DNA of 64,000 bases, taken from Candidatus Latescibacterota bacterium (GTDB lineage Bacteria > Latescibacterota > UBA2968 > SICM01). The position numbers and the translations under genes were made by a program. The stretch's first letter is position 1. The number at the start of each line of letters is the position of its first letter. The notes below the pieces were generated by a model that did no database searches, was not told the origin of the DNA, and worked only from the letters and a program-made list of their open reading frames with translations. The stretch lies in assembly GCA_965217865.1 (NCBI GenBank), contig CBDCJO010000002.1, positions 5,696,001 to 5,760,000 on the forward strand, written 5' to 3'. Positions 1 to 64,000 of this stretch are shown here, piece by piece.

Positions 1-2144
1 TCTTATACGCGAACGAACACCTTGGACATCTCTTCGGTGTCCCAACGGATTCACTGCTGGGACGTAAAGCGCTCGATTTCTATTTTGATCCAGATGAACG
101 AGATAAGATCCTTGAGACATTTATAAGGGACGGATATCTCCATAACCGTGAAATCCGTGGCAAGCGGACGGACGGCACCCCATTCTGGGTTTTCGTGTCC
201 GTACAATCCATCACTTTCAACGGCGAAACAGCCCTGCTCACATGCTTCAACGACATTACCGGATTAAAGCAGGCCGGGGAATTTCTTCGGGAGAGTGAAG
301 AACGCTTTCGAGCAGTCTTCGAATCCTCTCCTATCGGAACGGCGATGGTCGATACGGATGGGAGATTTGTCCAAGTCAATCGAGCGTTTAGTGACATGCT
401 TGGTTATCCGGGAGATGATTTCCTGAACATGAATTTTACGGAAATCACACACCCTGACGACATCCAGCAGAGCCTTCGGCTGGTCAAGCAACTCCTGGAA
501 GGCACACGCGACCACGGCTGGTTGGAGAAGCGATATCTCCACAGGGAAGGCCACTTTGTCTGGAGTCACACCGGGGTATCCGCCTTACACAATCCCGAAG
601 GGAAGGTTCAATACCTGATCGCTTTGACCCAGGACATCACCGAGCGCAAACGGTCAGAGGAGGAGCTGCAGTTCAAGAACATTATCCTTTCCACCCAACT
701 GGAGACATCGATCGATGGGATCCTCGTTGTGGACGCGGATAAAAAGTGGGCCTCTTTTAACAAACGATTTCTTGCGATGTGGGGTTATCCGCCTGAAGCC
801 GCAGGGACAATGACCAGCGAGCTCGCCCTGCAAGCTGTTTTGGATAAATTGGTTGATCCGGAAGGGTTCCTCGAGGGGATAAATTACCTCTATGAGCATC
901 GGCACGAGAAGAGCCACGATAATATCCAGCTGCGAAACGGCTGCACATTTGAGCGCTATTCCGCGCCGATGTTTGGTCCGGACGAAAAATACTATGGCCG
1001 GGTGTGGTACTATCGTGATATCACCAAGCGCAAGCAGGCGGAAAACGAAATGGTACGCCTGGAGCGTCTTCGGGCGCTCGGGGAGATGGCCCGCGGGGTC
1101 GCCCACAACTTCAACAACATCCTGGTCGGCGTGCTCGGGTACGCGCAACTCATCCAGATGAGAAGTCATGACCCGGAAATCACCCAGTATGCAACCTCCG
1201 TGGTGGAAAGCGCGATGAGGGCCCGGGATCTTGTCCACCGCCTGAACCAGGCCGTAAGAGGTGAAGTGGATGGAGACATCAAAGCCGTTCATATCAATGA
1301 AGTGGTGAGGGAAGCCGTGGAGGCGTCCCGTCCCAGATGGGAGGATGAATCCCAGGCCAAAGGTATCACGATCAACCTGGTCTCCGATTTGGATGAAGTC
1401 CCGCCCATACGGGCGACCCAATCGGGCTTATACGACATCCTCATAAATCTTCTTTTGAACGCCGTGGACTCGCTTACCGAAGGCGGTTCGATTACGATTC
1501 GCACACGGTCGGTCGGAGAACGTGTCGAGCTCACCGTGAGCGATACGGGCATCGGGATGGAGGAAAAAATGCGCAGCCGGGTTTTTGAACCCTTCTTCAC
1601 CACCAAGATGAACGTGGGAACGGGTCTGGGGTTATCCACGGTATACGGGACAGTGACCCGATATGGCGGACAAATTGACATAGCGAGCACACCGGGCAAA
1701 GGGACCACATTTACCCTCCTATTCCCAATCTGGATGGAACTCGAAGATACGGAGGGCAAAGCTCCCCAAAGGATCCTGATCGTTGAAGACAAGGAGGTCG
1801 TCGCCGACGTGCTCTCGAATCTTTTGTCAAAGAACAGTGAGGTGGATACGATATTGGATGGGACGGAAGCCCTTAAAACATTCGCACCAGGCAGATACGA
1901 TGTTGCGCTTATCGACCTGGGGTTGCCAGGGACCCCGGGGGATCAGGTCGCACGGAAAATGAAAAACCTGGATCCATCGATAGCCACGATCTTGATCACG
2001 GGCTGGGAGCTCTCAGATGAGGATCCCAGGTTGTCCGCATTCGACTTCCGGCTGAAGAAACCCTTCAACGAATTGAAGAAAGTGGAAGATGCGGTTGCTA
2101 AGGCCTTCAAACTTCATCAATCAAGAATTGCCGGCAAAGATTGA
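1..2144 (+). CDS. Hybrid sensor histidine kinase (multiple PAS/PAC, HisKA, HATPase_c, C-terminal receiver); 5' end lies outside the window
   Basis: Frame is open from base 3 (LYANEHLGHLFG...RTDGTPFWVF, PAS-like). H-box GVAHNFNN, NLLLNA, DTGIGM, PFFTTK, GTGLGL. Receiver ILIVED...DLGLPG...KP. Confidence 0.93.
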   Translation, partial: LYANEHLGHLFGVPTDSLLGRKALDFYFDPDERDKILETFIRDGYLHNREIRGKRTDGTPFWVFVSVQSITFNGETALLTCFNDITGLKQAGEFLRESEERFRAVFESSPIGTAMVDTDGRFVQVNRAFSDMLGYPGDDFLNMNFTEITHPDDIQQSLRLVKQLLEGTRDHGWLEKRYLHREGHFVWSHTGVSALHNPEGKVQYLIALTQDITERKRSEEELQFKNIILSTQLETSIDGILVVDADKKWASFNKRFLAMWGYPPEAAGTMTSELALQAVLDKLVDPEGFLEGINYLYEHRHEKSHDNIQLRNGCTFERYSAPMFGPDEKYYGRVWYYRDITKRKQAENEMVRLERLRALGEMARGVAHNFNNILVGVLGYAQLIQMRSHDPEITQYATSVVESAMRARDLVHRLNQAVRGEVDGDIKAVHINEVVREAVEASRPRWEDESQAKGITINLVSDLDEVPPIRATQSGLYDILINLLLNAVDSLTEGGSITIRTRSVGERVELTVSDTGIGMEEKMRSRVFEPFFTTKMNVGTGLGLSTVYGTVTRYGGQIDIASTPGKGTTFTLLFPIWMELEDTEGKAPQRILIVEDKEVVADVLSNLLSKNSEVDTILDGTEALKTFAPGRYDVALIDLGLPGTPGDQVARKMKNLDPSIATILITGWELSDEDPRLSAFDFRLKKPFNELKKVEDAVAKAFKLHQSRIAGKD

Positions 2145-2247
2145 ATCAGGTTAAATCCTTTTCTCCAAGAAACCCTTGATTCTCCTTCCATAAATGACGA
2201 TACTACTAATAAGATTTCACTTTTTTTGTTGAGAATCGGATCGCGCG

Positions 2248-2601
2248 ATGGCCATTAACCTTGAAACTGCCAAGAGTGGACTTCTAGCCGAACAAAAACG
2301 CCTTGAAGTCTCCACCCATAACACCGCGAACCTGAATACCCCAAAGTTCCGGGCAAGAGTCGCGACCTTACAGGAGCGTCCCACTGGCGGTGTGGAAGTT
2401 CGTGTGGATCGGGTAGAGGTGTCGGAGGAGGGCCAAAAATCCCTCTCGGAGGCCGGTGAACGGGGAAGCCCGGACAACAACGTTGACCTGGTAGATGAGA
2501 GCGTCAGTAAAATCACCGCCAGGGCGGGGTTTCAGGCAAATTCGAAAGTCCTGAAGACACAGGATAAGACCATCGGCACCCTCCTGGACGCGATCGGCTG
2601 A
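2248..2601 (+). CDS. Small flagellar basal-body rod N/C-terminal domain protein (FlgC/FlgE-like ends only)
   Basis: N-terminal HNTANLNTP and C-terminal NNVDLVDE...FQANSKVLKT...GTLLD motifs. Confidence 0.8.
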   Translation: MAINLETAKSGLLAEQKRLEVSTHNTANLNTPKFRARVATLQERPTGGVEVRVDRVEVSEEGQKSLSEAGERGSPDNNVDLVDESVSKITARAGFQANSKVLKTQDKTIGTLLDAIG

Positions 2602-2615
2602 TAAGTCATGAACAA

Positions 2616-2652
2616 GAAAGGTCCCGGATCGTGGAACAACCGGGGCCTTTTC
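2616..2652 (+). terminator. Probable intrinsic terminator
   Basis: AAAGGTCCCGG...CCGGGGCCTTTT stem just after the stop codon. Confidence 0.6.
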
Positions 2653-2780
2653 GTATGCGCCCATCAAAGACTCCCCCGACCCGATCCCCGAGATAGACCT
2701 CACATACCGGCTTTGGGCGATCCTATCGTGTCTCTTCCTGAAACCACTTGACGACCCAAACGCCGAATTCTACCCGAATC

Positions 2781-3725
2781 ATGGAATCCCATCAAACAGA
2801 AATCAAACCGAGAAGCAAGAAGGAATACTTCTGGCTGGCCGCTCGAGGCTACTGTATGGGTGCAGCCGACGTCGTTCCTGGCGTCTCAGGCGGGACGATG
2901 GCCTTCATCCTCGGAATCTACGAAGAACTGATCTATGCCATCCACGCGTTCAACTGGAAATTTGTTCGACGCCTCCTCACATTCAGGTTCCGTGAGGCCT
3001 TCGAAGGATTTCCATGGCGTTTCCTGTTGGTATTGGGTCTCGGCATCGGTACCGCTGTCTTCACCCTCGCCAGGGGGCTGAACTGGTCGCTTATTCACCA
3101 CCCGACCCACGTATGGGGTTTCTTTTTCGGACTGGTTCTGGCTTCCGTGATCGCAGTCCGCAATCGTGTGTCACGCTGGTCTGTATCCGCCTGGATTACC
3201 GCTACGATCTCGACGGTCATCCTTTATATCATCGTGGGCCTTGTCCCAGCCGAGACGCCCGATGCGGCATGGTTTGTGTTCCTGAGCGGGGCGATCGCCA
3301 TCTGTGCTATGATCTTACCCGGCATTTCCGGCGCCTTCATCCTGGTGCTCTTGGGCAAATATCGATTTGCCCTCGACGCCGTTGTTCGGGGCGAGCTGCT
3401 AACCCTCCTGGTCCTTATGGCGGGTTGCGTCGTGGGATTGATTAGCTTTGTCCGCTTGATCCGCTGGTTCTTCCGGTATCATCACGATCTTACGATCGCA
3501 GCCCTTACCGGGCTTATGCTCGGTTCGCTTCGCAAAGTATGGCCGTGGAAGCAGACCATTGCCTCGATACCGGGAAGCCACGGGGAAATAATCCCCATCC
3601 AGCAGATCAACGTTTTGCCCTCGGTTTTCACTTGGGAGGTAAGCCTGACCCTGGGCCTCGCGATATTCGGGTTCGGATTGGTTCTTATCTTGGAACGCCT
3701 TCGCACGTCCCAAAGCGGCCCCTAA
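2781..3725 (+). CDS. DUF368 family membrane protein (undecaprenyl-phosphate translocase family)
   Basis: Duplicated motifs GAADVVPGVSGGTMA and CAMILPGISGA; hydrophobic. ATG at 2781 preferred over TTG at 2748. Confidence 0.9.
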   Translation: MESHQTEIKPRSKKEYFWLAARGYCMGAADVVPGVSGGTMAFILGIYEELIYAIHAFNWKFVRRLLTFRFREAFEGFPWRFLLVLGLGIGTAVFTLARGLNWSLIHHPTHVWGFFFGLVLASVIAVRNRVSRWSVSAWITATISTVILYIIVGLVPAETPDAAWFVFLSGAIAICAMILPGISGAFILVLLGKYRFALDAVVRGELLTLLVLMAGCVVGLISFVRLIRWFFRYHHDLTIAALTGLMLGSLRKVWPWKQTIASIPGSHGEIIPIQQINVLPSVFTWEVSLTLGLAIFGFGLVLILERLRTSQSGP

Positions 3726-3777
3726 AGAAGGGGTGAAGATTATATGTTTGAAGTTTTGCTAAAAATAAGGCGATTTT

Positions 3778-3890
3778 CCCCTTCCCTAAAGGGAAGGGGT
3801 TAGGTCTGACCCCTGATCGAACCCTGATTGGACGTCAAAACTATTCTGAAACATATTTTCTTCGCTGGGCACGGCACGCCGTGCCCCTAC
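3778..3890. repeat. REP-like palindromes between convergent genes
   Basis: CCCCTTCCCT-AA-AGGGAAGGGG (3778-3799) and GGGCACGGCACGCCGTGCCC-CTAC (3867-3890; GTAG-type REP on the minus strand). Confidence 0.65.
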
Positions 3891-4753
3891 AATTTTAATG
3901 CTTTGAAGGGCGACCACAGGAGGTCGCATCTAAGAAAGGACCTCAGTTGGCATAAAATCGCGTTCTCAGGTTGATTCTCCAGACGGGATAGCCAGTAGGA
4001 GACATCAAAATGGCTGTTCCCGGTTAATAAGCGCCAAAATTTTATCCGGTTGACGACTTCGATCCTTCCCTCATTTCCGTACCATTTGTGCGACGTACTC
4101 AATATTTGAGGGATGGAGGGATCGTCAATATCATCCGTATTCCAGAGGCGCAGCTGCCGTACAACTGGGTTCAATCTGAGCTTGAACATGAAACGCCTGC
4201 GATCCGTCCGATTTGGCTGTGCGCAATGCCATATACCGTGATGGACTGCCAGCAAGGTGCCGGCACTGCACACGAGCGGAAGCTGCCCTATGAAGTTCTG
4301 ATACCGGGCGATGTCCGATTCGCTGACTAGTCGGAAATGGCTGCCGGGCAGGCCGCCCATTTCTCGTGGCGTGTCGTGCGAAAAATAGAAAAACTGGACA
4401 TCAAATTCCGCGACACGGGTGTCGATAATGGCATCTGCGTGCCAGACCTGGCCCGTGGGTTTTCCGGCCTTCACGGTGTGAACCGCATGATGATCGTAGA
4501 GAGGGTCCGGCCCAACCAGGCTGTGTATGATCCCCTGGACTTCGGGAAGCCTGAAGACCTTCCCAATCGCGAGTTCGGGCCAGAGATCGCAAAGGGGTTG
4601 ACCGTGATCCTCGCCTCCGACAAGTCCCTGTTCGATTTCTGCAAAGGCCGCCTTGTTCAGATCATCGGGCACCAGTTCATCAAACCGAATGAACCCGTCC
4701 GAAACGAACCGAGCCATCTGTCTGGAAGTCAGTAAGTATTCTTTGTCAATCAT
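3887..4753 (-). CDS. Phytanoyl-CoA dioxygenase family Fe(II)/2-oxoglutarate oxygenase
   Basis: F..DGF start, WHAD, LPGSH, HHGIWH and R..FK motifs. Segment before LPGSH looks ~3 codons short. Confidence 0.88.
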   Translation of the reverse strand: MIDKEYLLTSRQMARFVSDGFIRFDELVPDDLNKAAFAEIEQGLVGGEDHGQPLCDLWPELAIGKVFRLPEVQGIIHSLVGPDPLYDHHAVHTVKAGKPTGQVWHADAIIDTRVAEFDVQFFYFSHDTPREMGGLPGSHFRLVSESDIARYQNFIGQLPLVCSAGTLLAVHHGIWHCAQPNRTDRRRFMFKLRLNPVVRQLRLWNTDDIDDPSIPQILSTSHKWYGNEGRIEVVNRIKFWRLLTGNSHFDVSYWLSRLENQPENAILCQLRSFLRCDLLWSPFKALKL

Positions 4754-5027
4754 TGACCTCCTCCATTTTTTCGAGGATGTATTCGAACTTGAGATATGAT
4801 GTATTATACTCCATACCCGGGTACGCGGGAAACTGTTGAGGAAATTGAATCACCCGCCAGCCGTCCCGCATAGCCTCTAAAACCGATCTATAGGGCGGTT
4901 CGTCACTGCCTCCGGTGGTGTGCGTTTCCTTCCCCGTTCCATCATATACGGCCCAGGCCACGACCTGGCTGTTCAAATCCGGGTTATGCAGATGGAGCAC
5001 GATAATTTTTTGGCGTAAGCTGGACAT
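4746..5027 (-). CDS. Small hypothetical protein, homolog of 47767-48165 (PhyH-associated)
   Basis: 93 aa, overlaps the PhyH start by 8 bp; shares YxSxxEAMxDGWRVIxFP...ExILE with the second copy. Confidence 0.85.
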   Translation of the reverse strand: MSSLRQKIIVLHLHNPDLNSQVVAWAVYDGTGKETHTTGGSDEPPYRSVLEAMRDGWRVIQFPQQFPAYPGMEYNTSYLKFEYILEKMEEVND

Positions 5028-5131
5028 CGTTTGGCCTTTCAGGAAAGCTCTTCATAGAAGGATTGGGGTAACCGACTCGTCCATTGCCCGGGTGTGCGAT
5101 CCGGAATTGTTTGAGGCCTTTCATTGTTCCG

Positions 5132-6076
5132 TCAAGGAGCCACCCTCAGCTCCTGGATGAAATCGTCTGCGGTTCTTTCGAGATCGTATTTCGGACGCCA
5201 GCCCCAGTCCTTTCTTGCGGAGCTGTCGGTGATCTGAATCGGCCAGCTTTCGATTAAATCGACGACCTTCGGATCGGGATCGAATATCAGCTCGACGTCC
5301 GGGATGCGGGCGGCGATGACTTGGGCGATCTGTTTCGCCTGCGGGGCCATAGCGTGCATATTGTATACCCGGCGCGTTAATTTTCCTACCGGTGTGTTCA
5401 GCAAGCCGATCACCCCGTCCAACACATCTTTGACGTAGATAATCGACGGTTGCGTTTCAGGCCGAACCTTGAAGGTAAATCGTCCGCAACGCACCGCCTC
5501 GATAAAGGCGTTGGACGCATAAGAGCTGACCGCTCCCGGTGATGCAAACGCGGACAGCACCACCGGAAGTCTCAGACATCGAAAGTCCAGACCATGTTTT
5601 TCGTGGTAATAGACACCGAGCCGCTCGACAGCGACCTTCGTTACCCCGTACATACCCACCGGCCATTGCGGAAAATCTTCGGGAAGAGGATCGGGCAGTC
5701 GTCCCCCGAATGAGGCCAGCGAGCTGGGAAAGAACACTTGATCCACATCGTATTCGAGCGCCAGTTCGAAAAGGTTAAACGCTCCGTCGACATTCACCCT
5801 CCAGGCCAGTTCCCGGTCCTGATCAGAACTGCCCGACAGCAGGGACGCGAAGTGCAGAATGACCTGCGGCCGATAGTTCTTCAGCACATCTGCAAGATCC
5901 TCGCGAGATCTCATATCCCCACGCACGTAGATACAGCCCTCGGCCGTGGGATTATTCGGTTTTTCAACGACGTCGAGCAGCACCACCCTGCAGCCTCGCT
6001 TCACGAGCTCGAAAGTCAGCTGGCAGGTCAGGTTTCCGCCTCCGCCTGTGATAAGATACGTTCCCCTCATTTCCAA
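5132..6076 (-). CDS. NAD-dependent epimerase/dehydratase (extended SDR, L-threonine 3-dehydrogenase-like)
   Basis: LITGGGGNL, YGVTK (YxxxK), DFRCLRLP, SWP, ARKDWGW. Confidence 0.85.
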   Translation of the reverse strand: MEMRGTYLITGGGGNLTCQLTFELVKRGCRVVLLDVVEKPNNPTAEGCIYVRGDMRSREDLADVLKNYRPQVILHFASLLSGSSDQDRELAWRVNVDGAFNLFELALEYDVDQVFFPSSLASFGGRLPDPLPEDFPQWPVGMYGVTKVAVERLGVYYHEKHGLDFRCLRLPVVLSAFASPGAVSSYASNAFIEAVRCGRFTFKVRPETQPSIIYVKDVLDGVIGLLNTPVGKLTRRVYNMHAMAPQAKQIAQVIAARIPDVELIFDPDPKVVDLIESWPIQITDSSARKDWGWRPKYDLERTADDFIQELRVAP

Positions 6077-6154
6077 TTTCCTTAACTACCCCTCCCATAG
6101 TTTAGCCGTAAAATTTGCATTATGCAATTTGGAATTTTTACTTTGCATGTTCCT

Positions 6155-6270
6155 CCCCCCTGACCTCCGGCCCCTTCCTTTGCCTTTCCTGCCACTGCTA
6201 CTGTTTTCCCCGTCTCACGTCTCACGTTTCACGGTTTTTCTTTTCCCCGACCCCTGACCTCTGACTCCTA
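6155..6270. repeat. Heptamer-rich dispersed repeat, inverted relative to 34505-34720
   Basis: Reverse complement contains GTCAGAGGTCAG, CGTGAAACGTGAGACGTGAGAC, CAGTAGCAGTGGCA and GCAGGAAAGGCAAA, motifs also present at 34.5-34.7 kb. Confidence 0.6.
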
Positions 6271-6273
6271 TCT

Positions 6274-7305
6274 TCAATTTCCTCTGCCCCCTTCCCCCTG
6301 ACTTCTGATGCATCGAAATCCGATATCCCCGTCCGTGTTCTCCGGGAAGTTCCCACCCCGGTTCGCCGCCCGCACGAAGAATGAATCGTTCAAATACCCC
6401 CCACCCCGAATAATCCGAATATCCCCTGAGATATCAAACTCTTCTCTGCCATCTGTGCTGCGATAAGGGTATCCCTGGTTCTTAGTGTTCACCCATTCCC
6501 ATACGTTCCCCGACATATCGTGCAAACCGTATGGGGAGACACCATCCGGATAACGTCCGACATCCGTCGTTCGGTCCACGTTTGAGTTGAAGTTCAACCG
6601 CCGGTCGTCCGGCTCTTCGTCCCCCCACGGATAGGTCCCGCCATCCGTCCCTCTGGCTGCCTTCTCCCACTCGGCCTCTGTAGGCAGCTTCTTATCTGCC
6701 CACTCACAATATGCCCTGGCCCCGTACCAGGAAACTTCCACGACCGGCCGGTCGGCAAACTCCGGAGATTTCAACTCGAAACCCTCCCCTGCCTGAGTGA
6801 TCTGAACGTCCTGATCGCCAAGTTCCAGAAGCTGGTTTCCGTTCGCGTCGGTATTCTTTTTGATCTCATTCAAAAATTTGATGTAGTGAGCGTTCGTCAC
6901 CTCGAACTTATCCACATAGAAGCTATCCAGCAACACCTGATGGATCGGCCTCTCATCGTTCTCTCCGCTATCCGACCCCATCGTAAATTCTCCGGAGGGG
7001 ACCAGCAGCATCGTATCACCGGGCGCAGTCACAAGCAGAGAGTCCGTGCCCCCGGAGACTGTTTCGCCGAAGGCCTGCGCAAACATGAAGAAATCCTCGA
7101 GGTCGACCAGGCCGCCGTTGTCCAGATCGTACTTCGCAAGATCAGCCGGCGCCCGCGAACCGAAAACCGCGGCGAACAGGAAGAAGTCTTCGAAATCGAC
7201 CTTTCCGTTCCCGTCGAAGTCGGGACTCCTGGTCTGTGCATGAGAAGGGAATGGACCCAGGACAAATGACACAAGGCTAATAAACAACACGACCCGCTTC
7301 GTCAT
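6274..7305 (-). CDS. Secreted protein: signal peptide, dockerin/EF-hand-like double repeat, FGE-sulfatase (SUMF1/EgtB/PvdO) domain
   Basis: MTKRVV...SHA signal; DFDGNGKVDFEDFF and DLDNGGLVDLEDFF; FTMG, EVTN, LPTEAEWEKAARG, DMSGNVWEW, RGG, GFRC. Confidence 0.9.
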   Translation of the reverse strand: MTKRVVLFISLVSFVLGPFPSHAQTRSPDFDGNGKVDFEDFFLFAAVFGSRAPADLAKYDLDNGGLVDLEDFFMFAQAFGETVSGGTDSLLVTAPGDTMLLVPSGEFTMGSDSGENDERPIHQVLLDSFYVDKFEVTNAHYIKFLNEIKKNTDANGNQLLELGDQDVQITQAGEGFELKSPEFADRPVVEVSWYGARAYCEWADKKLPTEAEWEKAARGTDGGTYPWGDEEPDDRRLNFNSNVDRTTDVGRYPDGVSPYGLHDMSGNVWEWVNTKNQGYPYRSTDGREEFDISGDIRIIRGGGYLNDSFFVRAANRGGNFPENTDGDIGFRCIRSQGEGGRGN

Positions 7306-7499
7306 TTCCGAACCCTTACCCTGTACATACAGATAGCCGCATCTTACAAGACGCGACTTCTTGACCATCCATCCCCAGCGTTTTTTGTCCAGACTTCCAT
7401 TCGTACGCTCTCCGGACAGGGAGCCGACCATTGAACTGCATAGAAAATCTAAGGGGGATGACGTCCGATGTCAAGACAATTGGGGCTGATTATAACCAA

Positions 7500-7576
7500 G
7501 GGAAAAGACTTTGTCTTTTCCCGGGAGAACCTTCACGGAGCCTGCCCTGAGCTTGTCGAATGGGTTCAGGGTGACA
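7500..7576. repeat. REP-like palindromic element (CTTCGACAAGCTCAGG family) plus hairpin
   Basis: CCTGAGCTTGTCGAA (7546-7560) is the reverse complement of the core at 24930-24944; hairpin GGGAAAAGAC-TTT-GTCTTTTCCC at 7500-7522. Confidence 0.6.
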
Positions 7577-7760
7577 TCAAAACCAATCATTTCATCTGGA
7601 CCACCCTCCCATCGAATCCATTTCGTTCAGCTTATGGCCGGTAAGTTTTTGAAAAAGGCCTTTTCGCCTCTGTGTTAAGCCGTTATTTTGTCAATGCCGA
7701 AATAACACGGTTCTCACCCAATGACGATCGGTCTGTAAACAGCGGAGGTAACGGATTGAT

Positions 7761-8180
7761 ATGAAGAGTTATCGTGAAGAGTTGTGGTTCGATGTCCCGG
7801 GGCGGCGGGCATTTTTAAACATCACCCCGCAGGTTGAGGCCTGCTTGCGAAAAAGCAACGTAAAAGAGGGTTTTGCCCTTGTGAATGCGATGCATATCAC
7901 CGCATCGGTGTTCATAAACGACGATGAAACCGGCCTGCACCAGGACTACGAAGATTGGCTGGAAGAGTTAGCCCCCCACGAACCGGTCAACCGCTATCGA
8001 CACAACCTGACAGGGGAGGATAACGGGGATGCACACTTGAAGCGGCAGGTTATGGGGCGGGAGGTGGTCGTAGCGGTTACGGAGGGTCGGTTCGACTTCG
8101 GGCCGTGGGAACAGATCTTTTACGGAGAATTTGACGGACGTCGAAAGAAGCGCGTGTTGGTGAAAATCATCGGGGAGTGA
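7761..8180 (+). CDS. yjbQ: UPF0047 / secondary thiamine-phosphate synthase enzyme YjbQ
   Basis: [29 protein letters not shown]; RBS GGAGG. Confidence 0.92.
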
Positions 8181-8294
8181 ATCGTCTTCCAATGCCCCCT
8201 TTATTTGAGGTTCTATGATCGCATCGGTTAGAAGGTAGAGACTAAGCGGGAGGACAATCGAACCCCTTCAGGGGCGACACCAGAAAGTCGCTGA

Positions 8295-9107
8295 TCAACC
8301 TCCGCCTTTCAGGTGTTTGGTTTTCTCCCCGAGTTCCACGAGGCCCTCCACCATACCCCGGATGCGGGGTCGATCGCTGTCCAGGAGCGCGCCATCCGGA
8401 TGAAATGCCTTCGGAGACCACCGCTGCAGCGAGTTGAGGTGCGCGTCCTGAGTCGGCCGGGCTGCATATTTCAGGGCGATATACCGCCGCCTGCCCGTTT
8501 TCCCGTATACGCTGTGGTATAAACTCTGATTGAACATCAGCATGTCGCCAGGATCGGTCTCCACGGCATAACAAGGCACGTCCGCGCCGTCCATCCCGAA
8601 AAAGGTCGGCTCGTCCTCTACGTGACTGCGCTGAAACGGATCGAGATCTTCGTGCAGCGGCGACCGGTGGGACCCGGGGATCACTCGAAAGGCGCCCCTT
8701 TCCTTCCGCATCGGATCGAGATATAGCATAATCTTGATTCGGGTGTAGTCGAGTTCCTGTTTCCCCTGTCTGTCCGCATGCCAGTGGTGGGCGGTGCGGC
8801 CGGGTTGAAAGCCCCGGTTGCCTTCGGATCCCGACCAGATAAAGTCTTTCCCCAACAACTGTCCTACGGGCTCGTAGATGCGGCTGTCCTCCATAAGCGG
8901 CATCAGCAGGGGATGCTTTTCCACAAAAGGCACCGTATGCATATCCTCTTCTTCCTCGGGCGAGCGCCCCAGTTCTTTCTCCCACGTGTCTTCGGATGCA
9001 CGGGAGATCGTTTCTATCTCCTCCCGCGAGAATGGCTGCTGAAACAGCAGGAATCCGAAAGTCTTGAAACAGGATATCTGCTCTGCTGTTAACATGTGAA
9101 TCCCCAT
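8295..9107 (-). CDS. Phytanoyl-CoA dioxygenase family protein (start may be 9095)
   Basis: F.TFGFL, WHAD, VIPGSH, PGDMLMF..SLYH, RR. Confidence 0.88.
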   Translation of the reverse strand: MGIHMLTAEQISCFKTFGFLLFQQPFSREEIETISRASEDTWEKELGRSPEEEEDMHTVPFVEKHPLLMPLMEDSRIYEPVGQLLGKDFIWSGSEGNRGFQPGRTAHHWHADRQGKQELDYTRIKIMLYLDPMRKERGAFRVIPGSHRSPLHEDLDPFQRSHVEDEPTFFGMDGADVPCYAVETDPGDMLMFNQSLYHSVYGKTGRRRYIALKYAARPTQDAHLNSLQRWSPKAFHPDGALLDSDRPRIRGMVEGLVELGEKTKHLKGGG

Positions 9108-9173
9108 TTGCGTATCAGGAGGCTGCGATAGCTGAAACTCAGTTATCGGGCGCCGGTCCCTATCTAACCTCCC

Positions 9174-10904
9174 TCACCCGTCCGTGGGCTCCGAATACTC
9201 GCGCTCCATCCGGTATCCATCCAGGCTTTTGAAAGGAACCGCTTTGTAGTAGTCGTCCCCCTTCCCATTCCACTCCTGCAACTCCGCACGGTGCCCAAGG
9301 TGCTTGACAAAAGCCCACTCGCTCGTGCGGTAGTACCTGTAGTGCGTGTCGAATATCGAGAGCCGGTCGGCCCCTGCCGCGTAATAGTTCATGGAGATCA
9401 ACCTGTATTGCCTTGGGGGCATGCGGCGCGGGTAGATATCTGCGACGACCTCCGTCTTCGTGCCTCTGGTCAGGTCGGCAAACGAACGGATGACCGGCGT
9501 AGCGCCGGTCCCATCGTGCTTCCCTGTTATCTCCATGTGCAGCAGAAGATAGTCCACCAGACCCTCCCGCACCCAGGTGTGAACATCGACGGCGTGCCGT
9601 TCGCAACTCGAGAATGCGGTCTCCCCTTCCGGCTCGCCGGGGTGTGGCACGGAAACAGGAACGGGATAGCAGGTCGGTATATAGCGCCCCTGCGCTTTTC
9701 CGACCTCGTCCAGCGTCGATCTAACCTCCCTCAAGAACTGAGTCAGGAAGTCCGATCTCACCTGCGTGACACGATCGTCACAAGGTGATAAACATCGCAT
9801 ATCTTCGCCGTGTTCCCTCCGGAACCTCTCGCACACAGGTTTTTCGTAGTACACAAAGGGAAATGATCGGTTGAAGGGGATGCAGATCCCATCCACCCCG
9901 TAGTCCTCCACCCACTCCCGAATCAGACGAAGGTGAAACCTTCGTACCCCTTCGAAGGCGAACGAAAGATGACGGATGGGCTCGCCGTCGGAATAGGTGC
10001 ATCGCCACTCAGGGTGGTCAGCAATAAGGTCCCCGCTGTAATTGTGGGGTAGATGGTGGGGGGGTATGGTGGCCCCAAGTAGACGATTCTGCGCGAACAA
10101 CCGCACGCCGCAGGCCCTGGCTGCGCTGACCGCCTCGTCCAGGGGATCCATCCCTCTTTCAACGCACTCGTGCAACCTCGTCGCATAGGCATTGTGCTGG
10201 GGCACGAAATCGCCCACCTTCGATGGGTATAGCGTCTGAGACCCGCTGGCGATCCGGTGCAGGACGATATCGAAGTCGCTGTCCCGAAAGTGCTCGAACG
10301 CCTCCCGGAAGTCTTCTCGAGAAGAGAGGCCCCATTGATGGTAAAAGCCAACCTGGTAGCCGACCATAGTCCGGGTTTTTGGAGATGGTTTCTCAGCCTC
10401 AAAGGCACCTATCCCAACACGATCCATCTCCACAAGTCGAACATAGGTGAGATGCGTGTACAATTCAGCCATGTCTCCGCCTTGCGGCCTGGAGATAATC
10501 ATGTCCTGGCCCGTCAGGTCGGCGCACTTCCATAAGGTCTCAGCAACATCCCACCAGCGCAGGTCTTTCTCGGGGTAGTGCCCGTCTTTCGATGGACGAA
10601 AGTCCTCCTGGCAAAAGTGGGAGAAGGCTGGATCATCGGAGAGCCTTGCCCTAAGGGCACCGCTCCCACGGGGACCCGCAGGCCCACTGTAGAAGATTCC
10701 GAACCTGATCTCATACCAACCCTCGACATTCAGCTTTATCCTCAGGTCCGGAATCGGTACACCCGGCCGTCCGATCAGCATGACCCCTTTACCCTCCTCC
10801 ACTTCATAGTCCACCGCCATCCACGTCCCGGGACGCTCATCGCGTGAAATGGCGTCGGCCGGTTCGAACCGCGTAAGGTCGGATATCAAGATCTGACGCT
10901 CCAC
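9174..10904 (-). CDS. Hypothetical protein, glycoside-hydrolase-like TIM barrel (GHL10-like) with N-terminal beta domain
   Basis: LYPSKVG, DPL..AV.AA, HPEW, LSFA..VR, YGVDG, WV.EGLVDYL patterns; RBS GGAGG before GTG. Confidence 0.6.
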   Translation of the reverse strand: MERQILISDLTRFEPADAISRDERPGTWMAVDYEVEEGKGVMLIGRPGVPIPDLRIKLNVEGWYEIRFGIFYSGPAGPRGSGALRARLSDDPAFSHFCQEDFRPSKDGHYPEKDLRWWDVAETLWKCADLTGQDMIISRPQGGDMAELYTHLTYVRLVEMDRVGIGAFEAEKPSPKTRTMVGYQVGFYHQWGLSSREDFREAFEHFRDSDFDIVLHRIASGSQTLYPSKVGDFVPQHNAYATRLHECVERGMDPLDEAVSAARACGVRLFAQNRLLGATIPPHHLPHNYSGDLIADHPEWRCTYSDGEPIRHLSFAFEGVRRFHLRLIREWVEDYGVDGICIPFNRSFPFVYYEKPVCERFRREHGEDMRCLSPCDDRVTQVRSDFLTQFLREVRSTLDEVGKAQGRYIPTCYPVPVSVPHPGEPEGETAFSSCERHAVDVHTWVREGLVDYLLLHMEITGKHDGTGATPVIRSFADLTRGTKTEVVADIYPRRMPPRQYRLISMNYYAAGADRLSIFDTHYRYYRTSEWAFVKHLGHRAELQEWNGKGDDYYKAVPFKSLDGYRMEREYSEPTDG

Positions 10905-11045
10905 TATAATCCTCCAATAAGCGGATTCCGATCCACCGCCTGTTGAAAATCTCCCATTTGAAGCCGGCCCCTACCATACGAAAAATGGTTGTATCTACTT
11001 CCCACCAAGTCTCTTCCATCGATTTTCCCATTCACCAAAGAGTCC

Positions 11046-11074
11046 AATCTACCATTGCATGATGGTGATGTCAA
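11046..11074 (-). promoter_or_regulatory. sigma70-type promoter, duplicated at 44232-44260
   Basis: Minus strand TTGACA-N17-TAGATT with TG extension; 23 bp (11058-11080) identical to 44244-44266. Confidence 0.7.
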
Positions 11075-11350
11075 CGGCAGATTTTGGACCGTAGCCTGAC
11101 ATCCTGGGGGAGAACCATGGCCTGTCCTTCTCCGTTTTACTCTTCAAAACGGTCCCAACTCTGTGAAATCGGGCCCCATCCACATTTGCTTGAGTCAGAC
11201 ACGTATTTACGGTATATTTCGAAATCTACGAATATATACCCGACATTTCTCTCTGTTGGGGGGTATCTGAGAAGGTCTGGAGATTTGTCAAGAGTTAGGT
11301 GGATCATGTCTTCGAGCTGAACGTCAATTCGAAAGGAGAGCACACCAAAC

Positions 11351-12331
11351 ATGGATGCTGCCCAGTTACATAAGGACGCGATTGTTTTTGACGGATTGAC
11401 CGTCGCTAAATGGGGACAAGAGGTGTTCGAGGACATGCATCGTGGAGGACTCACGGCAGCGAATTGCACCTGTTCGATTTGGGAAAACTTCCGCGGCTCG
11501 ATGGATAACATCGCGCAGTTCAAACACTGGTTCAATAAATATGACCAGTTTATCATGCAGGTCTATACCACTGAGGACATTCGGCGCGCCAAAGTCGCCG
11601 GCAAGGTTGGCATCTGCCTAGGTTGGCAGAATACCAGCGGCATTGAAGATCGACTTGGCTACCTTGAGCTGTTTCGAGGGCTGGGCGTTGGCATCATGCA
11701 GTTGACCTACAACTCGCAGAATTTCGTGGGATCGGGCTGCTTTGAATCGGATGACGGAGGCCTGTCCGATTTCGGCAAGGAGGTCGTCAGTGAGATGAAT
11801 CGCGTGGGTATTTTGTGCGACCTTTCGCACGTTGGTCCGAACACAAGTCGTGACGTGATCGAACACTCCAAGAAACCGGTGGCCTATTCGCACATCCTGC
11901 CGACAGGCCTCAAAAATCACCCGCGCAACAAGTCGGACGATCAACTCAAGTTCATTGTTGATCACGGTGGGTTCGTCGGCGTAACCATGTTTGCCCCATT
12001 CCTCAACCGCGGTGCTGATTCGACCATCGACGATTTTGTTGAAGCCATCGAATACGTAATCGATCTGGTGGGCGAGGACCGTGTGGGCATTGGCACCGAC
12101 TTTACCCAGGGACACGACTCGGATTTTTTCGACTGGATCACCCGTGACAAGGGCACGGGACGAAAACTCGTCGACATAGGCGACGTCTACAATCCCAAAG
12201 GCATGGAGACCTTGCACGATTATCCGAACCTTACTGGCGCGCTTGTCAGCGCCGGGTGGAGGGAGTCGCGCATCCGCAAAGTCCTGGGAGAAAATTGGCT
12301 GAACCTGCTGAAGGAAGTGTGGGGAAGCTGA
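11351..12331 (+). CDS. Membrane dipeptidase family (M19) amidohydrolase
   Basis: QLTYN, GLSDFGKEVV.EMNRVGILCDLSH, SH, HPRNKSD, GIGTDF, KVLGENW. Confidence 0.9.
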   Translation: MDAAQLHKDAIVFDGLTVAKWGQEVFEDMHRGGLTAANCTCSIWENFRGSMDNIAQFKHWFNKYDQFIMQVYTTEDIRRAKVAGKVGICLGWQNTSGIEDRLGYLELFRGLGVGIMQLTYNSQNFVGSGCFESDDGGLSDFGKEVVSEMNRVGILCDLSHVGPNTSRDVIEHSKKPVAYSHILPTGLKNHPRNKSDDQLKFIVDHGGFVGVTMFAPFLNRGADSTIDDFVEAIEYVIDLVGEDRVGIGTDFTQGHDSDFFDWITRDKGTGRKLVDIGDVYNPKGMETLHDYPNLTGALVSAGWRESRIRKVLGENWLNLLKEVWGS

Positions 12332-12445
12332 AAGTGAGTTAATGTCAGCGCAAACAATCCCACAAGGAATGAGCCATCTAACAACCACATGGTGATCGCT
12401 GTCGCTCACATGTAGTTTAAGCGTGTGAAGATTTTATCCCACATC

Positions 12446-12548
12446 GTTTAACACCGCAGTGCTATGGGCTTTCGCCCAACCTGCTTCCTTCTCAAGGCGC
12501 AGCTTCGGAGGGTAAGACGCAGGTTCGTGCACTGCGGAATCGTTAAGC
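12446..12548 (+). repeat. attC-like integron recombination site
   Basis: GTTTAAC (RYYYAAC) ... GTTAAGC (GTTRRRY) with internal stems CCGCAGTGC/GCACTGCGG and AACCTGC/GCAGGTT. Confidence 0.72.
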
Positions 12549-12578
12549 GAAACGGCAGGCTTGAGAGGATTGCAAGCG

Positions 12579-13655
12579 ATGGAACGCATATGGCGGCCAA
12601 ATGACGATTTCAGAGAGCGTTTGAGACCCGAAGACATCTCTGAGATCTGTGCCCGTCACTCAATCGCGGAACCGAGCAAGATAGAACCGGAGAGGAGCGG
12701 GAACGAGAAGGTCATCTACTATCTGGATGATATCTATGCCCTCCAGTTTCTCGCATTCAAGGAAGATGAGGAAGACTATCGACTGCTGCAAGAAGTGCCA
12801 GCTTTTCCGACTCCAAGGGTCATTGCGTGGTGCGATCGCGATTCGTCGCTGGACGCATCGTACCTCATCACTGAAAAATGTCCTGGAAAGCGCCTCGATC
12901 TGCTCTGGCAGGAAGTAGATGAAGTTGACTGTCTGAAGCTCTTGCGGGGTCTTGGGGAGGGAATGGGAAGCTATCACACGGCAGACGGGAGTTCGCTTCT
13001 AACTGTCGCCGACCGTCTTAAGCTATCTGACAGGATCACGGACCATAGGTCGGACCCTCTTTGTCTTCTGAATCGGCAACGGGAGCGAGCGGCGCAGGAG
13101 CTGGACAGAATTTGCCGGATTCTAGAAGGTCTGGAACTCGATGCACGGAGCTTGCTTCCGAAGGCCGAGAGACACCTGGCTCGGGAGCCAGATGAGCCGC
13201 TTTTCCCGCCCGGATTGGCAAGTGAGGAACCCTGGGAAGAGCACTTTATCATGGATAGGACGGAAGATGGTTTCCGTCTCTCAGGATGTGTTGACTTTGG
13301 GCCAATAGAGATCTGTGATGGCGCGTTGGAGATTACGGTTCTCTATGCATCTATTCTGGGTCTGGACCGTCGATACTTCGGTGCATTTCAGGAAGGATAT
13401 GAGACCTGCCGTGTGTTTCCAGGCGAGTGCTGGGAGCGACTCCATCGTCTGGCCGCTGATTACCACGCTTGGGCTCTCTCCTCGTTGACGGGGGGCATTG
13501 AAATCGTGGGTTCATCAGTCCTTTGGCGAGAGAACCCTATTTCAGAATGGATAATGAGCAGAGTCGTTGCTCACTATGAGAGGCTCTGCTCGAAACTCGG
13601 CTTGGGTCCACCAACTGAAGAAGCGAAGTTCAGAGCACAGATCGGTCCCTGGTAA
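12579..13655 (+). CDS. Aminoglycoside-phosphotransferase-like kinase-fold protein (atypical catalytic loop)
   Basis: PTPRVIA, YLITEKCPG.RL, H, LSGCVDFG; HGD replaced by SEE. Confidence 0.65.
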   Translation: MERIWRPNDDFRERLRPEDISEICARHSIAEPSKIEPERSGNEKVIYYLDDIYALQFLAFKEDEEDYRLLQEVPAFPTPRVIAWCDRDSSLDASYLITEKCPGKRLDLLWQEVDEVDCLKLLRGLGEGMGSYHTADGSSLLTVADRLKLSDRITDHRSDPLCLLNRQRERAAQELDRICRILEGLELDARSLLPKAERHLAREPDEPLFPPGLASEEPWEEHFIMDRTEDGFRLSGCVDFGPIEICDGALEITVLYASILGLDRRYFGAFQEGYETCRVFPGECWERLHRLAADYHAWALSSLTGGIEIVGSSVLWRENPISEWIMSRVVAHYERLCSKLGLGPPTEEAKFRAQIGPW

Positions 13656-13670
13656 GCCTAAAGCCGCTCC

Positions 13671-13836
13671 ACTTAACACGCGCACCTTACACACAAACGG
13701 TGCTGGATTACCCAACCACCCCACCTACGGCGAATGCCTTTATATCAGCTTCTTCGAAGCTTACTGGAGTAATGCTGAATTTATTCTACCCCAACTGGGA
13801 TATCCCGAGTTTTTTCCGCAGAATCACAAGTTAGAG
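13671..13836 (+). repeat. Degenerate attC-like site related to 30163-30243
   Basis: ACTTAAC right after the gene stop; shares TTAACACG, GATTACCCAACCACC and ATCACAAGTTAG with 30163-30243. Confidence 0.5.
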
Positions 13837-13854
13837 AGCGCGGGGGGCCAAGCC

Positions 13855-14604
13855 GTGGAGTCACAATATCTTCTGGAAGCGATACTGAAGCGTGAGGGCG
13901 TGCCCACGTTCTCAGAGTATCCATTCAACCTGAACGCAGTCAGGAATCTACAAAGACTGCGATTCCATCCGGCAATGACCTACATTGTTGGCGAAAACGG
14001 GAGCGGGAAGTCCACCTTGCTCGAGGCTATCGCGGTTGCCTTGGGATTCAATCCTGAAGGAGGAACAAGGAACTTCGGGTTCTCGACGAGAAAATCCCAC
14101 TCCAAACTATGGAAGCACATTAGGCTTGCCAAGGGCATCAGGAAACCGGAGGACGGATTCTTTTTTCGAGCGGAAAGCTTCTACAACGTTGCGACGAACA
14201 TAGAGGAGTTGGACCGAGAGCCCGCGCCTGCACCACCAATCATAGAGTCGTACGGTGGCGTCTCTCTCCATGAGCAGTCGCATGGGGAGAGCTTCATGGC
14301 CTTGGCAATGAATCGATTCGGGGGAAAGGGTCTGTACATCCTGGACGAGCCAGAGGCGGCGTTGTCGCCGACCCGTCAAATGACGCTCCTCGCTCGAATG
14401 CACGAATTGATTCAAGACGATTCGCAATTCATCGTTGCGACCCACTCCCCAATTCTCATGGCCTATCCCAACGCAACCCTCTATCTACTTGAGGAAGGCG
14501 GCCTTCGAGAAGTGTCGTATACAGAAACCGAGCATTACGAGGTAACCAAGGACTTTCTCAACAATCATGAATCCATGTTGAGAATTCTGATGGACGGCGA
14601 GTAG
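13855..14604 (+). CDS. AAA family ATPase (ABC/SMC-like)
   Basis: GENGSGKST, GFNPEGG, SHGESF, ILDEPEAALSP, ATHSPIL; GTG start at 13855. Confidence 0.92.
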   Translation: MESQYLLEAILKREGVPTFSEYPFNLNAVRNLQRLRFHPAMTYIVGENGSGKSTLLEAIAVALGFNPEGGTRNFGFSTRKSHSKLWKHIRLAKGIRKPEDGFFFRAESFYNVATNIEELDREPAPAPPIIESYGGVSLHEQSHGESFMALAMNRFGGKGLYILDEPEAALSPTRQMTLLARMHELIQDDSQFIVATHSPILMAYPNATLYLLEEGGLREVSYTETEHYEVTKDFLNNHESMLRILMDGE

Positions 14605-14674
14605 GTCGCACCCTCTACCCCCGTTCAAGAGGGCGCCGAAAAGGCGCCAGGAAATCATTTGAAATGGAGATACC

Positions 14675-15088
14675 ATGGCCATCCTGAAACATGACGATCT
14701 ACCTCTCAATGTGAGCAGGAGCTACGAGACTAGCGGAATAAAAGGCAGGAAGATTGTGACCCGGGAGGCAGGCTCAAAAACCTGCGAAGTCTGGGAACAA
14801 TTTCAAGATTCAGGCGGGCTAATAAACCCCCACTATCATGAGGTAGAGGAAATCATCACTTTACTGAAGGGAACTGTGGAAGTCATGATAGATGGGCAGA
14901 CCACGGAGGTCGAAGCTCCCGTCACTCTATTCATTCCTGAAAAGGTCGTCCATAGCATCAGGAACGTTGGGGACAAGACGACACATGTGTTAGCATTTTT
15001 TCCATGCCTCGATCCCAAAGTCATCTACGTGAAACCGTCGGCTGCCAATGAGTCGATCACTAATGAAAGGAAGCATAACCATGAATGA
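14675..15088 (+). CDS. Cupin domain protein
   Basis: PHYH..EE...LKG...IP..VVHSIRN. Confidence 0.85.
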   Translation: MAILKHDDLPLNVSRSYETSGIKGRKIVTREAGSKTCEVWEQFQDSGGLINPHYHEVEEIITLLKGTVEVMIDGQTTEVEAPVTLFIPEKVVHSIRNVGDKTTHVLAFFPCLDPKVIYVKPSAANESITNERKHNHE

Positions 15089-15866
15089 AATACACACATT
15101 TTTCGAGGAGAACGGCTACTACCTGGCCAAAGGCGTCTTTTCGCCAGATGAGGTGAGCAAGCTTGAAATCGAATTCGATCGGGTTCTGCAACAACTCGGC
15201 GAACGCGACAACACCGACTCATCGAATAGTAACGGTGTCATCAAAAAACTCAATGTGCAGCAGTATTCGGGGCTGTGGATGGCGACCCTGCTTCACGAAA
15301 AGTTCCTCGACATTGTTGAACAACTCATCGGTCCCGACATCGTTCTCAACCATACCACGCTCTTTGAGAAGCGGGCGACAACCGCTCCAACGCCTTTTAA
15401 TATGCACCAGGACTGGAGTTATCTGACAACCCAGATGAACACCATGATCGGGGGAATGATCCATGTCGGGGAAGCCACGGAGGAAATGGGCTGCCTCAGA
15501 GTCTATCCCGGCTCGCACAAAAGTGGCCGGGTGGAGAGTTCTACCGCCCGTGATGCAGAGTTTCACAAACGATTCCCACTTGAAGGCGCCACGGCGATTG
15601 AAGCCGAGCCGGGTGACGTCACCTTCTTCGATTACTTCATCGTACATGGTTCGATGTCCAACCGCTCCGAAAAGCCAAGGAAGGTGGTGATTGCGCGGAT
15701 GTTTTCCGGCAGAGATCAAAAGGAGGACATCTACCAGTTCTGTGAAAATCTGGTGTTGCGCGGATGGAACTACCACACGACCTCCGCCACGGCCAGAAAA
15801 ACAGTTTGGAGACCTGCAAAGGAAACCGGAGAACCCGCTGCCACAGAGAACGCAAAGAAAAGCTGA
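15081..15866 (+). CDS. Phytanoyl-CoA dioxygenase family protein
   Basis: FEENGY, MHQD, GCLRVYPGSH, GDV..F...VHGS..N.S..PR; overlaps the cupin stop. Confidence 0.9.
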   Translation: MNEIHTFFEENGYYLAKGVFSPDEVSKLEIEFDRVLQQLGERDNTDSSNSNGVIKKLNVQQYSGLWMATLLHEKFLDIVEQLIGPDIVLNHTTLFEKRATTAPTPFNMHQDWSYLTTQMNTMIGGMIHVGEATEEMGCLRVYPGSHKSGRVESSTARDAEFHKRFPLEGATAIEAEPGDVTFFDYFIVHGSMSNRSEKPRKVVIARMFSGRDQKEDIYQFCENLVLRGWNYHTTSATARKTVWRPAKETGEPAATENAKKS

Positions 15867-16171
15867 CATCATTTTTTCGCGCAGGCCAGGCGAGCTCGAT
15901 CCCATTATGTCTTCCTAATGGATCCCCGCGGGACAGGTTGTCTGGCGGGAATTCTCTGAAACAACTACCTTTTTTTGAGAAGCAGAAAATCCATAAAACC
16001 AAACCAGAGGCGTAGGTGGCGCTTACACCCCCTGCGACGGCCCACCGATGGAGATCCTGATGGACCTTGATCACCACTTGCGTGAACGGGGGATTCGCGA
16101 CAAACTTGATTGAAGAACGTATCTCACGTCGGATAACACCCAATTCGCCTTCCGCTGAATTCTCAGCTTAG

Positions 16172-17697
16172 CAGCCCGTTGAAGAACTACCTTTCAACGC
16201 ACATAAACGGAAAAGACGCCTGGAGTGCGGGTCAGATAAATCAAGGTAAGGAGATTGAGCAGGAGACGCTGATAAGAGGTTAAAAAGGTGACCGAGGGCA
16301 GCAAACGTGATTGTAGGACGAGCAGTAGACGCTGCAAGGCCTTGGCCAGGTCCTGGAGGGCCTTCGGAGTACCTACGCCCATCACTTTGCGCATGAGCAG
16401 AGCCAGGTTGCAGCCCCCGATGTGGATCAGCAAACGCTTGAGGATATTGCCGCGGTCTCTCAAGTGCAACCTGCGCATGCCACCGGTATCATATGTGTGA
16501 GCGATGGTTCTTTCCACCCGTTCTGCACGACTTCGGCGCAAGGCCTTGCCGCGATCTCCCTTGATCCGGCGTCGATTCGCATATACCGCGGCCTGCTCAT
16601 CTCGTCGGCCGTTCCACTTGCGGCGTCCCCGATCCGGTTCTGAAATGTAACTCCGGATGCCGCCTTGCTTCAGACTGGTCAATACATCGTTGCTATGATA
16701 TCCTTTGTCCGCAACCACCTCCCGTATACGCTGTCTGTGCAAACGTTTGGCAGCTTTTTCGTCCTTCGCGACCTGCTTGAGATTGAGCGGCGCCTCGAGC
16801 AGCGTCCAGGGCAACGACTCGGTATCTCCTTCATCTGCTCCCGACAACGCCACTGCCACAATGGCATTGGTGTCCAGATCCACCGCGTGCTCCACCTTGT
16901 GCGCCATGTGCGTGCGACCGTCCTTCATCTTAGCGATCTTGGCATCCGGGTCGTGCGGGTGCTCCCAGTCCTGGTTCGATCCCTTCTTCGGTCGCTTCTT
17001 ATCGATCTTGGACAAGTCCTCGCGGGTAGGCGTTTCAATGCCCGAGGCCTTGGCCAGATTCTCAAGGAATGCCTGGTAGCCTTCACCCGTGTCACGGCGT
17101 ACAATGCTGCGCATCGCGGCGTTGGCCTCCAGTGTCGTAGCATCCACGCCCAACGTCTTCCCCTTCACCAGACCCGCTTTGCACAAGACCCTCAGGATCC
17201 ACTTGAAAACCGCTTCGTGAACTTCCAAGGGAAGCCGATGCCGGATGCGAGACAGGCTGGAATGATCCGGGGTCTGTTCGTCAAGGGCATACCCCAAAAA
17301 CCGGCGCAACGTCAGCGAGTCAGATACACGCCATTCGATCCCACGTTCCGAATCAAGTCCCTCGAAATACCCAATCAAAAGCATCCGAAAATAAACCCCG
17401 GGCGGAATGCCCTTGCGACCCATATGAGGAGCGTAATACCGCTGGCAAAGCCCCTCGACGAACTCGTCGAAGCCGTTCGCCCCCAATACCTGATTCAGCT
17501 TCTCGTAGAACGGATGACCCGGAGATTTCACCAAAGTGTTCGATGCGATGAACAGGTTTTCCTGTCTCTGTCGTCCTCGTTTTCCCATTGCCATTTGCTC
17601 GTCCTCCCTTCTCAGTTTGAACCTGATATATCATAGGACCAAACCACAAGGAAAGACAACAGTCATCTTGGCATAAACGCACTTTTTCAACAGGCTG
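16172..17697 (-). mobile_element. Insertion sequence, IS1182/IS5-like, full length (1526 bp)
   Basis: Inverted termini CAGCCCGTTGAA / TTCAACAGGCTG; flanks TTAG and CTAG; near-identical copy at 40754-42000. Confidence 0.9.
16194..17594 (-). CDS. DDE transposase (DUF772-like N-terminus, IS1182/IS5-like)
   Basis: GHPFY, SER, PDHSSLSR, VDAT, DPDA, ADKGY, VER. Confidence 0.9.
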   Translation of the reverse strand: MAMGKRGRQRQENLFIASNTLVKSPGHPFYEKLNQVLGANGFDEFVEGLCQRYYAPHMGRKGIPPGVYFRMLLIGYFEGLDSERGIEWRVSDSLTLRRFLGYALDEQTPDHSSLSRIRHRLPLEVHEAVFKWILRVLCKAGLVKGKTLGVDATTLEANAAMRSIVRRDTGEGYQAFLENLAKASGIETPTREDLSKIDKKRPKKGSNQDWEHPHDPDAKIAKMKDGRTHMAHKVEHAVDLDTNAIVAVALSGADEGDTESLPWTLLEAPLNLKQVAKDEKAAKRLHRQRIREVVADKGYHSNDVLTSLKQGGIRSYISEPDRGRRKWNGRRDEQAAVYANRRRIKGDRGKALRRSRAERVERTIAHTYDTGGMRRLHLRDRGNILKRLLIHIGGCNLALLMRKVMGVGTPKALQDLAKALQRLLLVLQSRLLPSVTFLTSYQRLLLNLLTLIYLTRTPGVFSVYVR

Positions 17698-17741
17698 CTA
17701 GACTACCCTTCTTTCCCTTCTCGCGGTAATTCGACACGTCC

Positions 17742-18455
17742 ATGGAAATCCATAGAGTTGACATCTATTGGAGTAATTTCTTCGGTCTAAATTATGAGGA
17801 ATTTCTTACACCGGGTATTTATGTAGTTCCTCATGCACGGCTGGGAAATTTTCAAGGGGCTTGGGTTTATCGCCATAAACAAACAATTGTTCTCTCCGTG
17901 CCCCCGGTTTGGGTCGATCCTTTGCTAAAGAAGATTACAAAGATATGTATTGATAGAATTCACTCACTTCAAACAACAGAATATCTATTTGGAGATGGTA
18001 TTGAGCGGACCGTTGGACCTGCATATCAAGGGTATGCTGAATTGAAAGATTTCCAACCCCAACCTTCATCCTTGGTGCGTCTGTTGTCTGATGAAGATAA
18101 TTCTGGTCTGGAAGAATTGGCTGATTCCGGGGATCCTTCGGGTTGGGTTGATGGCGGGTTTGACAGTAAAAAAGATTATTGTTTTGGTTATTATTTAGAC
18201 GAGAAGATAGTTGCTGTCTCCGGATACGTTAAGTTTCCTGATGAGGCAGCGTTTCCTGGTATTTTCGTCCATCCATCTTACCGTGGTAAAGGATATGCCA
18301 AAGCAGTTTTGAGCGCGGCTTTTCAGCATGCATTTGATCAAGGGTTTTTCATCGCTTATCAGACTCTGCTTTCCCATATTAGTGCGGTAAGGGTAGCTGA
18401 AGCCTTTGGTTGTAGAGAATACGCACAAAATATTGTTGTTCGACTAAAAGAGTAA
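17742..18455 (+). CDS. GNAT family acetyltransferase
   Basis: VHPSYRGKGYAK acetyl-CoA motif; visibly AT-rich. Confidence 0.82.
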   Translation: MEIHRVDIYWSNFFGLNYEEFLTPGIYVVPHARLGNFQGAWVYRHKQTIVLSVPPVWVDPLLKKITKICIDRIHSLQTTEYLFGDGIERTVGPAYQGYAELKDFQPQPSSLVRLLSDEDNSGLEELADSGDPSGWVDGGFDSKKDYCFGYYLDEKIVAVSGYVKFPDEAAFPGIFVHPSYRGKGYAKAVLSAAFQHAFDQGFFIAYQTLLSHISAVRVAEAFGCREYAQNIVVRLKE

Positions 18456-18539
18456 AAGCATTTTAGATCCAAGGACTGATGCCAGCAACAAAGCTACTTT
18501 TTACGGATCATTTTGAAGTGAAATCACGGAGGCAATAAA

Positions 18540-18947
18540 GTGGAGGATCAACTGAGTATGGTAAAACAGTTCCACCAAACGTTCAAATGTCATTTTGAAC
18601 AAAATCCCACTGGACAAATTCCGAAGGACGCGTCCGATGTTCGTTTGCAACTTCTGCAGGAAGAAATAGATGAATATCGGCTTGCCCTCGAGAAAAAGGA
18701 CATTGTTCTTGTTGCTGATGCACTTACCGATATGCTATATGTACTACTGGGCACATATTTTTCACACGGACTGCAAAATCTGGCTGTGGAATTGTTCAAT
18801 GAGGTCCATAGAAGCAATATGAGCAAATTAGATGAAAATGGTCGACCAGTATATAATGGGGTTGGAAAAGTTATCAAAGTTAATCAATTTTCGAAACCTG
18901 ATCTTAAGGCCATAATAGATAAATTCTCTGCCGACAAAAGGATTTGA
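18540..18947 (+). CDS. MazG/PRA-PH-like nucleoside triphosphate pyrophosphohydrolase
   Basis: EEIDEY, VADALTDMLYV, EVHRSNMSK, GKVIK, PDL. Confidence 0.85.
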   Translation: MEDQLSMVKQFHQTFKCHFEQNPTGQIPKDASDVRLQLLQEEIDEYRLALEKKDIVLVADALTDMLYVLLGTYFSHGLQNLAVELFNEVHRSNMSKLDENGRPVYNGVGKVIKVNQFSKPDLKAIIDKFSADKRI

Positions 18948-19033
18948 CTCGCTGAGAATCGTTGACGTGATGGTGTAATAGCACTTCATTGGTGACGGTC
19001 AAATCGTCCACAGATATTGTTGTGAGAGACAAA

Positions 19034-20197
19034 ATGGAGATCGCAATAGACGGCGCACATTCCGTATTCAGCTTTATCGAGCGAACGGCTGAAAATGTGT
19101 CCAATGGATTCAGATGGAAGACCATCGATTACCATAACGAACCTCAGTATGACTACAACGTTTTCAACGGTTCGGGCGGAATCAGTTTCTTTCTGGCCGA
19201 GTACTATAGATTGACGAATTCAACGGCAGCTCTTGATCTTGCGATAGGTGCCAATCAGTGGTGTTCATCGGACGAACGCAAAGGATTCTCTCGTGGACTT
19301 CTCACCGGAAAAACCGGGGTCGCCATGGCCTGTTTGCATCTGTCGCAGATAGCTCAGGAGCCCGAATATCGAACCTATTGCGCTAAGAACGCTGAGATTC
19401 TGCTCAGAGAAGATCCAGGTCCAATGACCGACCTGATGGGAGGAGCCGCAGGGAATGGACTTTTTCTGTTACGACTATGGCAGGCCACCGAAGATGAGCG
19501 GTACCTCAGTGGCGCCTGTCACTGCGGAGAATGGTTAGAGAAGCAGATGGTACGTGATGAGAAAGGATGCTACTGCCTTACAAGCACGGACGGTAAGTGG
19601 GGTGACATCCCTACCAGCGGCGTCGCTCACGGGGTCTCCGGAGTGACTCACTTTCTTCTCCATCTACACGATGCGACGAAGGACAAAAGATGGGCATCAC
19701 TTGCCAGGGAAATACTGGACACACTGGTACGACACGCCATTCCTGACAAAGGTGGGCTTAACTGGGGCATGAAACTCGACGGGCCCATCACCCGATGCGC
19801 TTGGAGTCACGGCTCTCCAGGCATTGGTCTGGTGTTCTTGAAGGCGAATGAAGTACTGGAGGACCGATCGTATTATGAGATTGCGTTGAAGTGCGGAGAA
19901 ACCACGTATGCCTATGGAGATTTGAGGCGTAACGTAACTCAATGCATTGGCCTTTCTGGTTCTGGCGAGCTTTTCATTGAGCTATACCGCGCTGGCAATG
20001 AAGAGCTCTGGTTGAACCGTGCCCATGAGTTTGCCAAAATGGCCTATGGTTACAAAGAGGAACTTCCTGAGGGAGATGCGTGGCCAACAGACGAACCGGG
20101 TTTATACTCAGCGGATTTCATGTATGGTGCTGCCGGAGTTGGCCACTATTTTTTAAGATTGTGGAAGCCCCGAGAAATCCAGATGCCGCTCATGTGA
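19034..20197 (+). CDS. Lanthionine synthetase C-like (LanC-like) alpha/alpha toroid protein, standalone
   Basis: Repeated GxxG motifs: FNGSGGI, LTGKTGV, MGGAAG, AHGVSGV, WSHGSPGI, CIGLSG, MYGAAGV. Confidence 0.85.
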   Translation: MEIAIDGAHSVFSFIERTAENVSNGFRWKTIDYHNEPQYDYNVFNGSGGISFFLAEYYRLTNSTAALDLAIGANQWCSSDERKGFSRGLLTGKTGVAMACLHLSQIAQEPEYRTYCAKNAEILLREDPGPMTDLMGGAAGNGLFLLRLWQATEDERYLSGACHCGEWLEKQMVRDEKGCYCLTSTDGKWGDIPTSGVAHGVSGVTHFLLHLHDATKDKRWASLAREILDTLVRHAIPDKGGLNWGMKLDGPITRCAWSHGSPGIGLVFLKANEVLEDRSYYEIALKCGETTYAYGDLRRNVTQCIGLSGSGELFIELYRAGNEELWLNRAHEFAKMAYGYKEELPEGDAWPTDEPGLYSADFMYGAAGVGHYFLRLWKPREIQMPLM

Positions 20198-20260
20198 AGC
20201 TTTTACATGGGGTGGCACAAAAGCGGTGCCCACCCTTGGCGCCCTTTTAATCTTTATACA

Positions 20261-21019
20261 ATGTTAGATTCGGATCTTGTAGAAATTGAGATAAAGAAAA
20301 GGCCATACGTTCCTGTAATAATTAACGGGTCAGGCCCCTTCTCGTTCCTATTGGATACAGGATCCCTCGGTTCATATGTTTCACACGATCTCGCTGGACC
20401 ATTGGGACTTCAACCCGATGAACGGGATGTCATTAAGCTGGATATTTTTTGCATCGGATCAGCTGTCTTCAAGGATTTGGTGCTTGTTCTGAGAGACAAC
20501 ACCAAGGTTTCCGAGATTACTGGTACTCGTGTCGATGGGTTCATCGGGACCCGATTTCTTTCCGATCTGGTTTTATTCATCGACTACCCTGACAAAACCG
20601 TTCGGTTAACTGATGGTACTATAACCGACGAAAATGTAGAGACAATAAATATCCGGATGAGCCAAGACTATCCTCTGGTGCCAGTTATGGTCCACAATTC
20701 CGGCCCATATTGGTTTCTGTTGGATACAGGTGCCCATAAGTCTATTATCTCAAATGGTTTGGCTGACAAACTGAAGCTCCCGCGAGGAGAAAAGGGCCTC
20801 GCTCGGGGGGCAGTGGACTCGAAGGAAGTTCATCATTCAACGGTGAAATCAATCTCCATTGGCTCAGCTATCTGTGTGGACCTCCCTGTCGATTTGATGG
20901 ACTGCTCCCAGGTATCCGGATATGCTGGTACTGAAGTTCAGGGGTTAATAGGCCACAATTTTCTGAAAGAATTCTCTCTCACGATGAACTTCCAGAAAAA
21001 GATTTTGTCAATTTCTTGA
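20261..21019 (+). CDS. Two-domain retropepsin-like aspartyl protease
   Basis: Two FLLDTG motifs and two G.IG..FL motifs. Confidence 0.85.
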   Translation: MLDSDLVEIEIKKRPYVPVIINGSGPFSFLLDTGSLGSYVSHDLAGPLGLQPDERDVIKLDIFCIGSAVFKDLVLVLRDNTKVSEITGTRVDGFIGTRFLSDLVLFIDYPDKTVRLTDGTITDENVETINIRMSQDYPLVPVMVHNSGPYWFLLDTGAHKSIISNGLADKLKLPRGEKGLARGAVDSKEVHHSTVKSISIGSAICVDLPVDLMDCSQVSGYAGTEVQGLIGHNFLKEFSLTMNFQKKILSIS

Positions 21020-21054
21020 GTAACCCCACCCCGAATTGCGTGGAAGAGGAACCA

Positions 21055-21799
21055 ATGAAAAAGAATACCCAGCCGATTACAGGTTGCGGCGAAGGTGATA
21101 TCTTCGTCGTGGAGTCAAACTCGGGAAGTCTGTAGAGTTCGGGAATACCTGATCGTGACAGGAGAAAAGGAAGGCGTTGCCCTTACTGCTGCGTCCACAG
21201 GAATCGGGGGGCCGTCAACGGCCATTCTCCTGGAGGAATTAGCCAAGTTGGGAGCCCGCGTGTTTATCCGTGTGGGCAATAGCGGTGCTTTGGCTGACTC
21301 TGTATCGGTCGGGGAGTATGTCATCACAACAGGAACTGTGAGGGACGATGGAACTTCAAAGAGCTATGTCATACCGGAGTATCCCGCCGTTTCACATTTT
21401 GAGGTGGTCAACGCATTAATCCGATCAGCTCAAGAGGCTGAGGTTAAGTTTCACGTAGGCATTACCTGGTCTATCGATGCATTTTATGCCCGGAATAAGG
21501 TTCTTACACCCGAGGGCGAGATTAGTTCAATGTCTTATTCCGGCTATACACAACAATCGATGAATCCACTACTCGAAGATCTCAAACAGGCTGGCGTAAA
21601 AAACTGCGACATGGAGGCGAGCACCATACTCACCCTATCGAGTTTATTTGGGTTGAAAGCAGGGTGTATTTGTACAGTATCGGACCGTACCCCCTGGCCC
21701 GGTCCTTCTTCTGAATCTTTGGATTTAGATCGAAATATGGCAGGATGTATTGACATCGCAGTAAAGGCCATGTTAGAAGTGGCAAAAGCCGAACAATAA
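21055..21799 (+). pseudogene. Nucleoside (uridine-type) phosphorylase with an N-terminal deletion/frameshift
   Basis: MKKNTQPITGCGEGDI, then a frame change to ISSSW..REY..STGIGGPS..EEL..IRVG..DMEAS; the GDPxR segment is missing. Confidence 0.75.
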
Positions 21800-21839
21800 A
21801 TTTGACACCTGATGCCCCTCCAAACTTCCCAACCTTCCC

Positions 21840-22253
21840 ATGGAGATAATCCCGAAAGCTGGGGCTTTACCCTACCGAAGGCTAGACTCAGGTGAGATTG
21901 GATTCTTAGTAATCTCACGACATGATTCAGATCACTGGATCTTGCCGATGGGTAAAATTGATCCTGGTGAGACTCCTGAAGAAACAGCTAAGCGGGAAGC
22001 CCAGGAGGAAGCAGGTGTTGAAGTTCAACCTAAAGATTCTATCGGGGTTCTTTCTTTTATCGACAAATCAGGATTAAAGCAGGACGTTGCCTTCTATATG
22101 GCGGAGTATATTGGAGATGCGGAGTGGCCTGAACAGCATCTGCGTCGTAGGCGCTGGATAGCATTAAACCAGGCTGAGAAGGTAATCGCCCCAGATTTCA
22201 TTACATTTGTCAGGACAGCTCGGAACCTGATTGAGCCAATGGCCAAAGAATAG
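21840..22253 (+). CDS. NUDIX hydrolase
   Basis: Nudix box GKIDPGETPEETAKREAQEEAG. Confidence 0.9.
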   Translation: MEIIPKAGALPYRRLDSGEIGFLVISRHDSDHWILPMGKIDPGETPEETAKREAQEEAGVEVQPKDSIGVLSFIDKSGLKQDVAFYMAEYIGDAEWPEQHLRRRRWIALNQAEKVIAPDFITFVRTARNLIEPMAKE

Positions 22254-22320
22254 CAATAGAAAACATCTCACTCTAACCCGGTTCGCGCACGCCTTACATT
22301 TTCTAACGGATACTACAACA

Positions 22321-23070
22321 TTGGATTACGACCGCACTGAGATACCCGCAACCTACGCAAGGGCAAGGAAGCTCCCCGAAGCCACACTAAGGGTTTGGTT
22401 GGACGCAATTTCGGAACGAATCGTTGGATCAATCAACTGCATCTTAGACGTTGGATGCGGGACAGGACGGTTTTCTGAGCCCCTTGCCAGAAATTTCGGG
22501 GCAAAGCTTATTGGGATAGACCCATCTTTCAGGATGCTGGACCGAGCTCCAGTTGCCGGGAACAGGGGAATTGCGAAATTTGTCAACGGAGATGCTCATT
22601 CTCTCCCGATCAAGGATGGATCATTTGACTTGATATTTCTGTCAATGGTGTACCACCACCTGGATAAACCTGCCAGAGCAATTCAGGAGTTTCAACGGGT
22701 GGTCCGGCCGGGTGGTAGCCTGGGTATTCGAAATTCAACCCTGGATCTCCTGGATACGGTGCCATATCTCAAGTATTTTCCGTCCGCACGTCAAGTCTGT
22801 GATAAAATGCTTCCCGGAACATCAGAGCTCATTGCAGAAATTGAAAGGACCGGATTCCTTCTGGTTGACCACACAGTAATTAATCAAGCATTCGCCGGAT
22901 CATTCAAGGAATACCGTGAAAGAATCGCTCAACGGGCTCAATCGGATTTGGCGAGTATACCGGATTCAGAGTTTAAGCAGGGGTTAGAAGAGATGGAAAG
23001 AGACGAGGACTCGCGGGTGCCCGGGCCAATCATTGAACCGGTAGACCTGTTCGTATTCAGCCGATCCTGA
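22321..23070 (+). CDS. Class I SAM-dependent methyltransferase
   Basis: ILDVGCGTG, GIDPS..ML, GDAHSLP, RVVRPGG; TTG start inferred. Confidence 0.88.
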   Translation: MDYDRTEIPATYARARKLPEATLRVWLDAISERIVGSINCILDVGCGTGRFSEPLARNFGAKLIGIDPSFRMLDRAPVAGNRGIAKFVNGDAHSLPIKDGSFDLIFLSMVYHHLDKPARAIQEFQRVVRPGGSLGIRNSTLDLLDTVPYLKYFPSARQVCDKMLPGTSELIAEIERTGFLLVDHTVINQAFAGSFKEYRERIAQRAQSDLASIPDSEFKQGLEEMERDEDSRVPGPIIEPVDLFVFSRS

Positions 23071-23120
23071 CAGAAATCAGCACATCTGGTACCACCTCCA
23101 GGCATCCGAGACAACACGCC

Positions 23121-23577
23121 ATGAACGAACGGAATGCTGTAAGAGCTATAATTCTTACCTCGAATGGCCGGATTTTGCTCATGAAGATCCAAGAACCCAT
23201 CACCGGAAATCAGTTTTGGATCACCCCTGGAGGGGCCCCAGAGAAACACGAAACTGCTGAGGAAGGGTTGCGGCGTGAGCTCGTGGAGGAGACGGGACTT
23301 GAAGAGTTCCAGATCGGTCCACTTCTGTGGACTCGAGAACATCACTTCACTTGGAATGGCAAGGAATACTTCCAAAAGACAAACAGACCATTTTGAACCT
23401 CGGATGGACGAGCTGGCAGCTCCCGGAGAATGGTCTGCTTTCCGTGGCTTTCGGTGGTGGAACCTTGACGAAATAGAGATGTCAGATGAGACTTTCGCCC
23501 CCCGTCGTATCCACACGCTCCTTGGACAGCTTATAGAAAATGGACCACCGGAACATGCATCAGATGCTGGAATTTGA
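23121..23577 (+). pseudogene. NUDIX hydrolase, frameshifted near 23380
   Basis: WITPGG...RRELVEETG in frame 1; FRWW.LDEI...FAP.. C-terminus in another frame. Confidence 0.78.
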
Positions 23578-23697
23578 CAAACTCGTTCCGCGAGTTCGTG
23601 GGTGCCATGACTTATGTACGCAATATTGGTCAACATCGGTTGGGAGCAGATTGGCCCTGGTGGGCTTCCTCACAGATTTGAATAGGTAACCAAGGAA

Positions 23698-24855
23698 ATG
23701 GAAATCAATGAACAATATCTCCTTGAAACTCTAAGGAGGATGATCGGTATTGATTCTGTGGTACCGAACGAAGAGTGTCTCTCACAGTTCATTACTGATG
23801 AGCTTGAAAGGATGGGAGTCGAAGTAGAATGGGACGAGATTGCTCCCGGTAGACCTAATGTCTATGCCACTGCAGATCTGGGCCCATCTGAGAGATATCT
23901 TGTTTTCTCAGGTCACTCGGACACGGTCGGGGTGGCCTCCGGCTGGGAGACGGACCCCTTCACAATGACGGAGAAGGGCGACCGTCTTTACGGTTTAGGC
24001 ATCTATAACATGAAGGGAGGACTGGCCTGTTCCCTTGCGGCCTTTAAAGCATTGATCGAAGCCGAGGAGTGGCGCGGAAAGCTCGGTCGTCTGGGATTTG
24101 CCGCGACGGTGGACCAGGAGGGACACAGCATTGGAGCCAGGGCCCTATTGAAAACCCAGCACGGCAGATGTGACGCAATGCTGCACGCCGAGCATTTCTA
24201 CGGCGATTCCCAAGAGGACTACCTGCCTATCGCAGCAACAGGAAAGGTCCTATACAGACTGGTGGTGAAAGGCCGAGCGGCTCACGCCTTCAGACCCCAT
24301 CTCGGTGGGATAAATGCAGTAGAGGATGCTTCTCGAATCGTGTCTGCATTAAACGGGCTCCGACTTCGAGACCATCCGCTGTTCGGGAAGGGAACTGTTT
24401 GCGTGCTGAAAATCGAGGGAGGATACAAGGAATATTCCATTGTCGTTCCCGAGGAATGTGAGGTTGTAATCACCCGCTTAACCGTACCAGGAGAAACGAG
24501 AGAGGTTGCCGTAGAAGATATGCGAGAGCTCATTAGTTCTCTGCACCTTGACTCTGAAGTAGACATCGAGACTCCACCACCCAGCTACGATCCTTACTTT
24601 CTCGAAGAGGATGCAGGGATCTTAAAGCCATTCAGGAAGGCCTACCGGATGGAGGTTGGTAAGGAGCCTTACTTTGCCGGTCATCGAGGCATCGTAGATG
24701 CCAACGTTTTTGTCAGCGAAGGGAATATTCCCACTGTCGTGTTTGGGCCCAAGGGTGGAAATCATCACTGTCCCGGCGAATATGTGGAGAAATCGACCCT
24801 GGTTCCAGTTGCGAGGGTGTTCGCTAAAACTGCTTGTGAATTTCTCTGTCAGTAG
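23698..24855 (+). CDS. M20 family peptidase/deacylase (ArgE/DapE-like)
   Basis: GHSDTV, YGLG..NMKGG, VDQEG, GRAAHA, NAV, FGP, H..GE. Confidence 0.9.
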   Translation: MEINEQYLLETLRRMIGIDSVVPNEECLSQFITDELERMGVEVEWDEIAPGRPNVYATADLGPSERYLVFSGHSDTVGVASGWETDPFTMTEKGDRLYGLGIYNMKGGLACSLAAFKALIEAEEWRGKLGRLGFAATVDQEGHSIGARALLKTQHGRCDAMLHAEHFYGDSQEDYLPIAATGKVLYRLVVKGRAAHAFRPHLGGINAVEDASRIVSALNGLRLRDHPLFGKGTVCVLKIEGGYKEYSIVVPEECEVVITRLTVPGETREVAVEDMRELISSLHLDSEVDIETPPPSYDPYFLEEDAGILKPFRKAYRMEVGKEPYFAGHRGIVDANVFVSEGNIPTVVFGPKGGNHHCPGEYVEKSTLVPVARVFAKTACEFLCQ

Positions 24856-24919
24856 ATCCGTTTCTAATTGTCACTTGTGAAAAACCGGCGAAAATCAGTG
24901 GATTGTTTCGAAAGCCACG

Positions 24920-25197
24920 TCCTGAGCCCTTCGACAAGCTCAGGATAAACTCCGTCTAAGGAGGCACTAAATTCTGTTTGACACCTAGTGCCCGGCTTAG
25001 GCGCGCCCAGTCTCCACGGCGTTTGAGCGTCCTTCGACTGCGTCCCCCAAACACCGGGGGACTCCGCTCAGGATGTAGTCAAAAAGAACACTCAAAATCA
25101 GAACTATGACGAATACCCGCGATCAAGATAACATCCTGAGCCCTTCGACAAACTCAGGATAAACTCCGCGGAGCGCCAGCGTCGCCTAGTCGAAGGG
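24920..25197. repeat. Cluster of REP-like palindromic repeats
   Basis: TCCTGAGCCCTTCGACAA(G/A)CTCAGGATAAACTCCG at 24920-24954 and 25134-25168, with a related inverted unit between. Confidence 0.75.
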
Positions 25198-25316
25198 TGA
25201 CTTGCGATTTCGGACATTCATCTCAGGCCAGCGGTATTGTTAAATGTAAGACTAATTTTCATATACTAGGAAAACTCAATGACACAGAACTATTGACCAC
25301 AAAAAGGAGCTACCAA

Positions 25317-26030
25317 GTGAGTCTCGCGGGCCTTCCTGTTGGAGAACCTGTGGATGAAGGCAGTATGCAGGATGTCCCTAGGAAAGGGGAATATGGGGGA
25401 CAGTTTGTTTCTCTGTCGCCAATAAATCCCGATTTTGATGTTCAGGAGCTTTACAACTGCTCGCACGGAACCGAGGAGAAAGAGTTGGTTTGGACCTATA
25501 TGGGATATGGGCCATTCAAAAACGAGAATTCAATGTGCGTGTGGCTTCAGGAAAATGCAGAATCTTCGGATCCCATCTTCTTCACAGTTCATCAGAAGCC
25601 TTCAGGTCGGCGAGTGGGGATGGTCAGCTTTCTCAACCTCGCACCGGACGTGCGGAGACTTGAGATAGGTCATATCTGGTATGGGCCGGAAGTTCAAAGA
25701 ACGAACGTGAATACGGAAGCCGTTTACCTGATGCTCAATGAGGCATTCGATCGACTCCGATATCGTCGAGTAGAGTGGAAATGTGATTCATTAAATGAAC
25801 GATCCCGCTCTGCCGCGAATCGACTAGGGTTCAAGTTCGAAGGAATTTTCAGATATCATCTTATTGTCAAAGGACGGAATAGAGATACGGCTTGGTATTC
25901 AATGTTGAACTCTGAATGGCCCCCAATCAAAAAGAATCTGGAGACCTGGCTATACAATAATAGTGATGACAAAAGCGTTTCACTGCGCAAGCTGACCGCC
26001 GAGGCAAATCAAAAGACACCTGACTCATGA
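25317..26030 (+). CDS. GNAT family (RimJ/RimL-like) acetyltransferase
   Basis: LEIGHIW, YRRVEWKCDSLN..SR.AA.RLGF.FEG.FR, RNRDTAWYS; AGGAG RBS before GTG. Confidence 0.9.
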   Translation: MSLAGLPVGEPVDEGSMQDVPRKGEYGGQFVSLSPINPDFDVQELYNCSHGTEEKELVWTYMGYGPFKNENSMCVWLQENAESSDPIFFTVHQKPSGRRVGMVSFLNLAPDVRRLEIGHIWYGPEVQRTNVNTEAVYLMLNEAFDRLRYRRVEWKCDSLNERSRSAANRLGFKFEGIFRYHLIVKGRNRDTAWYSMLNSEWPPIKKNLETWLYNNSDDKSVSLRKLTAEANQKTPDS

Positions 26031-26184
26031 TATTGCTGCCTGCGATCAAGATTTGATTCTCTTGTGGGGATGTTTTCGATGTTAACTGCAGAGTGTGTTT
26101 TTTTATCACGGTACACAAGGCACAACACCGAGTTCCCGCCTCCGAACCCAGGAGACGGCGTGTCCTCTTCACTGCAGGGTGAAT

Positions 26185-26312
26185 GTGAATAGGCCCCCCA
26201 CACAGCGAATGCTTGAGTTCGGCCTCTACGTTGAGGATGTCGCGCGGGCGGCTGACTTCTACGCCCGTGTCCTGGGGTTTCGAACCCTGAGTTTGAACGA
26301 ACGGATTGGCGT
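26185..26312 (+). pseudogene. N-terminal fragment of a VOC/glyoxalase protein
   Basis: LEFGLYVEDVARAADFYARVLGF, truncated where the IS1595-like fragment begins. Confidence 0.65.
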
Positions 26313-26705
26313 GCGAAACGTGGTATAAATCCGCTGAGCCGTTTTCAGCGATACGGACAGGTAGTGCCTGGATCGGTAAGAGGGCACTCCCAATACAAAC
26401 AGATAAAGTAAATGGGCAAGCTCGTCAAATGAAATTCGAAGCCTTTCAAGATAAGTGCCCGTGAAATCTTTAAACCGATATCCACACCGTGAACACCTGA
26501 ACCGATCGTCTTTTAATAAGGGCAACCTGCGCTGATAATCGCAGCTTGGACATCGCCTTTTTCCACCCCAACGGGCTGCACGAAAATAGGCCCTACTTAT
26601 CTTGCAGTCATTTGCTAACTTAAGTGGATTAATTACCAGCATATTATTAATATACGCTGGTGCCAATATCTACTCAATCACCTTATCTTTTAGCAATGCA
26701 CGGCC
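26312..26705 (-). mobile_element. Truncated IS1595-family transposase (N-terminal zinc ribbon only)
   Basis: RW...CPSC...RFRCSRC..RF.DFTGT; no catalytic domain; end coordinates approximate. Confidence 0.7.
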
Positions 26706-27195
26706 ACTTCTGCAACCCAAAACGTTATCTGCAACCTGAACCCGCTTTATTAGGAGGATTCTGGTCTGGGGCTGAACTTCGAAGAACCGACAGAGGACGT
26801 AATTGTAGCTCTAGAGCAATCGATTCCTCTTGTCATGGAACATGAGGGATACGCCTCTCTGTTGGCAGAACAGCCCGAACTGGCAGAGAAGGCCCCTTTA
26901 ACCCAACCGACAAAATCCTGTATCGGCCTATCAGTTGCCTTGATTAGAGACTCTGAATGTGTCTGGGCAAAGGGGTTCGGTTTGCGCAGTTCCGAAACTC
27001 GGGAGCCAGTCACGTCTGACACAGTGTTCTCATCTTGGTCATGTGTCAAGCCTGTCTCAGCCTATGCCGCTCTAAGACTGTATGAGCTTGGGGCCCTCGA
27101 TCTCGACCGCCCCATCTGCGAGCTAGTTTCCGATCCATTCATCCCAAATGAGTCGCGAGTGGAGAAGGTAACTGCTCGCATGGTGCTCTCTCACA

Positions 27196-28284
27196 CTAGT
27201 GTCGTGTCCCGCCAATAAGTTCAAATAGTCGCTTAATCTTTTCGAGGATGGATTCTGCGGTGGCAGTCCACACAAAGGGTTTTGAATTTGAGTTGTAGTG
27301 ATCGGCGAATTTCTTGATGTTATTGACCAGATCTTTCACGCTACGAAAGGAACCCCGGCGGATTGCCTTTTGTGTAATGATGTTGAACCAGATCTCGACT
27401 TGGTTTAGCCAGGACGCGTAAGTGGGTGTATAGTGGACCTGATATCTTGGCCGGGCTGCAAGCCATTGTTTGGTTTTAGGGTGCTTGTGCGTGCCATAGT
27501 TGTCCAAGACCAGGTGAATATCGAGATCCTCCGGGACGTTTGCCTCGATGTGCTTTAGGAATTGAAGGAATTCCTGATGACGGTGTCTCGGTTTACATTG
27601 TGTTAACACTTTTCCCGAGGCGATCTCTAGAGCAGCAAACAGCGTCGTTGTCCCGTGTCTGATGTAGTTGTGAGTTACGCCTTCGACGTAACCCAAACCC
27701 AGTGGCAGAATCGGTTGCGTTCGATCTAATGCTTGGACCTGGCTTTTCTCGTCCACACAGAGCACCATAGCATTGTCTGGCGGGTTGAGGTAGAGCCCGA
27801 CAACGTCCCTGACCTTCTCTACAAAGAAGGGATCGTTTGAGAGTCTGAAGTGTTTCTGTCGATGAGGTTGAAGTCCGAAGGCTTTCCAGACTCGCTGAAC
27901 GGTGGACTTGGAGAGCCCAGTCTCAGCTCCGATGGACCGACAGGTCCAGTGAGTTGCATGCCTTGGCTTTGTCTTCAAGGTTTTGCCAATGAGCCTGGCA
28001 ATCTTCTGGTCGGAGATTGAACGTGGACCTCCAGGACGCATCTCGTCGTAAAGCCCCATCAGCCCTTGAGCACAATAACGATTACGCCATTTCCCAATCG
28101 TGGCATAGGACAGTCCCAGCTTCTGGCCTATCTGTAGATTCGTGAGTCCGATATCACTCATCAGTATGATCTTCGCACGGCGCACCAAAGAATGCGGTAA
28201 GATCCGCGAACCAGATATCGCCTTCAATTCACTTCGGACTTCATCACTAAGGTTCAATGGCTGCAATGGACGTCCCATTTTCAT
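27196..28284 (-). CDS. IS630 family transposase
   Basis: VDEKSQVQAL, YIRHGTTTLFAAL, LDNYGTHK, SWLNQVE. Confidence 0.95.
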   Translation of the reverse strand: MKMGRPLQPLNLSDEVRSELKAISGSRILPHSLVRRAKIILMSDIGLTNLQIGQKLGLSYATIGKWRNRYCAQGLMGLYDEMRPGGPRSISDQKIARLIGKTLKTKPRHATHWTCRSIGAETGLSKSTVQRVWKAFGLQPHRQKHFRLSNDPFFVEKVRDVVGLYLNPPDNAMVLCVDEKSQVQALDRTQPILPLGLGYVEGVTHNYIRHGTTTLFAALEIASGKVLTQCKPRHRHQEFLQFLKHIEANVPEDLDIHLVLDNYGTHKHPKTKQWLAARPRYQVHYTPTYASWLNQVEIWFNIITQKAIRRGSFRSVKDLVNNIKKFADHYNSNSKPFVWTATAESILEKIKRLFELIGGTRH

Positions 28285-28363
28285 CGGTTCCTCCTTGGAT
28301 AAGGGTATAAGGAACCATAAGACGAATCCATTACTTTGTCAAGTTATTTCTGGGACATAACAC
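27199..28363 (-). mobile_element. IS630 family element
   Basis: Termini GTGTCGTGTCCC / GGGACATAACAC; TA duplication (27197-98, 28364-65) in target CACTAGTG. Confidence 0.92.
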
Positions 28364-29035
28364 TAGTGGACTCTCACATAATGAACCAGAGAGACAGTTT
28401 TTCCACGAGCCTGGAGAGAAGTTTCGATATTCCAATCAAGGATTTGCTTACCTTCAACTCGCAATGGAGCAGTTGACTGGCGTATCGTTTACACAGCACC
28501 TTCAGGAGAGTGTCCTCCAGCCTTTGGGCATGACCGGTAGCAGCCTCGACTGGTGCGATCAATACCAATCCAAGGTCAGCTGATCTACACAACGGTGATG
28601 GAACAGTCCACGACCCAGGCTACAGCTTCTACAAGAGCCATCACAATCAGGCATTTCACGGCTTGCTTACGACACCGTCAGCGTATGCTCAGTTTGTCTG
28701 TCAGATTCTGCAACCTTCGGTCACTCCAGGAGCGGCTGGTGCTTCCCAGATGCTGAGACCAATGACAGCAATCAGTGACACACTCTCCTGGGGACTTGGA
28801 TGGGGCATTGAGCACTCGATGGATGGCGACCTATTCTGGCACCACGGTGGATTTGGTCACAATCTGATTATGGCGTCAAAGGCTCACAAGATTGGCATAG
28901 TCATTTTCACAAACTGCGCCGGCGGACTCAGCTTTGAGAGGATCGTTGAAGCTGCACTTGGAGGCAGTCATCCGATCCTGCCTTGGCGAGGGCCTTGGTA
29001 TACGCCTTTCTGATTCTTAGCATCGTTCAGGCAGC

Positions 29036-29215
29036 AGATAACACGAGCGCCCCCGGCTCCGGCTCCTTCGCGCCTTCGCCCAAACCACCATCCTCCTTCG
29101 CTGCTGCCCACCTACGCTGCCACCTTCGCTGACGCTTCGGTGGCCAAGGAAGCTATGGTGGGCAAGGCGCAGCTTTGGAGGACAAAAGGTGGTTCGCACA
29201 CGCCAGACGTTAAAT
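29036..29215 (+). repeat. attC-like site with nested palindromes in its loop
   Basis: AGATAAC ... GTTAAAT; GCAGATAAC (29034-29042) is the exact reverse complement of the upstream boundary GTTATCTGC (26724-26732). Confidence 0.65.
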
Positions 29216-29239
29216 TCAAGCAGCGCAAGAGGAACACCT

Positions 29240-30040
29240 ATGATCTCAGGTGACTCTTCAGTTAGAGCAACCAAGGCTTTCTGTGTCGGACAGGCGAAGT
29301 CCGGAACAGTATCTCTGTGTGGTCTGCTAGCAACACATCACCGCGCTGCCCACGAACCCGAGCGAGAGCAAACCCTTGATATGATTCTGCGAGAATCGCG
29401 TGGTGAAGTTGACGCGAATGCCTTCCGGGCCTATCTCATAGAACGAGACCAGCGATTAAATCTTGACTATGATATCTCATGGGCTAATCAATTCATCCTC
29501 AGCTATCTGCTGGGGGTCTTTCCTAATGCCAAGTTCATCGTTCTCATTCGAGATGCATACACCTGGGTCCAATCAACCGTCGGGCACATGCTCAGCCGCG
29601 AGATCCCACTCGATGTGCGTTCGTTTCTAGATTGGTGGTTTAAACCCGACCGCTATCCTCACTCGGGCCACGATCGCGTACTAGAAAAGCACAACCTCTA
29701 TTCAACTGCGGCCTTCTTGAACGCTTGGAACCAACATGTGAATGTCTGTACCAAGGTTATCCCTATAGAGAGGCGTCTTATTCTGAGAACCCATGAATTG
29801 AATCGGTCTCATCGGTGCCTCGCCGAATTCCTACAGATTACTATAGATTCTCTTGCTGCTGGTGATGTACACCTTAACCGGAGTACCTGGTCGGGTAAGA
29901 TCGATTCTTTGGTGAAGCGATCCTACTTGAATGAGATGGTTGCAACGATATGTGGTGAGAATATGGCCCGATATTTCCCGGAAGTCACTCAAATGGAACA
30001 GGTCTACACATTGTGGGAGCCTGGCACCCCGAAAGGTTGA
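29240..30040 (+). CDS. Sulfotransferase-family P-loop protein
   Basis: FCVGQAKSGT.SL, AHEP, FPNAKFI..IRD..TWV.S. Confidence 0.78.
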   Translation: MISGDSSVRATKAFCVGQAKSGTVSLCGLLATHHRAAHEPEREQTLDMILRESRGEVDANAFRAYLIERDQRLNLDYDISWANQFILSYLLGVFPNAKFIVLIRDAYTWVQSTVGHMLSREIPLDVRSFLDWWFKPDRYPHSGHDRVLEKHNLYSTAAFLNAWNQHVNVCTKVIPIERRLILRTHELNRSHRCLAEFLQITIDSLAAGDVHLNRSTWSGKIDSLVKRSYLNEMVATICGENMARYFPEVTQMEQVYTLWEPGTPKG

Positions 30041-30162
30041 AAAAACGCCGATCTAACAAGGTCGGCTTGAGTGAGGGATTAAAATAGAAAAATGATTGTC
30101 TATGTCGTGCGCTCTATCTCTGCCCCTTTATAGCTTCACTCTATTTGGGGCGCGCTGCCAGC

Positions 30163-30243
30163 ATTTAACACGAAAGCGGCGCAAGATTACCCAACCACCT
30201 TGCCCCGAAAAGTCGCCCACAAAAACCCCATCACAAGTTAGGC
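30163..30243 (+). repeat. attC-like site
   Basis: ATTTAAC (reverse complement of the upstream boundary GTTAAAT, 29209-29215) ... GTTAGGC; partial copy at ~30865-30922. Confidence 0.6.
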
Positions 30244-30256
30244 GTGAAGGTATTCA

Positions 30257-30640
30257 ATGTCTGGACTATTCCGAAAAATTGATTGTCACAGTTTACCAGT
30301 AGCAAATCTCGATTCTGCTATTGAGTTCTATCAAGAAAAACTCGGACATGAGCTAATCTGGCGCAGTGGAGAAGCAGCCGGACTCCGTTTCCCACAATCG
30401 GACGCGGAGCTTGTTCTTCATACCGATGCTCGACCGATAGAAACAGATCTCTTTGTTGATTCAGTTACCGATGCTATTCAGCAATTCAAGACAGCTGGTG
30501 GGACAGTAGTCTCTGGTCCGTTTGACATTGCTATTGGCAAGTGTGCGGTTCTACGAGATCCGTGGGGAAATGATATCATTATCCTCGATACGTCTAAAGG
30601 ATTACTGCAGGTTGATCCACATAAGAACGTTATCAAATAG
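30257..30640 (+). CDS. VOC/glyoxalase family protein
   Basis: V.NLDSAI.FY..KLG, GG.VV.GPFDI..G.CAV..DPWGN. Confidence 0.88.
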   Translation: MSGLFRKIDCHSLPVANLDSAIEFYQEKLGHELIWRSGEAAGLRFPQSDAELVLHTDARPIETDLFVDSVTDAIQQFKTAGGTVVSGPFDIAIGKCAVLRDPWGNDIIILDTSKGLLQVDPHKNVIK

Positions 30641-30990
30641 TAAATTTTTTAACCTGCTGCTGGTAATGACGGCGGGTTTGAGTTAGTCGGACGATTCTAT
30701 GGTGTGCGCTGTATTTCCGCCCTTTTAAGGCCTCCGCTTGATGGGGCGCGCCGCCATCGGTTAACATGTGGCTCCCGGCTCACTACGTTCGGCCAAAAAG
30801 GCCGTGACTGAATCGTTGACAGATTGTAAAAGCGCAAATCTCTTTCCCTATGCACGGCCCTTTCCACGAAAGCGGAGCAAGAACCCAACCACTCCACACC
30901 GAAAAGTCGCGCACAAAAACCAAAACCGCCTCATCTACGACGGATGGCTGTATATCAAGGTTTAGGGTGCAGCATCAGGTGAAACTTTGC

Positions 30991-31737
30991 ATGAAACCTT
31001 TATTTGCTACTTCGATTGCTGACAGTCAAGGTGATCTGATCAATAAACTGGAAAAGCTACTTCCCCTTGTGTTGGATCGGTTTGAGGGCATCGCGGTCCT
31101 GGCTACAACGAATACCGATGATCGAATTTTGAAAGTCTTGCATGATGCCCAGGCGTTTATAGATCGGGCTGAGTCAGATATTGACTCTATCGGGTTGCAT
31201 CGGCGGCAATCAGTCAAATTGGCCATGGAGAATAGTAGAAATGGTCACATCCTATATGCAGACGCAGATCATATATTGCGTTGGGTAGAACAGGACCCAA
31301 GAGAGCTTGACCTGGTTTTAGCGAGGATAAAAGGTTCCGATTGTACCGTCGTTGGACGAGGTCCCAAATCCTTTGAGGCTCTTCCGAAGAGACTCAAGGA
31401 AACAGAGAAAATTGTAAATCATATTTTTTCTCTGATTACAGGACAAAGGTGGGACCTCATGATGGCTGTTCGCGGCCTTTCAAGAGTTGCAGCAGAATTG
31501 ATAGTAAACGAAAGCGAGGTCAACACAATTGGAAACGACGTTGACTGGCCATTATTATGTAAAAAGAACGGCCTTATTCTTGATTACATAGAAGCTGAAG
31601 GGCTTACGTACAAGACGGAATTTGACTACGCGAATGATCTCGACGACAGTCAAGATCAGATTCCCGAGGCATGGGCTTTGAGAGTGAAGCTTGCTTATCA
31701 GCACGTAGTTGCTATGGGACCATACATAGATAAATGA
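30991..31737 (+). CDS. Hypothetical protein (weak GT-A-like features)
   Basis: Long ORF with ILYADAD and GR...F..LP.....E; start uncertain. Confidence 0.6.
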   Translation: MKPLFATSIADSQGDLINKLEKLLPLVLDRFEGIAVLATTNTDDRILKVLHDAQAFIDRAESDIDSIGLHRRQSVKLAMENSRNGHILYADADHILRWVEQDPRELDLVLARIKGSDCTVVGRGPKSFEALPKRLKETEKIVNHIFSLITGQRWDLMMAVRGLSRVAAELIVNESEVNTIGNDVDWPLLCKKNGLILDYIEAEGLTYKTEFDYANDLDDSQDQIPEAWALRVKLAYQHVVAMGPYIDK

Positions 31738-31809
31738 AGAAACAAACCATTGTGTTGTGCACTTTATGTTGGCCCTGTTGAGGGCCGTGAAGGGGGCCGC
31801 GCCAACTTC

Positions 31810-31892
31810 AGGTAACACAGCACTCCCGAGCTTCTGCCCATACGGGCCTTCGCAGAACCCCAGTGGGGTCGGGAGTGCTGGAAACGTTATCT
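31810..31892 (+). repeat. attC-like site (best preserved)
   Basis: TCAGGTAAC-A-CAGCACTCCCGA ... TCGGGAGTGCTG-GAAAC-GTTATCTGA. Confidence 0.75.
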
Positions 31893-31985
31893 GACATGAG
31901 ATATGATAAACATTCTCGGATGTAGATGTTGCTGATCGCGGCTAATCGAACTTACAGTCCGCTTTCTATCAGAAAAAGTAACCAG

Positions 31986-33074
31986 ATGACAAACCAGTGG
32001 ACACATATTGCAGACCGCATCGTTCAGGGTCTTGCCGTCCAAGCGGGCGAGTTGATCCAAGTGCGAGATGGAGCAGGACGCTATGATGTGCTAAAGGAAA
32101 TATTGCTGGGTATAGAGAGAGCCGGAGCGACTCCCTTAGTTCAGATTATGACAGAAGATTATTTGCATCGACTTTGGAAGGATGCACCGCAGGAGTATCT
32201 ATCAAATTGGGATCAGCATCGACTGTCATGGGCCCAGCAAAGTCAGCGCCGGATTAGATTAGTAGGAGCTGAGGGAGATGGAATTGATACCATTCCTGAT
32301 GCAGCGTTGGCCGCAGGGATGGCGGCCTGGTCTAAAGCGGCACAACGCTTGGCCGGACTTGAAGACGAGCAGATATCTCCGTTCATGCTAATCGCCGTTC
32401 CGACAGAGGAAGGTGCAAAAAAGTTGGGTGTATCATTTGAATCGTTGGAAGATATGGTCTTACCAGCCTTAGGTGCCGATCTGCTTGAAATCAAACAGGC
32501 TCTTGATCCAGTATTGGCGTCCCTGCAAGGGAAACAAAGACTTATAATTCAAAGCGATCATGGGCACAGTCTGAGTCTCCAGCGAGGTGATCGAATGTGG
32601 TTGAGTGATGACAGTTACATTGATGTGGAAGACCTGGATCGTGGCGCCGTTGTATCGAATTTACCCACGGGTGCTGTCTATACAACCGTATTGGAAACCT
32701 ACACTCAGGGTAGTCTATGCCTACCTCGAGCAGGTCCGGCTAGCAATGTTGTATTTCATTTTGACAAAGGTCGTATTGCAGAGATTGAGGCGTCTCGGGG
32801 GGCTGATGTGCTTTGTGCCTGGTTGGATAGTCATTCCGGTGAGCCTCGCCGAGTTGGGCATATTGGTATTGGGCTCAATCCATACTTGCACCAATCAGTA
32901 GGATGGGCGTTGGTCGACCACATTGCTCAGGGTAATCTATGGATTTCGTTGGGTGAGAATCGATATATGGGGGGCCAAAATTCTTCATCACTCAACGTGG
33001 ACTACATAATATCACATGCAACGCTACTCGCGGACGATCAGGTGGTCGTTTCCAAAGGAAAAATTGTCATTTGA
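31986..33074 (+). CDS. Aminopeptidase (M29 thermophilic metalloprotease-like), metal ligands partly degenerate
   Basis: L.VQAGE, NLPTG.VYT, F.KG.I, G.IGIGLNP, H.....LG.N...GG.N.S. Confidence 0.75.
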   Translation: MTNQWTHIADRIVQGLAVQAGELIQVRDGAGRYDVLKEILLGIERAGATPLVQIMTEDYLHRLWKDAPQEYLSNWDQHRLSWAQQSQRRIRLVGAEGDGIDTIPDAALAAGMAAWSKAAQRLAGLEDEQISPFMLIAVPTEEGAKKLGVSFESLEDMVLPALGADLLEIKQALDPVLASLQGKQRLIIQSDHGHSLSLQRGDRMWLSDDSYIDVEDLDRGAVVSNLPTGAVYTTVLETYTQGSLCLPRAGPASNVVFHFDKGRIAEIEASRGADVLCAWLDSHSGEPRRVGHIGIGLNPYLHQSVGWALVDHIAQGNLWISLGENRYMGGQNSSSLNVDYIISHATLLADDQVVVSKGKIVI

Positions 33075-33144
33075 CAATTCGGGTTACACTTTGGCCAATA
33101 TGCTGTCCACTTAAGCGCGTGGACGAAACCCTTGGAGAGAAGTC

Positions 33145-33570
33145 ATGGTTCCGATGGATTTTGGATTTGTCCCTGACTCCGGCGGCGTCAAGATTGCAAC
33201 CCCTGTGAAAGCCGATGTCGAACGTCGCATCCTGAAGGTGGCTCAAAAGCATTTTGAAGGGAAGTATGAACGTCTCGAGATTCGGTTTCGTTCACAGTTC
33301 TGCTACATAGATGTATTCTGTGAACCGAATCTGCCTAAAAATTGGCCACCGAAAAGCTGGAAGGTTAACCGACAAGAATACATCGAAAAGCTTAGGAAGA
33401 CACCTATCCACCTATGCCGCCTCCGTTATTTCGGACAGGACCAGTGGGGTTTCGGATTCTTCAGCTACTCGAATGAAAAGTACCAGCCGTCTGTGTATCC
33501 GGACGGAAACTTCCTCGGGAAACCTGAAGATGCATTTGTGATAGCAGGTGAAGTTCATTTGTTAGGATAG
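33145..33570 (+). CDS. Conserved-looking hypothetical protein
   Basis: Clean ORF: IRFRSQFCYID...HLCRLRYFG..W.F.F.SYS.EKY. Confidence 0.7.
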   Translation: MVPMDFGFVPDSGGVKIATPVKADVERRILKVAQKHFEGKYERLEIRFRSQFCYIDVFCEPNLPKNWPPKSWKVNRQEYIEKLRKTPIHLCRLRYFGQDQWGFGFFSYSNEKYQPSVYPDGNFLGKPEDAFVIAGEVHLLG

Positions 33571-33715
33571 ATCTCCGATACGGGTTCCCCTTTCCGGCGG
33601 AATAGGCCTGCCCTGCAAACGCTCGCTTCGCTCCTTCCTCCTTCGCTCCTTCGGAGCTTCGGAAGGACAGGCCGGAGCTTCGGAGGACAGGTAAGGCTTC
33701 GTTCGCTTTAAAGAG

Positions 33716-33979
33716 GTGGGCAGAGTTGGAAGGCTGGCTTCCAGCACTTGGCATGTAACCACTAATGTGTTACATTCCAAGCGAAGAATAGCCAACCTTG
33801 TTGAAGACCTGCGAGATAGGGGACCGAACAGAGGCGATTGGCCTAACTACAGCAAACTTGGACCAGATCAGTATCATTGTCACCTTTCGCCAGGTTGGGT
33901 AGCCACCTGGTCCTAGAAGAGAGGTTCCAAAACCATCGAGGTGTACTATGCAGGCAGTCGTGAAGACGCCCCGTATTGA
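33716..33979 (+). pseudogene. RelE/HigB-like toxin with an in-frame stop
   Basis: GP....WPNYSKL...YHCHL...WVA.W, TAG at 33914-33916, then KRGSKTIEVYYAGSREDAPY; true start unclear. Confidence 0.7.
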
Positions 33980-34321
33980 GATCAAGATCACTGGAGAGAT
34001 TCCGAAGAAGCTGCTCTCCGTCCTGGAAGAAGAGTATGGCGAGAAAATTCAGCTCTCGGAAGAAGAAGAGACTGACGAAGAGACCGTCAATATATTCGAG
34101 ACCGACTGGTACCAGGAAATCAAATCAAGCACGAAGCCGGGCGAAAACCTCCGGATCTACCGTGAGAACCATGGTTTGACTCAGGCCAAGCTGGAGAGAT
34201 GGTTGGGGGCATTCCTCGTCAACACATATCAAATATGGAGAGAGGAACCAGGGCGATCAGCCTGAAGACTGCTCGGAAGCTTGCGAAGCTATTCAGGATA
34301 TCCGTTGAGAAATTCGTCTGA
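33948..34321 (+). pseudogene. Xre/HigA-like HTH antitoxin, frameshifted near 34193
   Basis: PGENLRIYRE.HGLTQAKL, then shifted frame GEMVGGIPRQHISNMERGTRAISLKTARKLAKLF. Confidence 0.78.
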
Positions 34322-34634
34322 AGACTGGACGTGATAGACAGTTACGACTCTTGATCAAGAGGGACACTTGACGCGTAATCCTGCGCTCCCAATTTCTGCA
34401 AGTTGGGAGCGCGCGTCGTTTGAGTGAATCGTCTCTACGGGTGGATGGTCTGAAACAAACGGCAGCAGCTATGGATACGTCATAATTAATTGCGCATACA
34501 TGAAAGGCCGTCAAACGTGAGACGTGAAACGTGAAAAGCAATAGCAGCAAAAAGCAACAGCATGGTTTAGAGGTCAGGAAGAGTTGAAGCAGGAAAGGCA
34601 AACGTGAAAGGCAGGAGCAAAGGCGGGGACCATG

Positions 34635-34669
34635 GGTCAGAGGTCAGAGGTCAGAGGTCAGAGGTCAGA
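34635..34669 (+). repeat. Tandem heptamer (GGTCAGA)x5
   Basis: Five exact copies. Confidence 0.95.
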
Positions 34670-34710
34670 GGAAAGTCAAAACTGGAAGTCAGGGACAGGG
34701 CAAAGGCAGT

Positions 34711-35093
34711 AGCAGTGGCACCCGTAAAGCGTTGATAAATTCCGAACGTCCATATAAAATACGAATTAATTAACAGGATTACAGTATCTTACGTAAAGAG
34801 ATCGTCCATGCCCTGGCTTCAGAAAAGGAGCAGGTCCGTGAAGCGGAACTATCCGGGATATATGCGCAAACACTTAAGACGTTATGGATAGCAGCCGATT
34901 TACATGGTTAATTCTGCGCGCGCGTGCAGAATTGATAGAGGCAAGGGAAAAGCAGTGGCAGTGTAAGGCGTCGACCAAACCCCGAACACCCCAGAAGATA
35001 ATACGATTTAAATTGTAGAATTACAGTATATTACGCACAGAATTCACCCAGGCCTGACTTCAGGTAAGGAATTGTGAACGCGCGTTCACAATT
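34711..35093. repeat. Two diverged ~120-bp direct repeats, each followed by a 24-bp palindrome
   Basis: Units 34711-34829 and 34951-35070; palindromes 34910-34933 and 35070-35093. Confidence 0.75.
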
Positions 35094-35369
35094 GGGTTGG
35101 AGCCACTACCGGGTGCTGTTGATCGGATCGATGTCTACCCTGGCGGCGTGAGGGAACCCGCAGGAAACATACGGCCAAAACATGGAGTTTATTCTGGATG
35201 AGTGAATTATATGCTATTCTATGGAGTGAGTGTTCAAGGCCAGAGAATCTGTTATAAATATCCTAGCCTTTCCCTTTTTCACTTTTGTCAAGCAACAGGG
35301 GCTCTTAACACACATTTCTGGACTCCGGCCGCGGAGTTTATCCAAAGAGCCTGACGAAGGATTCCCCCT

Positions 35370-35483
35370 TCTAAAAGATAAGTCGGATTCAAGATGCGCA
35401 TCATGAAGATCGACCTCATAGAGGTAGTTTCTACTGAGGTCAGCCCTCCTCTCTTCCTTCTCGCCTGATTCCACCCACCTCAA
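35370..35483 (-). pseudogene. Possible pentapeptide-repeat protein remnant
   Basis: WVESG...RADLSRNYLYEVDLHDAHLE. Confidence 0.35.
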
Positions 35484-35741
35484 GATTCTCCTCCAACTCT
35501 GGAGAAACCTTGAGGACCCGGGTCCCTGAGATATTCATCCATCCCTTACAACATTCCACATTACCGTCTTCATTTGCACGGCACCCTCCAGCTTATCCCC
35601 CCTCTGCTTCACCGAGTAGTCGCCCACAGTCATATCGGACTTTCAGGTCATGAATCCGTCCCAGGTCGCCAAGGATCTGCGTTGTATGTATGGTCCCCCA
35701 CCTTTCATGGAGAGCGGATGAATTTATTTTTTCAAGCCGTT

Positions 35742-35770
35742 TAAACCAATTCTGTCCAACAGGCATCTAA
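35742..35770 (+). promoter_or_regulatory. Possible ECF-sigma promoter for the TonB receptor operon
   Basis: TAAACC-N16-CATCTAA resembles the AAAC / CGTCTAA ECF consensus. Confidence 0.4.
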
Positions 35771-35839
35771 TAATTAAGAGAAAGACGATGATCCTGATCT
35801 TTCGAAAGGCATTTTCAGAGATCCGCAACAGGAGGCTCA

Positions 35840-38314
35840 ATGACGAGCAAGCTACTTTTTTTATTTATGTTATCCATCATCATGTTGCCGTCCAGCCCCC
35901 GGGCAAAAGAGGCCGTGGGTTCAATCAGTGGCTATGTGAAAGACGCCTCAAACGGAGAGACCCTGCCCAATGCAAGCGTAGTAATAGACAGCACAACCAT
36001 GGGGACCACAACCGACAGGGCGGGTTACTTCGTCATCAGCCGGCTCACAACAGGCTCATATTGGATCACGTTCAGTTATATCGGTTACGAAAGCAGGTCG
36101 ATAAAAACAACCGTTCAACCGGGCCAGACCTCAACGTATCTTGTGGAATTGACCCCCATTACCCTCGAGGGCGATGAGATTGAAACCGTTGGCAAGCGCC
36201 TATCCCCTACCGAGATAGCCCCGGTCGGCAGTTTCGGCATCCGGGTCACCGAACTCGCCCGCATCCCCACCGTAGGTCAGCCGGACCTCTTGAGAGGCAT
36301 CCAACTCCTGCCCGGCGTACAGGGGTCCAGCGACAATTCGGCGGGCCTTTTCGTGCGCGGGGGCATACCCGGCCAGAACCTGATCCTCTTAGACGGCGTC
36401 GTCGTTTACAACCCCAGCCACCTGTTCGGCTTCTTCAGCACCTTCAACCCCGACGCGCTCAAGAATGTACTGCTCTTGAAAGGTACGTTCCCTGCCCGGT
36501 ACGGAGACCGCCTCTCCAGCGTCTTGGACATCACCAACCTAGACGGCAACCGGAAATCCGTATCTGCCAGGACCTCTCTCAACTTGATCAGCGCTGGGTT
36601 AACCGCTGAAGGGCCCCTTGGCAACAAAGGGTCATGGATGGTCTCGGGACGGCGCACCTACCAGGAACTGATCAACTCCCCCCTCTTTAGCCACATCGTG
36701 GAGTCTATGTTCAGCACCCGAACAGGCACGCTCGCCTCTGCGGGGCCTGCACCCGGCGATGGATTCGGTCTGGGCGGTGTGGGAGGGGGCGTTGGCGGTG
36801 GGGGAAGGGGCGTTGGCGGTGGGGGAAGGCGTTTTGGCAGGGCAAGGTTCAACTTCGGACCGACAACCAGCGACTTCGACCAGGGCTACAACTTCTACGA
36901 TACCAATTCCAAGATCAACTTAGACCCGTCCCCTTCCAACAAGCTCTCGCTCAGCGGATACCTGGGGCACGACGGGCTTGACCTGACGCTGCCCTCCTTC
37001 AGAACGACCCAACGCCAGCAGCTCTTGGACTGGGGCAACCAGGTCGGCAGCCTCCGCTGGATGCAGATTGTTACCGACAGGTTCTTGAGCAATACACAGT
37101 TTTCAGTCAGCCGGTATGCTTCCAACTTTTCGGTCAACGCCACCGGGGACGATCAGGACGCCCCGGCCACCGGAGGCGGAGGCCTACGCGGCTTCGGCTT
37201 AAACCGAGACAATCGCATCCTGGATCTGACTTTCAAGGCCGACCTGGACTTTTATGCCAGTTCCAACCACACCATCAGGGCCGGCGCACAGGGAACGCGG
37301 TACGACGCGTCCTACAGGCAGGGGTTCAGCGACTCCATCCGTTCGGAAATCAACACCGTATCCCGCTACGAAACCGGTTACCTGGAATACACCCTGCGCA
37401 ACGCGAAGTTCGAGTTCACGCCGGGCGTGCGGCTCAGCCATTTTCAACTCGGGAACTACACGGACGTCTCACCCAGGGTCTCGGCACGCTACAACGTGAA
37501 CGAACGTTTCGCGCTCAAAGGTGGGTGGGGAATCTACCACCAGTACATCAACCTCATCTCGGTCGAGGGGTTCTCCTACACAACCGACATGTGGCTGCCG
37601 GTAGACGAGACGCTCACCCCCGGCCGTGCCGTCCACACGGCTGGCGGCTTCACCTTTAGACCTCTCGAAGGCTGGGAGACGGACATCGAGGTCTACCACA
37701 AGGACCTGTCCAACCTGGTCGAGTTCCAATCGCAGGTTCGCCTGAACCCCGGCGCGTCCCTCTCAGACCTGTTCCTCCAGGGAACGGGCAGGGCTTACGG
37801 AGGCGAACTGCTCCTCAGAAAATCGGCTGGCCGCACGACCGGCTGGGCAGGTTATACCCTGGGTTACACCCGCCAGAAGTTCCCCGAACTGAACAACGGG
37901 AAAGAGTTCCCGCCCAAGTACGACAGGCGGCACGACGTCTCGCTTGTCATGAATCACGATATCGGCCGCGGCTGGAACCTCAACCTCAACTGGGTCTACG
38001 GAACGGGCCAGGCCTATACCATACCCGATTCCCGGTATACGGTAACCCAGCCAAACGGCCAAACGACCTCCTACATCCACACATCCGAAAAAAACGCCTA
38101 CCGGCTGCCCGCATATCACCGCATGGACATGGGGATTACCAAAGATTTTTACCTGGGGGAGGCCAGGGCCCAGCTCGTTCTCAGCGTCTTCAACCTGTAC
38201 AACCGGCGCAACATCTGGTATCGTACGTTCGACGCCACGGAAGAAATCGTAGAGTTCCAGGACGTGCTTCTCCAGCCTATCCTACCAAGCATCGGATTTA
38301 GATTCATCATGTGA
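35840..38314 (+). CDS. TonB-dependent receptor with N-terminal carboxypeptidase-regulatory-like domain
   Basis: Signal peptide; G.V.D..NGETL; QLLPGV; VRGG..QNL..LDG; YNP.HLFGFFS.FN; GRAYG.E; DRRH; RLP.YHR.D; NLYNR.N. Confidence 0.93.
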   Translation: MTSKLLFLFMLSIIMLPSSPRAKEAVGSISGYVKDASNGETLPNASVVIDSTTMGTTTDRAGYFVISRLTTGSYWITFSYIGYESRSIKTTVQPGQTSTYLVELTPITLEGDEIETVGKRLSPTEIAPVGSFGIRVTELARIPTVGQPDLLRGIQLLPGVQGSSDNSAGLFVRGGIPGQNLILLDGVVVYNPSHLFGFFSTFNPDALKNVLLLKGTFPARYGDRLSSVLDITNLDGNRKSVSARTSLNLISAGLTAEGPLGNKGSWMVSGRRTYQELINSPLFSHIVESMFSTRTGTLASAGPAPGDGFGLGGVGGGVGGGGRGVGGGGRRFGRARFNFGPTTSDFDQGYNFYDTNSKINLDPSPSNKLSLSGYLGHDGLDLTLPSFRTTQRQQLLDWGNQVGSLRWMQIVTDRFLSNTQFSVSRYASNFSVNATGDDQDAPATGGGGLRGFGLNRDNRILDLTFKADLDFYASSNHTIRAGAQGTRYDASYRQGFSDSIRSEINTVSRYETGYLEYTLRNAKFEFTPGVRLSHFQLGNYTDVSPRVSARYNVNERFALKGGWGIYHQYINLISVEGFSYTTDMWLPVDETLTPGRAVHTAGGFTFRPLEGWETDIEVYHKDLSNLVEFQSQVRLNPGASLSDLFLQGTGRAYGGELLLRKSAGRTTGWAGYTLGYTRQKFPELNNGKEFPPKYDRRHDVSLVMNHDIGRGWNLNLNWVYGTGQAYTIPDSRYTVTQPNGQTTSYIHTSEKNAYRLPAYHRMDMGITKDFYLGEARAQLVLSVFNLYNRRNIWYRTFDATEEIVEFQDVLLQPILPSIGFRFIM

Positions 38315-38323
38315 GGAAAAACC

Positions 38324-39175
38324 ATGACTCGGAACTTTCACTGCCTTCGAATCGCGCTTATCGTGGTTCTGTTCACAGGCGGTTGCAACAACAGTCCCAC
38401 GGATTCTGAGACAGCGTTCAAGCCGACCCTGTATCTCGAGGGTTTTTTGAGCGCAGGCAATCCGGTTGACGACCTCTTTGTAGGCGTCACAACGCCCCTT
38501 TACGAGACGGTCGACAGGGACCAGAGCGGACTCTCCGGCGCAGCGGTCACGCTCGAGGTAGACGGCACAACCTCCGAGTTGTCCCCCCTGCCCGGAAAGA
38601 CGGGCTACTACTATCTTCCAACCCTGATGAGGGTCGAACCGGGAAAGACTTATCGACTTACGGTGGAGGTCGAAGATGGGGTCGCTCAGGCCGAAACAAC
38701 AGTCCCCTTCCCGCCCACGGTTACGGCATCTTCCACCCGGCTACAGGTGGGAGGCGATTCCTTCAGTGCGACGTGGGAGGGTGAAACAGGGGCAGAATAC
38801 ATGACAGAAACCGTAGCCCAGTCTCTCGGGGATCAGATCCCTCTGGAGTCTCTGCTTGGGGGGTTCGGACGGTTCAGGGGATTTGGTGGAATCGGAATCG
38901 ACACGACCGGCTTTGCCGCCTTGAGGGACAGCCTGGCGCAGGCCAGCAGGTGGCGGTATACACAGAACCAATCGACAACCCTGGATCTGAGACAATTTTC
39001 TCACTACGGGACCTACGTTTTCCGGGTATTCGCCATAGACAAGAACTACGCGGACTTCCTGATTTCCAGCAACCAGGACCCTCAGACGCTGGACGAGCCC
39101 CGGTTCCACGTCTCGGGCGGAATCGGGCTCTTCGCCTCCATGGCGGCGGACTCTGTCGTTTTCACCCTGGAGTGA
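38324..39175 (+). CDS. Lipoprotein, DUF4249-like partner of the TonB receptor
   Basis: Lipobox-like TGGC; LEGFL..G; PGKTYRL.V; V.GGIGLFAS. Confidence 0.8.
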   Translation: MTRNFHCLRIALIVVLFTGGCNNSPTDSETAFKPTLYLEGFLSAGNPVDDLFVGVTTPLYETVDRDQSGLSGAAVTLEVDGTTSELSPLPGKTGYYYLPTLMRVEPGKTYRLTVEVEDGVAQAETTVPFPPTVTASSTRLQVGGDSFSATWEGETGAEYMTETVAQSLGDQIPLESLLGGFGRFRGFGGIGIDTTGFAALRDSLAQASRWRYTQNQSTTLDLRQFSHYGTYVFRVFAIDKNYADFLISSNQDPQTLDEPRFHVSGGIGLFASMAADSVVFTLE

Positions 39176-39256
39176 TACCAACCGAGACCCTACCAAGTTG
39201 ACATCGCAGATTGTCCCCTCTGGACGGAGACTTTTAGAGATTTGACATTTGGATAG

Positions 39257-39292
39257 AAAAAAGGACTTTGCATCAGATGCAAAGTCCTTTTC
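39257..39292. terminator. Bidirectional terminator-like hairpin (family also at 55871 and 63551)
   Basis: AAAAGGACTTTGCATC-A-GATGCAAAGTCCTTTT between convergent genes. Confidence 0.75.
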
Positions 39293-39351
39293 ATCTACAC
39301 CTCTTCTTGTCGTGCAGCGTCAGGCTAGGAATGTCTCGGGAGTCTGATTTG

Positions 39352-42300
39352 TTAGGTATTCACTGTCAGCCGGCCGATCAGCTCAGGGTATTTGTTCAGG
39401 GCTTCTGACATCCCGTCCATATCGAACATGCCGGATGCGTCGGCGAGGCGATGGCCCCATTGCTCGACGGGCGGACAGCCGTATTGTTGCCCCAGCGTCT
39501 TCATCCGGGTGGCAAATTCTTCGACTTCGTTTACTGTGAGAACGGCGCTGAGTTCCACAACCCTCGCCTTCTCGGTTTCGAGAACCTCCATCAACTCAGG
39601 GAGATTCTTTACGGTCGAAGGATCGAAGTCAGGGTCGCCGTTCTTCTGATCCTCGGGCACTTCGGATCCAAGTGCATCCTGGATCTCAGTGATGAGGCGA
39701 CTCAGTTCCTCCTGGACGAACGAAAGATGTGAATCGATCTCGGCTTGCCCATTTCCCTCGCGAATAGCGGATTCAAGAGTCTGGGCCCGCTGCTGCAGTT
39801 CTCCCGCCCCGATCGTCCCTGCGACACCCTTCAGCGAGTGTGACGTCCGCTCAGCGGCCTCTCGCTCCCCTTCCGAAAGCTGGGCACGCACCGTCTCCAC
39901 CGTCTTCGCCTCCTCTCCCGTGGCGAACCCCTTCACCAGCTTCTCGTAGAAATCCCGCTTGCCCATCACCCTCTTGAGGCCGCCCTCAACGTCCAGCCCG
40001 TCGATGGCGGCGAGGCCGGCAATGGGGTCGGATTCGTCGAGGACAGGGGCGGGCCCTATCTGTGGGGTTGCGTCTATGGATTCCCGATCGCCGTGCGGGA
40101 CCCACCTTAAGAGAGTCTTGAACAACACCTCAGGATCGATCGGCTTGGCGATGTGATCGTTCATTCCGGCTTCAACACATTTCTCGCGATCGCCTTCCAT
40201 GGCATTTGCCGTCATGGCCAGGATGGGAAGATCGGCAAACCGTGAATCTTTTCGGATTTCGCGTGTGGCACTTACACCATCCATCACAGGCATCTGCATG
40301 TCCATCAGAACGGCATCGAAAGGTTGTTGCTGAACTTTTTGAACGCCAATTTTACCATTTTCCGCCAACTCTGTTTCCAACCCGACTTGTCCAAGCAATT
40401 CGAGGGCAACCTGCTGGTTGAGTTCGTTATCCTCAACCACCAGAATACGGGCACCCCGAATGGGTGCAAGCATCTCAGGTGAGATGGCTTGTTCTTCGTG
40501 CTTTTCAGTTTGTTTGCTTTCGCCACCCAGTACCCGTATGGCTGAATCAAACAAAAGAGAGGGGGTGACGGGTTTGTTCAGGGTGATTTCTATGCCGACC
40601 TCATTGGCGCTTTGGATTAAGTCTTCACGTCCAAAAGCAGTAACCATGATGGGGTGTGGACGATTTTTGAGGGCTTGCGAATCCATCTGCCGGATGGTTT
40701 CGATGCCGTTTATGCCAGGAGGCATGTGCCAATCGACGAAGACAATCTCATAGCAGCCTGTTGAAAAAGTGCGTTTATGCCAAGATGACTGTTGTCTTTC
40801 CTTGTGGTTTGGTCCTATGATATATCAGGTTCAAACTGAGAAGGGAGGACGAGCAAATGGCAATGGGAAAACGAGGACGACAGAGACAGGAAAACCTGTT
40901 CATCGCATCGAACACTTTGGTGAAATCTCCGGGTCATCCGTTCTACGAGAAGCTGAATCAGGTATTGGGGGCGAACGGCTTCGACGAGTTCGTCGAGGGG
41001 CTTTGCCAGCGGTATTACGCTCCTCATATGGGTCGCAAGGGCATTCCGCCCGGGGTTTATTTTCGGATGCTTTTGATTGGGTATTTCGAGGGACTTGATT
41101 CGGAACGTGGGATCGAATGGCGTGTATCTGACTCGCTGACGTTGCGCCGGTTTTTGGGGTATGCCCTTGACGAACAGACCCCGGATCATTCCAGCCTGTC
41201 TCGCATCCGGCATCGGCTTCCCTTGGAAGTTCACGAAGCGGTTTTCAAGTGGATCCTGAGGGTCTTGTGCAAAGCGGGTCTGGTGAAGGGGAAGACGTTG
41301 GGCGTGGATGCTACGACACTGGAGGCCAACGCCGCGATGCGCAGCATTGTACGCCGTGACACGGGTGAAGGCTACCAGGCATTCCTTGAGAATCTGGCCA
41401 AGGCCTCGGGCATTGAAACGCCTAAACGTTTGCACAGACAGCGTATACGGGAGGTGGTTGCGGACAAAGGATATCATAGCAACGATGTATTGACCAGTCT
41501 GAAGCAAGGCGGCATCCGGAGTTACATTTCAGAACCGGATCGGGGACGCCGCAAGTGGAACGGCCGACGAGATGAGCAGGCCGCGGTATATGCGAATCGA
41601 CGCCGGATCAAGGGAGATCGCGGCAAGGCCTTGCGCCGAAGTCGTGCAGAACGGGTGGAAAGAACCATCGCTCACACATATGATACCGGTGGCATGCGCA
41701 GGTTGCACTTGAGAGACCGCGGCAATATCCTCAAGCGTTTGCTGATCCACATCGGGGGCTGCAACCTGGCTCTGCTCATGCGCAAAGTGATGGGCGTAGG
41801 TACTCCGAAGGCCCTCCAGGACCTGGCCAAGGCCTTGCAGCGTCTACTGCTCGTCCTACAATCACGTTTGCTGCCCTCGGTTACCTTTTTAACCTCTTAT
41901 CAGCGTCTCCTGCTCAATCTCCTTACCTTGATTTATCTGACCCGCACTCCAGGCGTCTTTTCCGTTTATGTGCGTTGAAAGGTAGTTCTTCAACGGGCTG
42001 ATAGGGATCACTGAGTGCATCCGCTTCGGAAATTGCCGACAACGCTTCTTCACCCGATGGCACGTCATCAACGCGGAAGGTCATATTAGAAAGCATGTCT
42101 GCGACGATCTTGCGCGCGTAAAGATTATCGTCTACAACAAGAGTCCGTCGGTTCCGCAAATCGGGTTCTGGTAGAAACTCTCGTTGTTTAGCTTTGCCAA
42201 TCCCAAGTTGGGCGGTGAACCAAAATGTGCTTCCTTTGCCGCGTTCGCTTTCGACGCCGACATCACCTCCCATGAGATTGGCAAGGTTTTTGGAGATGGC

Positions 42301-43959
42301 CAGTCCCAAACCGGTGCCACCAAATTTTCGGGTTGTCGACGTATCGGCCTGCTGAAAGGATTGGAAAAGTTTTTCTTTCTGCTCAGGCGTAAGGCCAATA
42401 CCTGTGTCCTGAACTTCGAATCGAACCATCAAGTCGCCATTCGTTTCGCTGATTTTTCTTGCACGAACAAAGATTTCACCCGTTTCAGTAAATTTGACAG
42501 CATTGTTGGCATAGTTGATAAGCACCTGTCCGATGCGCAAGGGATCACCCTTAAGGTCAAGAGGCAGATCTGGATCAATATCTACAATCAGTTCCAGATC
42601 TTTAGATGACGCTTTTTCCCCGACAAGATTCGCAACATTGTCGAAGACACGATCGAGCTCGAAGTTGATGGTTTCGACATCGAGCTTTCCGGCTTCTATC
42701 TTGGAAAAATCAAGAATGTCGTTAATAATGCCCAAAAGGTGCTTGCCGGAATCTTGGATTTTGTCCACATAGTCTCGTTGCTTGGCATCAAGGTCTGTTT
42801 TGAGCGCTAAATATGCCATGCCGATGATGGCGTTCATCGGCGTGCGAATTTCGTGGCTCATGTTTGCCAAAAAATTCGCTTTCTCCTGTGCCGACGATTC
42901 GGCCGCTTCTTTGGCCTTTTCGCTTTCTCCATGACTTTTTTTAATCGATTTTGTCATCTGATTAAATGTGGAGGTGATGATAAAAGTCAGTGCCAGTCCA
43001 ACGAGAATCGCAACCACACCTACGCCACTGATGAGCGTAATATTCCGATTGATTCCCTCCACAAGCTGGGGCGGCCCGATGTGATCTTGTACAGCTTTAA
43101 TGTCGAGTTTAACATCTTCATCATCTTTGGCGATTTCTGGACCCAAACGATCAAGCGTATGTTTGATGATATGATTGCGATCAATTATGATGTCCACCAA
43201 TTCTGTGAATGTGGTTTTATAGTCTGCAAATGCCAGCATAATAGAACCGTGCATGCGCCGTCGCTGGTCGTTTTGCAGCTCTTTATCCAGAAGGCCCAGG
43301 CGTTCCTCTACATTTGCAAATTCCTGACCCACCCGATCGACAGATCGCTGGTCGTTGTTGACTAGAAACTTAGCCACATAGAGACGTGCCAAAAGCAGAT
43401 GCTTCATGGCTAATCCAGCTTGAAAACCAGCCTCCCGGTCCCCACTTTCCTGCGCAGAAACCATCAGGCCCGTCAATGTACTTTCCATATAAGGCCCTTT
43501 TTGATCAAGCACCTTAAACACCGCATCATTCCGTTTTTCTTTGTACTCAATCACCTTGTCAAATGCTGCCACATATTCGGTTAGACGCGCTTCTACAGAG
43601 TCAATTTTTACCGCACGTTCGGATTTCTGAATTTCGATTTGAGATTCTTCCAAGAATCCAGCCATTTTTCGATAATAATCTGCATATTGCTGCAAATCCT
43701 TATAGCTGCCGGTAATAATGAAATCCTTTACATTCATGCGGACCATTAGCATGTTGGCCTGTAAACGCCCCGACAGATTGGTGTCGCGAGCCATTTCTCT
43801 ATATTCGGTAAACCCGGAGGCAGACTGATATTGCGCAAAATAGCCCACACCCGCCACTAAGGTCATCAGCAGAAGAATAGTCAGAAATCCAAAGAATATC
43901 TTCTTACCAGGACTGATGTCTCTTATGGTCACATATATTTTTTTTAGGTTTGCCAGCAT
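39352..43959 (-). pseudogene. Hybrid sensor kinase (TM, periplasmic helical sensor, HisKA, HATPase, REC, REC, Hpt) interrupted by an IS
   Basis: [14 protein letters not shown]; GGTGLGL. Removing the IS and one ATAG restores DPY|EIVFVDWHMP. Second REC MDMQMPVMDG; Hpt HSLKG. Confidence 0.92.
40754..42000 (+). mobile_element. Second copy of the IS1182/IS5-like element with a 279-bp in-frame internal deletion (transposase 40857-41978)
   Basis: Same termini; 4-bp target duplication ATAG (40750-53, 42001-04); ETP|KRL junction. Confidence 0.93.
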
Positions 43960-44231
43960 GTATGTGACTCCCTGTTAAGACAATATAAAATTTGAGAATT
44001 CAAATAAAGGTGGTTTAACGACCCCTGTTCAGCCAATTTTCAGTCAATGAATCGGACCAACCCACCGAAACGAGGCCCCCCATCAAACCGTCCGCTCGAA
44101 GTCCGGAAACGTCCGCCCGTTTCGAACAGCTATTCAGAAGCCGGTTCCCATCAAGAGGAAATTTGGTGGTATCGACTTAGACCCTCTCCCGCAAGGGGTT
44201 TCCATCAATCTTCGGATTGAGCAAATGCATT

Positions 44232-44260
44232 AATTTAACATTTCATGATGGTGATGTCAA
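44232..44260 (-). promoter_or_regulatory. sigma70-type promoter, duplicate of 11046-11074
   Basis: Minus strand TTGACA-N17-TAAATT with TG extension. Confidence 0.7.
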
Positions 44261-44514
44261 CGGCAGTTTTTGTAACCTTCGACTTGGCATGACTGGGGTG
44301 ACCGATGGCTTGATTTTTCCGTATCCCCGCGTCTAAACGGCCCTTTTATGCAACCGGGAAACTTCCACATATGCTTGAACCAAGCAGATATTTACGTTAT
44401 ATTTTGAATTCTTGGGGATAGAGGTAATCATTAGGATGCTCCCGTTCCATCTGTGCCCGCGGTGGGAGTAGAAGTAAACGGTGCCCGGCATGGGGTGCTT
44501 TGACATAAAACCCT

Positions 44515-45348
44515 ATGAAACTACAAAGACTCGAATTGAAGAAGGTGACGCCGAATTGCGGTGTTGAAGTGGATGGTATCGACCTTTCGCGTCCGCTCGA
44601 CAAACCCACGATCGAGACACTCACCAATGCTCTTGCCGAGCACTGCGTGCTGTTCTTCCGGGACCAGGAGCTGACTCCCGAACAGCAAAAGGCGCTGGGC
44701 CGTCATTTCGGTGAATTACACATTCATCCCGCCTGGCCCAGGTTGGTCCAGGGGCATCCGGAAGTTATGGAGATTTACGCCGACGAGAACACCAAACGGA
44801 TTGCCGGTGAAGAATGGCACTCGGACGTTTCCTGTGACCCGGAACCCCCTCTGGGGACGATCCTTTATATGCTCGAAACACCGCCGGTGGGCGGCGATAC
44901 CTTGTTTGCGAACACGAATGCAGCCTTTGAAGCGTTGTCAGAAGCGTTCAAGGGCTTCCTTGAAGGGAAGACTGCAGTGCACGACGGCGAACACGTTTAT
45001 CGTCGTGGTTATGGAGATGTGAAGGAAGAGGGTAAAACGTACCCGCGATCCGAGCATCCGGTGGTGCGCACGCATCCGATCAATGGCCGCAAACTGCTGT
45101 TCGTAAACCGTACTTTCACCACGCGGATCGTTCAACTCACGCAGCGAGAGAGCGACGCGGTGCTCAAAATGCTTTTTGAGCATATCGAGCAGCCGGAGTT
45201 CCATTGCCGTTTCCAGTGGGAGCAAGGGTCGGTGGCGTTCTGGGACAATCGCTGTGTTCAGCATCACGCCATGTGGGACTACTACCCGAACCACCGACGC
45301 GGCCTGCGTGTAACTATCAAGGGTGATGCACCGTTCTATCGCGCCTGA
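44515..45348 (+). CDS. TauD/TfdA family 2-oxoglutarate dioxygenase
   Basis: VLFFRDQ, WHSD, GGDT, HPVVRTHP, WDNR..QH.A..DY. Confidence 0.92.
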   Translation: MKLQRLELKKVTPNCGVEVDGIDLSRPLDKPTIETLTNALAEHCVLFFRDQELTPEQQKALGRHFGELHIHPAWPRLVQGHPEVMEIYADENTKRIAGEEWHSDVSCDPEPPLGTILYMLETPPVGGDTLFANTNAAFEALSEAFKGFLEGKTAVHDGEHVYRRGYGDVKEEGKTYPRSEHPVVRTHPINGRKLLFVNRTFTTRIVQLTQRESDAVLKMLFEHIEQPEFHCRFQWEQGSVAFWDNRCVQHHAMWDYYPNHRRGLRVTIKGDAPFYRA

Positions 45349-45431
45349 TATGGACCGACCACGACTGTAGAGGAAACCATCGACTTCAGCCACCCCCAAT
45401 CAAAAATTGCGTTAGGAAAGGGGCGTAAGAT

Positions 45432-45875
45432 ATGGTTAAGGAATTGCTTGTTCTGGTCACCATCTTGCTCTGTGTCCCCTGTGCGGGATTCGCTACGAGC
45501 CAGGAGACGGGCGAAGAGAGAATTACGGAGCAGGAGGTGGCTTGTGAGCTCGGAAGGAATCTGGCGGTTAACTTGGTGGTCGAGCCCGGTGAGGACAAAG
45601 AAGGGATTACCATCATAACTGCGACCGAACGCTTCGCCGTAAGCATTGAAACAGATAAGGATGGAAAAGGGATAAAGTTACACCTCCAGGGACAGATTCG
45701 GCTGAGTGACGATCAGCGGATTTTGGTAAGCTATGAAGTTCGGATACACGGGATTGGCAGCCAAGGCCAATTCGCCTTTAAGTTAGAAGGAAGTGCGTTA
45801 CTGGAAGAAGGCAACCAGGTGATCATAGCGAAATCTAAAGATATTGTATTAAAGTTGAGAGTCGGGGGGGTTTAG
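45432..45875 (+). CDS. Hypothetical secreted protein
   Basis: Signal-peptide-like N-terminus; beta-rich ORF. Confidence 0.6.
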   Translation: MVKELLVLVTILLCVPCAGFATSQETGEERITEQEVACELGRNLAVNLVVEPGEDKEGITIITATERFAVSIETDKDGKGIKLHLQGQIRLSDDQRILVSYEVRIHGIGSQGQFAFKLEGSALLEEGNQVIIAKSKDIVLKLRVGGV

Positions 45876-45977
45876 AATGAGTTTAGGTGCTCTTCTCCCA
45901 TGGCGGGCCGTTGCACCAAGCCACTTTGTGGCTTCGTATGATTCAAAGTTCCGGTTGAGAAGGGAGATTCAAAAGAG

Positions 45978-46559
45978 ATGCCAGACACACCCAAGGTTTT
46001 ACTACTCGGCGACTCCATACGCATGAGCTACCAGCCCCTTGTTGCCCGTCTGCTTGATGGCAGGGCACAGGTGGTTGGCCCTTCCGACAACTGTCAGTAC
46101 AGCCTCTTCACCCTGTCTTCGCTGGGTAGATGGATTGGCGAACTCGGACAACCTGATATAGTTCATTGGAACAACGGAATTCACGACGCGGGACACAATC
46201 CTGCCCGAAACCCGGTGCAGATTCCGATCGATATGTACCGGGCCAACCTGGAGTTCATTCTCAATATCTTGGTCGCGTGGACTCCCAAGGTGATCTGGGC
46301 AACCAGCACACCCGTCCACCCCGACAGACCGTTCCGCGATACCGAGTGGTCGTGGCGTAACGAGGAAATCGATAGGTACAATGACGCGGCACTGCAATTG
46401 ATGGATTCCCGTGGTGTGCCCATCAATGACCTACACGCGTTGGTGTGGGCTAACATGCCCGAGTTTCTGAGCCAGGATCAGCTTCACTTATCCGAGGCAG
46501 GAGAGAAAGCGTGCGCTCAAGCAGCAGCAGACAGCGTCTCCATACTTCTGGAACCATAA
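45978..46559 (+). CDS. SGNH/GDSL hydrolase
   Basis: LLGDSI, WNNGIHD, STPV, DQLH. Confidence 0.88.
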   Translation: MPDTPKVLLLGDSIRMSYQPLVARLLDGRAQVVGPSDNCQYSLFTLSSLGRWIGELGQPDIVHWNNGIHDAGHNPARNPVQIPIDMYRANLEFILNILVAWTPKVIWATSTPVHPDRPFRDTEWSWRNEEIDRYNDAALQLMDSRGVPINDLHALVWANMPEFLSQDQLHLSEAGEKACAQAAADSVSILLEP

Positions 46560-46619
46560 TGATGAAAACGGAATATGGCCGAATCCTTTCATCTCTCACA
46601 CATGTCCAGGAGGTGAACG

Positions 46620-47624
46620 TTGGAGTATAGAAACTTCGGTTCAGCGGGTGTTAAAGTGTCGCCGATCGCTCTCGGGTTGGGATTCAGGGGACAGGATGAT
46701 GAGAAGGAAGCCGAACGTGTGATCGTTCACGCGCTCGACTCCGGAATCAACCTGATCGACTGTGCCAATATCTACAGTCTCACGGACGATCCCGACCCGC
46801 ACGCGACTCGATCTGAGATGATCCTCGGAAGAGCGTTGAAGGGGAGACGCGACGACGTCGTGATCACATCCAAGGTCACCAGCGTCATCGGACCTGGGCC
46901 GAACGATTACAGCAGCTCGCGATATCACATCATGCGCGAGATCGAGCGGTCTCTGAAACGGCTCGACACCGATCGGATCGACGTCTACATCCTTCACCTT
47001 TGGGATCCCACCACGCCCATCGAAGAGACGCTCCGGGCGCTCGACGACATTCAGAGGCAGGGCAAGGTTTGCTACGTAGGGTGCAGCAACCTTGCGGCGT
47101 GGCAAGTTGCACTCTCGCTTGGAGTCCAGGATGGGATCGGCGCTTCGCGATTCATCTGCGTGCAGCACCCCTACAGCTTGCTCAATCGACAGCTAGAGCA
47201 GGAGATGTTTGGGCTCGTTAGGCACGAGGGGCTCGGCGTCATGGCCTACAGCCCGCTCGGCGTCGGTCTGTTGAGCGGCGTTTACAAGCCCGGCGAGGCG
47301 CCGCCCGAGGGAATGCTGTGGGCAACCCGGCGCCGGCATACGTTCGAGCAGATGACGTCCGGCCCGGCTTCGAAGGTGCTGGAGACCCTTACCGACATAG
47401 CGATGGCGCGTGGCAAGAGTCCGGCTCAGGCAGCGATGAACTGGGTGCTTTCAAAACCGGAGATCACGGTTACGATCTCCGGAGCCGATACCACAGAGCA
47501 TGTCGATGATGTGCTCGGCTCCCTGGATTGGAAACTGTCCTCCGAAGAGATGAAGCGACTTGACGAGGCTTCGTCGCCGATGGGAACTGACCTGGACGCT
47601 CCCGGAATCGAGCGACGCGATTGA
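46620..47624 (+). CDS. Aldo/keto reductase
   Basis: GINLIDCANIY, SLKRLDTDRID.Y.LH, GCSN, YSPL. Confidence 0.92.
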   Translation: MEYRNFGSAGVKVSPIALGLGFRGQDDEKEAERVIVHALDSGINLIDCANIYSLTDDPDPHATRSEMILGRALKGRRDDVVITSKVTSVIGPGPNDYSSSRYHIMREIERSLKRLDTDRIDVYILHLWDPTTPIEETLRALDDIQRQGKVCYVGCSNLAAWQVALSLGVQDGIGASRFICVQHPYSLLNRQLEQEMFGLVRHEGLGVMAYSPLGVGLLSGVYKPGEAPPEGMLWATRRRHTFEQMTSGPASKVLETLTDIAMARGKSPAQAAMNWVLSKPEITVTISGADTTEHVDDVLGSLDWKLSSEEMKRLDEASSPMGTDLDAPGIERRD

Positions 47625-47766
47625 CCGCCTGACTGAACCTGAAGGCTTTTGTTCCGTCAAAGGATTTTGAGTTGTCCAAAAGATTTAAACATTGGATTTG
47701 ATCTTATATGACCCGGGTTGAGATCATATGGAAAATGTGGGTTTACATCTCATTCGTGGAGAAGCT

Positions 47767-48165
47767 ATGGAAAGCCTTCGAAAACAGGTCGAAAACTGTC
47801 TGGAGAAATTTCAAAAGGGATCTCTTACGGGGCAGGACTTTCAAAGAGTGCTCGATTTCATTGATGGTGGCGAACCCCGGCGCTGTAAGCAGAGTCTGCT
47901 CTACATCTATTCCAGGTCCAACTCGGTGACAGGATCGGCGCTCAGCGTCAGCATCGTCGAGTGCGGGAAAGAATACGTGAAAAAAGCCGAAGCGTGCAAC
48001 AAGGACCGTAACGGACTTGATGCCGATGGGAACTTCATCTACAAATCGGCCTACGAGGCAATGGAGGATGGCTGGCGGGTTATCAAGTTCCCGGAGATGT
48101 CGCTGGCGATGGACGAACAGAACAATTACGGCCTCGGTTACGAGTTTATACTCGAGCGTCATTAG
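47767..48165 (+). CDS. Small hypothetical protein, homolog of 4746-5027 (PhyH-associated)
   Basis: YKSAYEAMEDGWRVIKFP...YEFILER; start 47767 or 47728. Confidence 0.85.
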   Translation: MESLRKQVENCLEKFQKGSLTGQDFQRVLDFIDGGEPRRCKQSLLYIYSRSNSVTGSALSVSIVECGKEYVKKAEACNKDRNGLDADGNFIYKSAYEAMEDGWRVIKFPEMSLAMDEQNNYGLGYEFILERH

Positions 48166-48209
48166 CAAACCCTGACGCGGATTGTTTCAACTTCAAGAGG
48201 AGGCTCAAC

Positions 48210-49091
48210 GTGGAACGACGAGCGCCTTACGGTGAATGTTATGATTGCGAACCGACGCTGTCGGATGTGGAGGTGATCGAGTTCTGCAAGAACGGCTACC
48301 TCATGCTCGAAGGCGTCGTCCCCGAGGCGATCAACAGGAAGACCATCCGTTATCTCGATGAGGTGGACGACTCCGGGGAACCGACGCCCATCATGGGCCA
48401 GGAGTGGTTCGTCGAGGGCGTCCTCAAGAACCCTTTGGCGGCCGGGGCGGTTCGCTCTCTCCTGGGTATGGACTTTTCTCTGCCCGTGATCATCAGCAAC
48501 CATCGCGTCAAGATGCCCAGGGAGGCCCAGGGGTGGCACCGGGACAGTGGATCGCTCTATTCCCGCAAACTCGATCATCTCCAGGTGTTTTACTACCCGG
48601 AGAACTGCCCGCCCGAGTTTGGTCCCACCAAGGTCCTTCCGGGATCACACTTCTTGCGCATCAAATCTCCCATGATGGCCAACTTCGGCCATATTTCGGG
48701 CACGGTGTCAACCGCTGCTCCGGCCGGTTCTATTTTCTTGACCGTGTACTCCATCTGGCATCACCGAAGTACGTCCACGGCCGAATCGTCCCTGAAAGTA
48801 CCTATTCGCAACATGCTCAAATACAACTACTGGCGCACGACCAAACCGAAACGCGACTGGAAGGTCGATCCCGGTTTTGACTTTTCCACGGTCGATTTCA
48901 ATCCACCCAATCCCCCCTTTATCGAAGGCTTCCAGGGCGCGGCCGCGGCGGCCCGGATGTTCTCCTGGCTCTGCGGATTGTCCGATCAATATGTGAATAG
49001 AGGCGGTCAGTCCTGGCCGGTTGCACCTACTGTTCGGGATGGCACGGAGCAGATGGGGATACCCGATGGACTCCGGAAGGATGTGAGGTAA
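48210..49091 (+). CDS. Phytanoyl-CoA dioxygenase family protein
   Basis: F..NGY, WHRD, QVFYYP, GPT.VLPGSH, SIWH. Confidence 0.88.
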   Translation: MERRAPYGECYDCEPTLSDVEVIEFCKNGYLMLEGVVPEAINRKTIRYLDEVDDSGEPTPIMGQEWFVEGVLKNPLAAGAVRSLLGMDFSLPVIISNHRVKMPREAQGWHRDSGSLYSRKLDHLQVFYYPENCPPEFGPTKVLPGSHFLRIKSPMMANFGHISGTVSTAAPAGSIFLTVYSIWHHRSTSTAESSLKVPIRNMLKYNYWRTTKPKRDWKVDPGFDFSTVDFNPPNPPFIEGFQGAAAAARMFSWLCGLSDQYVNRGGQSWPVAPTVRDGTEQMGIPDGLRKDVR

Positions 49092-49253
49092 ATGGCCATC
49101 ATGTTTTGAAAGTGATCAGCTTCGATCCTGAAAGGGACAGCTGGATCATGAGGTCCGGGCTTTATATTTTCCAGGAGCACCCATAGTTCTGCCGCGTATG
49201 GCCATCCGAGAAATCTCAGATCAATCGATTCCAAGCCAGGAGGGTAAGTCGCT

Positions 49254-49622
49254 ATGGCTACCATGTCGTTTCACAAGTCCGCAGAATGGAAGACCGGTCT
49301 CAGGACCTACTTTGAGTACCGGGATCTCGGAATCGTAAAGGCCACCAAGGGTAAGGTCCTCGCGCACGTCATCCGTGCCTGTGGACCTTGCAGCGGTCCC
49401 GGTGGCTATCACACCCACGATCTTGAGTTCCAGATGAACTACGTGTTGAACGGCTGGACCCGGGTCGAATTCGAAGACGTCGGTGAGGTCCGCTTCGAGG
49501 CCGGCGACAGTTGGTACCAAGACCCCAACATCAAACACGAAGTCCTGGAATTCTCCGAAGATTTCGAAGTTATCGAGATCACTATGCCGGCGGAATTCCC
49601 GACCAAGGACGCGCTACGCTGA
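49254..49622 (+). CDS. Cupin domain protein
   Basis: GLR..FEYRDLG, HTH...FQ..YVL.GW, HEV, EIT.PA.F. Confidence 0.88.
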   Translation: MATMSFHKSAEWKTGLRTYFEYRDLGIVKATKGKVLAHVIRACGPCSGPGGYHTHDLEFQMNYVLNGWTRVEFEDVGEVRFEAGDSWYQDPNIKHEVLEFSEDFEVIEITMPAEFPTKDALR

Positions 49623-49662
49623 TCAATCGGGCGGGGGCGTGCGCGCCTCAGGGAGGTGACAG

Positions 49663-50430
49663 ATGGGAAGGCTTGATGGCAAGGTAGCGGCGGTAACCGG
49701 TGGTGCATCGGGCATCGGCGAAGCCACGGTACGGCTCTTCGTGGAAGAGGGCGCAAGGGTGGCCTTTGCCGATCGCGATGGCACCCGCGGAACCCGTGTG
49801 GCGGAAGAGATCAAGGCGAGTGGGGGAGAAGCTTTATTTGTGGAGACCCACGTGGAGCGCGAAGCCGAGGCGATGGCCTTTATCCAGACTACGGTAGAGC
49901 ACTTTGGTCAGCTCGATATTCTGGTGAACAATGCCGCCATCCGTCTCTACCAAAGCGTGACTGAAGCCAGTGAGGAGAGCTGGGACACCATTTGGGGGGT
50001 GAACGTCAAAGGCTACGCCTTCTGCGCCAAAGCCGCCATTCCGGCTCTGCGTCGTGCGGGAAACGGGAGCATTGTCAACATAGCCTCTAACAATGCAGTT
50101 ATAGCGGGCGACAACACGGTACAGTACGATACCACAAAGGCAGCAGTCACAGGCTTGCCGCGTGGCATCGCCCGAGCTCACGCGGCCGACGGCATCCGGG
50201 CCAATGCGCTGTGTCCAGGACCGACCTTTACCACCTTTCACGAGCGCCGTGCCGCGGCGGCCGGGAAAACCCACGAGGAATTTAAGGAAGAATTTGGACG
50301 GCCCCTGATGCTCAAGCGGCCGGGAACACCACGGGAGATTGCCGCGGGTGTCCTGTTCCTGGCTTCTGACGACGCGTCATTCGTCACCGGCACGTGCCTG
50401 TTTGTGGATGGCGGTGAAACGGCCATGTGA
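49663..50430 (+). CDS. Short-chain dehydrogenase/reductase
   Basis: TGGASGIG, NNA, YDTTK, CPG, VDGG. Confidence 0.92.
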   Translation: MGRLDGKVAAVTGGASGIGEATVRLFVEEGARVAFADRDGTRGTRVAEEIKASGGEALFVETHVEREAEAMAFIQTTVEHFGQLDILVNNAAIRLYQSVTEASEESWDTIWGVNVKGYAFCAKAAIPALRRAGNGSIVNIASNNAVIAGDNTVQYDTTKAAVTGLPRGIARAHAADGIRANALCPGPTFTTFHERRAAAAGKTHEEFKEEFGRPLMLKRPGTPREIAAGVLFLASDDASFVTGTCLFVDGGETAM

Positions 50431-50491
50431 GGTCACCATCCCAGGGTAGACCAGCGGATTGCCGCAGATACCAGTGTTCATGCAAATCTGT

Positions 50492-51481
50492 TCAAATAGT
50501 CGCGGTCCTCAATAATTTCCAGACGTCGCTTGTCATGTTGTTCCCGGCAACGACCCACAGGGCGTCATCGTGTACGAACACGCTCGCGGCATGTCGCGGG
50601 GGCCAGGGCGTGTCGGGCAGTTCGTGCCATTCCACACCGTCGGCAGAATACCAGACATCGTTGCGGTTGTCCAAGGAAGGGTGTGTCTTGTTACATCCCT
50701 CCAGCACCCACATCTTGTCGTCGAAAACCGCCACCTCGTGATACTGCCGTGGATACCACGGAGCACTCTGCAGATGGCGATTCCAGTGAACACCGTCGGC
50801 TGAACTCCAGACGTCGTTGTAGAACCTCCGCTCCGGACTCTGCGGCGTGTCATACGTACCGCCCCCCAGGATCCACATCCTTTCCTTGAAAGCTACGCTC
50901 CCACCGATCATTCCGCGGCTGGGCCAGATGGGACGCTCAACATCCAATTTCTCCCATGTCAAGCCGTCCGGGCTGGACCACACGTCGTCGTAGAAGTATT
51001 CGCTTGCAGGCGCGAATTGCGGCATCGTCTGGCCGCCCATGACCCAGATGCGATCTTTGAAGGCCACAGTATAGTGAAGAGCACGCGGCCCCCACGGAGC
51101 GTCGCTCGTGACGCATTGCCAGTTCCTGCCGTCTTCTGAGGACCACACGTCGTTCTGGTAGTGCTTCTGTAACGGGTCTCCGCCGACAATCCACATGCGG
51201 TTCTTGAAAACCACGTATCCTGCCGTGTGCCGGCCTTCCCAGTCCCGGGTTGGGTCGAAGTCCGGCGCCGGGAACCCCTTCTCCAGGGTCCACGTGGCTC
51301 CATCCTCTGAACTCCACACTTCGTTGTTGCAGATGAGCGGGAAGTGGGTCTTGTCGCTCGGGTTCCATCCCCCAAGGAGCCACATCTTCCCCCTATGAAC
51401 AACGGCTCCTGCTCCGTCCCGAGGCGCGAACGCTGCGTTCCCGGTTATTCTGACCCATTCGTATGGCATTGTCGTCTTCAC
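50492..51481 (-). CDS. Kelch-like repeat beta-propeller protein
   Basis: Six repeats of W.PR..H....F...W..GG....NDVWSS.DG..W. Confidence 0.85.
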   Translation of the reverse strand: MKTTMPYEWVRITGNAAFAPRDGAGAVVHRGKMWLLGGWNPSDKTHFPLICNNEVWSSEDGATWTLEKGFPAPDFDPTRDWEGRHTAGYVVFKNRMWIVGGDPLQKHYQNDVWSSEDGRNWQCVTSDAPWGPRALHYTVAFKDRIWVMGGQTMPQFAPASEYFYDDVWSSPDGLTWEKLDVERPIWPSRGMIGGSVAFKERMWILGGGTYDTPQSPERRFYNDVWSSADGVHWNRHLQSAPWYPRQYHEVAVFDDKMWVLEGCNKTHPSLDNRNDVWYSADGVEWHELPDTPWPPRHAASVFVHDDALWVVAGNNMTSDVWKLLRTATI

Positions 51482-51628
51482 TCCCTATCTACCCCAGTCC
51501 CTGGCAGGCCAGGCCGCCAGCTTCCTGTTATCCTCCTTGTCTGGTCCAAAATCTCGCCCAGCACAAGATCACCGACGCTCCCTTGAGTCGATTCGCGGTT
51601 TGCCTGCATCGTAAACCAGATTTTCCCA

Positions 51629-53359
51629 TCAGGATCTGCTCGACGCCGGGACATAGTCGGCCGCAACCGATGCCTTCTGTTTTCCGCTCGGGACGGATAC
51701 GAAAGCCACGTTCTCGCCGTACCTGACCTCCTGCACCCCCGCGGCGGTCTCGCCGTCAACCCGGACCCCCTGCAGGGTCTTGTCCCCAAAAACCGCCGGG
51801 AGCGTCAAACAGAGATCGTCGTGGGATTCCTGCCCGGAAAGGGCGAACGCCAGTTCACTGCCGTCCCATTTCAGTCCGCCGATCCTCCAGGTATCGCGCG
51901 CATCCCAGAACACAGACCACTGGTCGAAGGACCAGATCGGCATCTCCCGCTCCGCTGCCTTGCGAAGCAGCGCCTGCCCCTGCTGCCGTGAGAACTTCAC
52001 CCAGGCGCCCGGATGGATGCACACCGCGTGGGGCACGTGGAAGCGGGTGACGATATCCGTGAAAATGCGATCGAGAATCACTTCGTACTGTGCCGCAGAA
52101 AGCTTGTAGGAATAGTCCACCGACTTGAACAGCACGTCGTCCATAGCGTGCGTGTGCTGCTGAACCACATCCAGAACCCGTCCGTCCTGACGGCAGAACC
52201 GCATCGGCACGGCCGCCCCAAACCCCGCATACGGCGCCCCAGTTCGGTCGCGCATATACGTGCCCGACGTGTAATTCACATCCATGCGGACGCCCAGCCG
52301 CTCCATCGCCTCCACGGGTTCCATATAACCCGCCCAGGCGTTACAGTGGTTACGCAACGTTCGCGTCCGCAGCCCGAACATCTCCTCGAACAGCCGGATC
52401 TGCCGCTCGAACTCCGCTATGCGCTCAGCCACGGTCCGGCCGTCCAGAGGCCGGATGTCCGGATGTGGCCCAACGTCGTGATGCCGGCGATACCGCTCGA
52501 CATCCGCGACGGTCGAATTCGTCCTGATCGGAATGATGTAGAGGTTCATCCGCCCGCCCGCGGCCTTCACACAGTCGAACTCCTCTTCGTTCCACGACAC
52601 CTGCGCGCCGTCCTCGTCCCCCGAGTACAGGAGGATACCCCGGGCTGTGCCGGGAAGATGTGACAGCAGCGGAACGGGCGCGGGCATGTGTCTTCTGACC
52701 AGGTCCACGAAGAGCCGGGACAGCAGGTCCGCATACGGAATCCAGGCTGCGTCGCTGGGCTCGATCTCAACCGCCAGGTGAGAGGGCCGTGCGCAGCGGT
52801 CTCCCGACGGAATGAACTCCCTGCGCTGCGGGTCCCCCTGGCGGAGCATCAGCACGCACATCGCCAGGTCGAAAGCGAAGGCGACGATCCGGCCCTTTCC
52901 CGTCCTGCCTTCGACAATCCCCGGGCTCTCTCCCTCGTAACGTCCCGGGTGAGAGAGATAGGCCAGTACCCGGGCCTCCGCCCCGTGTGCATAGGTTCCG
53001 GCGTTTCCCACCACCGGCAGCAGCTCCCCGGCGAGACCCGCCGCCGGGTATGCCGTGATCCGCAGCCGGAGCGGAACCTCCTTCTCCCCGCTGAGTGTCA
53101 GCCCCGCAGCGGCGGCCAGCTTGCCATCCGGCAGAAAGCAGATGACCGTGCCCCCGCGGTGCGCGTAATCGAGAATGGACTCCGCACTCCCGTACACGCC
53201 GGCCGGGCAGACCAGCACCGGCACAACCCCGGGGTCCATGTGCGGGAGATCATCGCCCTGCACGACATCATAAATTGGCAATCCCCACGCTTTCAGCATC
53301 TCCGCCAGGTAAGCGGACATATCCGGGGGATCCGTCAGAATAGCAGCCCGTATCGTCAT
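51629..53359 (-). CDS. Hypothetical protein: GATase-like trimerisation-type domain plus polysaccharide-deacetylase-like domain
   Basis: GG.V; GKGRIVAFAFDL; SGDED, GPHPD, RNH, D.NY, HP; ATGA overlap with the upstream gene. Confidence 0.6.
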   Translation of the reverse strand: MTIRAAILTDPPDMSAYLAEMLKAWGLPIYDVVQGDDLPHMDPGVVPVLVCPAGVYGSAESILDYAHRGGTVICFLPDGKLAAAAGLTLSGEKEVPLRLRITAYPAAGLAGELLPVVGNAGTYAHGAEARVLAYLSHPGRYEGESPGIVEGRTGKGRIVAFAFDLAMCVLMLRQGDPQRREFIPSGDRCARPSHLAVEIEPSDAAWIPYADLLSRLFVDLVRRHMPAPVPLLSHLPGTARGILLYSGDEDGAQVSWNEEEFDCVKAAGGRMNLYIIPIRTNSTVADVERYRRHHDVGPHPDIRPLDGRTVAERIAEFERQIRLFEEMFGLRTRTLRNHCNAWAGYMEPVEAMERLGVRMDVNYTSGTYMRDRTGAPYAGFGAAVPMRFCRQDGRVLDVVQQHTHAMDDVLFKSVDYSYKLSAAQYEVILDRIFTDIVTRFHVPHAVCIHPGAWVKFSRQQGQALLRKAAEREMPIWSFDQWSVFWDARDTWRIGGLKWDGSELAFALSGQESHDDLCLTLPAVFGDKTLQGVRVDGETAAGVQEVRYGENVAFVSVPSGKQKASVAADYVPASSRS

Positions 53360-54537
53360 GAACCTCCCGGCATCTTTCCCGCCGGTCGCGTGTCGCCTGG
53401 GCGGAAATTCGGCACTTGCAAAAGGCGGCTGCCCTGATCGATGGAGTCCGCAGCCAGGATCGCCGGGGCCGCCGTCTCGATCGCCCCGTACACGTCCCAT
53501 TCCAGGGGCCGGACTCCCAGCAGGGCATCCCGGAAGGCCGCGTGGTTATAGTAGTCCGAATCTTGGTGCCCGCTGCCGCGGGCCTCGGACGGCGCGTCCA
53601 CGGGCTGCCTCCGCCAGTCCACCTCCGCCACGTCGTGCATCTGGGCGTTGGCCAGCCACATCTTCGGCCGTTCCCATCCTGACCGCTTCCACTCGACGCA
53701 CCCCCGCGTCCCCATCACCTGGTACCAGTGGTGCCCCCCGGATCCCCGGTGCGGCACCATCTGGGTGAAGCTGACCGCCATGCGCAGTATGGCGTCCTTC
53801 TCCGTCTTCATCAGCGCCACCTGGATGTCCGGCTGGTCGATCTCCGGATGGGAGTAGCTCGGGCGAGACGTACTCATCGCGGTCACTTCCACCACGCGAT
53901 CGTCCAGCACCTTGAGCATCGGGCTGAGTTCGTGCGGGAGGTAGTGGATCGGCGGCATCTCCTGAAACCACGTCGGCCGGGCCTCCGGATGCTCGGCAAG
54001 CTCCTCCACGGGGAAGAACCGGCCGGTCGCCGGGTCCTGGGATAACTGGTGTGTGCCGTAGTAGCCGAAGTACTGCCCCTCGCAGAACGTCACGCGACCA
54101 AGCTGTCCCCCCACCACAAGGTCCCGCCAGGGCTGCACGAACCCGTGGTAACGCGTCTGCTCGGCGAGGTTGTAGACCAACCCGGACCGCTCCTGGGCAA
54201 GCACGATCCGCCAGCAATCATCCATCGTGTGCGCCGCAGGCACCTCGGAGTTCACGTGCTTCCCCGCCTCCAGCGCCTGCGCGGCCAGCGCTCCCTGCTC
54301 CCTGCACCGCACGGTCACCGCTACCGCATCAACGTTCGGGTCCGCGAGCATATCTTCGTACCTGGCGTAGGCCCTCACCTCACTCGGACTTTCGAGCACC
54401 GCGAGCCCCTTCTCGTGAAGCGCCACGATAGGATCGCACACCGCACGGATGCGGTACCCCTTCACCCGCTGGAGCAGCCTCAGCCAGCCGAGCCCCCGGT
54501 GTCCCAGTCCGACAAGACCGATTCGGATTTCATCCAT
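53356..54537 (-). CDS. Gfo/Idh/MocA family oxidoreductase
   Basis: IGLVGLG.RG, AVCD, DAV, GKHV.SEVPAA, SGH. Confidence 0.9.
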   Translation of the reverse strand: MDEIRIGLVGLGHRGLGWLRLLQRVKGYRIRAVCDPIVALHEKGLAVLESPSEVRAYARYEDMLADPNVDAVAVTVRCREQGALAAQALEAGKHVNSEVPAAHTMDDCWRIVLAQERSGLVYNLAEQTRYHGFVQPWRDLVVGGQLGRVTFCEGQYFGYYGTHQLSQDPATGRFFPVEELAEHPEARPTWFQEMPPIHYLPHELSPMLKVLDDRVVEVTAMSTSRPSYSHPEIDQPDIQVALMKTEKDAILRMAVSFTQMVPHRGSGGHHWYQVMGTRGCVEWKRSGWERPKMWLANAQMHDVAEVDWRRQPVDAPSEARGSGHQDSDYYNHAAFRDALLGVRPLEWDVYGAIETAAPAILAADSIDQGSRLLQVPNFRPGDTRPAGKMPGGS

Positions 54538-54713
54538 CGCCTTACTCCTTTCACCCCTCACTCGGAGGATAGCCCTCACCTATATCACGCGATTTCCACT
54601 TGCCCAAAGGAGGCATCCACAGCAACAGGCTCCCGCCGTACCCGCTCTGCGTCGGCCTGCTTGACGTCGTTCCGAGGGTTCTCCGCAGAAATTCCCCCAC
54701 GTGTATTTATTCT

Positions 54714-55853
54714 CTATGGGATTATCTCCCACAGGTAGCTACTGCGGTAGGGATTGTCGTTCTCCCCGGCGTAGATCGTGCCGTCGGGCGCGATGGACAC
54801 GTCGTGGACTTGCCAGCAGGCGGCATCCCCGTCTACCACCGGCCCCAGCAGCTCGTACGTCTCCTTCTCGACATCGAATCGGATCACCTCGCACTGGCCG
54901 TCCCGCCCGGTGACCCCGTATGCCGCGCCGTCTGGCGCAATCTGCAGCTTCGTCAACCGGCTGCGTCGGTCTGCGATTGGCGTTCCCAGGTACGTGCCCA
55001 TCCCCGTCTCAATGTCGATCCGGTAGATCGACCCGTTCCCTCCGCTGGCGTAGAGCTTTCCGTTTCCAAGGTTGAAGATTCCCTCGACCTGTGTGTACCC
55101 GTAGCTTCCGTCCGGGTTCGGCAGCCCTGCATCGAAGTACCGGATCGCGTCCGCTTTCGGATCGAACTTGCAGAGCCGGCAGGTGTCTACACCCGACGTA
55201 TTCTGCCACCCCCGCGTCACATTCCAGCCGCACCACACACAGTCTTCGTCGTCCAGTTCCAGGTTCTCACCCTGCGCGCCCGACCCGCTGCTGATCGGCC
55301 CCAGGTCGTCCGCCCGGCCGTCCGCCAGATTGAACCGGAATATCCGCTCCGGGGTAGACGTCATCCCGTAGATCACGTCCCGCTCCTGGTCCAGGCAGAT
55401 GGACTGGATGTAGCTGTGCGGCAGGGGAATGCCGACCTTACGGAGGTCGCCGGTTTTTGGATCGTAGCGCACGATCGCGCCGCCCGGCGCCTCCCAGTAC
55501 CGGTCCACATCGTGCAGCTGCGCGACGGCTCCGTACAGGCATCCGTCCTTCTCCCACTTCACGAGCGACCGGTGAAACTTCGCGTCATACGGATCGGCGA
55601 TCCGGGCGTAGTTCAGATCCACGAACGTGCCGATATTCCGATCATACGCCCGGAAGATGTCCGCGTCGAACAACGTCATCCCCAGGTATACTCGGTCGTC
55701 GTCCCCGTGGTAGAACACGCTGTCCATGCTGATCCAGCCTGTGCGCCACGAGGCATCGGCCATGAAATCGTTGTACTCCCAGCGGTCCTCGATCTCGTCG
55801 GCCCATTGGTTGCCGTAGTTCACGTCCTGCAGTTTCAACGCCTTCACCAGCAT
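54714..55853 (-). CDS. Hypothetical beta-propeller protein
   Basis: Repeated YG...I.R(Y/F)D..(T)G...LG blades; DG..YAGE.D. Confidence 0.7.
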   Translation of the reverse strand: MLVKALKLQDVNYGNQWADEIEDRWEYNDFMADASWRTGWISMDSVFYHGDDDRVYLGMTLFDADIFRAYDRNIGTFVDLNYARIADPYDAKFHRSLVKWEKDGCLYGAVAQLHDVDRYWEAPGGAIVRYDPKTGDLRKVGIPLPHSYIQSICLDQERDVIYGMTSTPERIFRFNLADGRADDLGPISSGSGAQGENLELDDEDCVWCGWNVTRGWQNTSGVDTCRLCKFDPKADAIRYFDAGLPNPDGSYGYTQVEGIFNLGNGKLYASGGNGSIYRIDIETGMGTYLGTPIADRRSRLTKLQIAPDGAAYGVTGRDGQCEVIRFDVEKETYELLGPVVDGDAACWQVHDVSIAPDGTIYAGENDNPYRSSYLWEIIP

Positions 55854-55870
55854 CCTACTCCCCTTTCTTC

Positions 55871-55916
55871 TAAAAAAAGGACTTTGCATGGAAATGCTAA
55901 GTCCTTATTTTTTATT
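55871..55916. repeat. ~45-bp direct repeat / terminator hairpin, copy of 63551-63595
   Basis: TAAAAAAAGGACTTTGCATGGAAATGCTAAGTCCTTATTTTTTATT. Confidence 0.85.
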
Positions 55917-56031
55917 ATCGGTAATACGGTTCACACCAAATGAAAAATGGCTATATCGACTTCCGCCCCCTCCGGCAAGCAGATTCAAGCCGGTTCGTTT
56001 TCGACATTGACCTTTTGCGCGATTCGGCCGA

Positions 56032-56060
56032 AATATATCTCTCAAAACGGTTGGAGTCAA
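56032..56060 (-). promoter_or_regulatory. sigma70-type promoter
   Basis: Minus strand TTGACT-N17-TATATT. Confidence 0.6.
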
Positions 56061-56354
56061 ACACTTTGGGGCCGTAACGCCGGTCGTCATGTTCTCGAGG
56101 AGCTTGCCATGACCACCAGTCCGATCTTATCGGGCCAGTCATTCAGCGAAGAAAAACCCCAGGGGACCACAATCAATTCCGATTGTCGGTGATATTTTCA
56201 ATCCTTCATTTGATCCTACGGATGAAAATCGTATCCTCAGCGAAGAAGCTGCTCAAGGAATAATAATTCTTAATGGGAGGAAGTATGATCCGGTTGACAA
56301 GGACTCAACATTTGAAGACTGGCTGGACAGCTCTGAACAGGGAGGAAAAGCATA

Positions 56355-57752
56355 ATGCGTCTCTATCTGATAAATCCTTTTAATCCGTTGGTGAGCCTGA
56401 CCAAGGTAACCGAAAGTCGTTGGAATCAGTACACCGGGTCTGGAAGCCGCTGAGCCTGCTGGTTCTGGGTGGCCTGACCCCGCCTGAATGGGATGTTACC
56501 GTGGTCGACGAAAACCTTGGGGTACCTGACTATACCACCATGCCGCCACCCGATCTGGTGGGCATCACCGCCTTCACGTCCCAGGCGACCCGCGCCTACG
56601 AGGTGGCCGCGGCATTCCGGGGCCTCGGCGTTCCGGTCGTGATGGGTGGGATCCATGCGACCATGTGCTTGGAGGAGGCCAGGACGCGGGTCGATGCGGT
56701 CGTGACCGGGGAAGCCGAGAGCGTCTGGGCGCAGGTGTTAGAGGACGCCCGCCAGGGCCGCTTGCAACCGGTCTACACCGGCATTCGCCTGGACATGGAC
56801 CAGATCCCGGTAGCCCGCCATGATCTGCTCCCGAGCGGTTATTACTTTGGGTCGATCCAGATTACCCGGGGCTGTCCGCTCAACTGCAGCTTCTGACGGC
56901 GGCCTGTTTCGACACCGTCCCATTGAGCACGTCATAGAGGAGTTCAAGCTGATCCGGGAGAAAAATGTGCTGGTCGTGGACGACAACCTGATCGGGACCC
57001 GAAAGGACCATATTGCCTATACCAAAGAGCTGTTTCGGGCTATGATCGAGGCCAAAGTCGACAAAAAGTGGATTGCCCAGGTAACGATCAACTTGGCCGA
57101 CGATGAAGAGCTGCTCAGCCTGGCTAAGCAAGCGGGCTGCTCCGGGGTCTTTATCGGCTTCGAATCGGCGAGTGCAGAGGGGTTGGCCGAGGTCCACAAA
57201 AAATTCAACATCCGTAAAGGCCGGGACCTCAAGGCGTCGGTCCGGGCCATACAGCGTCAGGGTATTATGGTGTGCGGGTCATTTATCATGGGCTTGGACA
57301 CGGATAAAAAGGGCATCGGCCAGATCATCGCCGAGACCGCTAACCACTACGGCCTGGACATCCTCAACGTGATGTTTTTGACGCCGCTGCCTGGCACCCA
57401 GCTCTGGCACACGATGCATGCGGATAGCCGGATCCTCGCCAATAACTTCCCTGCGGACTGGCAATACTACACCCTTACCTTTCCGGTCGCCCGATACAAA
57501 AACCTGTCCTGGAAGGACGTCCTGGACGAGAACGAAGCCTGCTCGCGCTCTTTTTTCTCGTATCCCCACATCATGAGTCGGGTGCTCAGAAACTTGTGGC
57601 AGGGCAGCCATCCGATCATTGCCCTGGTGAGTAATCTCTCCTATAGGAGTAATGCGATTAAGTTCTACCGTGAAAAATTCCAGGGCATGAACCTGGACCA
57701 GGGCGAAGCCCAAACAGCGTCAACACGGTTTTGGGTGAGAGATACAGGATAG
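56355..57752 (+). pseudogene. B12-binding radical SAM protein, two frameshifts
   Basis: MRLYLINP...; PL.L..L; DLVGIT; GGIHAT; GEAE; RGCPLNCSF (third Cys lost); DDN; IGFES; LTPLPGT. Confidence 0.85.
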
Positions 57753-58065
57753 CCCTTCTTCCGGCCGCGCCTAATATCTATTTCTTTTAGTAACCGACAT
57801 TGAGCAGATTCATGTTGGAGAATTTTGAGATATTTGATACACCGATATGCCAAACGGTCACCCGGGTCAAGTTTGCATAATATCAGTTACTTCAGAGTGA
57901 GTTCCGCAATCGAGAAGGTGGACCTATCGAGATTTCAATATGTGAAAGAGATCGTGATGGGAGCTACCAATCCTTCGGAGACTCGGAAAAGGTGGCAGTA
58001 CGCGCGAGTTCATCCAGTCGGTTGATCGCGTTAGTTAAATCCTCGGATCTAGCACTTTGGAGGTC

Positions 58066-58150
58066 CGGAATATTTTCGGTGATCGGCGCGCGTTCTCTGG
58101 GTGCTTATCTGTGGGATACAATGATGGAGGCCGGGCAGGAGTGGGACGGT
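58066..58150 (+). pseudogene. Possible C-terminal remnant of a sarcosine oxidase gamma / GcvT-like gene
   Basis: F.V...RS.G.YLWD.MMEAG.E. Confidence 0.4.
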
Positions 58151-58210
58151 TCCGATCGGCCGGGCCGCGTTACGCGCACTAAGAGAAGATTGACATAGAG
58201 GGAGGAGATT

Positions 58211-59695
58211 ATGGCGAACAGCAATGGTCCCACAGATCTGGAAGCGTACGTGCAGGCGGACGGCCGAGACGCACTCGTGAAGGAGGTTCGCGCCAAGATT
58301 GATGCCCTGGGGATCACCTATATCTACTACCAGTTCATCTCGGTGACGGGACGGGTGGTGGGGAAGGGGATTCCGGCCGATCACTGGGAGCGGATCGCCG
58401 GGAGCGGCTTCCAGCTGGTCTATGGGGCAACGGCCAATCTGTTTATGGACCGTCATAACAATTATATCGGGTATGGCCCGGAGGCCGCCGAGCTGGTGGG
58501 TATTCCGGACCCCGAGACCTTTGTTCAATTGCCCTGGGACCAGCGGGTGGGGCGGGTTTTCTGCACCCTGTTCCGAAACCGGGAGGAGGAGGAGGCGCCC
58601 GGAGGGTTTCTGACGGCGGATTGCCGGGGCAACCTGCGGCGGCTCCACGCGCAGTTTCAGACGGACCACGATGGGCTGCACATGCGACACGGCGCCGAGC
58701 CGGAGATGATGTGGCTGCATAAAGGTCCGGACGGCAAGCCGGCGGAAGGGTTCAGCAAACCGTATTGCTACCACATCGACCAGTTCGAATCCCTCCGGCC
58801 GGTGGTGATGAAGGTGATCGAGTACGGCAAGGCGATGGGGCTGGATATGATCCAGGGGGACCACGAGGACGCTCCGGGGCAGCTGGAGTTGAATTTCACC
58901 TTCGACGAAGCGCTGCGCACCTGCGACCGGCTGACGACCTACCGCCAGATTTGCGCGCAGGTGGCGCGCGAGCACGATCTGATCGCCTGTTTTATGTGCA
59001 AGCCTTTTATGGGCGTGTCGGCCTCGGGCTGCCACCATAACCTCTCGCTGTGGCGGGAAGGTGAGGATGCGGTCAAGCCGCTGGGCAACGATGAACTCCC
59101 GGGGATGGCAGGGGCCTTTGTCCACCGGGAGGGGGGCGAGAATACTTTCGCGCCCCTGCCCGGAGAGCGGCAGCCCGCGCCGACCGGGCTGCACTGCATC
59201 GGAGGCGTTATAGAACACCTGCCCGCGCTGACGGCGATCGGGTGTTCCACGGTCAATTCCTACCGACGGCTCTGGGAGACCGGATTCTGGGCGCCGGTCT
59301 ATACCGACTGGGGCTATCAGAACCGGACCTGCGGGCTGCGCGTGTCCGGTCCCGGGCGGCTTGAGTACCGCGCCGTTGACGCGATGGTGAACCCCTACCT
59401 GATGGCCGGGGCGCTGTTGAAGGCCTTCGACGATGGGATCCGGCGGGAGCTGGACCCGGGCGAGCCGGAGCAGCGGAATATTTACGAGGCGATTGAAGAG
59501 GGGAAAGAGGTTACGATGCTGCCGCTGTCGCTGGGGGAGGCGCTGGACAGGCTGGAAGAAGACGAGGTGATTAAGTCTGCGCTGCCCGGCGAGATGCACG
59601 ATGTGTACATGCACTACAAGCGGGACGAGTGGGAGCGTTTTCTGGGCACGGTGACGGATTGGGACGTGGAGACGTACTGGGATTGTTTGCCATAG
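58211..59695 (+). CDS. gmaS: Glutamine-synthetase-like gamma-glutamylmethylamide synthetase
   Basis: GS fold (EPE, DHED.PGQ.E, KPF..SASG.H.N.SLW, NSYRRL, NRT..LR, EYR) directly upstream of mgsABC-like genes. Confidence 0.8.
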   Translation: MANSNGPTDLEAYVQADGRDALVKEVRAKIDALGITYIYYQFISVTGRVVGKGIPADHWERIAGSGFQLVYGATANLFMDRHNNYIGYGPEAAELVGIPDPETFVQLPWDQRVGRVFCTLFRNREEEEAPGGFLTADCRGNLRRLHAQFQTDHDGLHMRHGAEPEMMWLHKGPDGKPAEGFSKPYCYHIDQFESLRPVVMKVIEYGKAMGLDMIQGDHEDAPGQLELNFTFDEALRTCDRLTTYRQICAQVAREHDLIACFMCKPFMGVSASGCHHNLSLWREGEDAVKPLGNDELPGMAGAFVHREGGENTFAPLPGERQPAPTGLHCIGGVIEHLPALTAIGCSTVNSYRRLWETGFWAPVYTDWGYQNRTCGLRVSGPGRLEYRAVDAMVNPYLMAGALLKAFDDGIRRELDPGEPEQRNIYEAIEEGKEVTMLPLSLGEALDRLEEDEVIKSALPGEMHDVYMHYKRDEWERFLGTVTDWDVETYWDCLP

Positions 59696-59708
59696 GAGCG
59701 AGACGACC

Positions 59709-60617
59709 ATGTGCGGGATTGCCGGAATTATCTACCGGGGGAAGACGGGAGAGATCGGCAGGGAGATGACGTCGATGCTTCAGGCGATGGTGCATCGCGG
59801 CCCGGATTCGACGGGGTTTGCGATCTATGGCACGCCTAAGGCGGGCGAGAACGAGGATCTTGGGACCGGCTTTGAGATCCACGAGCAAATCAAAGCGCGC
59901 AGAGCAGAAGTGGACAAACGGATCCGGTCGCTGGGCGCGGAGATCGTTTTCGCCGAGCAGGCCACGGAGTACGCGTACCAGTATCGCGTGAAGTACGACG
60001 GGGACCTGCGCCGTTTTTCGAATTATATCGAGGAGGTGGAGGGCGCGGAGATCCTGTCTATCGGCGAGGCTCTGGAACTGGTGAAGGATCTGGGCGACGC
60101 CAATTACGTTTCCGAGCAGTACAGGCTGAAGGGGTTCGTGGGCACGCACGCGATCGGCCACGTGCGCATGGCAACCGAGTCGGACGTGGATATCCGCTCG
60201 GCCCACCCTTACTGGGCCTATCCGTTCAGCGACGTGTCGCTGGTGCACAACGGACAGCTCACGAATTACTGGACCAAACGCCGGGAGCTGGAGCGCAAAG
60301 GGCTGCGGTTCATGTCGGACTGCGACTCCGAGCTCATCGCGGTTTATGTCGCGCAAAAGTTGGAGACGGGCCATTCGCTTGAAGACGCGATGAACGCATC
60401 GGTGGAGGAACTCGACGGCGTCTTTACCTATGTTGTGGCGACGTCGGACAGCCTGGGGATGGCCAAAGATGTGATGGCGGCCAAGCCGATGGTGCTTTAC
60501 GAAGGGGAGAGCTGCATCGTCCTGGCCTCGGAAGAGATGGCGATTCGAACCGTTTTCCCCCAGGAGATCGATACGGTTGATCCCTACGCAGGGGAGGTGA
60601 GGGTATGGCGGAATTAA
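59709..60617 (+). CDS. glxB: N-methylglutamate synthase subunit A (class II glutamine amidotransferase, GlxB)
   Basis: MCGIAG, HRGPDS.G, GH.RMATES, HP, VHNG..TN, DSE, LDG.FT. Confidence 0.85.
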   Translation: MCGIAGIIYRGKTGEIGREMTSMLQAMVHRGPDSTGFAIYGTPKAGENEDLGTGFEIHEQIKARRAEVDKRIRSLGAEIVFAEQATEYAYQYRVKYDGDLRRFSNYIEEVEGAEILSIGEALELVKDLGDANYVSEQYRLKGFVGTHAIGHVRMATESDVDIRSAHPYWAYPFSDVSLVHNGQLTNYWTKRRELERKGLRFMSDCDSELIAVYVAQKLETGHSLEDAMNASVEELDGVFTYVVATSDSLGMAKDVMAAKPMVLYEGESCIVLASEEMAIRTVFPQEIDTVDPYAGEVRVWRN

Positions 60618-61465
60618 AGGCGCACGAGAAGACCCACAAATCGTACGGGATGGGGATGCACGACGAAAAGCTGGCCGGGCGCTCGCACCGAACTTTTTTC
60701 GATTTCGAGGCCGTTGACGGCGACGGTCTGGTCTATCCGGGTAGCTGCGATGTGGACTTTGACAAACGCGCCGAACTCGATGCGGCCGACATGGATTCGC
60801 CGGCTGTGAATGTGAAGATTCGGGAGTTGATGGAAGCGGGCTACGGTCACATCGTTATTCAGAACCCGAACGCCAGGCATTCTCTGGGTGTGGGCATCTT
60901 AAACCGGCTCAGGCTGGATTTTGAGGGCTCGCTGGGATATTTTGGGGTGGGCCTGAATGATGGTCCCAATGTCCGGATCTCTGGACGTGTGGGATGGTCC
61001 TGTGCGGAGAACATGATGGCGGGAACGGTGGTGATTGAGAAAAATGCGGGATCGTCTTTCGGCGTCGCCATCCGGGGCGGGGACCTGGTCTGCAAGGGGG
61101 ATGTGGGATCGCGGACCGGCATTAATATGAAGGGCGGTACAATTATTGTCGGGGGGCGCACCGGCACCCTGTCCGGGTTTATGATGCAGCGGGGCCGCAT
61201 GGTAATTCTGGGAGATGCCGACGAAAATTTAGGCGACTCTATGTACGATGGGACGATTTATGTGGGAGGAGAGATCAAATCTCTGGGTGTGGATGCGGTG
61301 CGGGGCGAGATGACCGAACTGGAAGCGGCCTGGTTGAAACGCAAGCTGGGAATGTACGGTCTGGAAGCGTCCAATGGGGTGGAGAATATGCAGAAGATCG
61401 TCGCCGGAAAGCAGCTCTGGAATTACGACAACCTGGAGCCGACAGAAAAGAAAATCGTGCTGTAG
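60605..61465 (+). CDS. glxC: N-methylglutamate synthase subunit B (GXGXG / GltB-FwdC-like, GlxC)
   Basis: Gly-rich beta-helix: AENMM.G, GG.LV..G, MKGG, F.MQRG, LGDS.Y. Confidence 0.85.
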   Translation: MAELKAHEKTHKSYGMGMHDEKLAGRSHRTFFDFEAVDGDGLVYPGSCDVDFDKRAELDAADMDSPAVNVKIRELMEAGYGHIVIQNPNARHSLGVGILNRLRLDFEGSLGYFGVGLNDGPNVRISGRVGWSCAENMMAGTVVIEKNAGSSFGVAIRGGDLVCKGDVGSRTGINMKGGTIIVGGRTGTLSGFMMQRGRMVILGDADENLGDSMYDGTIYVGGEIKSLGVDAVRGEMTELEAAWLKRKLGMYGLEASNGVENMQKIVAGKQLWNYDNLEPTEKKIVL

Positions 61466-61485
61466 CATAAAGAGAGGAAAGGGCC

Positions 61486-62877
61486 ATGGCGACCGAAGAT
61501 CAGGAACTCCAGATGGGACGCGCAGAGGTCTCAGGCGATGGGAAGCCCGAACGCAACCGGCACGTTCTGGGACAGAATTTCTTGTTTTCTCCTCAGGTTA
61601 TCGACGACATTCATATTAAGGCGGAGATGGGCCGGTACCGCATGCGCGGGATGGCCATTTTTAAGGAAATACCTTCGTGGGACGACCTGACGTTTCTGCC
61701 CGGTACGCTAACGCGCTTTGTGATTGAAGGATATCGGGAGAAGTGCAAAACCGAAACGGTGCTGGGGCCCAAAGCCAAACGCCCGCTGGTTCTGGACATT
61801 CCGATTTATATTACGGGTATGAGCTTTGGCGCGCTATCTTATGAGGCGAAGGTCGCACTGGCAAGGGGCGCCACCATGGCCGGGACGGCGACCTGTTCGG
61901 GGGAAGGGGGGATGCTTCCCGACGAACGGCGGTATTCGGAGAAATGGCTTTACCAGTGCATTCAGTCCCGGTACGGTTTCAACCCTCACCACCTCCGGCT
62001 TGCGGACGGGGTGGAGTTTTTCATCGGGCAGGGCTGCAAGGTGGGCCTGGGGGGGCACCTGATGGGGCAGAAGGTGACCGACCAGGTCGCGGAGATGCGC
62101 TCGCTGCCGGCGGGCATTGACCAGCGCTCTCCGGCCCGACATCCGGACTGGCTGGGGCCCGATGATCTGGCGCTGAAGATCGATGAGATCCGAGCGGCGA
62201 CCAACTGGGAGGTGCCCATCCAGTTAAAGCTGGGAGCTGCGCGGGTTTATGACGACGTGCGGATGGCCGCCAAGACGGGGCCGGACAGCATTTATATGGA
62301 CGGGATGGAAGGCTCCACGGGGGCCGGACCGCACCTGGCAACGGAGGAGACGGGCGTGCCCGGCATCGCCGCGATCCGGCAGGCCCGGAAGGCGCTGGAC
62401 GATGTGGGCAAGACGGGCGAGATTTCGCTGGTTTACGCCGGAGGCATTAGAAATGGCGCGGATGTGGCCAAGGCCCTGGCGCTGGGAGCGGATGCGGTGG
62501 CGATCGGCACGGCCGCAATGGTTGCGCTCAACTGCAACAAAGATATTCCCGAGGCGGACTACGAGGGTACCGTCGGGGTGCCGGCGGGCTATTGCTACCA
62601 CTGCCATACGGGGCTTTGTCCGGTGGGGGTGGCTACCCAGGATCCGGAGCTTCGGAAGCGACTGGACCCGGACGAGGCGGCCACCCGGGTGTACAATTTT
62701 TTACACACGCTGACCATCGAGTGCCAGATGATGGCCCGCGCCTGCGGCAAGACCGATGTGCATTCCCTAGAGCCGGAAGACCTGGCGGCGCTGACCTGCG
62801 AAGCCTCGGCGATGGCCGAGGTTCCGCTTGCGGGTACGCGGTATACGGTGGGGCATCCGGAGATGAACCGGTATTAA
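61486..62877 (+). CDS. glxD: N-methylglutamate synthase subunit C (FMN-binding glutamate synthase family, GlxD)
   Basis: GMSFGALS, GEGG, GQGCK.G.GG.L, RHPDW.GPDDL, GGIRNGAD, CYHCHTGLCPVG. Confidence 0.88.
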   Translation: MATEDQELQMGRAEVSGDGKPERNRHVLGQNFLFSPQVIDDIHIKAEMGRYRMRGMAIFKEIPSWDDLTFLPGTLTRFVIEGYREKCKTETVLGPKAKRPLVLDIPIYITGMSFGALSYEAKVALARGATMAGTATCSGEGGMLPDERRYSEKWLYQCIQSRYGFNPHHLRLADGVEFFIGQGCKVGLGGHLMGQKVTDQVAEMRSLPAGIDQRSPARHPDWLGPDDLALKIDEIRAATNWEVPIQLKLGAARVYDDVRMAAKTGPDSIYMDGMEGSTGAGPHLATEETGVPGIAAIRQARKALDDVGKTGEISLVYAGGIRNGADVAKALALGADAVAIGTAAMVALNCNKDIPEADYEGTVGVPAGYCYHCHTGLCPVGVATQDPELRKRLDPDEAATRVYNFLHTLTIECQMMARACGKTDVHSLEPEDLAALTCEASAMAEVPLAGTRYTVGHPEMNRY

Positions 62878-63028
62878 GGACGGCAGAGGGCAAAGGGTCC
62901 CAACCCACCGTCCGGGGGGCAGAAGCCAGAATACAAAATGGAAAAACAGCAATTCCGAAGTGGAAGGGTGGGTGGGGTTCACCTCTGCCTTCTGCCCTCT
63001 GCCCTTCCACCTCTTTGGGGAGAGCGCC

Positions 63029-63424
63029 ATGAGCGATCCGAAAGAAAAAGACGTCGATTATTATCTTAAATCGGAAGGTCTGGACACCGAGCGGGAAAAA
63101 GAGATCGGGCAGCACATTGGGTACCGGTACGATGTGAACCTGGTGCCCGATTATTCGCTTCTGACGCCTTTTTTGAAGGCGTATATGGAGGTGATGGGGT
63201 GGGAGGATCTGAACTGGCTGGAAGACGTGCATATGGGGTACGAGGACGGCCATTCCGCGGTGTTTGACCGCAATATCAACGGCTGGGTGATTGTGCCGGA
63301 GGATATGGAGCTGCCGCACAACCAGCAGGACCGGGACATGATCGCCCGGGAGATTCTGATCAAGTTTCAGATGTCCAAGACGCATCCGTTGGTTGAGCTG
63401 GAAGAAGCGTACGGGAAGTTTTGA
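63029..63424 (+). CDS. Hypothetical protein downstream of mgsC
   Basis: 131-aa acidic ORF with GGAGAG RBS; codon style matches the operon. Confidence 0.75.
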   Translation: MSDPKEKDVDYYLKSEGLDTEREKEIGQHIGYRYDVNLVPDYSLLTPFLKAYMEVMGWEDLNWLEDVHMGYEDGHSAVFDRNINGWVIVPEDMELPHNQQDRDMIAREILIKFQMSKTHPLVELEEAYGKF

Positions 63425-63450
63425 AAGCATAAGAAAGTTCTGAGTTCCGA

Positions 63451-63534
63451 GTTCTGATCATCGGCGCCGGCGTTCATGGGCTGAGCACCGCTTACCATCT
63501 CGCACGTGCGTTGAAGGCACGCGGGAGGGGGAGA
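63451..63534 (+). pseudogene. N-terminal stump of an FAD-dependent oxidoreductase (MgdA/SoxB-like)
   Basis: VLIIGAGVHGLSTAYHLARALKARGRG, no start codon, ends just before the repeat. Confidence 0.75.
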
Positions 63535-63550
63535 CTTGGGTTTTGTGATA

Positions 63551-63595
63551 TAAAAAAGGACTTTGCATCGAAATGCCAAGTCCTTATTTTTTATT
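63551..63595 (-). terminator. Terminator hairpin after tRNA-Leu; direct repeat of 55871-55916
   Basis: Minus strand AAGGACTTGGCAT-TTCG-ATGCAAAGTCCTT followed by a T-run. Confidence 0.8.
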
Positions 63596-63680
63596 GCCGG
63601 GAAGGGGACTCGAACCCCTACGGGCCTCTCAGCCCAGCGGATTTTAAGTCCGCGGTGTCTACCGGTTCCACCATCCCGGC
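63595..63680 (-). tRNA. tRNA-Leu(TAA), CCA not encoded
   Basis: GCCGGGA acceptor stem; anticodon arm GCGGA-CTTAAAA-TCCGC; long variable arm; GGTTCGAGTCC. Confidence 0.95.
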
Positions 63681-63687
63681 AAAAAAT

Positions 63688-63763
63688 TGGAGGCGACGCC
63701 CGGACTCGAACCGGGGAATAAGGGTTTTGCAGACCCCTGCCTTAGCCTCTTGGCTACGTCGCC
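63688..63763 (-). tRNA. tRNA-Cys(GCA)
   Basis: GGCGACG...CTGCAAA...GGTTCGAGTCC...CGTCGCC-T-CCA. Confidence 0.96.
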
Positions 63764-63901
63764 ATGTTATTCGCTTGGGATCGGGTTTTGCGGTATTCAA
63801 ATTAATGAAATTGAGGCGTTTTTGTCAAACGGTTTGTCAATATCCCAAACCCGTGATTCTCGCTTATTAGATTGATGTAACTGAAATTAGGAGGTATTGA
63901 G

Positions 63902-64000
63902 ATGCCGTTTGTAGATCTCTCTGAAATTGATCGAATTGAGCTTTCCCCGGGCGTTCACATAAGGACCCCTTTCGGCCAGAACCTCATGCTTTCCTTCCTG
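63902..64000 (+). CDS. Cupin-like protein, 3' end outside the window
   Basis: AGGAGG RBS; MPFVDL.....EL.PGV..R...G.NLMLS. Confidence 0.65.
   Translation, partial: MPFVDLSEIDRIELSPGVHIRTPFGQNLMLSFL

Follow-up and report, generated by a model that had tools for sequence, protein, structure and literature searches.

An unnamed family of small bacterial proteins is tied to a single clade of PhyH-type Fe(II)/2OG dioxygenases, and the two genes together probably specify a two-protein version of an established enzyme family. The linkage is real and far beyond chance. It came to light in a 64,000-nt stretch of DNA from a Candidatus Latescibacterota bacterium (referred to as the window; the whole genome is G000), which carries two such gene pairs. 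We favor, with a probability of roughly 0.55, the reading that the small protein is a non-catalytic partner subunit that would associate with the enzyme and that the enzyme would require in order to assemble or to be active. The observations on which this reading is built are the adjacency of the two genes, their frequent overlap, their mirrored trees, the intact triad and arginine of the enzyme, the lack of a third conserved gene and the existence of an enzyme lineage that carries HEAT repeats and has no small gene.

The features of both pairs are listed in Table 1. In pair 1, the small reading frame and the PhyH frame overlap by 8 nt (4746-4753), as originally noted, and a GGAGG sequence is located 6 nt before the PhyH ATG. 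The overlap and the ribosome-binding-like site suggest that translation of the two genes is coupled. The small gene of pair 2 lies upstream of its enzyme gene yet does not overlap it, because 44 nt separate its end from the GTG at position 48210. The original observation that the small gene directly precedes a PhyH gene is thus borne out for both copies, overlap being confined to copy 1. The two small proteins are homologous, as had been proposed, aligning with 50% identity over 42 residues (E 4e-11). Neither matches any family in Pfam and NCBIfam scans, in agreement with the original view that they belong to no characterized family. The two PhyH proteins score 28.5 and 31.8 bits with PF05721 against a cut-off of 22.

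Table 1. Positions of the two gene pairs in the window.
Feature	Position	Strand	Basis
Small partner gene, short form, 93 aa	4746..5027	(-)	Open reading frame; no Pfam family
PhyH-type Fe(II)/2OG dioxygenase of the partnered clade (predicted)	3887..4753	(-)	PF05721, clade tree
Purine-rich ribosome-binding-like site within the end of the small gene, ahead of the PhyH ATG	4757..4764	(-)	Sequence
Small partner gene of pair 2, 132 aa (long form)	47767..48165	(+)	Alignment to copy 1
Second PhyH of the partnered clade (GTG start)	48210..49091	(+)	PF05721, clade tree

The enzyme gene of pair 1 required some scrutiny of its sequence. Its product lacks three residues that are present in 6/6 close relatives, and nine extra bases are found at position 4351 in the contigs of 4/4 public runs. 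Since all four runs have these bases, the 9-nt gap is an assembly error and the gene is not broken. The C-terminus of the protein is also longer than in close relatives (288 vs 272 aa); P0134 has the same variant, and a 1-nt strain variant at position 3954 adds 19 residues to this end.

G000 has five small genes, not the two copies noted originally, and each of them directly precedes a PhyH gene. Six of the 77 PhyH-like frames of the genome have a small gene within 1.5 kb, one locus having two tandem enzymes; the background for such proximity is 29/6323 long open frames (spurious frames included), or roughly 2% per gene. In the window, neither of the PhyH genes located at 8.3 and 15 kb has a small gene alongside, and both fall outside the partnered clade in the tree, which upholds the distinction originally drawn. 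The signature said to set the partnered enzymes apart stands in part: the E.G...PGSH element also occurs in the genes at 8.3 and 15 kb, while FY.P.D...E.G[PG] and IWH...R...K are specific to the clade. These two patterns, which were composed after the partnered sequences had been seen, match 6/77 PhyH-like frames of G000, exactly the partnered ones. Other items in this genome deserve mention in their own right. A 576-aa protein with a GHL10-like domain is encoded directly upstream of the unpartnered PhyH gene 8295-9107, at 9174-10904 (-). Two ORFs, 16194-17594 (-) and 40857-41978 (+), are copies of what we take to be a transposase-like gene, the second copy being without 93 internal residues relative to the first. 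Finally, an 82-aa fragment at C2:1587034-1587282 resembles a lineage of solo short PhyH enzymes described below (L129 type).

To what extent the two genes go together was evaluated in loci fetched for the best 80 of 537 and the best 80 of 329 confirmed candidates, to which relatives of G000 were added. In this sample, which is biased toward Poribacteria and Latescibacterota because of the way it was chosen, a clade-type PhyH gene lies within 300 nt and on the same strand for 257/272 matches. Counting distinct sequences, the figure is 221/234, which provides the fraction of homologues adjoining PhyH that had been proposed as a check. Whole-genome lists, which escape part of the best-80 bias, gave a similar picture: 37 of the 38 small genes in G011, G039, G029, G033 and G035 adjoin PhyH, in genomes that each contain 74-127 PhyH-like matches. 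Further genomes yielded 7/8 (G090), 6/7 (G097) and 3/4 (G007). Up to 11 diverged pairs can be found in one genome, in unrelated catabolic settings.

Within the 221 pairs the small gene comes first in 212, PhyH comes first in six, and three are flanked arrangements. An annotated Streptomyces plasmid is an example of the reverse order, with PhyH overlapping the small gene by 4 nt. Overlapping genes were counted in 161/223 pairs. Occasionally a single small gene is shared by two PhyH copies, placed either in tandem (L003) or on both sides (L059 and L085). The 13 exceptions among the 234 sequences include three at a contig edge, one with PhyH one gene beyond, one broken copy and seven that are truly solo; in the remaining case a transposase-like gene is inserted and PhyH is absent within 6 kb. 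One lineage of solo small genes (L101, L174, L181, L184, L190) lies next to an unknown secreted-looking protein, the gene on the other side being presumably amidase-like; the G007 member of this lineage has its cognate PhyH on a different contig. Two unusual frames were also recorded: a partnered PhyH in a 552-aa frame with no further Pfam domain (L265:2911-4566) and a 227-aa frame running from the small domain into PhyH sequence (L280:2700-3383, in G077).

No third gene is conserved: clustering of 300 neighbors of 101 pairs gave a largest cluster of 10 members. The 90 neighbors scanned with Pfam belong to mixed families, among them enolase-superfamily, Gfo/Idh/MocA, TIM-barrel isomerase, 2-hydroxyacid dehydrogenase and glycosidase genes, and inositol catabolism genes are found near the Streptomyces pair. 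Because the neighbors are mixed and no third gene is conserved, no substrate was deduced from gene context; as a guess from these variable neighbors, the enzyme may act on some small organic catabolite, conceivably derived from a sugar.

The small proteins, about 90-130 residues long, are found in several bacterial phyla. A single-sequence search returned 291 clusters (identity 69-98% among the 120 listed), with Poribacteria, Latescibacterota and Armatimonadota as the named clusters among the matches listed; a profile search yielded 452 representatives at 50% clustering. Unnamed Atlas clusters at 0.96-0.97 to the small protein are commonest in Actinomycetota and Bacillota. A search started from a divergent short member matched nothing except itself, and Streptomyces records were the sole matches in plasmid searches. 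The motifs R-Q, PY..V..A..DGW.V..FP and EF.LEK occur in the short forms of about 93 aa as well as in the long forms of about 120-130 aa. The conserved polar residues are Q6 (99%), D55 (90%), R58 (90%), E82 (93%) and E86 (93%), whereas no Cys or His column exceeds 70%, and a role as an Fe-S or metal electron carrier was rejected on this ground. P45, conserved at 92%, precedes Tyr46 at a loop position of the short-form model. The most conserved serine, S20, is present in 72% of 151 diverse rows, with Ala in 18%. A52 and W57 are invariant and look like core residues.

In a tree of 233 PhyH rows, the enzymes that accompany the small gene fall in a single branch (SH 0.992), which contains 102 adjacent, 13 long-tailed and five solo rows; six more adjacent PhyH genes that fall outside it are second neighbors on the other side. 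Support for the clade was 97 in a 73-row IQ-TREE run in which 35 of the 102 adjacent rows were kept together with 20 outgroup rows. The H-x-D...H triad and the arginine are intact in virtually all of the 210 pairs analyzed (H 210/210, D 209/210, H 210/210, R 210/210). The invariant arginine is Arg190, which by analogy we take to be the 2OG-binding position; W178, K194 and W207 are conserved clade-wide.

The trees of the two proteins mirror each other, an outcome sought in the co-phylogeny check suggested originally. For 101 pairs the patristic correlation is 0.92, with a maximum of 0.18 upon shuffling; 25 of 30 supported splits are common to both trees and two conflict. Nearest neighbors agree between the small protein and PhyH in 201/204 cases, and identity declines in parallel for the two, from 94% to 32%. 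Plain co-inheritance of neighboring genes would produce mirrored trees as well. Inter-protein covariation was computed from 210 pairs, which amount to an effective 85 sequences for 337 columns, and several of the top pairs share one column. Altogether, adjacency, trees and clade support sustain the original proposal of a two-gene module that is old and limited to one PhyH clade.

The association is not absolute. Long-tailed members of the enzyme clade carry C-terminal HEAT repeats in 7/7 cases scanned, and a small gene lies beside 0/13 of the genes checked. In the 73-row tree the HEAT-tailed forms nest within the partnered enzymes (support 96 within 100), and an AU test did not reject the alternative in which the short forms make up one clade that excludes them (p 0.106); for this reason, the direction implied by "HEAT replaced the small protein" is unproven. 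These genes constitute a widespread, uncharacterized PhyH-HEAT fusion family (L116-L125, L135, L293-L296); many relatives have 2-8 copies in their genome, and some of the copies are arranged in tandem (L119, L123, L296). In 15 genomes hand-picked out of 53 without a small-gene match, no true short clade PhyH was found: six yielded no clade PhyH and nine yielded long forms only (24 matches), these nine not being independent since all belong to one family (f4). The HEAT tail was confirmed for four of the 24 matches, among them the sole short frame (344 aa), which is a frameshifted HEAT form.

All the solo short enzymes of the clade that were observed come from genomes with a small gene at another locus. 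One such lineage comprises L129:2031-2948, L130:1948-2919, L132:2207-2944 and L289:1554-2471; no small gene adjoins it, or the L128-type enzymes, in the fetched loci. In G007, one contig has a solo small gene and another a solo short PhyH; because the same three pairs (L279, L282 and L191) are nearest to both, this is a split pair that has kept both halves. The solo small gene and solo PhyH of G029 belong to non-matching subfamilies. Fusions were found as well. Four clusters of 353-aa PhyH-small fusions (P0228, P0324, P0326, P0328), two of them named from Planctomycetota with eight and three members, have a PhyH part that is outside the partnered clade in both trees. Two singletons of the same small-domain subtype join the small domain to a 3-hydroxyacyl-CoA dehydrogenase (P0325) and to a Gfo/Idh/MocA oxidoreductase (P0327). 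The small domain is therefore not strictly clade-specific, as it is fused to PhyH from outside the clade and to two unrelated oxidoreductases. The coupling originally proposed thus holds as pairing with one clade, and is tempered by the solo small genes, the solo short-PhyH lineage, the HEAT-fused members and the outside-clade fusions.

The short-form AlphaFold model has four beta-strands and one helix (pLDDT 86); the long-form model, made from paralogue L003, has two additional N-terminal helices (pLDDT 91). Covariation in 537 rows agrees with the strand pairing and with an R58-E86 bridge, the strongest covarying pair of the protein. At E 0.001 neither model had a Foldseek match, and wide VIA fold searches reached no Z of 5 or more with either. 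Below these levels one fold recurs. KCTD1 ranked third with the short model and first with the long one in the wide search, and it occupied five of the top eight Foldseek rows (probability 0.30-0.60, E 0.18-0.29). In a second look with the long-form model, the top six rows were the C-terminal domains (CTDs) of KCTD1, KCTD12 and KCTD16 (Z 3.9-4.8). Overall Z ranges of 3.5-4.8 for KCTD1 and 3.0-4.2 for KCTD12 are below significance. With both models the GFRP alignment spans GFRP residues 2-82 (Z 2.5 and 2.1), and all these Z values lie within the range that the tool terms a common arrangement. GFRP (PF06399) does not figure among the Pfam hits obtained for 132 members with E as high as 1, and none exceeds the cut-off in G000. 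The BTB domain of the KCTD family has no match in the small proteins of 93-132 aa, the long form adding a two-helix extension only. We regard the KCTD-CTD/GFRP fold as a weak lead provided by the models, rather than as membership. Sequence searches of the PDB returned repeat-protein and 14-3-3 noise only. Two candidate assignments were rejected: acyl or peptidyl carrier protein, since the model is a beta-sheet instead of a helical bundle and S20 is as variable as stated above, and DUF4177 (PF13783), matched by 0/132 members and scoring 0.9% with hhalign against a two-sequence alignment, which is a weak test.

Various explanations can be envisaged for the persistence of the pair. That the genes belong to an old operon and travel together with no functional link is scarcely credible to us: although co-inheritance of neighbors suffices for mirrored trees and solo copies of both genes occur, other neighbors vary freely and the link outlasts reversal of gene order, gene fusion and divergence to 20-30% enzyme identity. 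The adjacency, the co-phylogeny, the retention of both halves after splitting and the fusions to unrelated oxidoreductases could also be accounted for if the small protein were the second enzyme of a two-step cassette, for instance a lyase, isomerase or hydrolase acting on an unstable hydroxylated product, in which case binding would be unnecessary and the conserved residues Q6, D55, R58, E82 and E86 could be relevant. We consider this unlikely, however, as R58-E86 covaries as expected of a structural salt bridge, A52 and W57 are core-like, conserved His or Cys residues are lacking, and a HEAT repeat is no obvious stand-in for a catalytic step.

Three roles had been put forward originally, namely accessory subunit, substrate carrier and protein substrate of the oxygenase, and the putative subunit fits best. 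The other two, taken together as a small protein that is hydroxylated by the enzyme or presents a tethered substrate to it, are consistent with the strict 1:1 co-divergence and with the proline that precedes Tyr46 in the model loop. They strike us as very improbable: the model lacks a carrier fold, the most conserved serine is Ala in some rows, as many as 11 diverged pairs in one genome are hard to square with one protein modification, and the HEAT-fused members would have lost their substrate. A different possibility is allosteric sensing in the manner of GFRP: the small protein would form a pentameric ring, dock on the dioxygenase and turn it on or off in response to a metabolite, without being needed for basic activity. 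The KCTD rows and the GFRP alignment point in this direction, as do the enzymes that share one small gene and the fold and pentamer that the KCTD1 CTD shares with the metabolic sensor GFRP (PMC7618933). Still, we find a sensor distinctly unlikely, given the common-arrangement Z values, the want of any GFRP match among the 132 members, and the fact that no short forms turned up in the genomes lacking the small gene, which fits a requirement better than optional control.

Under the partner-subunit reading, coupled translation would supply the small protein and PhyH in near 1:1 amounts. The small protein may assemble with itself, possibly as a KCTD-CTD/GFRP-like ring, and contacts to the enzyme would be made by two loops that are specific to subfamilies (about residues 30-48 and 62-81); in the long-tailed forms, the fused HEAT domain would perform the same job in cis. 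A more elaborate version, in which a bacterial GFRP/KCTD-CTD pentameric-propeller ring assembles and activates or gates a dedicated Fe(II)/2OG dioxygenase clade, as a prokaryotic counterpart of GFRP-GTP cyclohydrolase I replaced by HEAT repeats in one lineage, is tentative and in our estimation doubtful. If the fold lead holds, the GFRP/KCTD-CTD ring would gain a relative in bacteria, and a function to go with it. If the partner-subunit reading is true, the pair would add a version made of two proteins to a class of enzymes generally regarded as single-component, and if the whole clade needs its partner, enzymes expressed alone would look inactive, co-expression making their chemistry testable.

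To our knowledge, solved PhyH enzymes function without a partner protein, and the class is usually described as working alone. The nearest solved enzymes by profile are leucine hydroxylase (5NCH), EctD (3EMR), SnoK (5EPA), PHYHD1 (2OPW), SptF, PrhA and KanJ, all distant matches to the partnered clade (best E 6.8e-6). The clade resembles single-component PhyH (PF05721) in having the PhyH domain above cut-off and in keeping the triad and C-terminal Arg in 209-210/210 pairs; it differs from the solved enzymes by its own conserved W/Q/Y/K positions, a C-terminal W-L-x-G helix and the dedicated neighbor gene. PhyH-HEAT fusions belong to the same enzyme clade but have the HEAT repeats in cis and no adjoining small gene, and occur in genomes where the small gene was not found. 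DUF4177 proteins are likewise small beta/alpha proteins with a helix-G-W-strand motif and form the nearest named Atlas cluster (0.81 and 0.77), but are about 30 residues shorter than the small partner.

Very large sets of uncharacterized PhyH genes have been described in Poribacteria (PMC3909097), the passages considered mentioning no small partner, and demethylase activity was shown in other PF05721 members (PMC12709175). PhyH does not come up in the passages of PMC13118837 considered. No description of the small gene-PhyH pair emerged from literature searches; information relevant to this point may be contained in tables S10-S11 of PMC3909097 and in table S8 of PMC13118837.

The likeness to KCTD CTDs and GFRP consists of a weak match across the whole small domain, recurrent in two independent models, and of a small size and, presumably, the lack of a catalytic role on both sides. 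The KCTD1 CTD and GFRP have a common fold and pentamer, GFRP being a metabolic sensor (PMC7618933), and the propeller of the KCTD CTD is described in PMC9658877; both are known as partner-binding pentamers. The differences are considerable, with Z of 2.1-4.8 and identity of 4-14%, the small protein being bacterial and without BTB and its putative partner a dioxygenase. The closest earlier example of a 2OG dioxygenase that depends on an activator is provided by phage thymine dioxygenases, for which PMC13229309 describes a ParB-dependent subclass requiring a cognate activator beside a stand-alone subclass. Partner-dependent 2OG dioxygenases are rare enough for this 2026 paper to report one subclass as a finding. 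The phage proteins are TET/JBP-type DNA enzymes activated by ParB, and differ from the pairs described here in that partner fold, family and substrate are unrelated.
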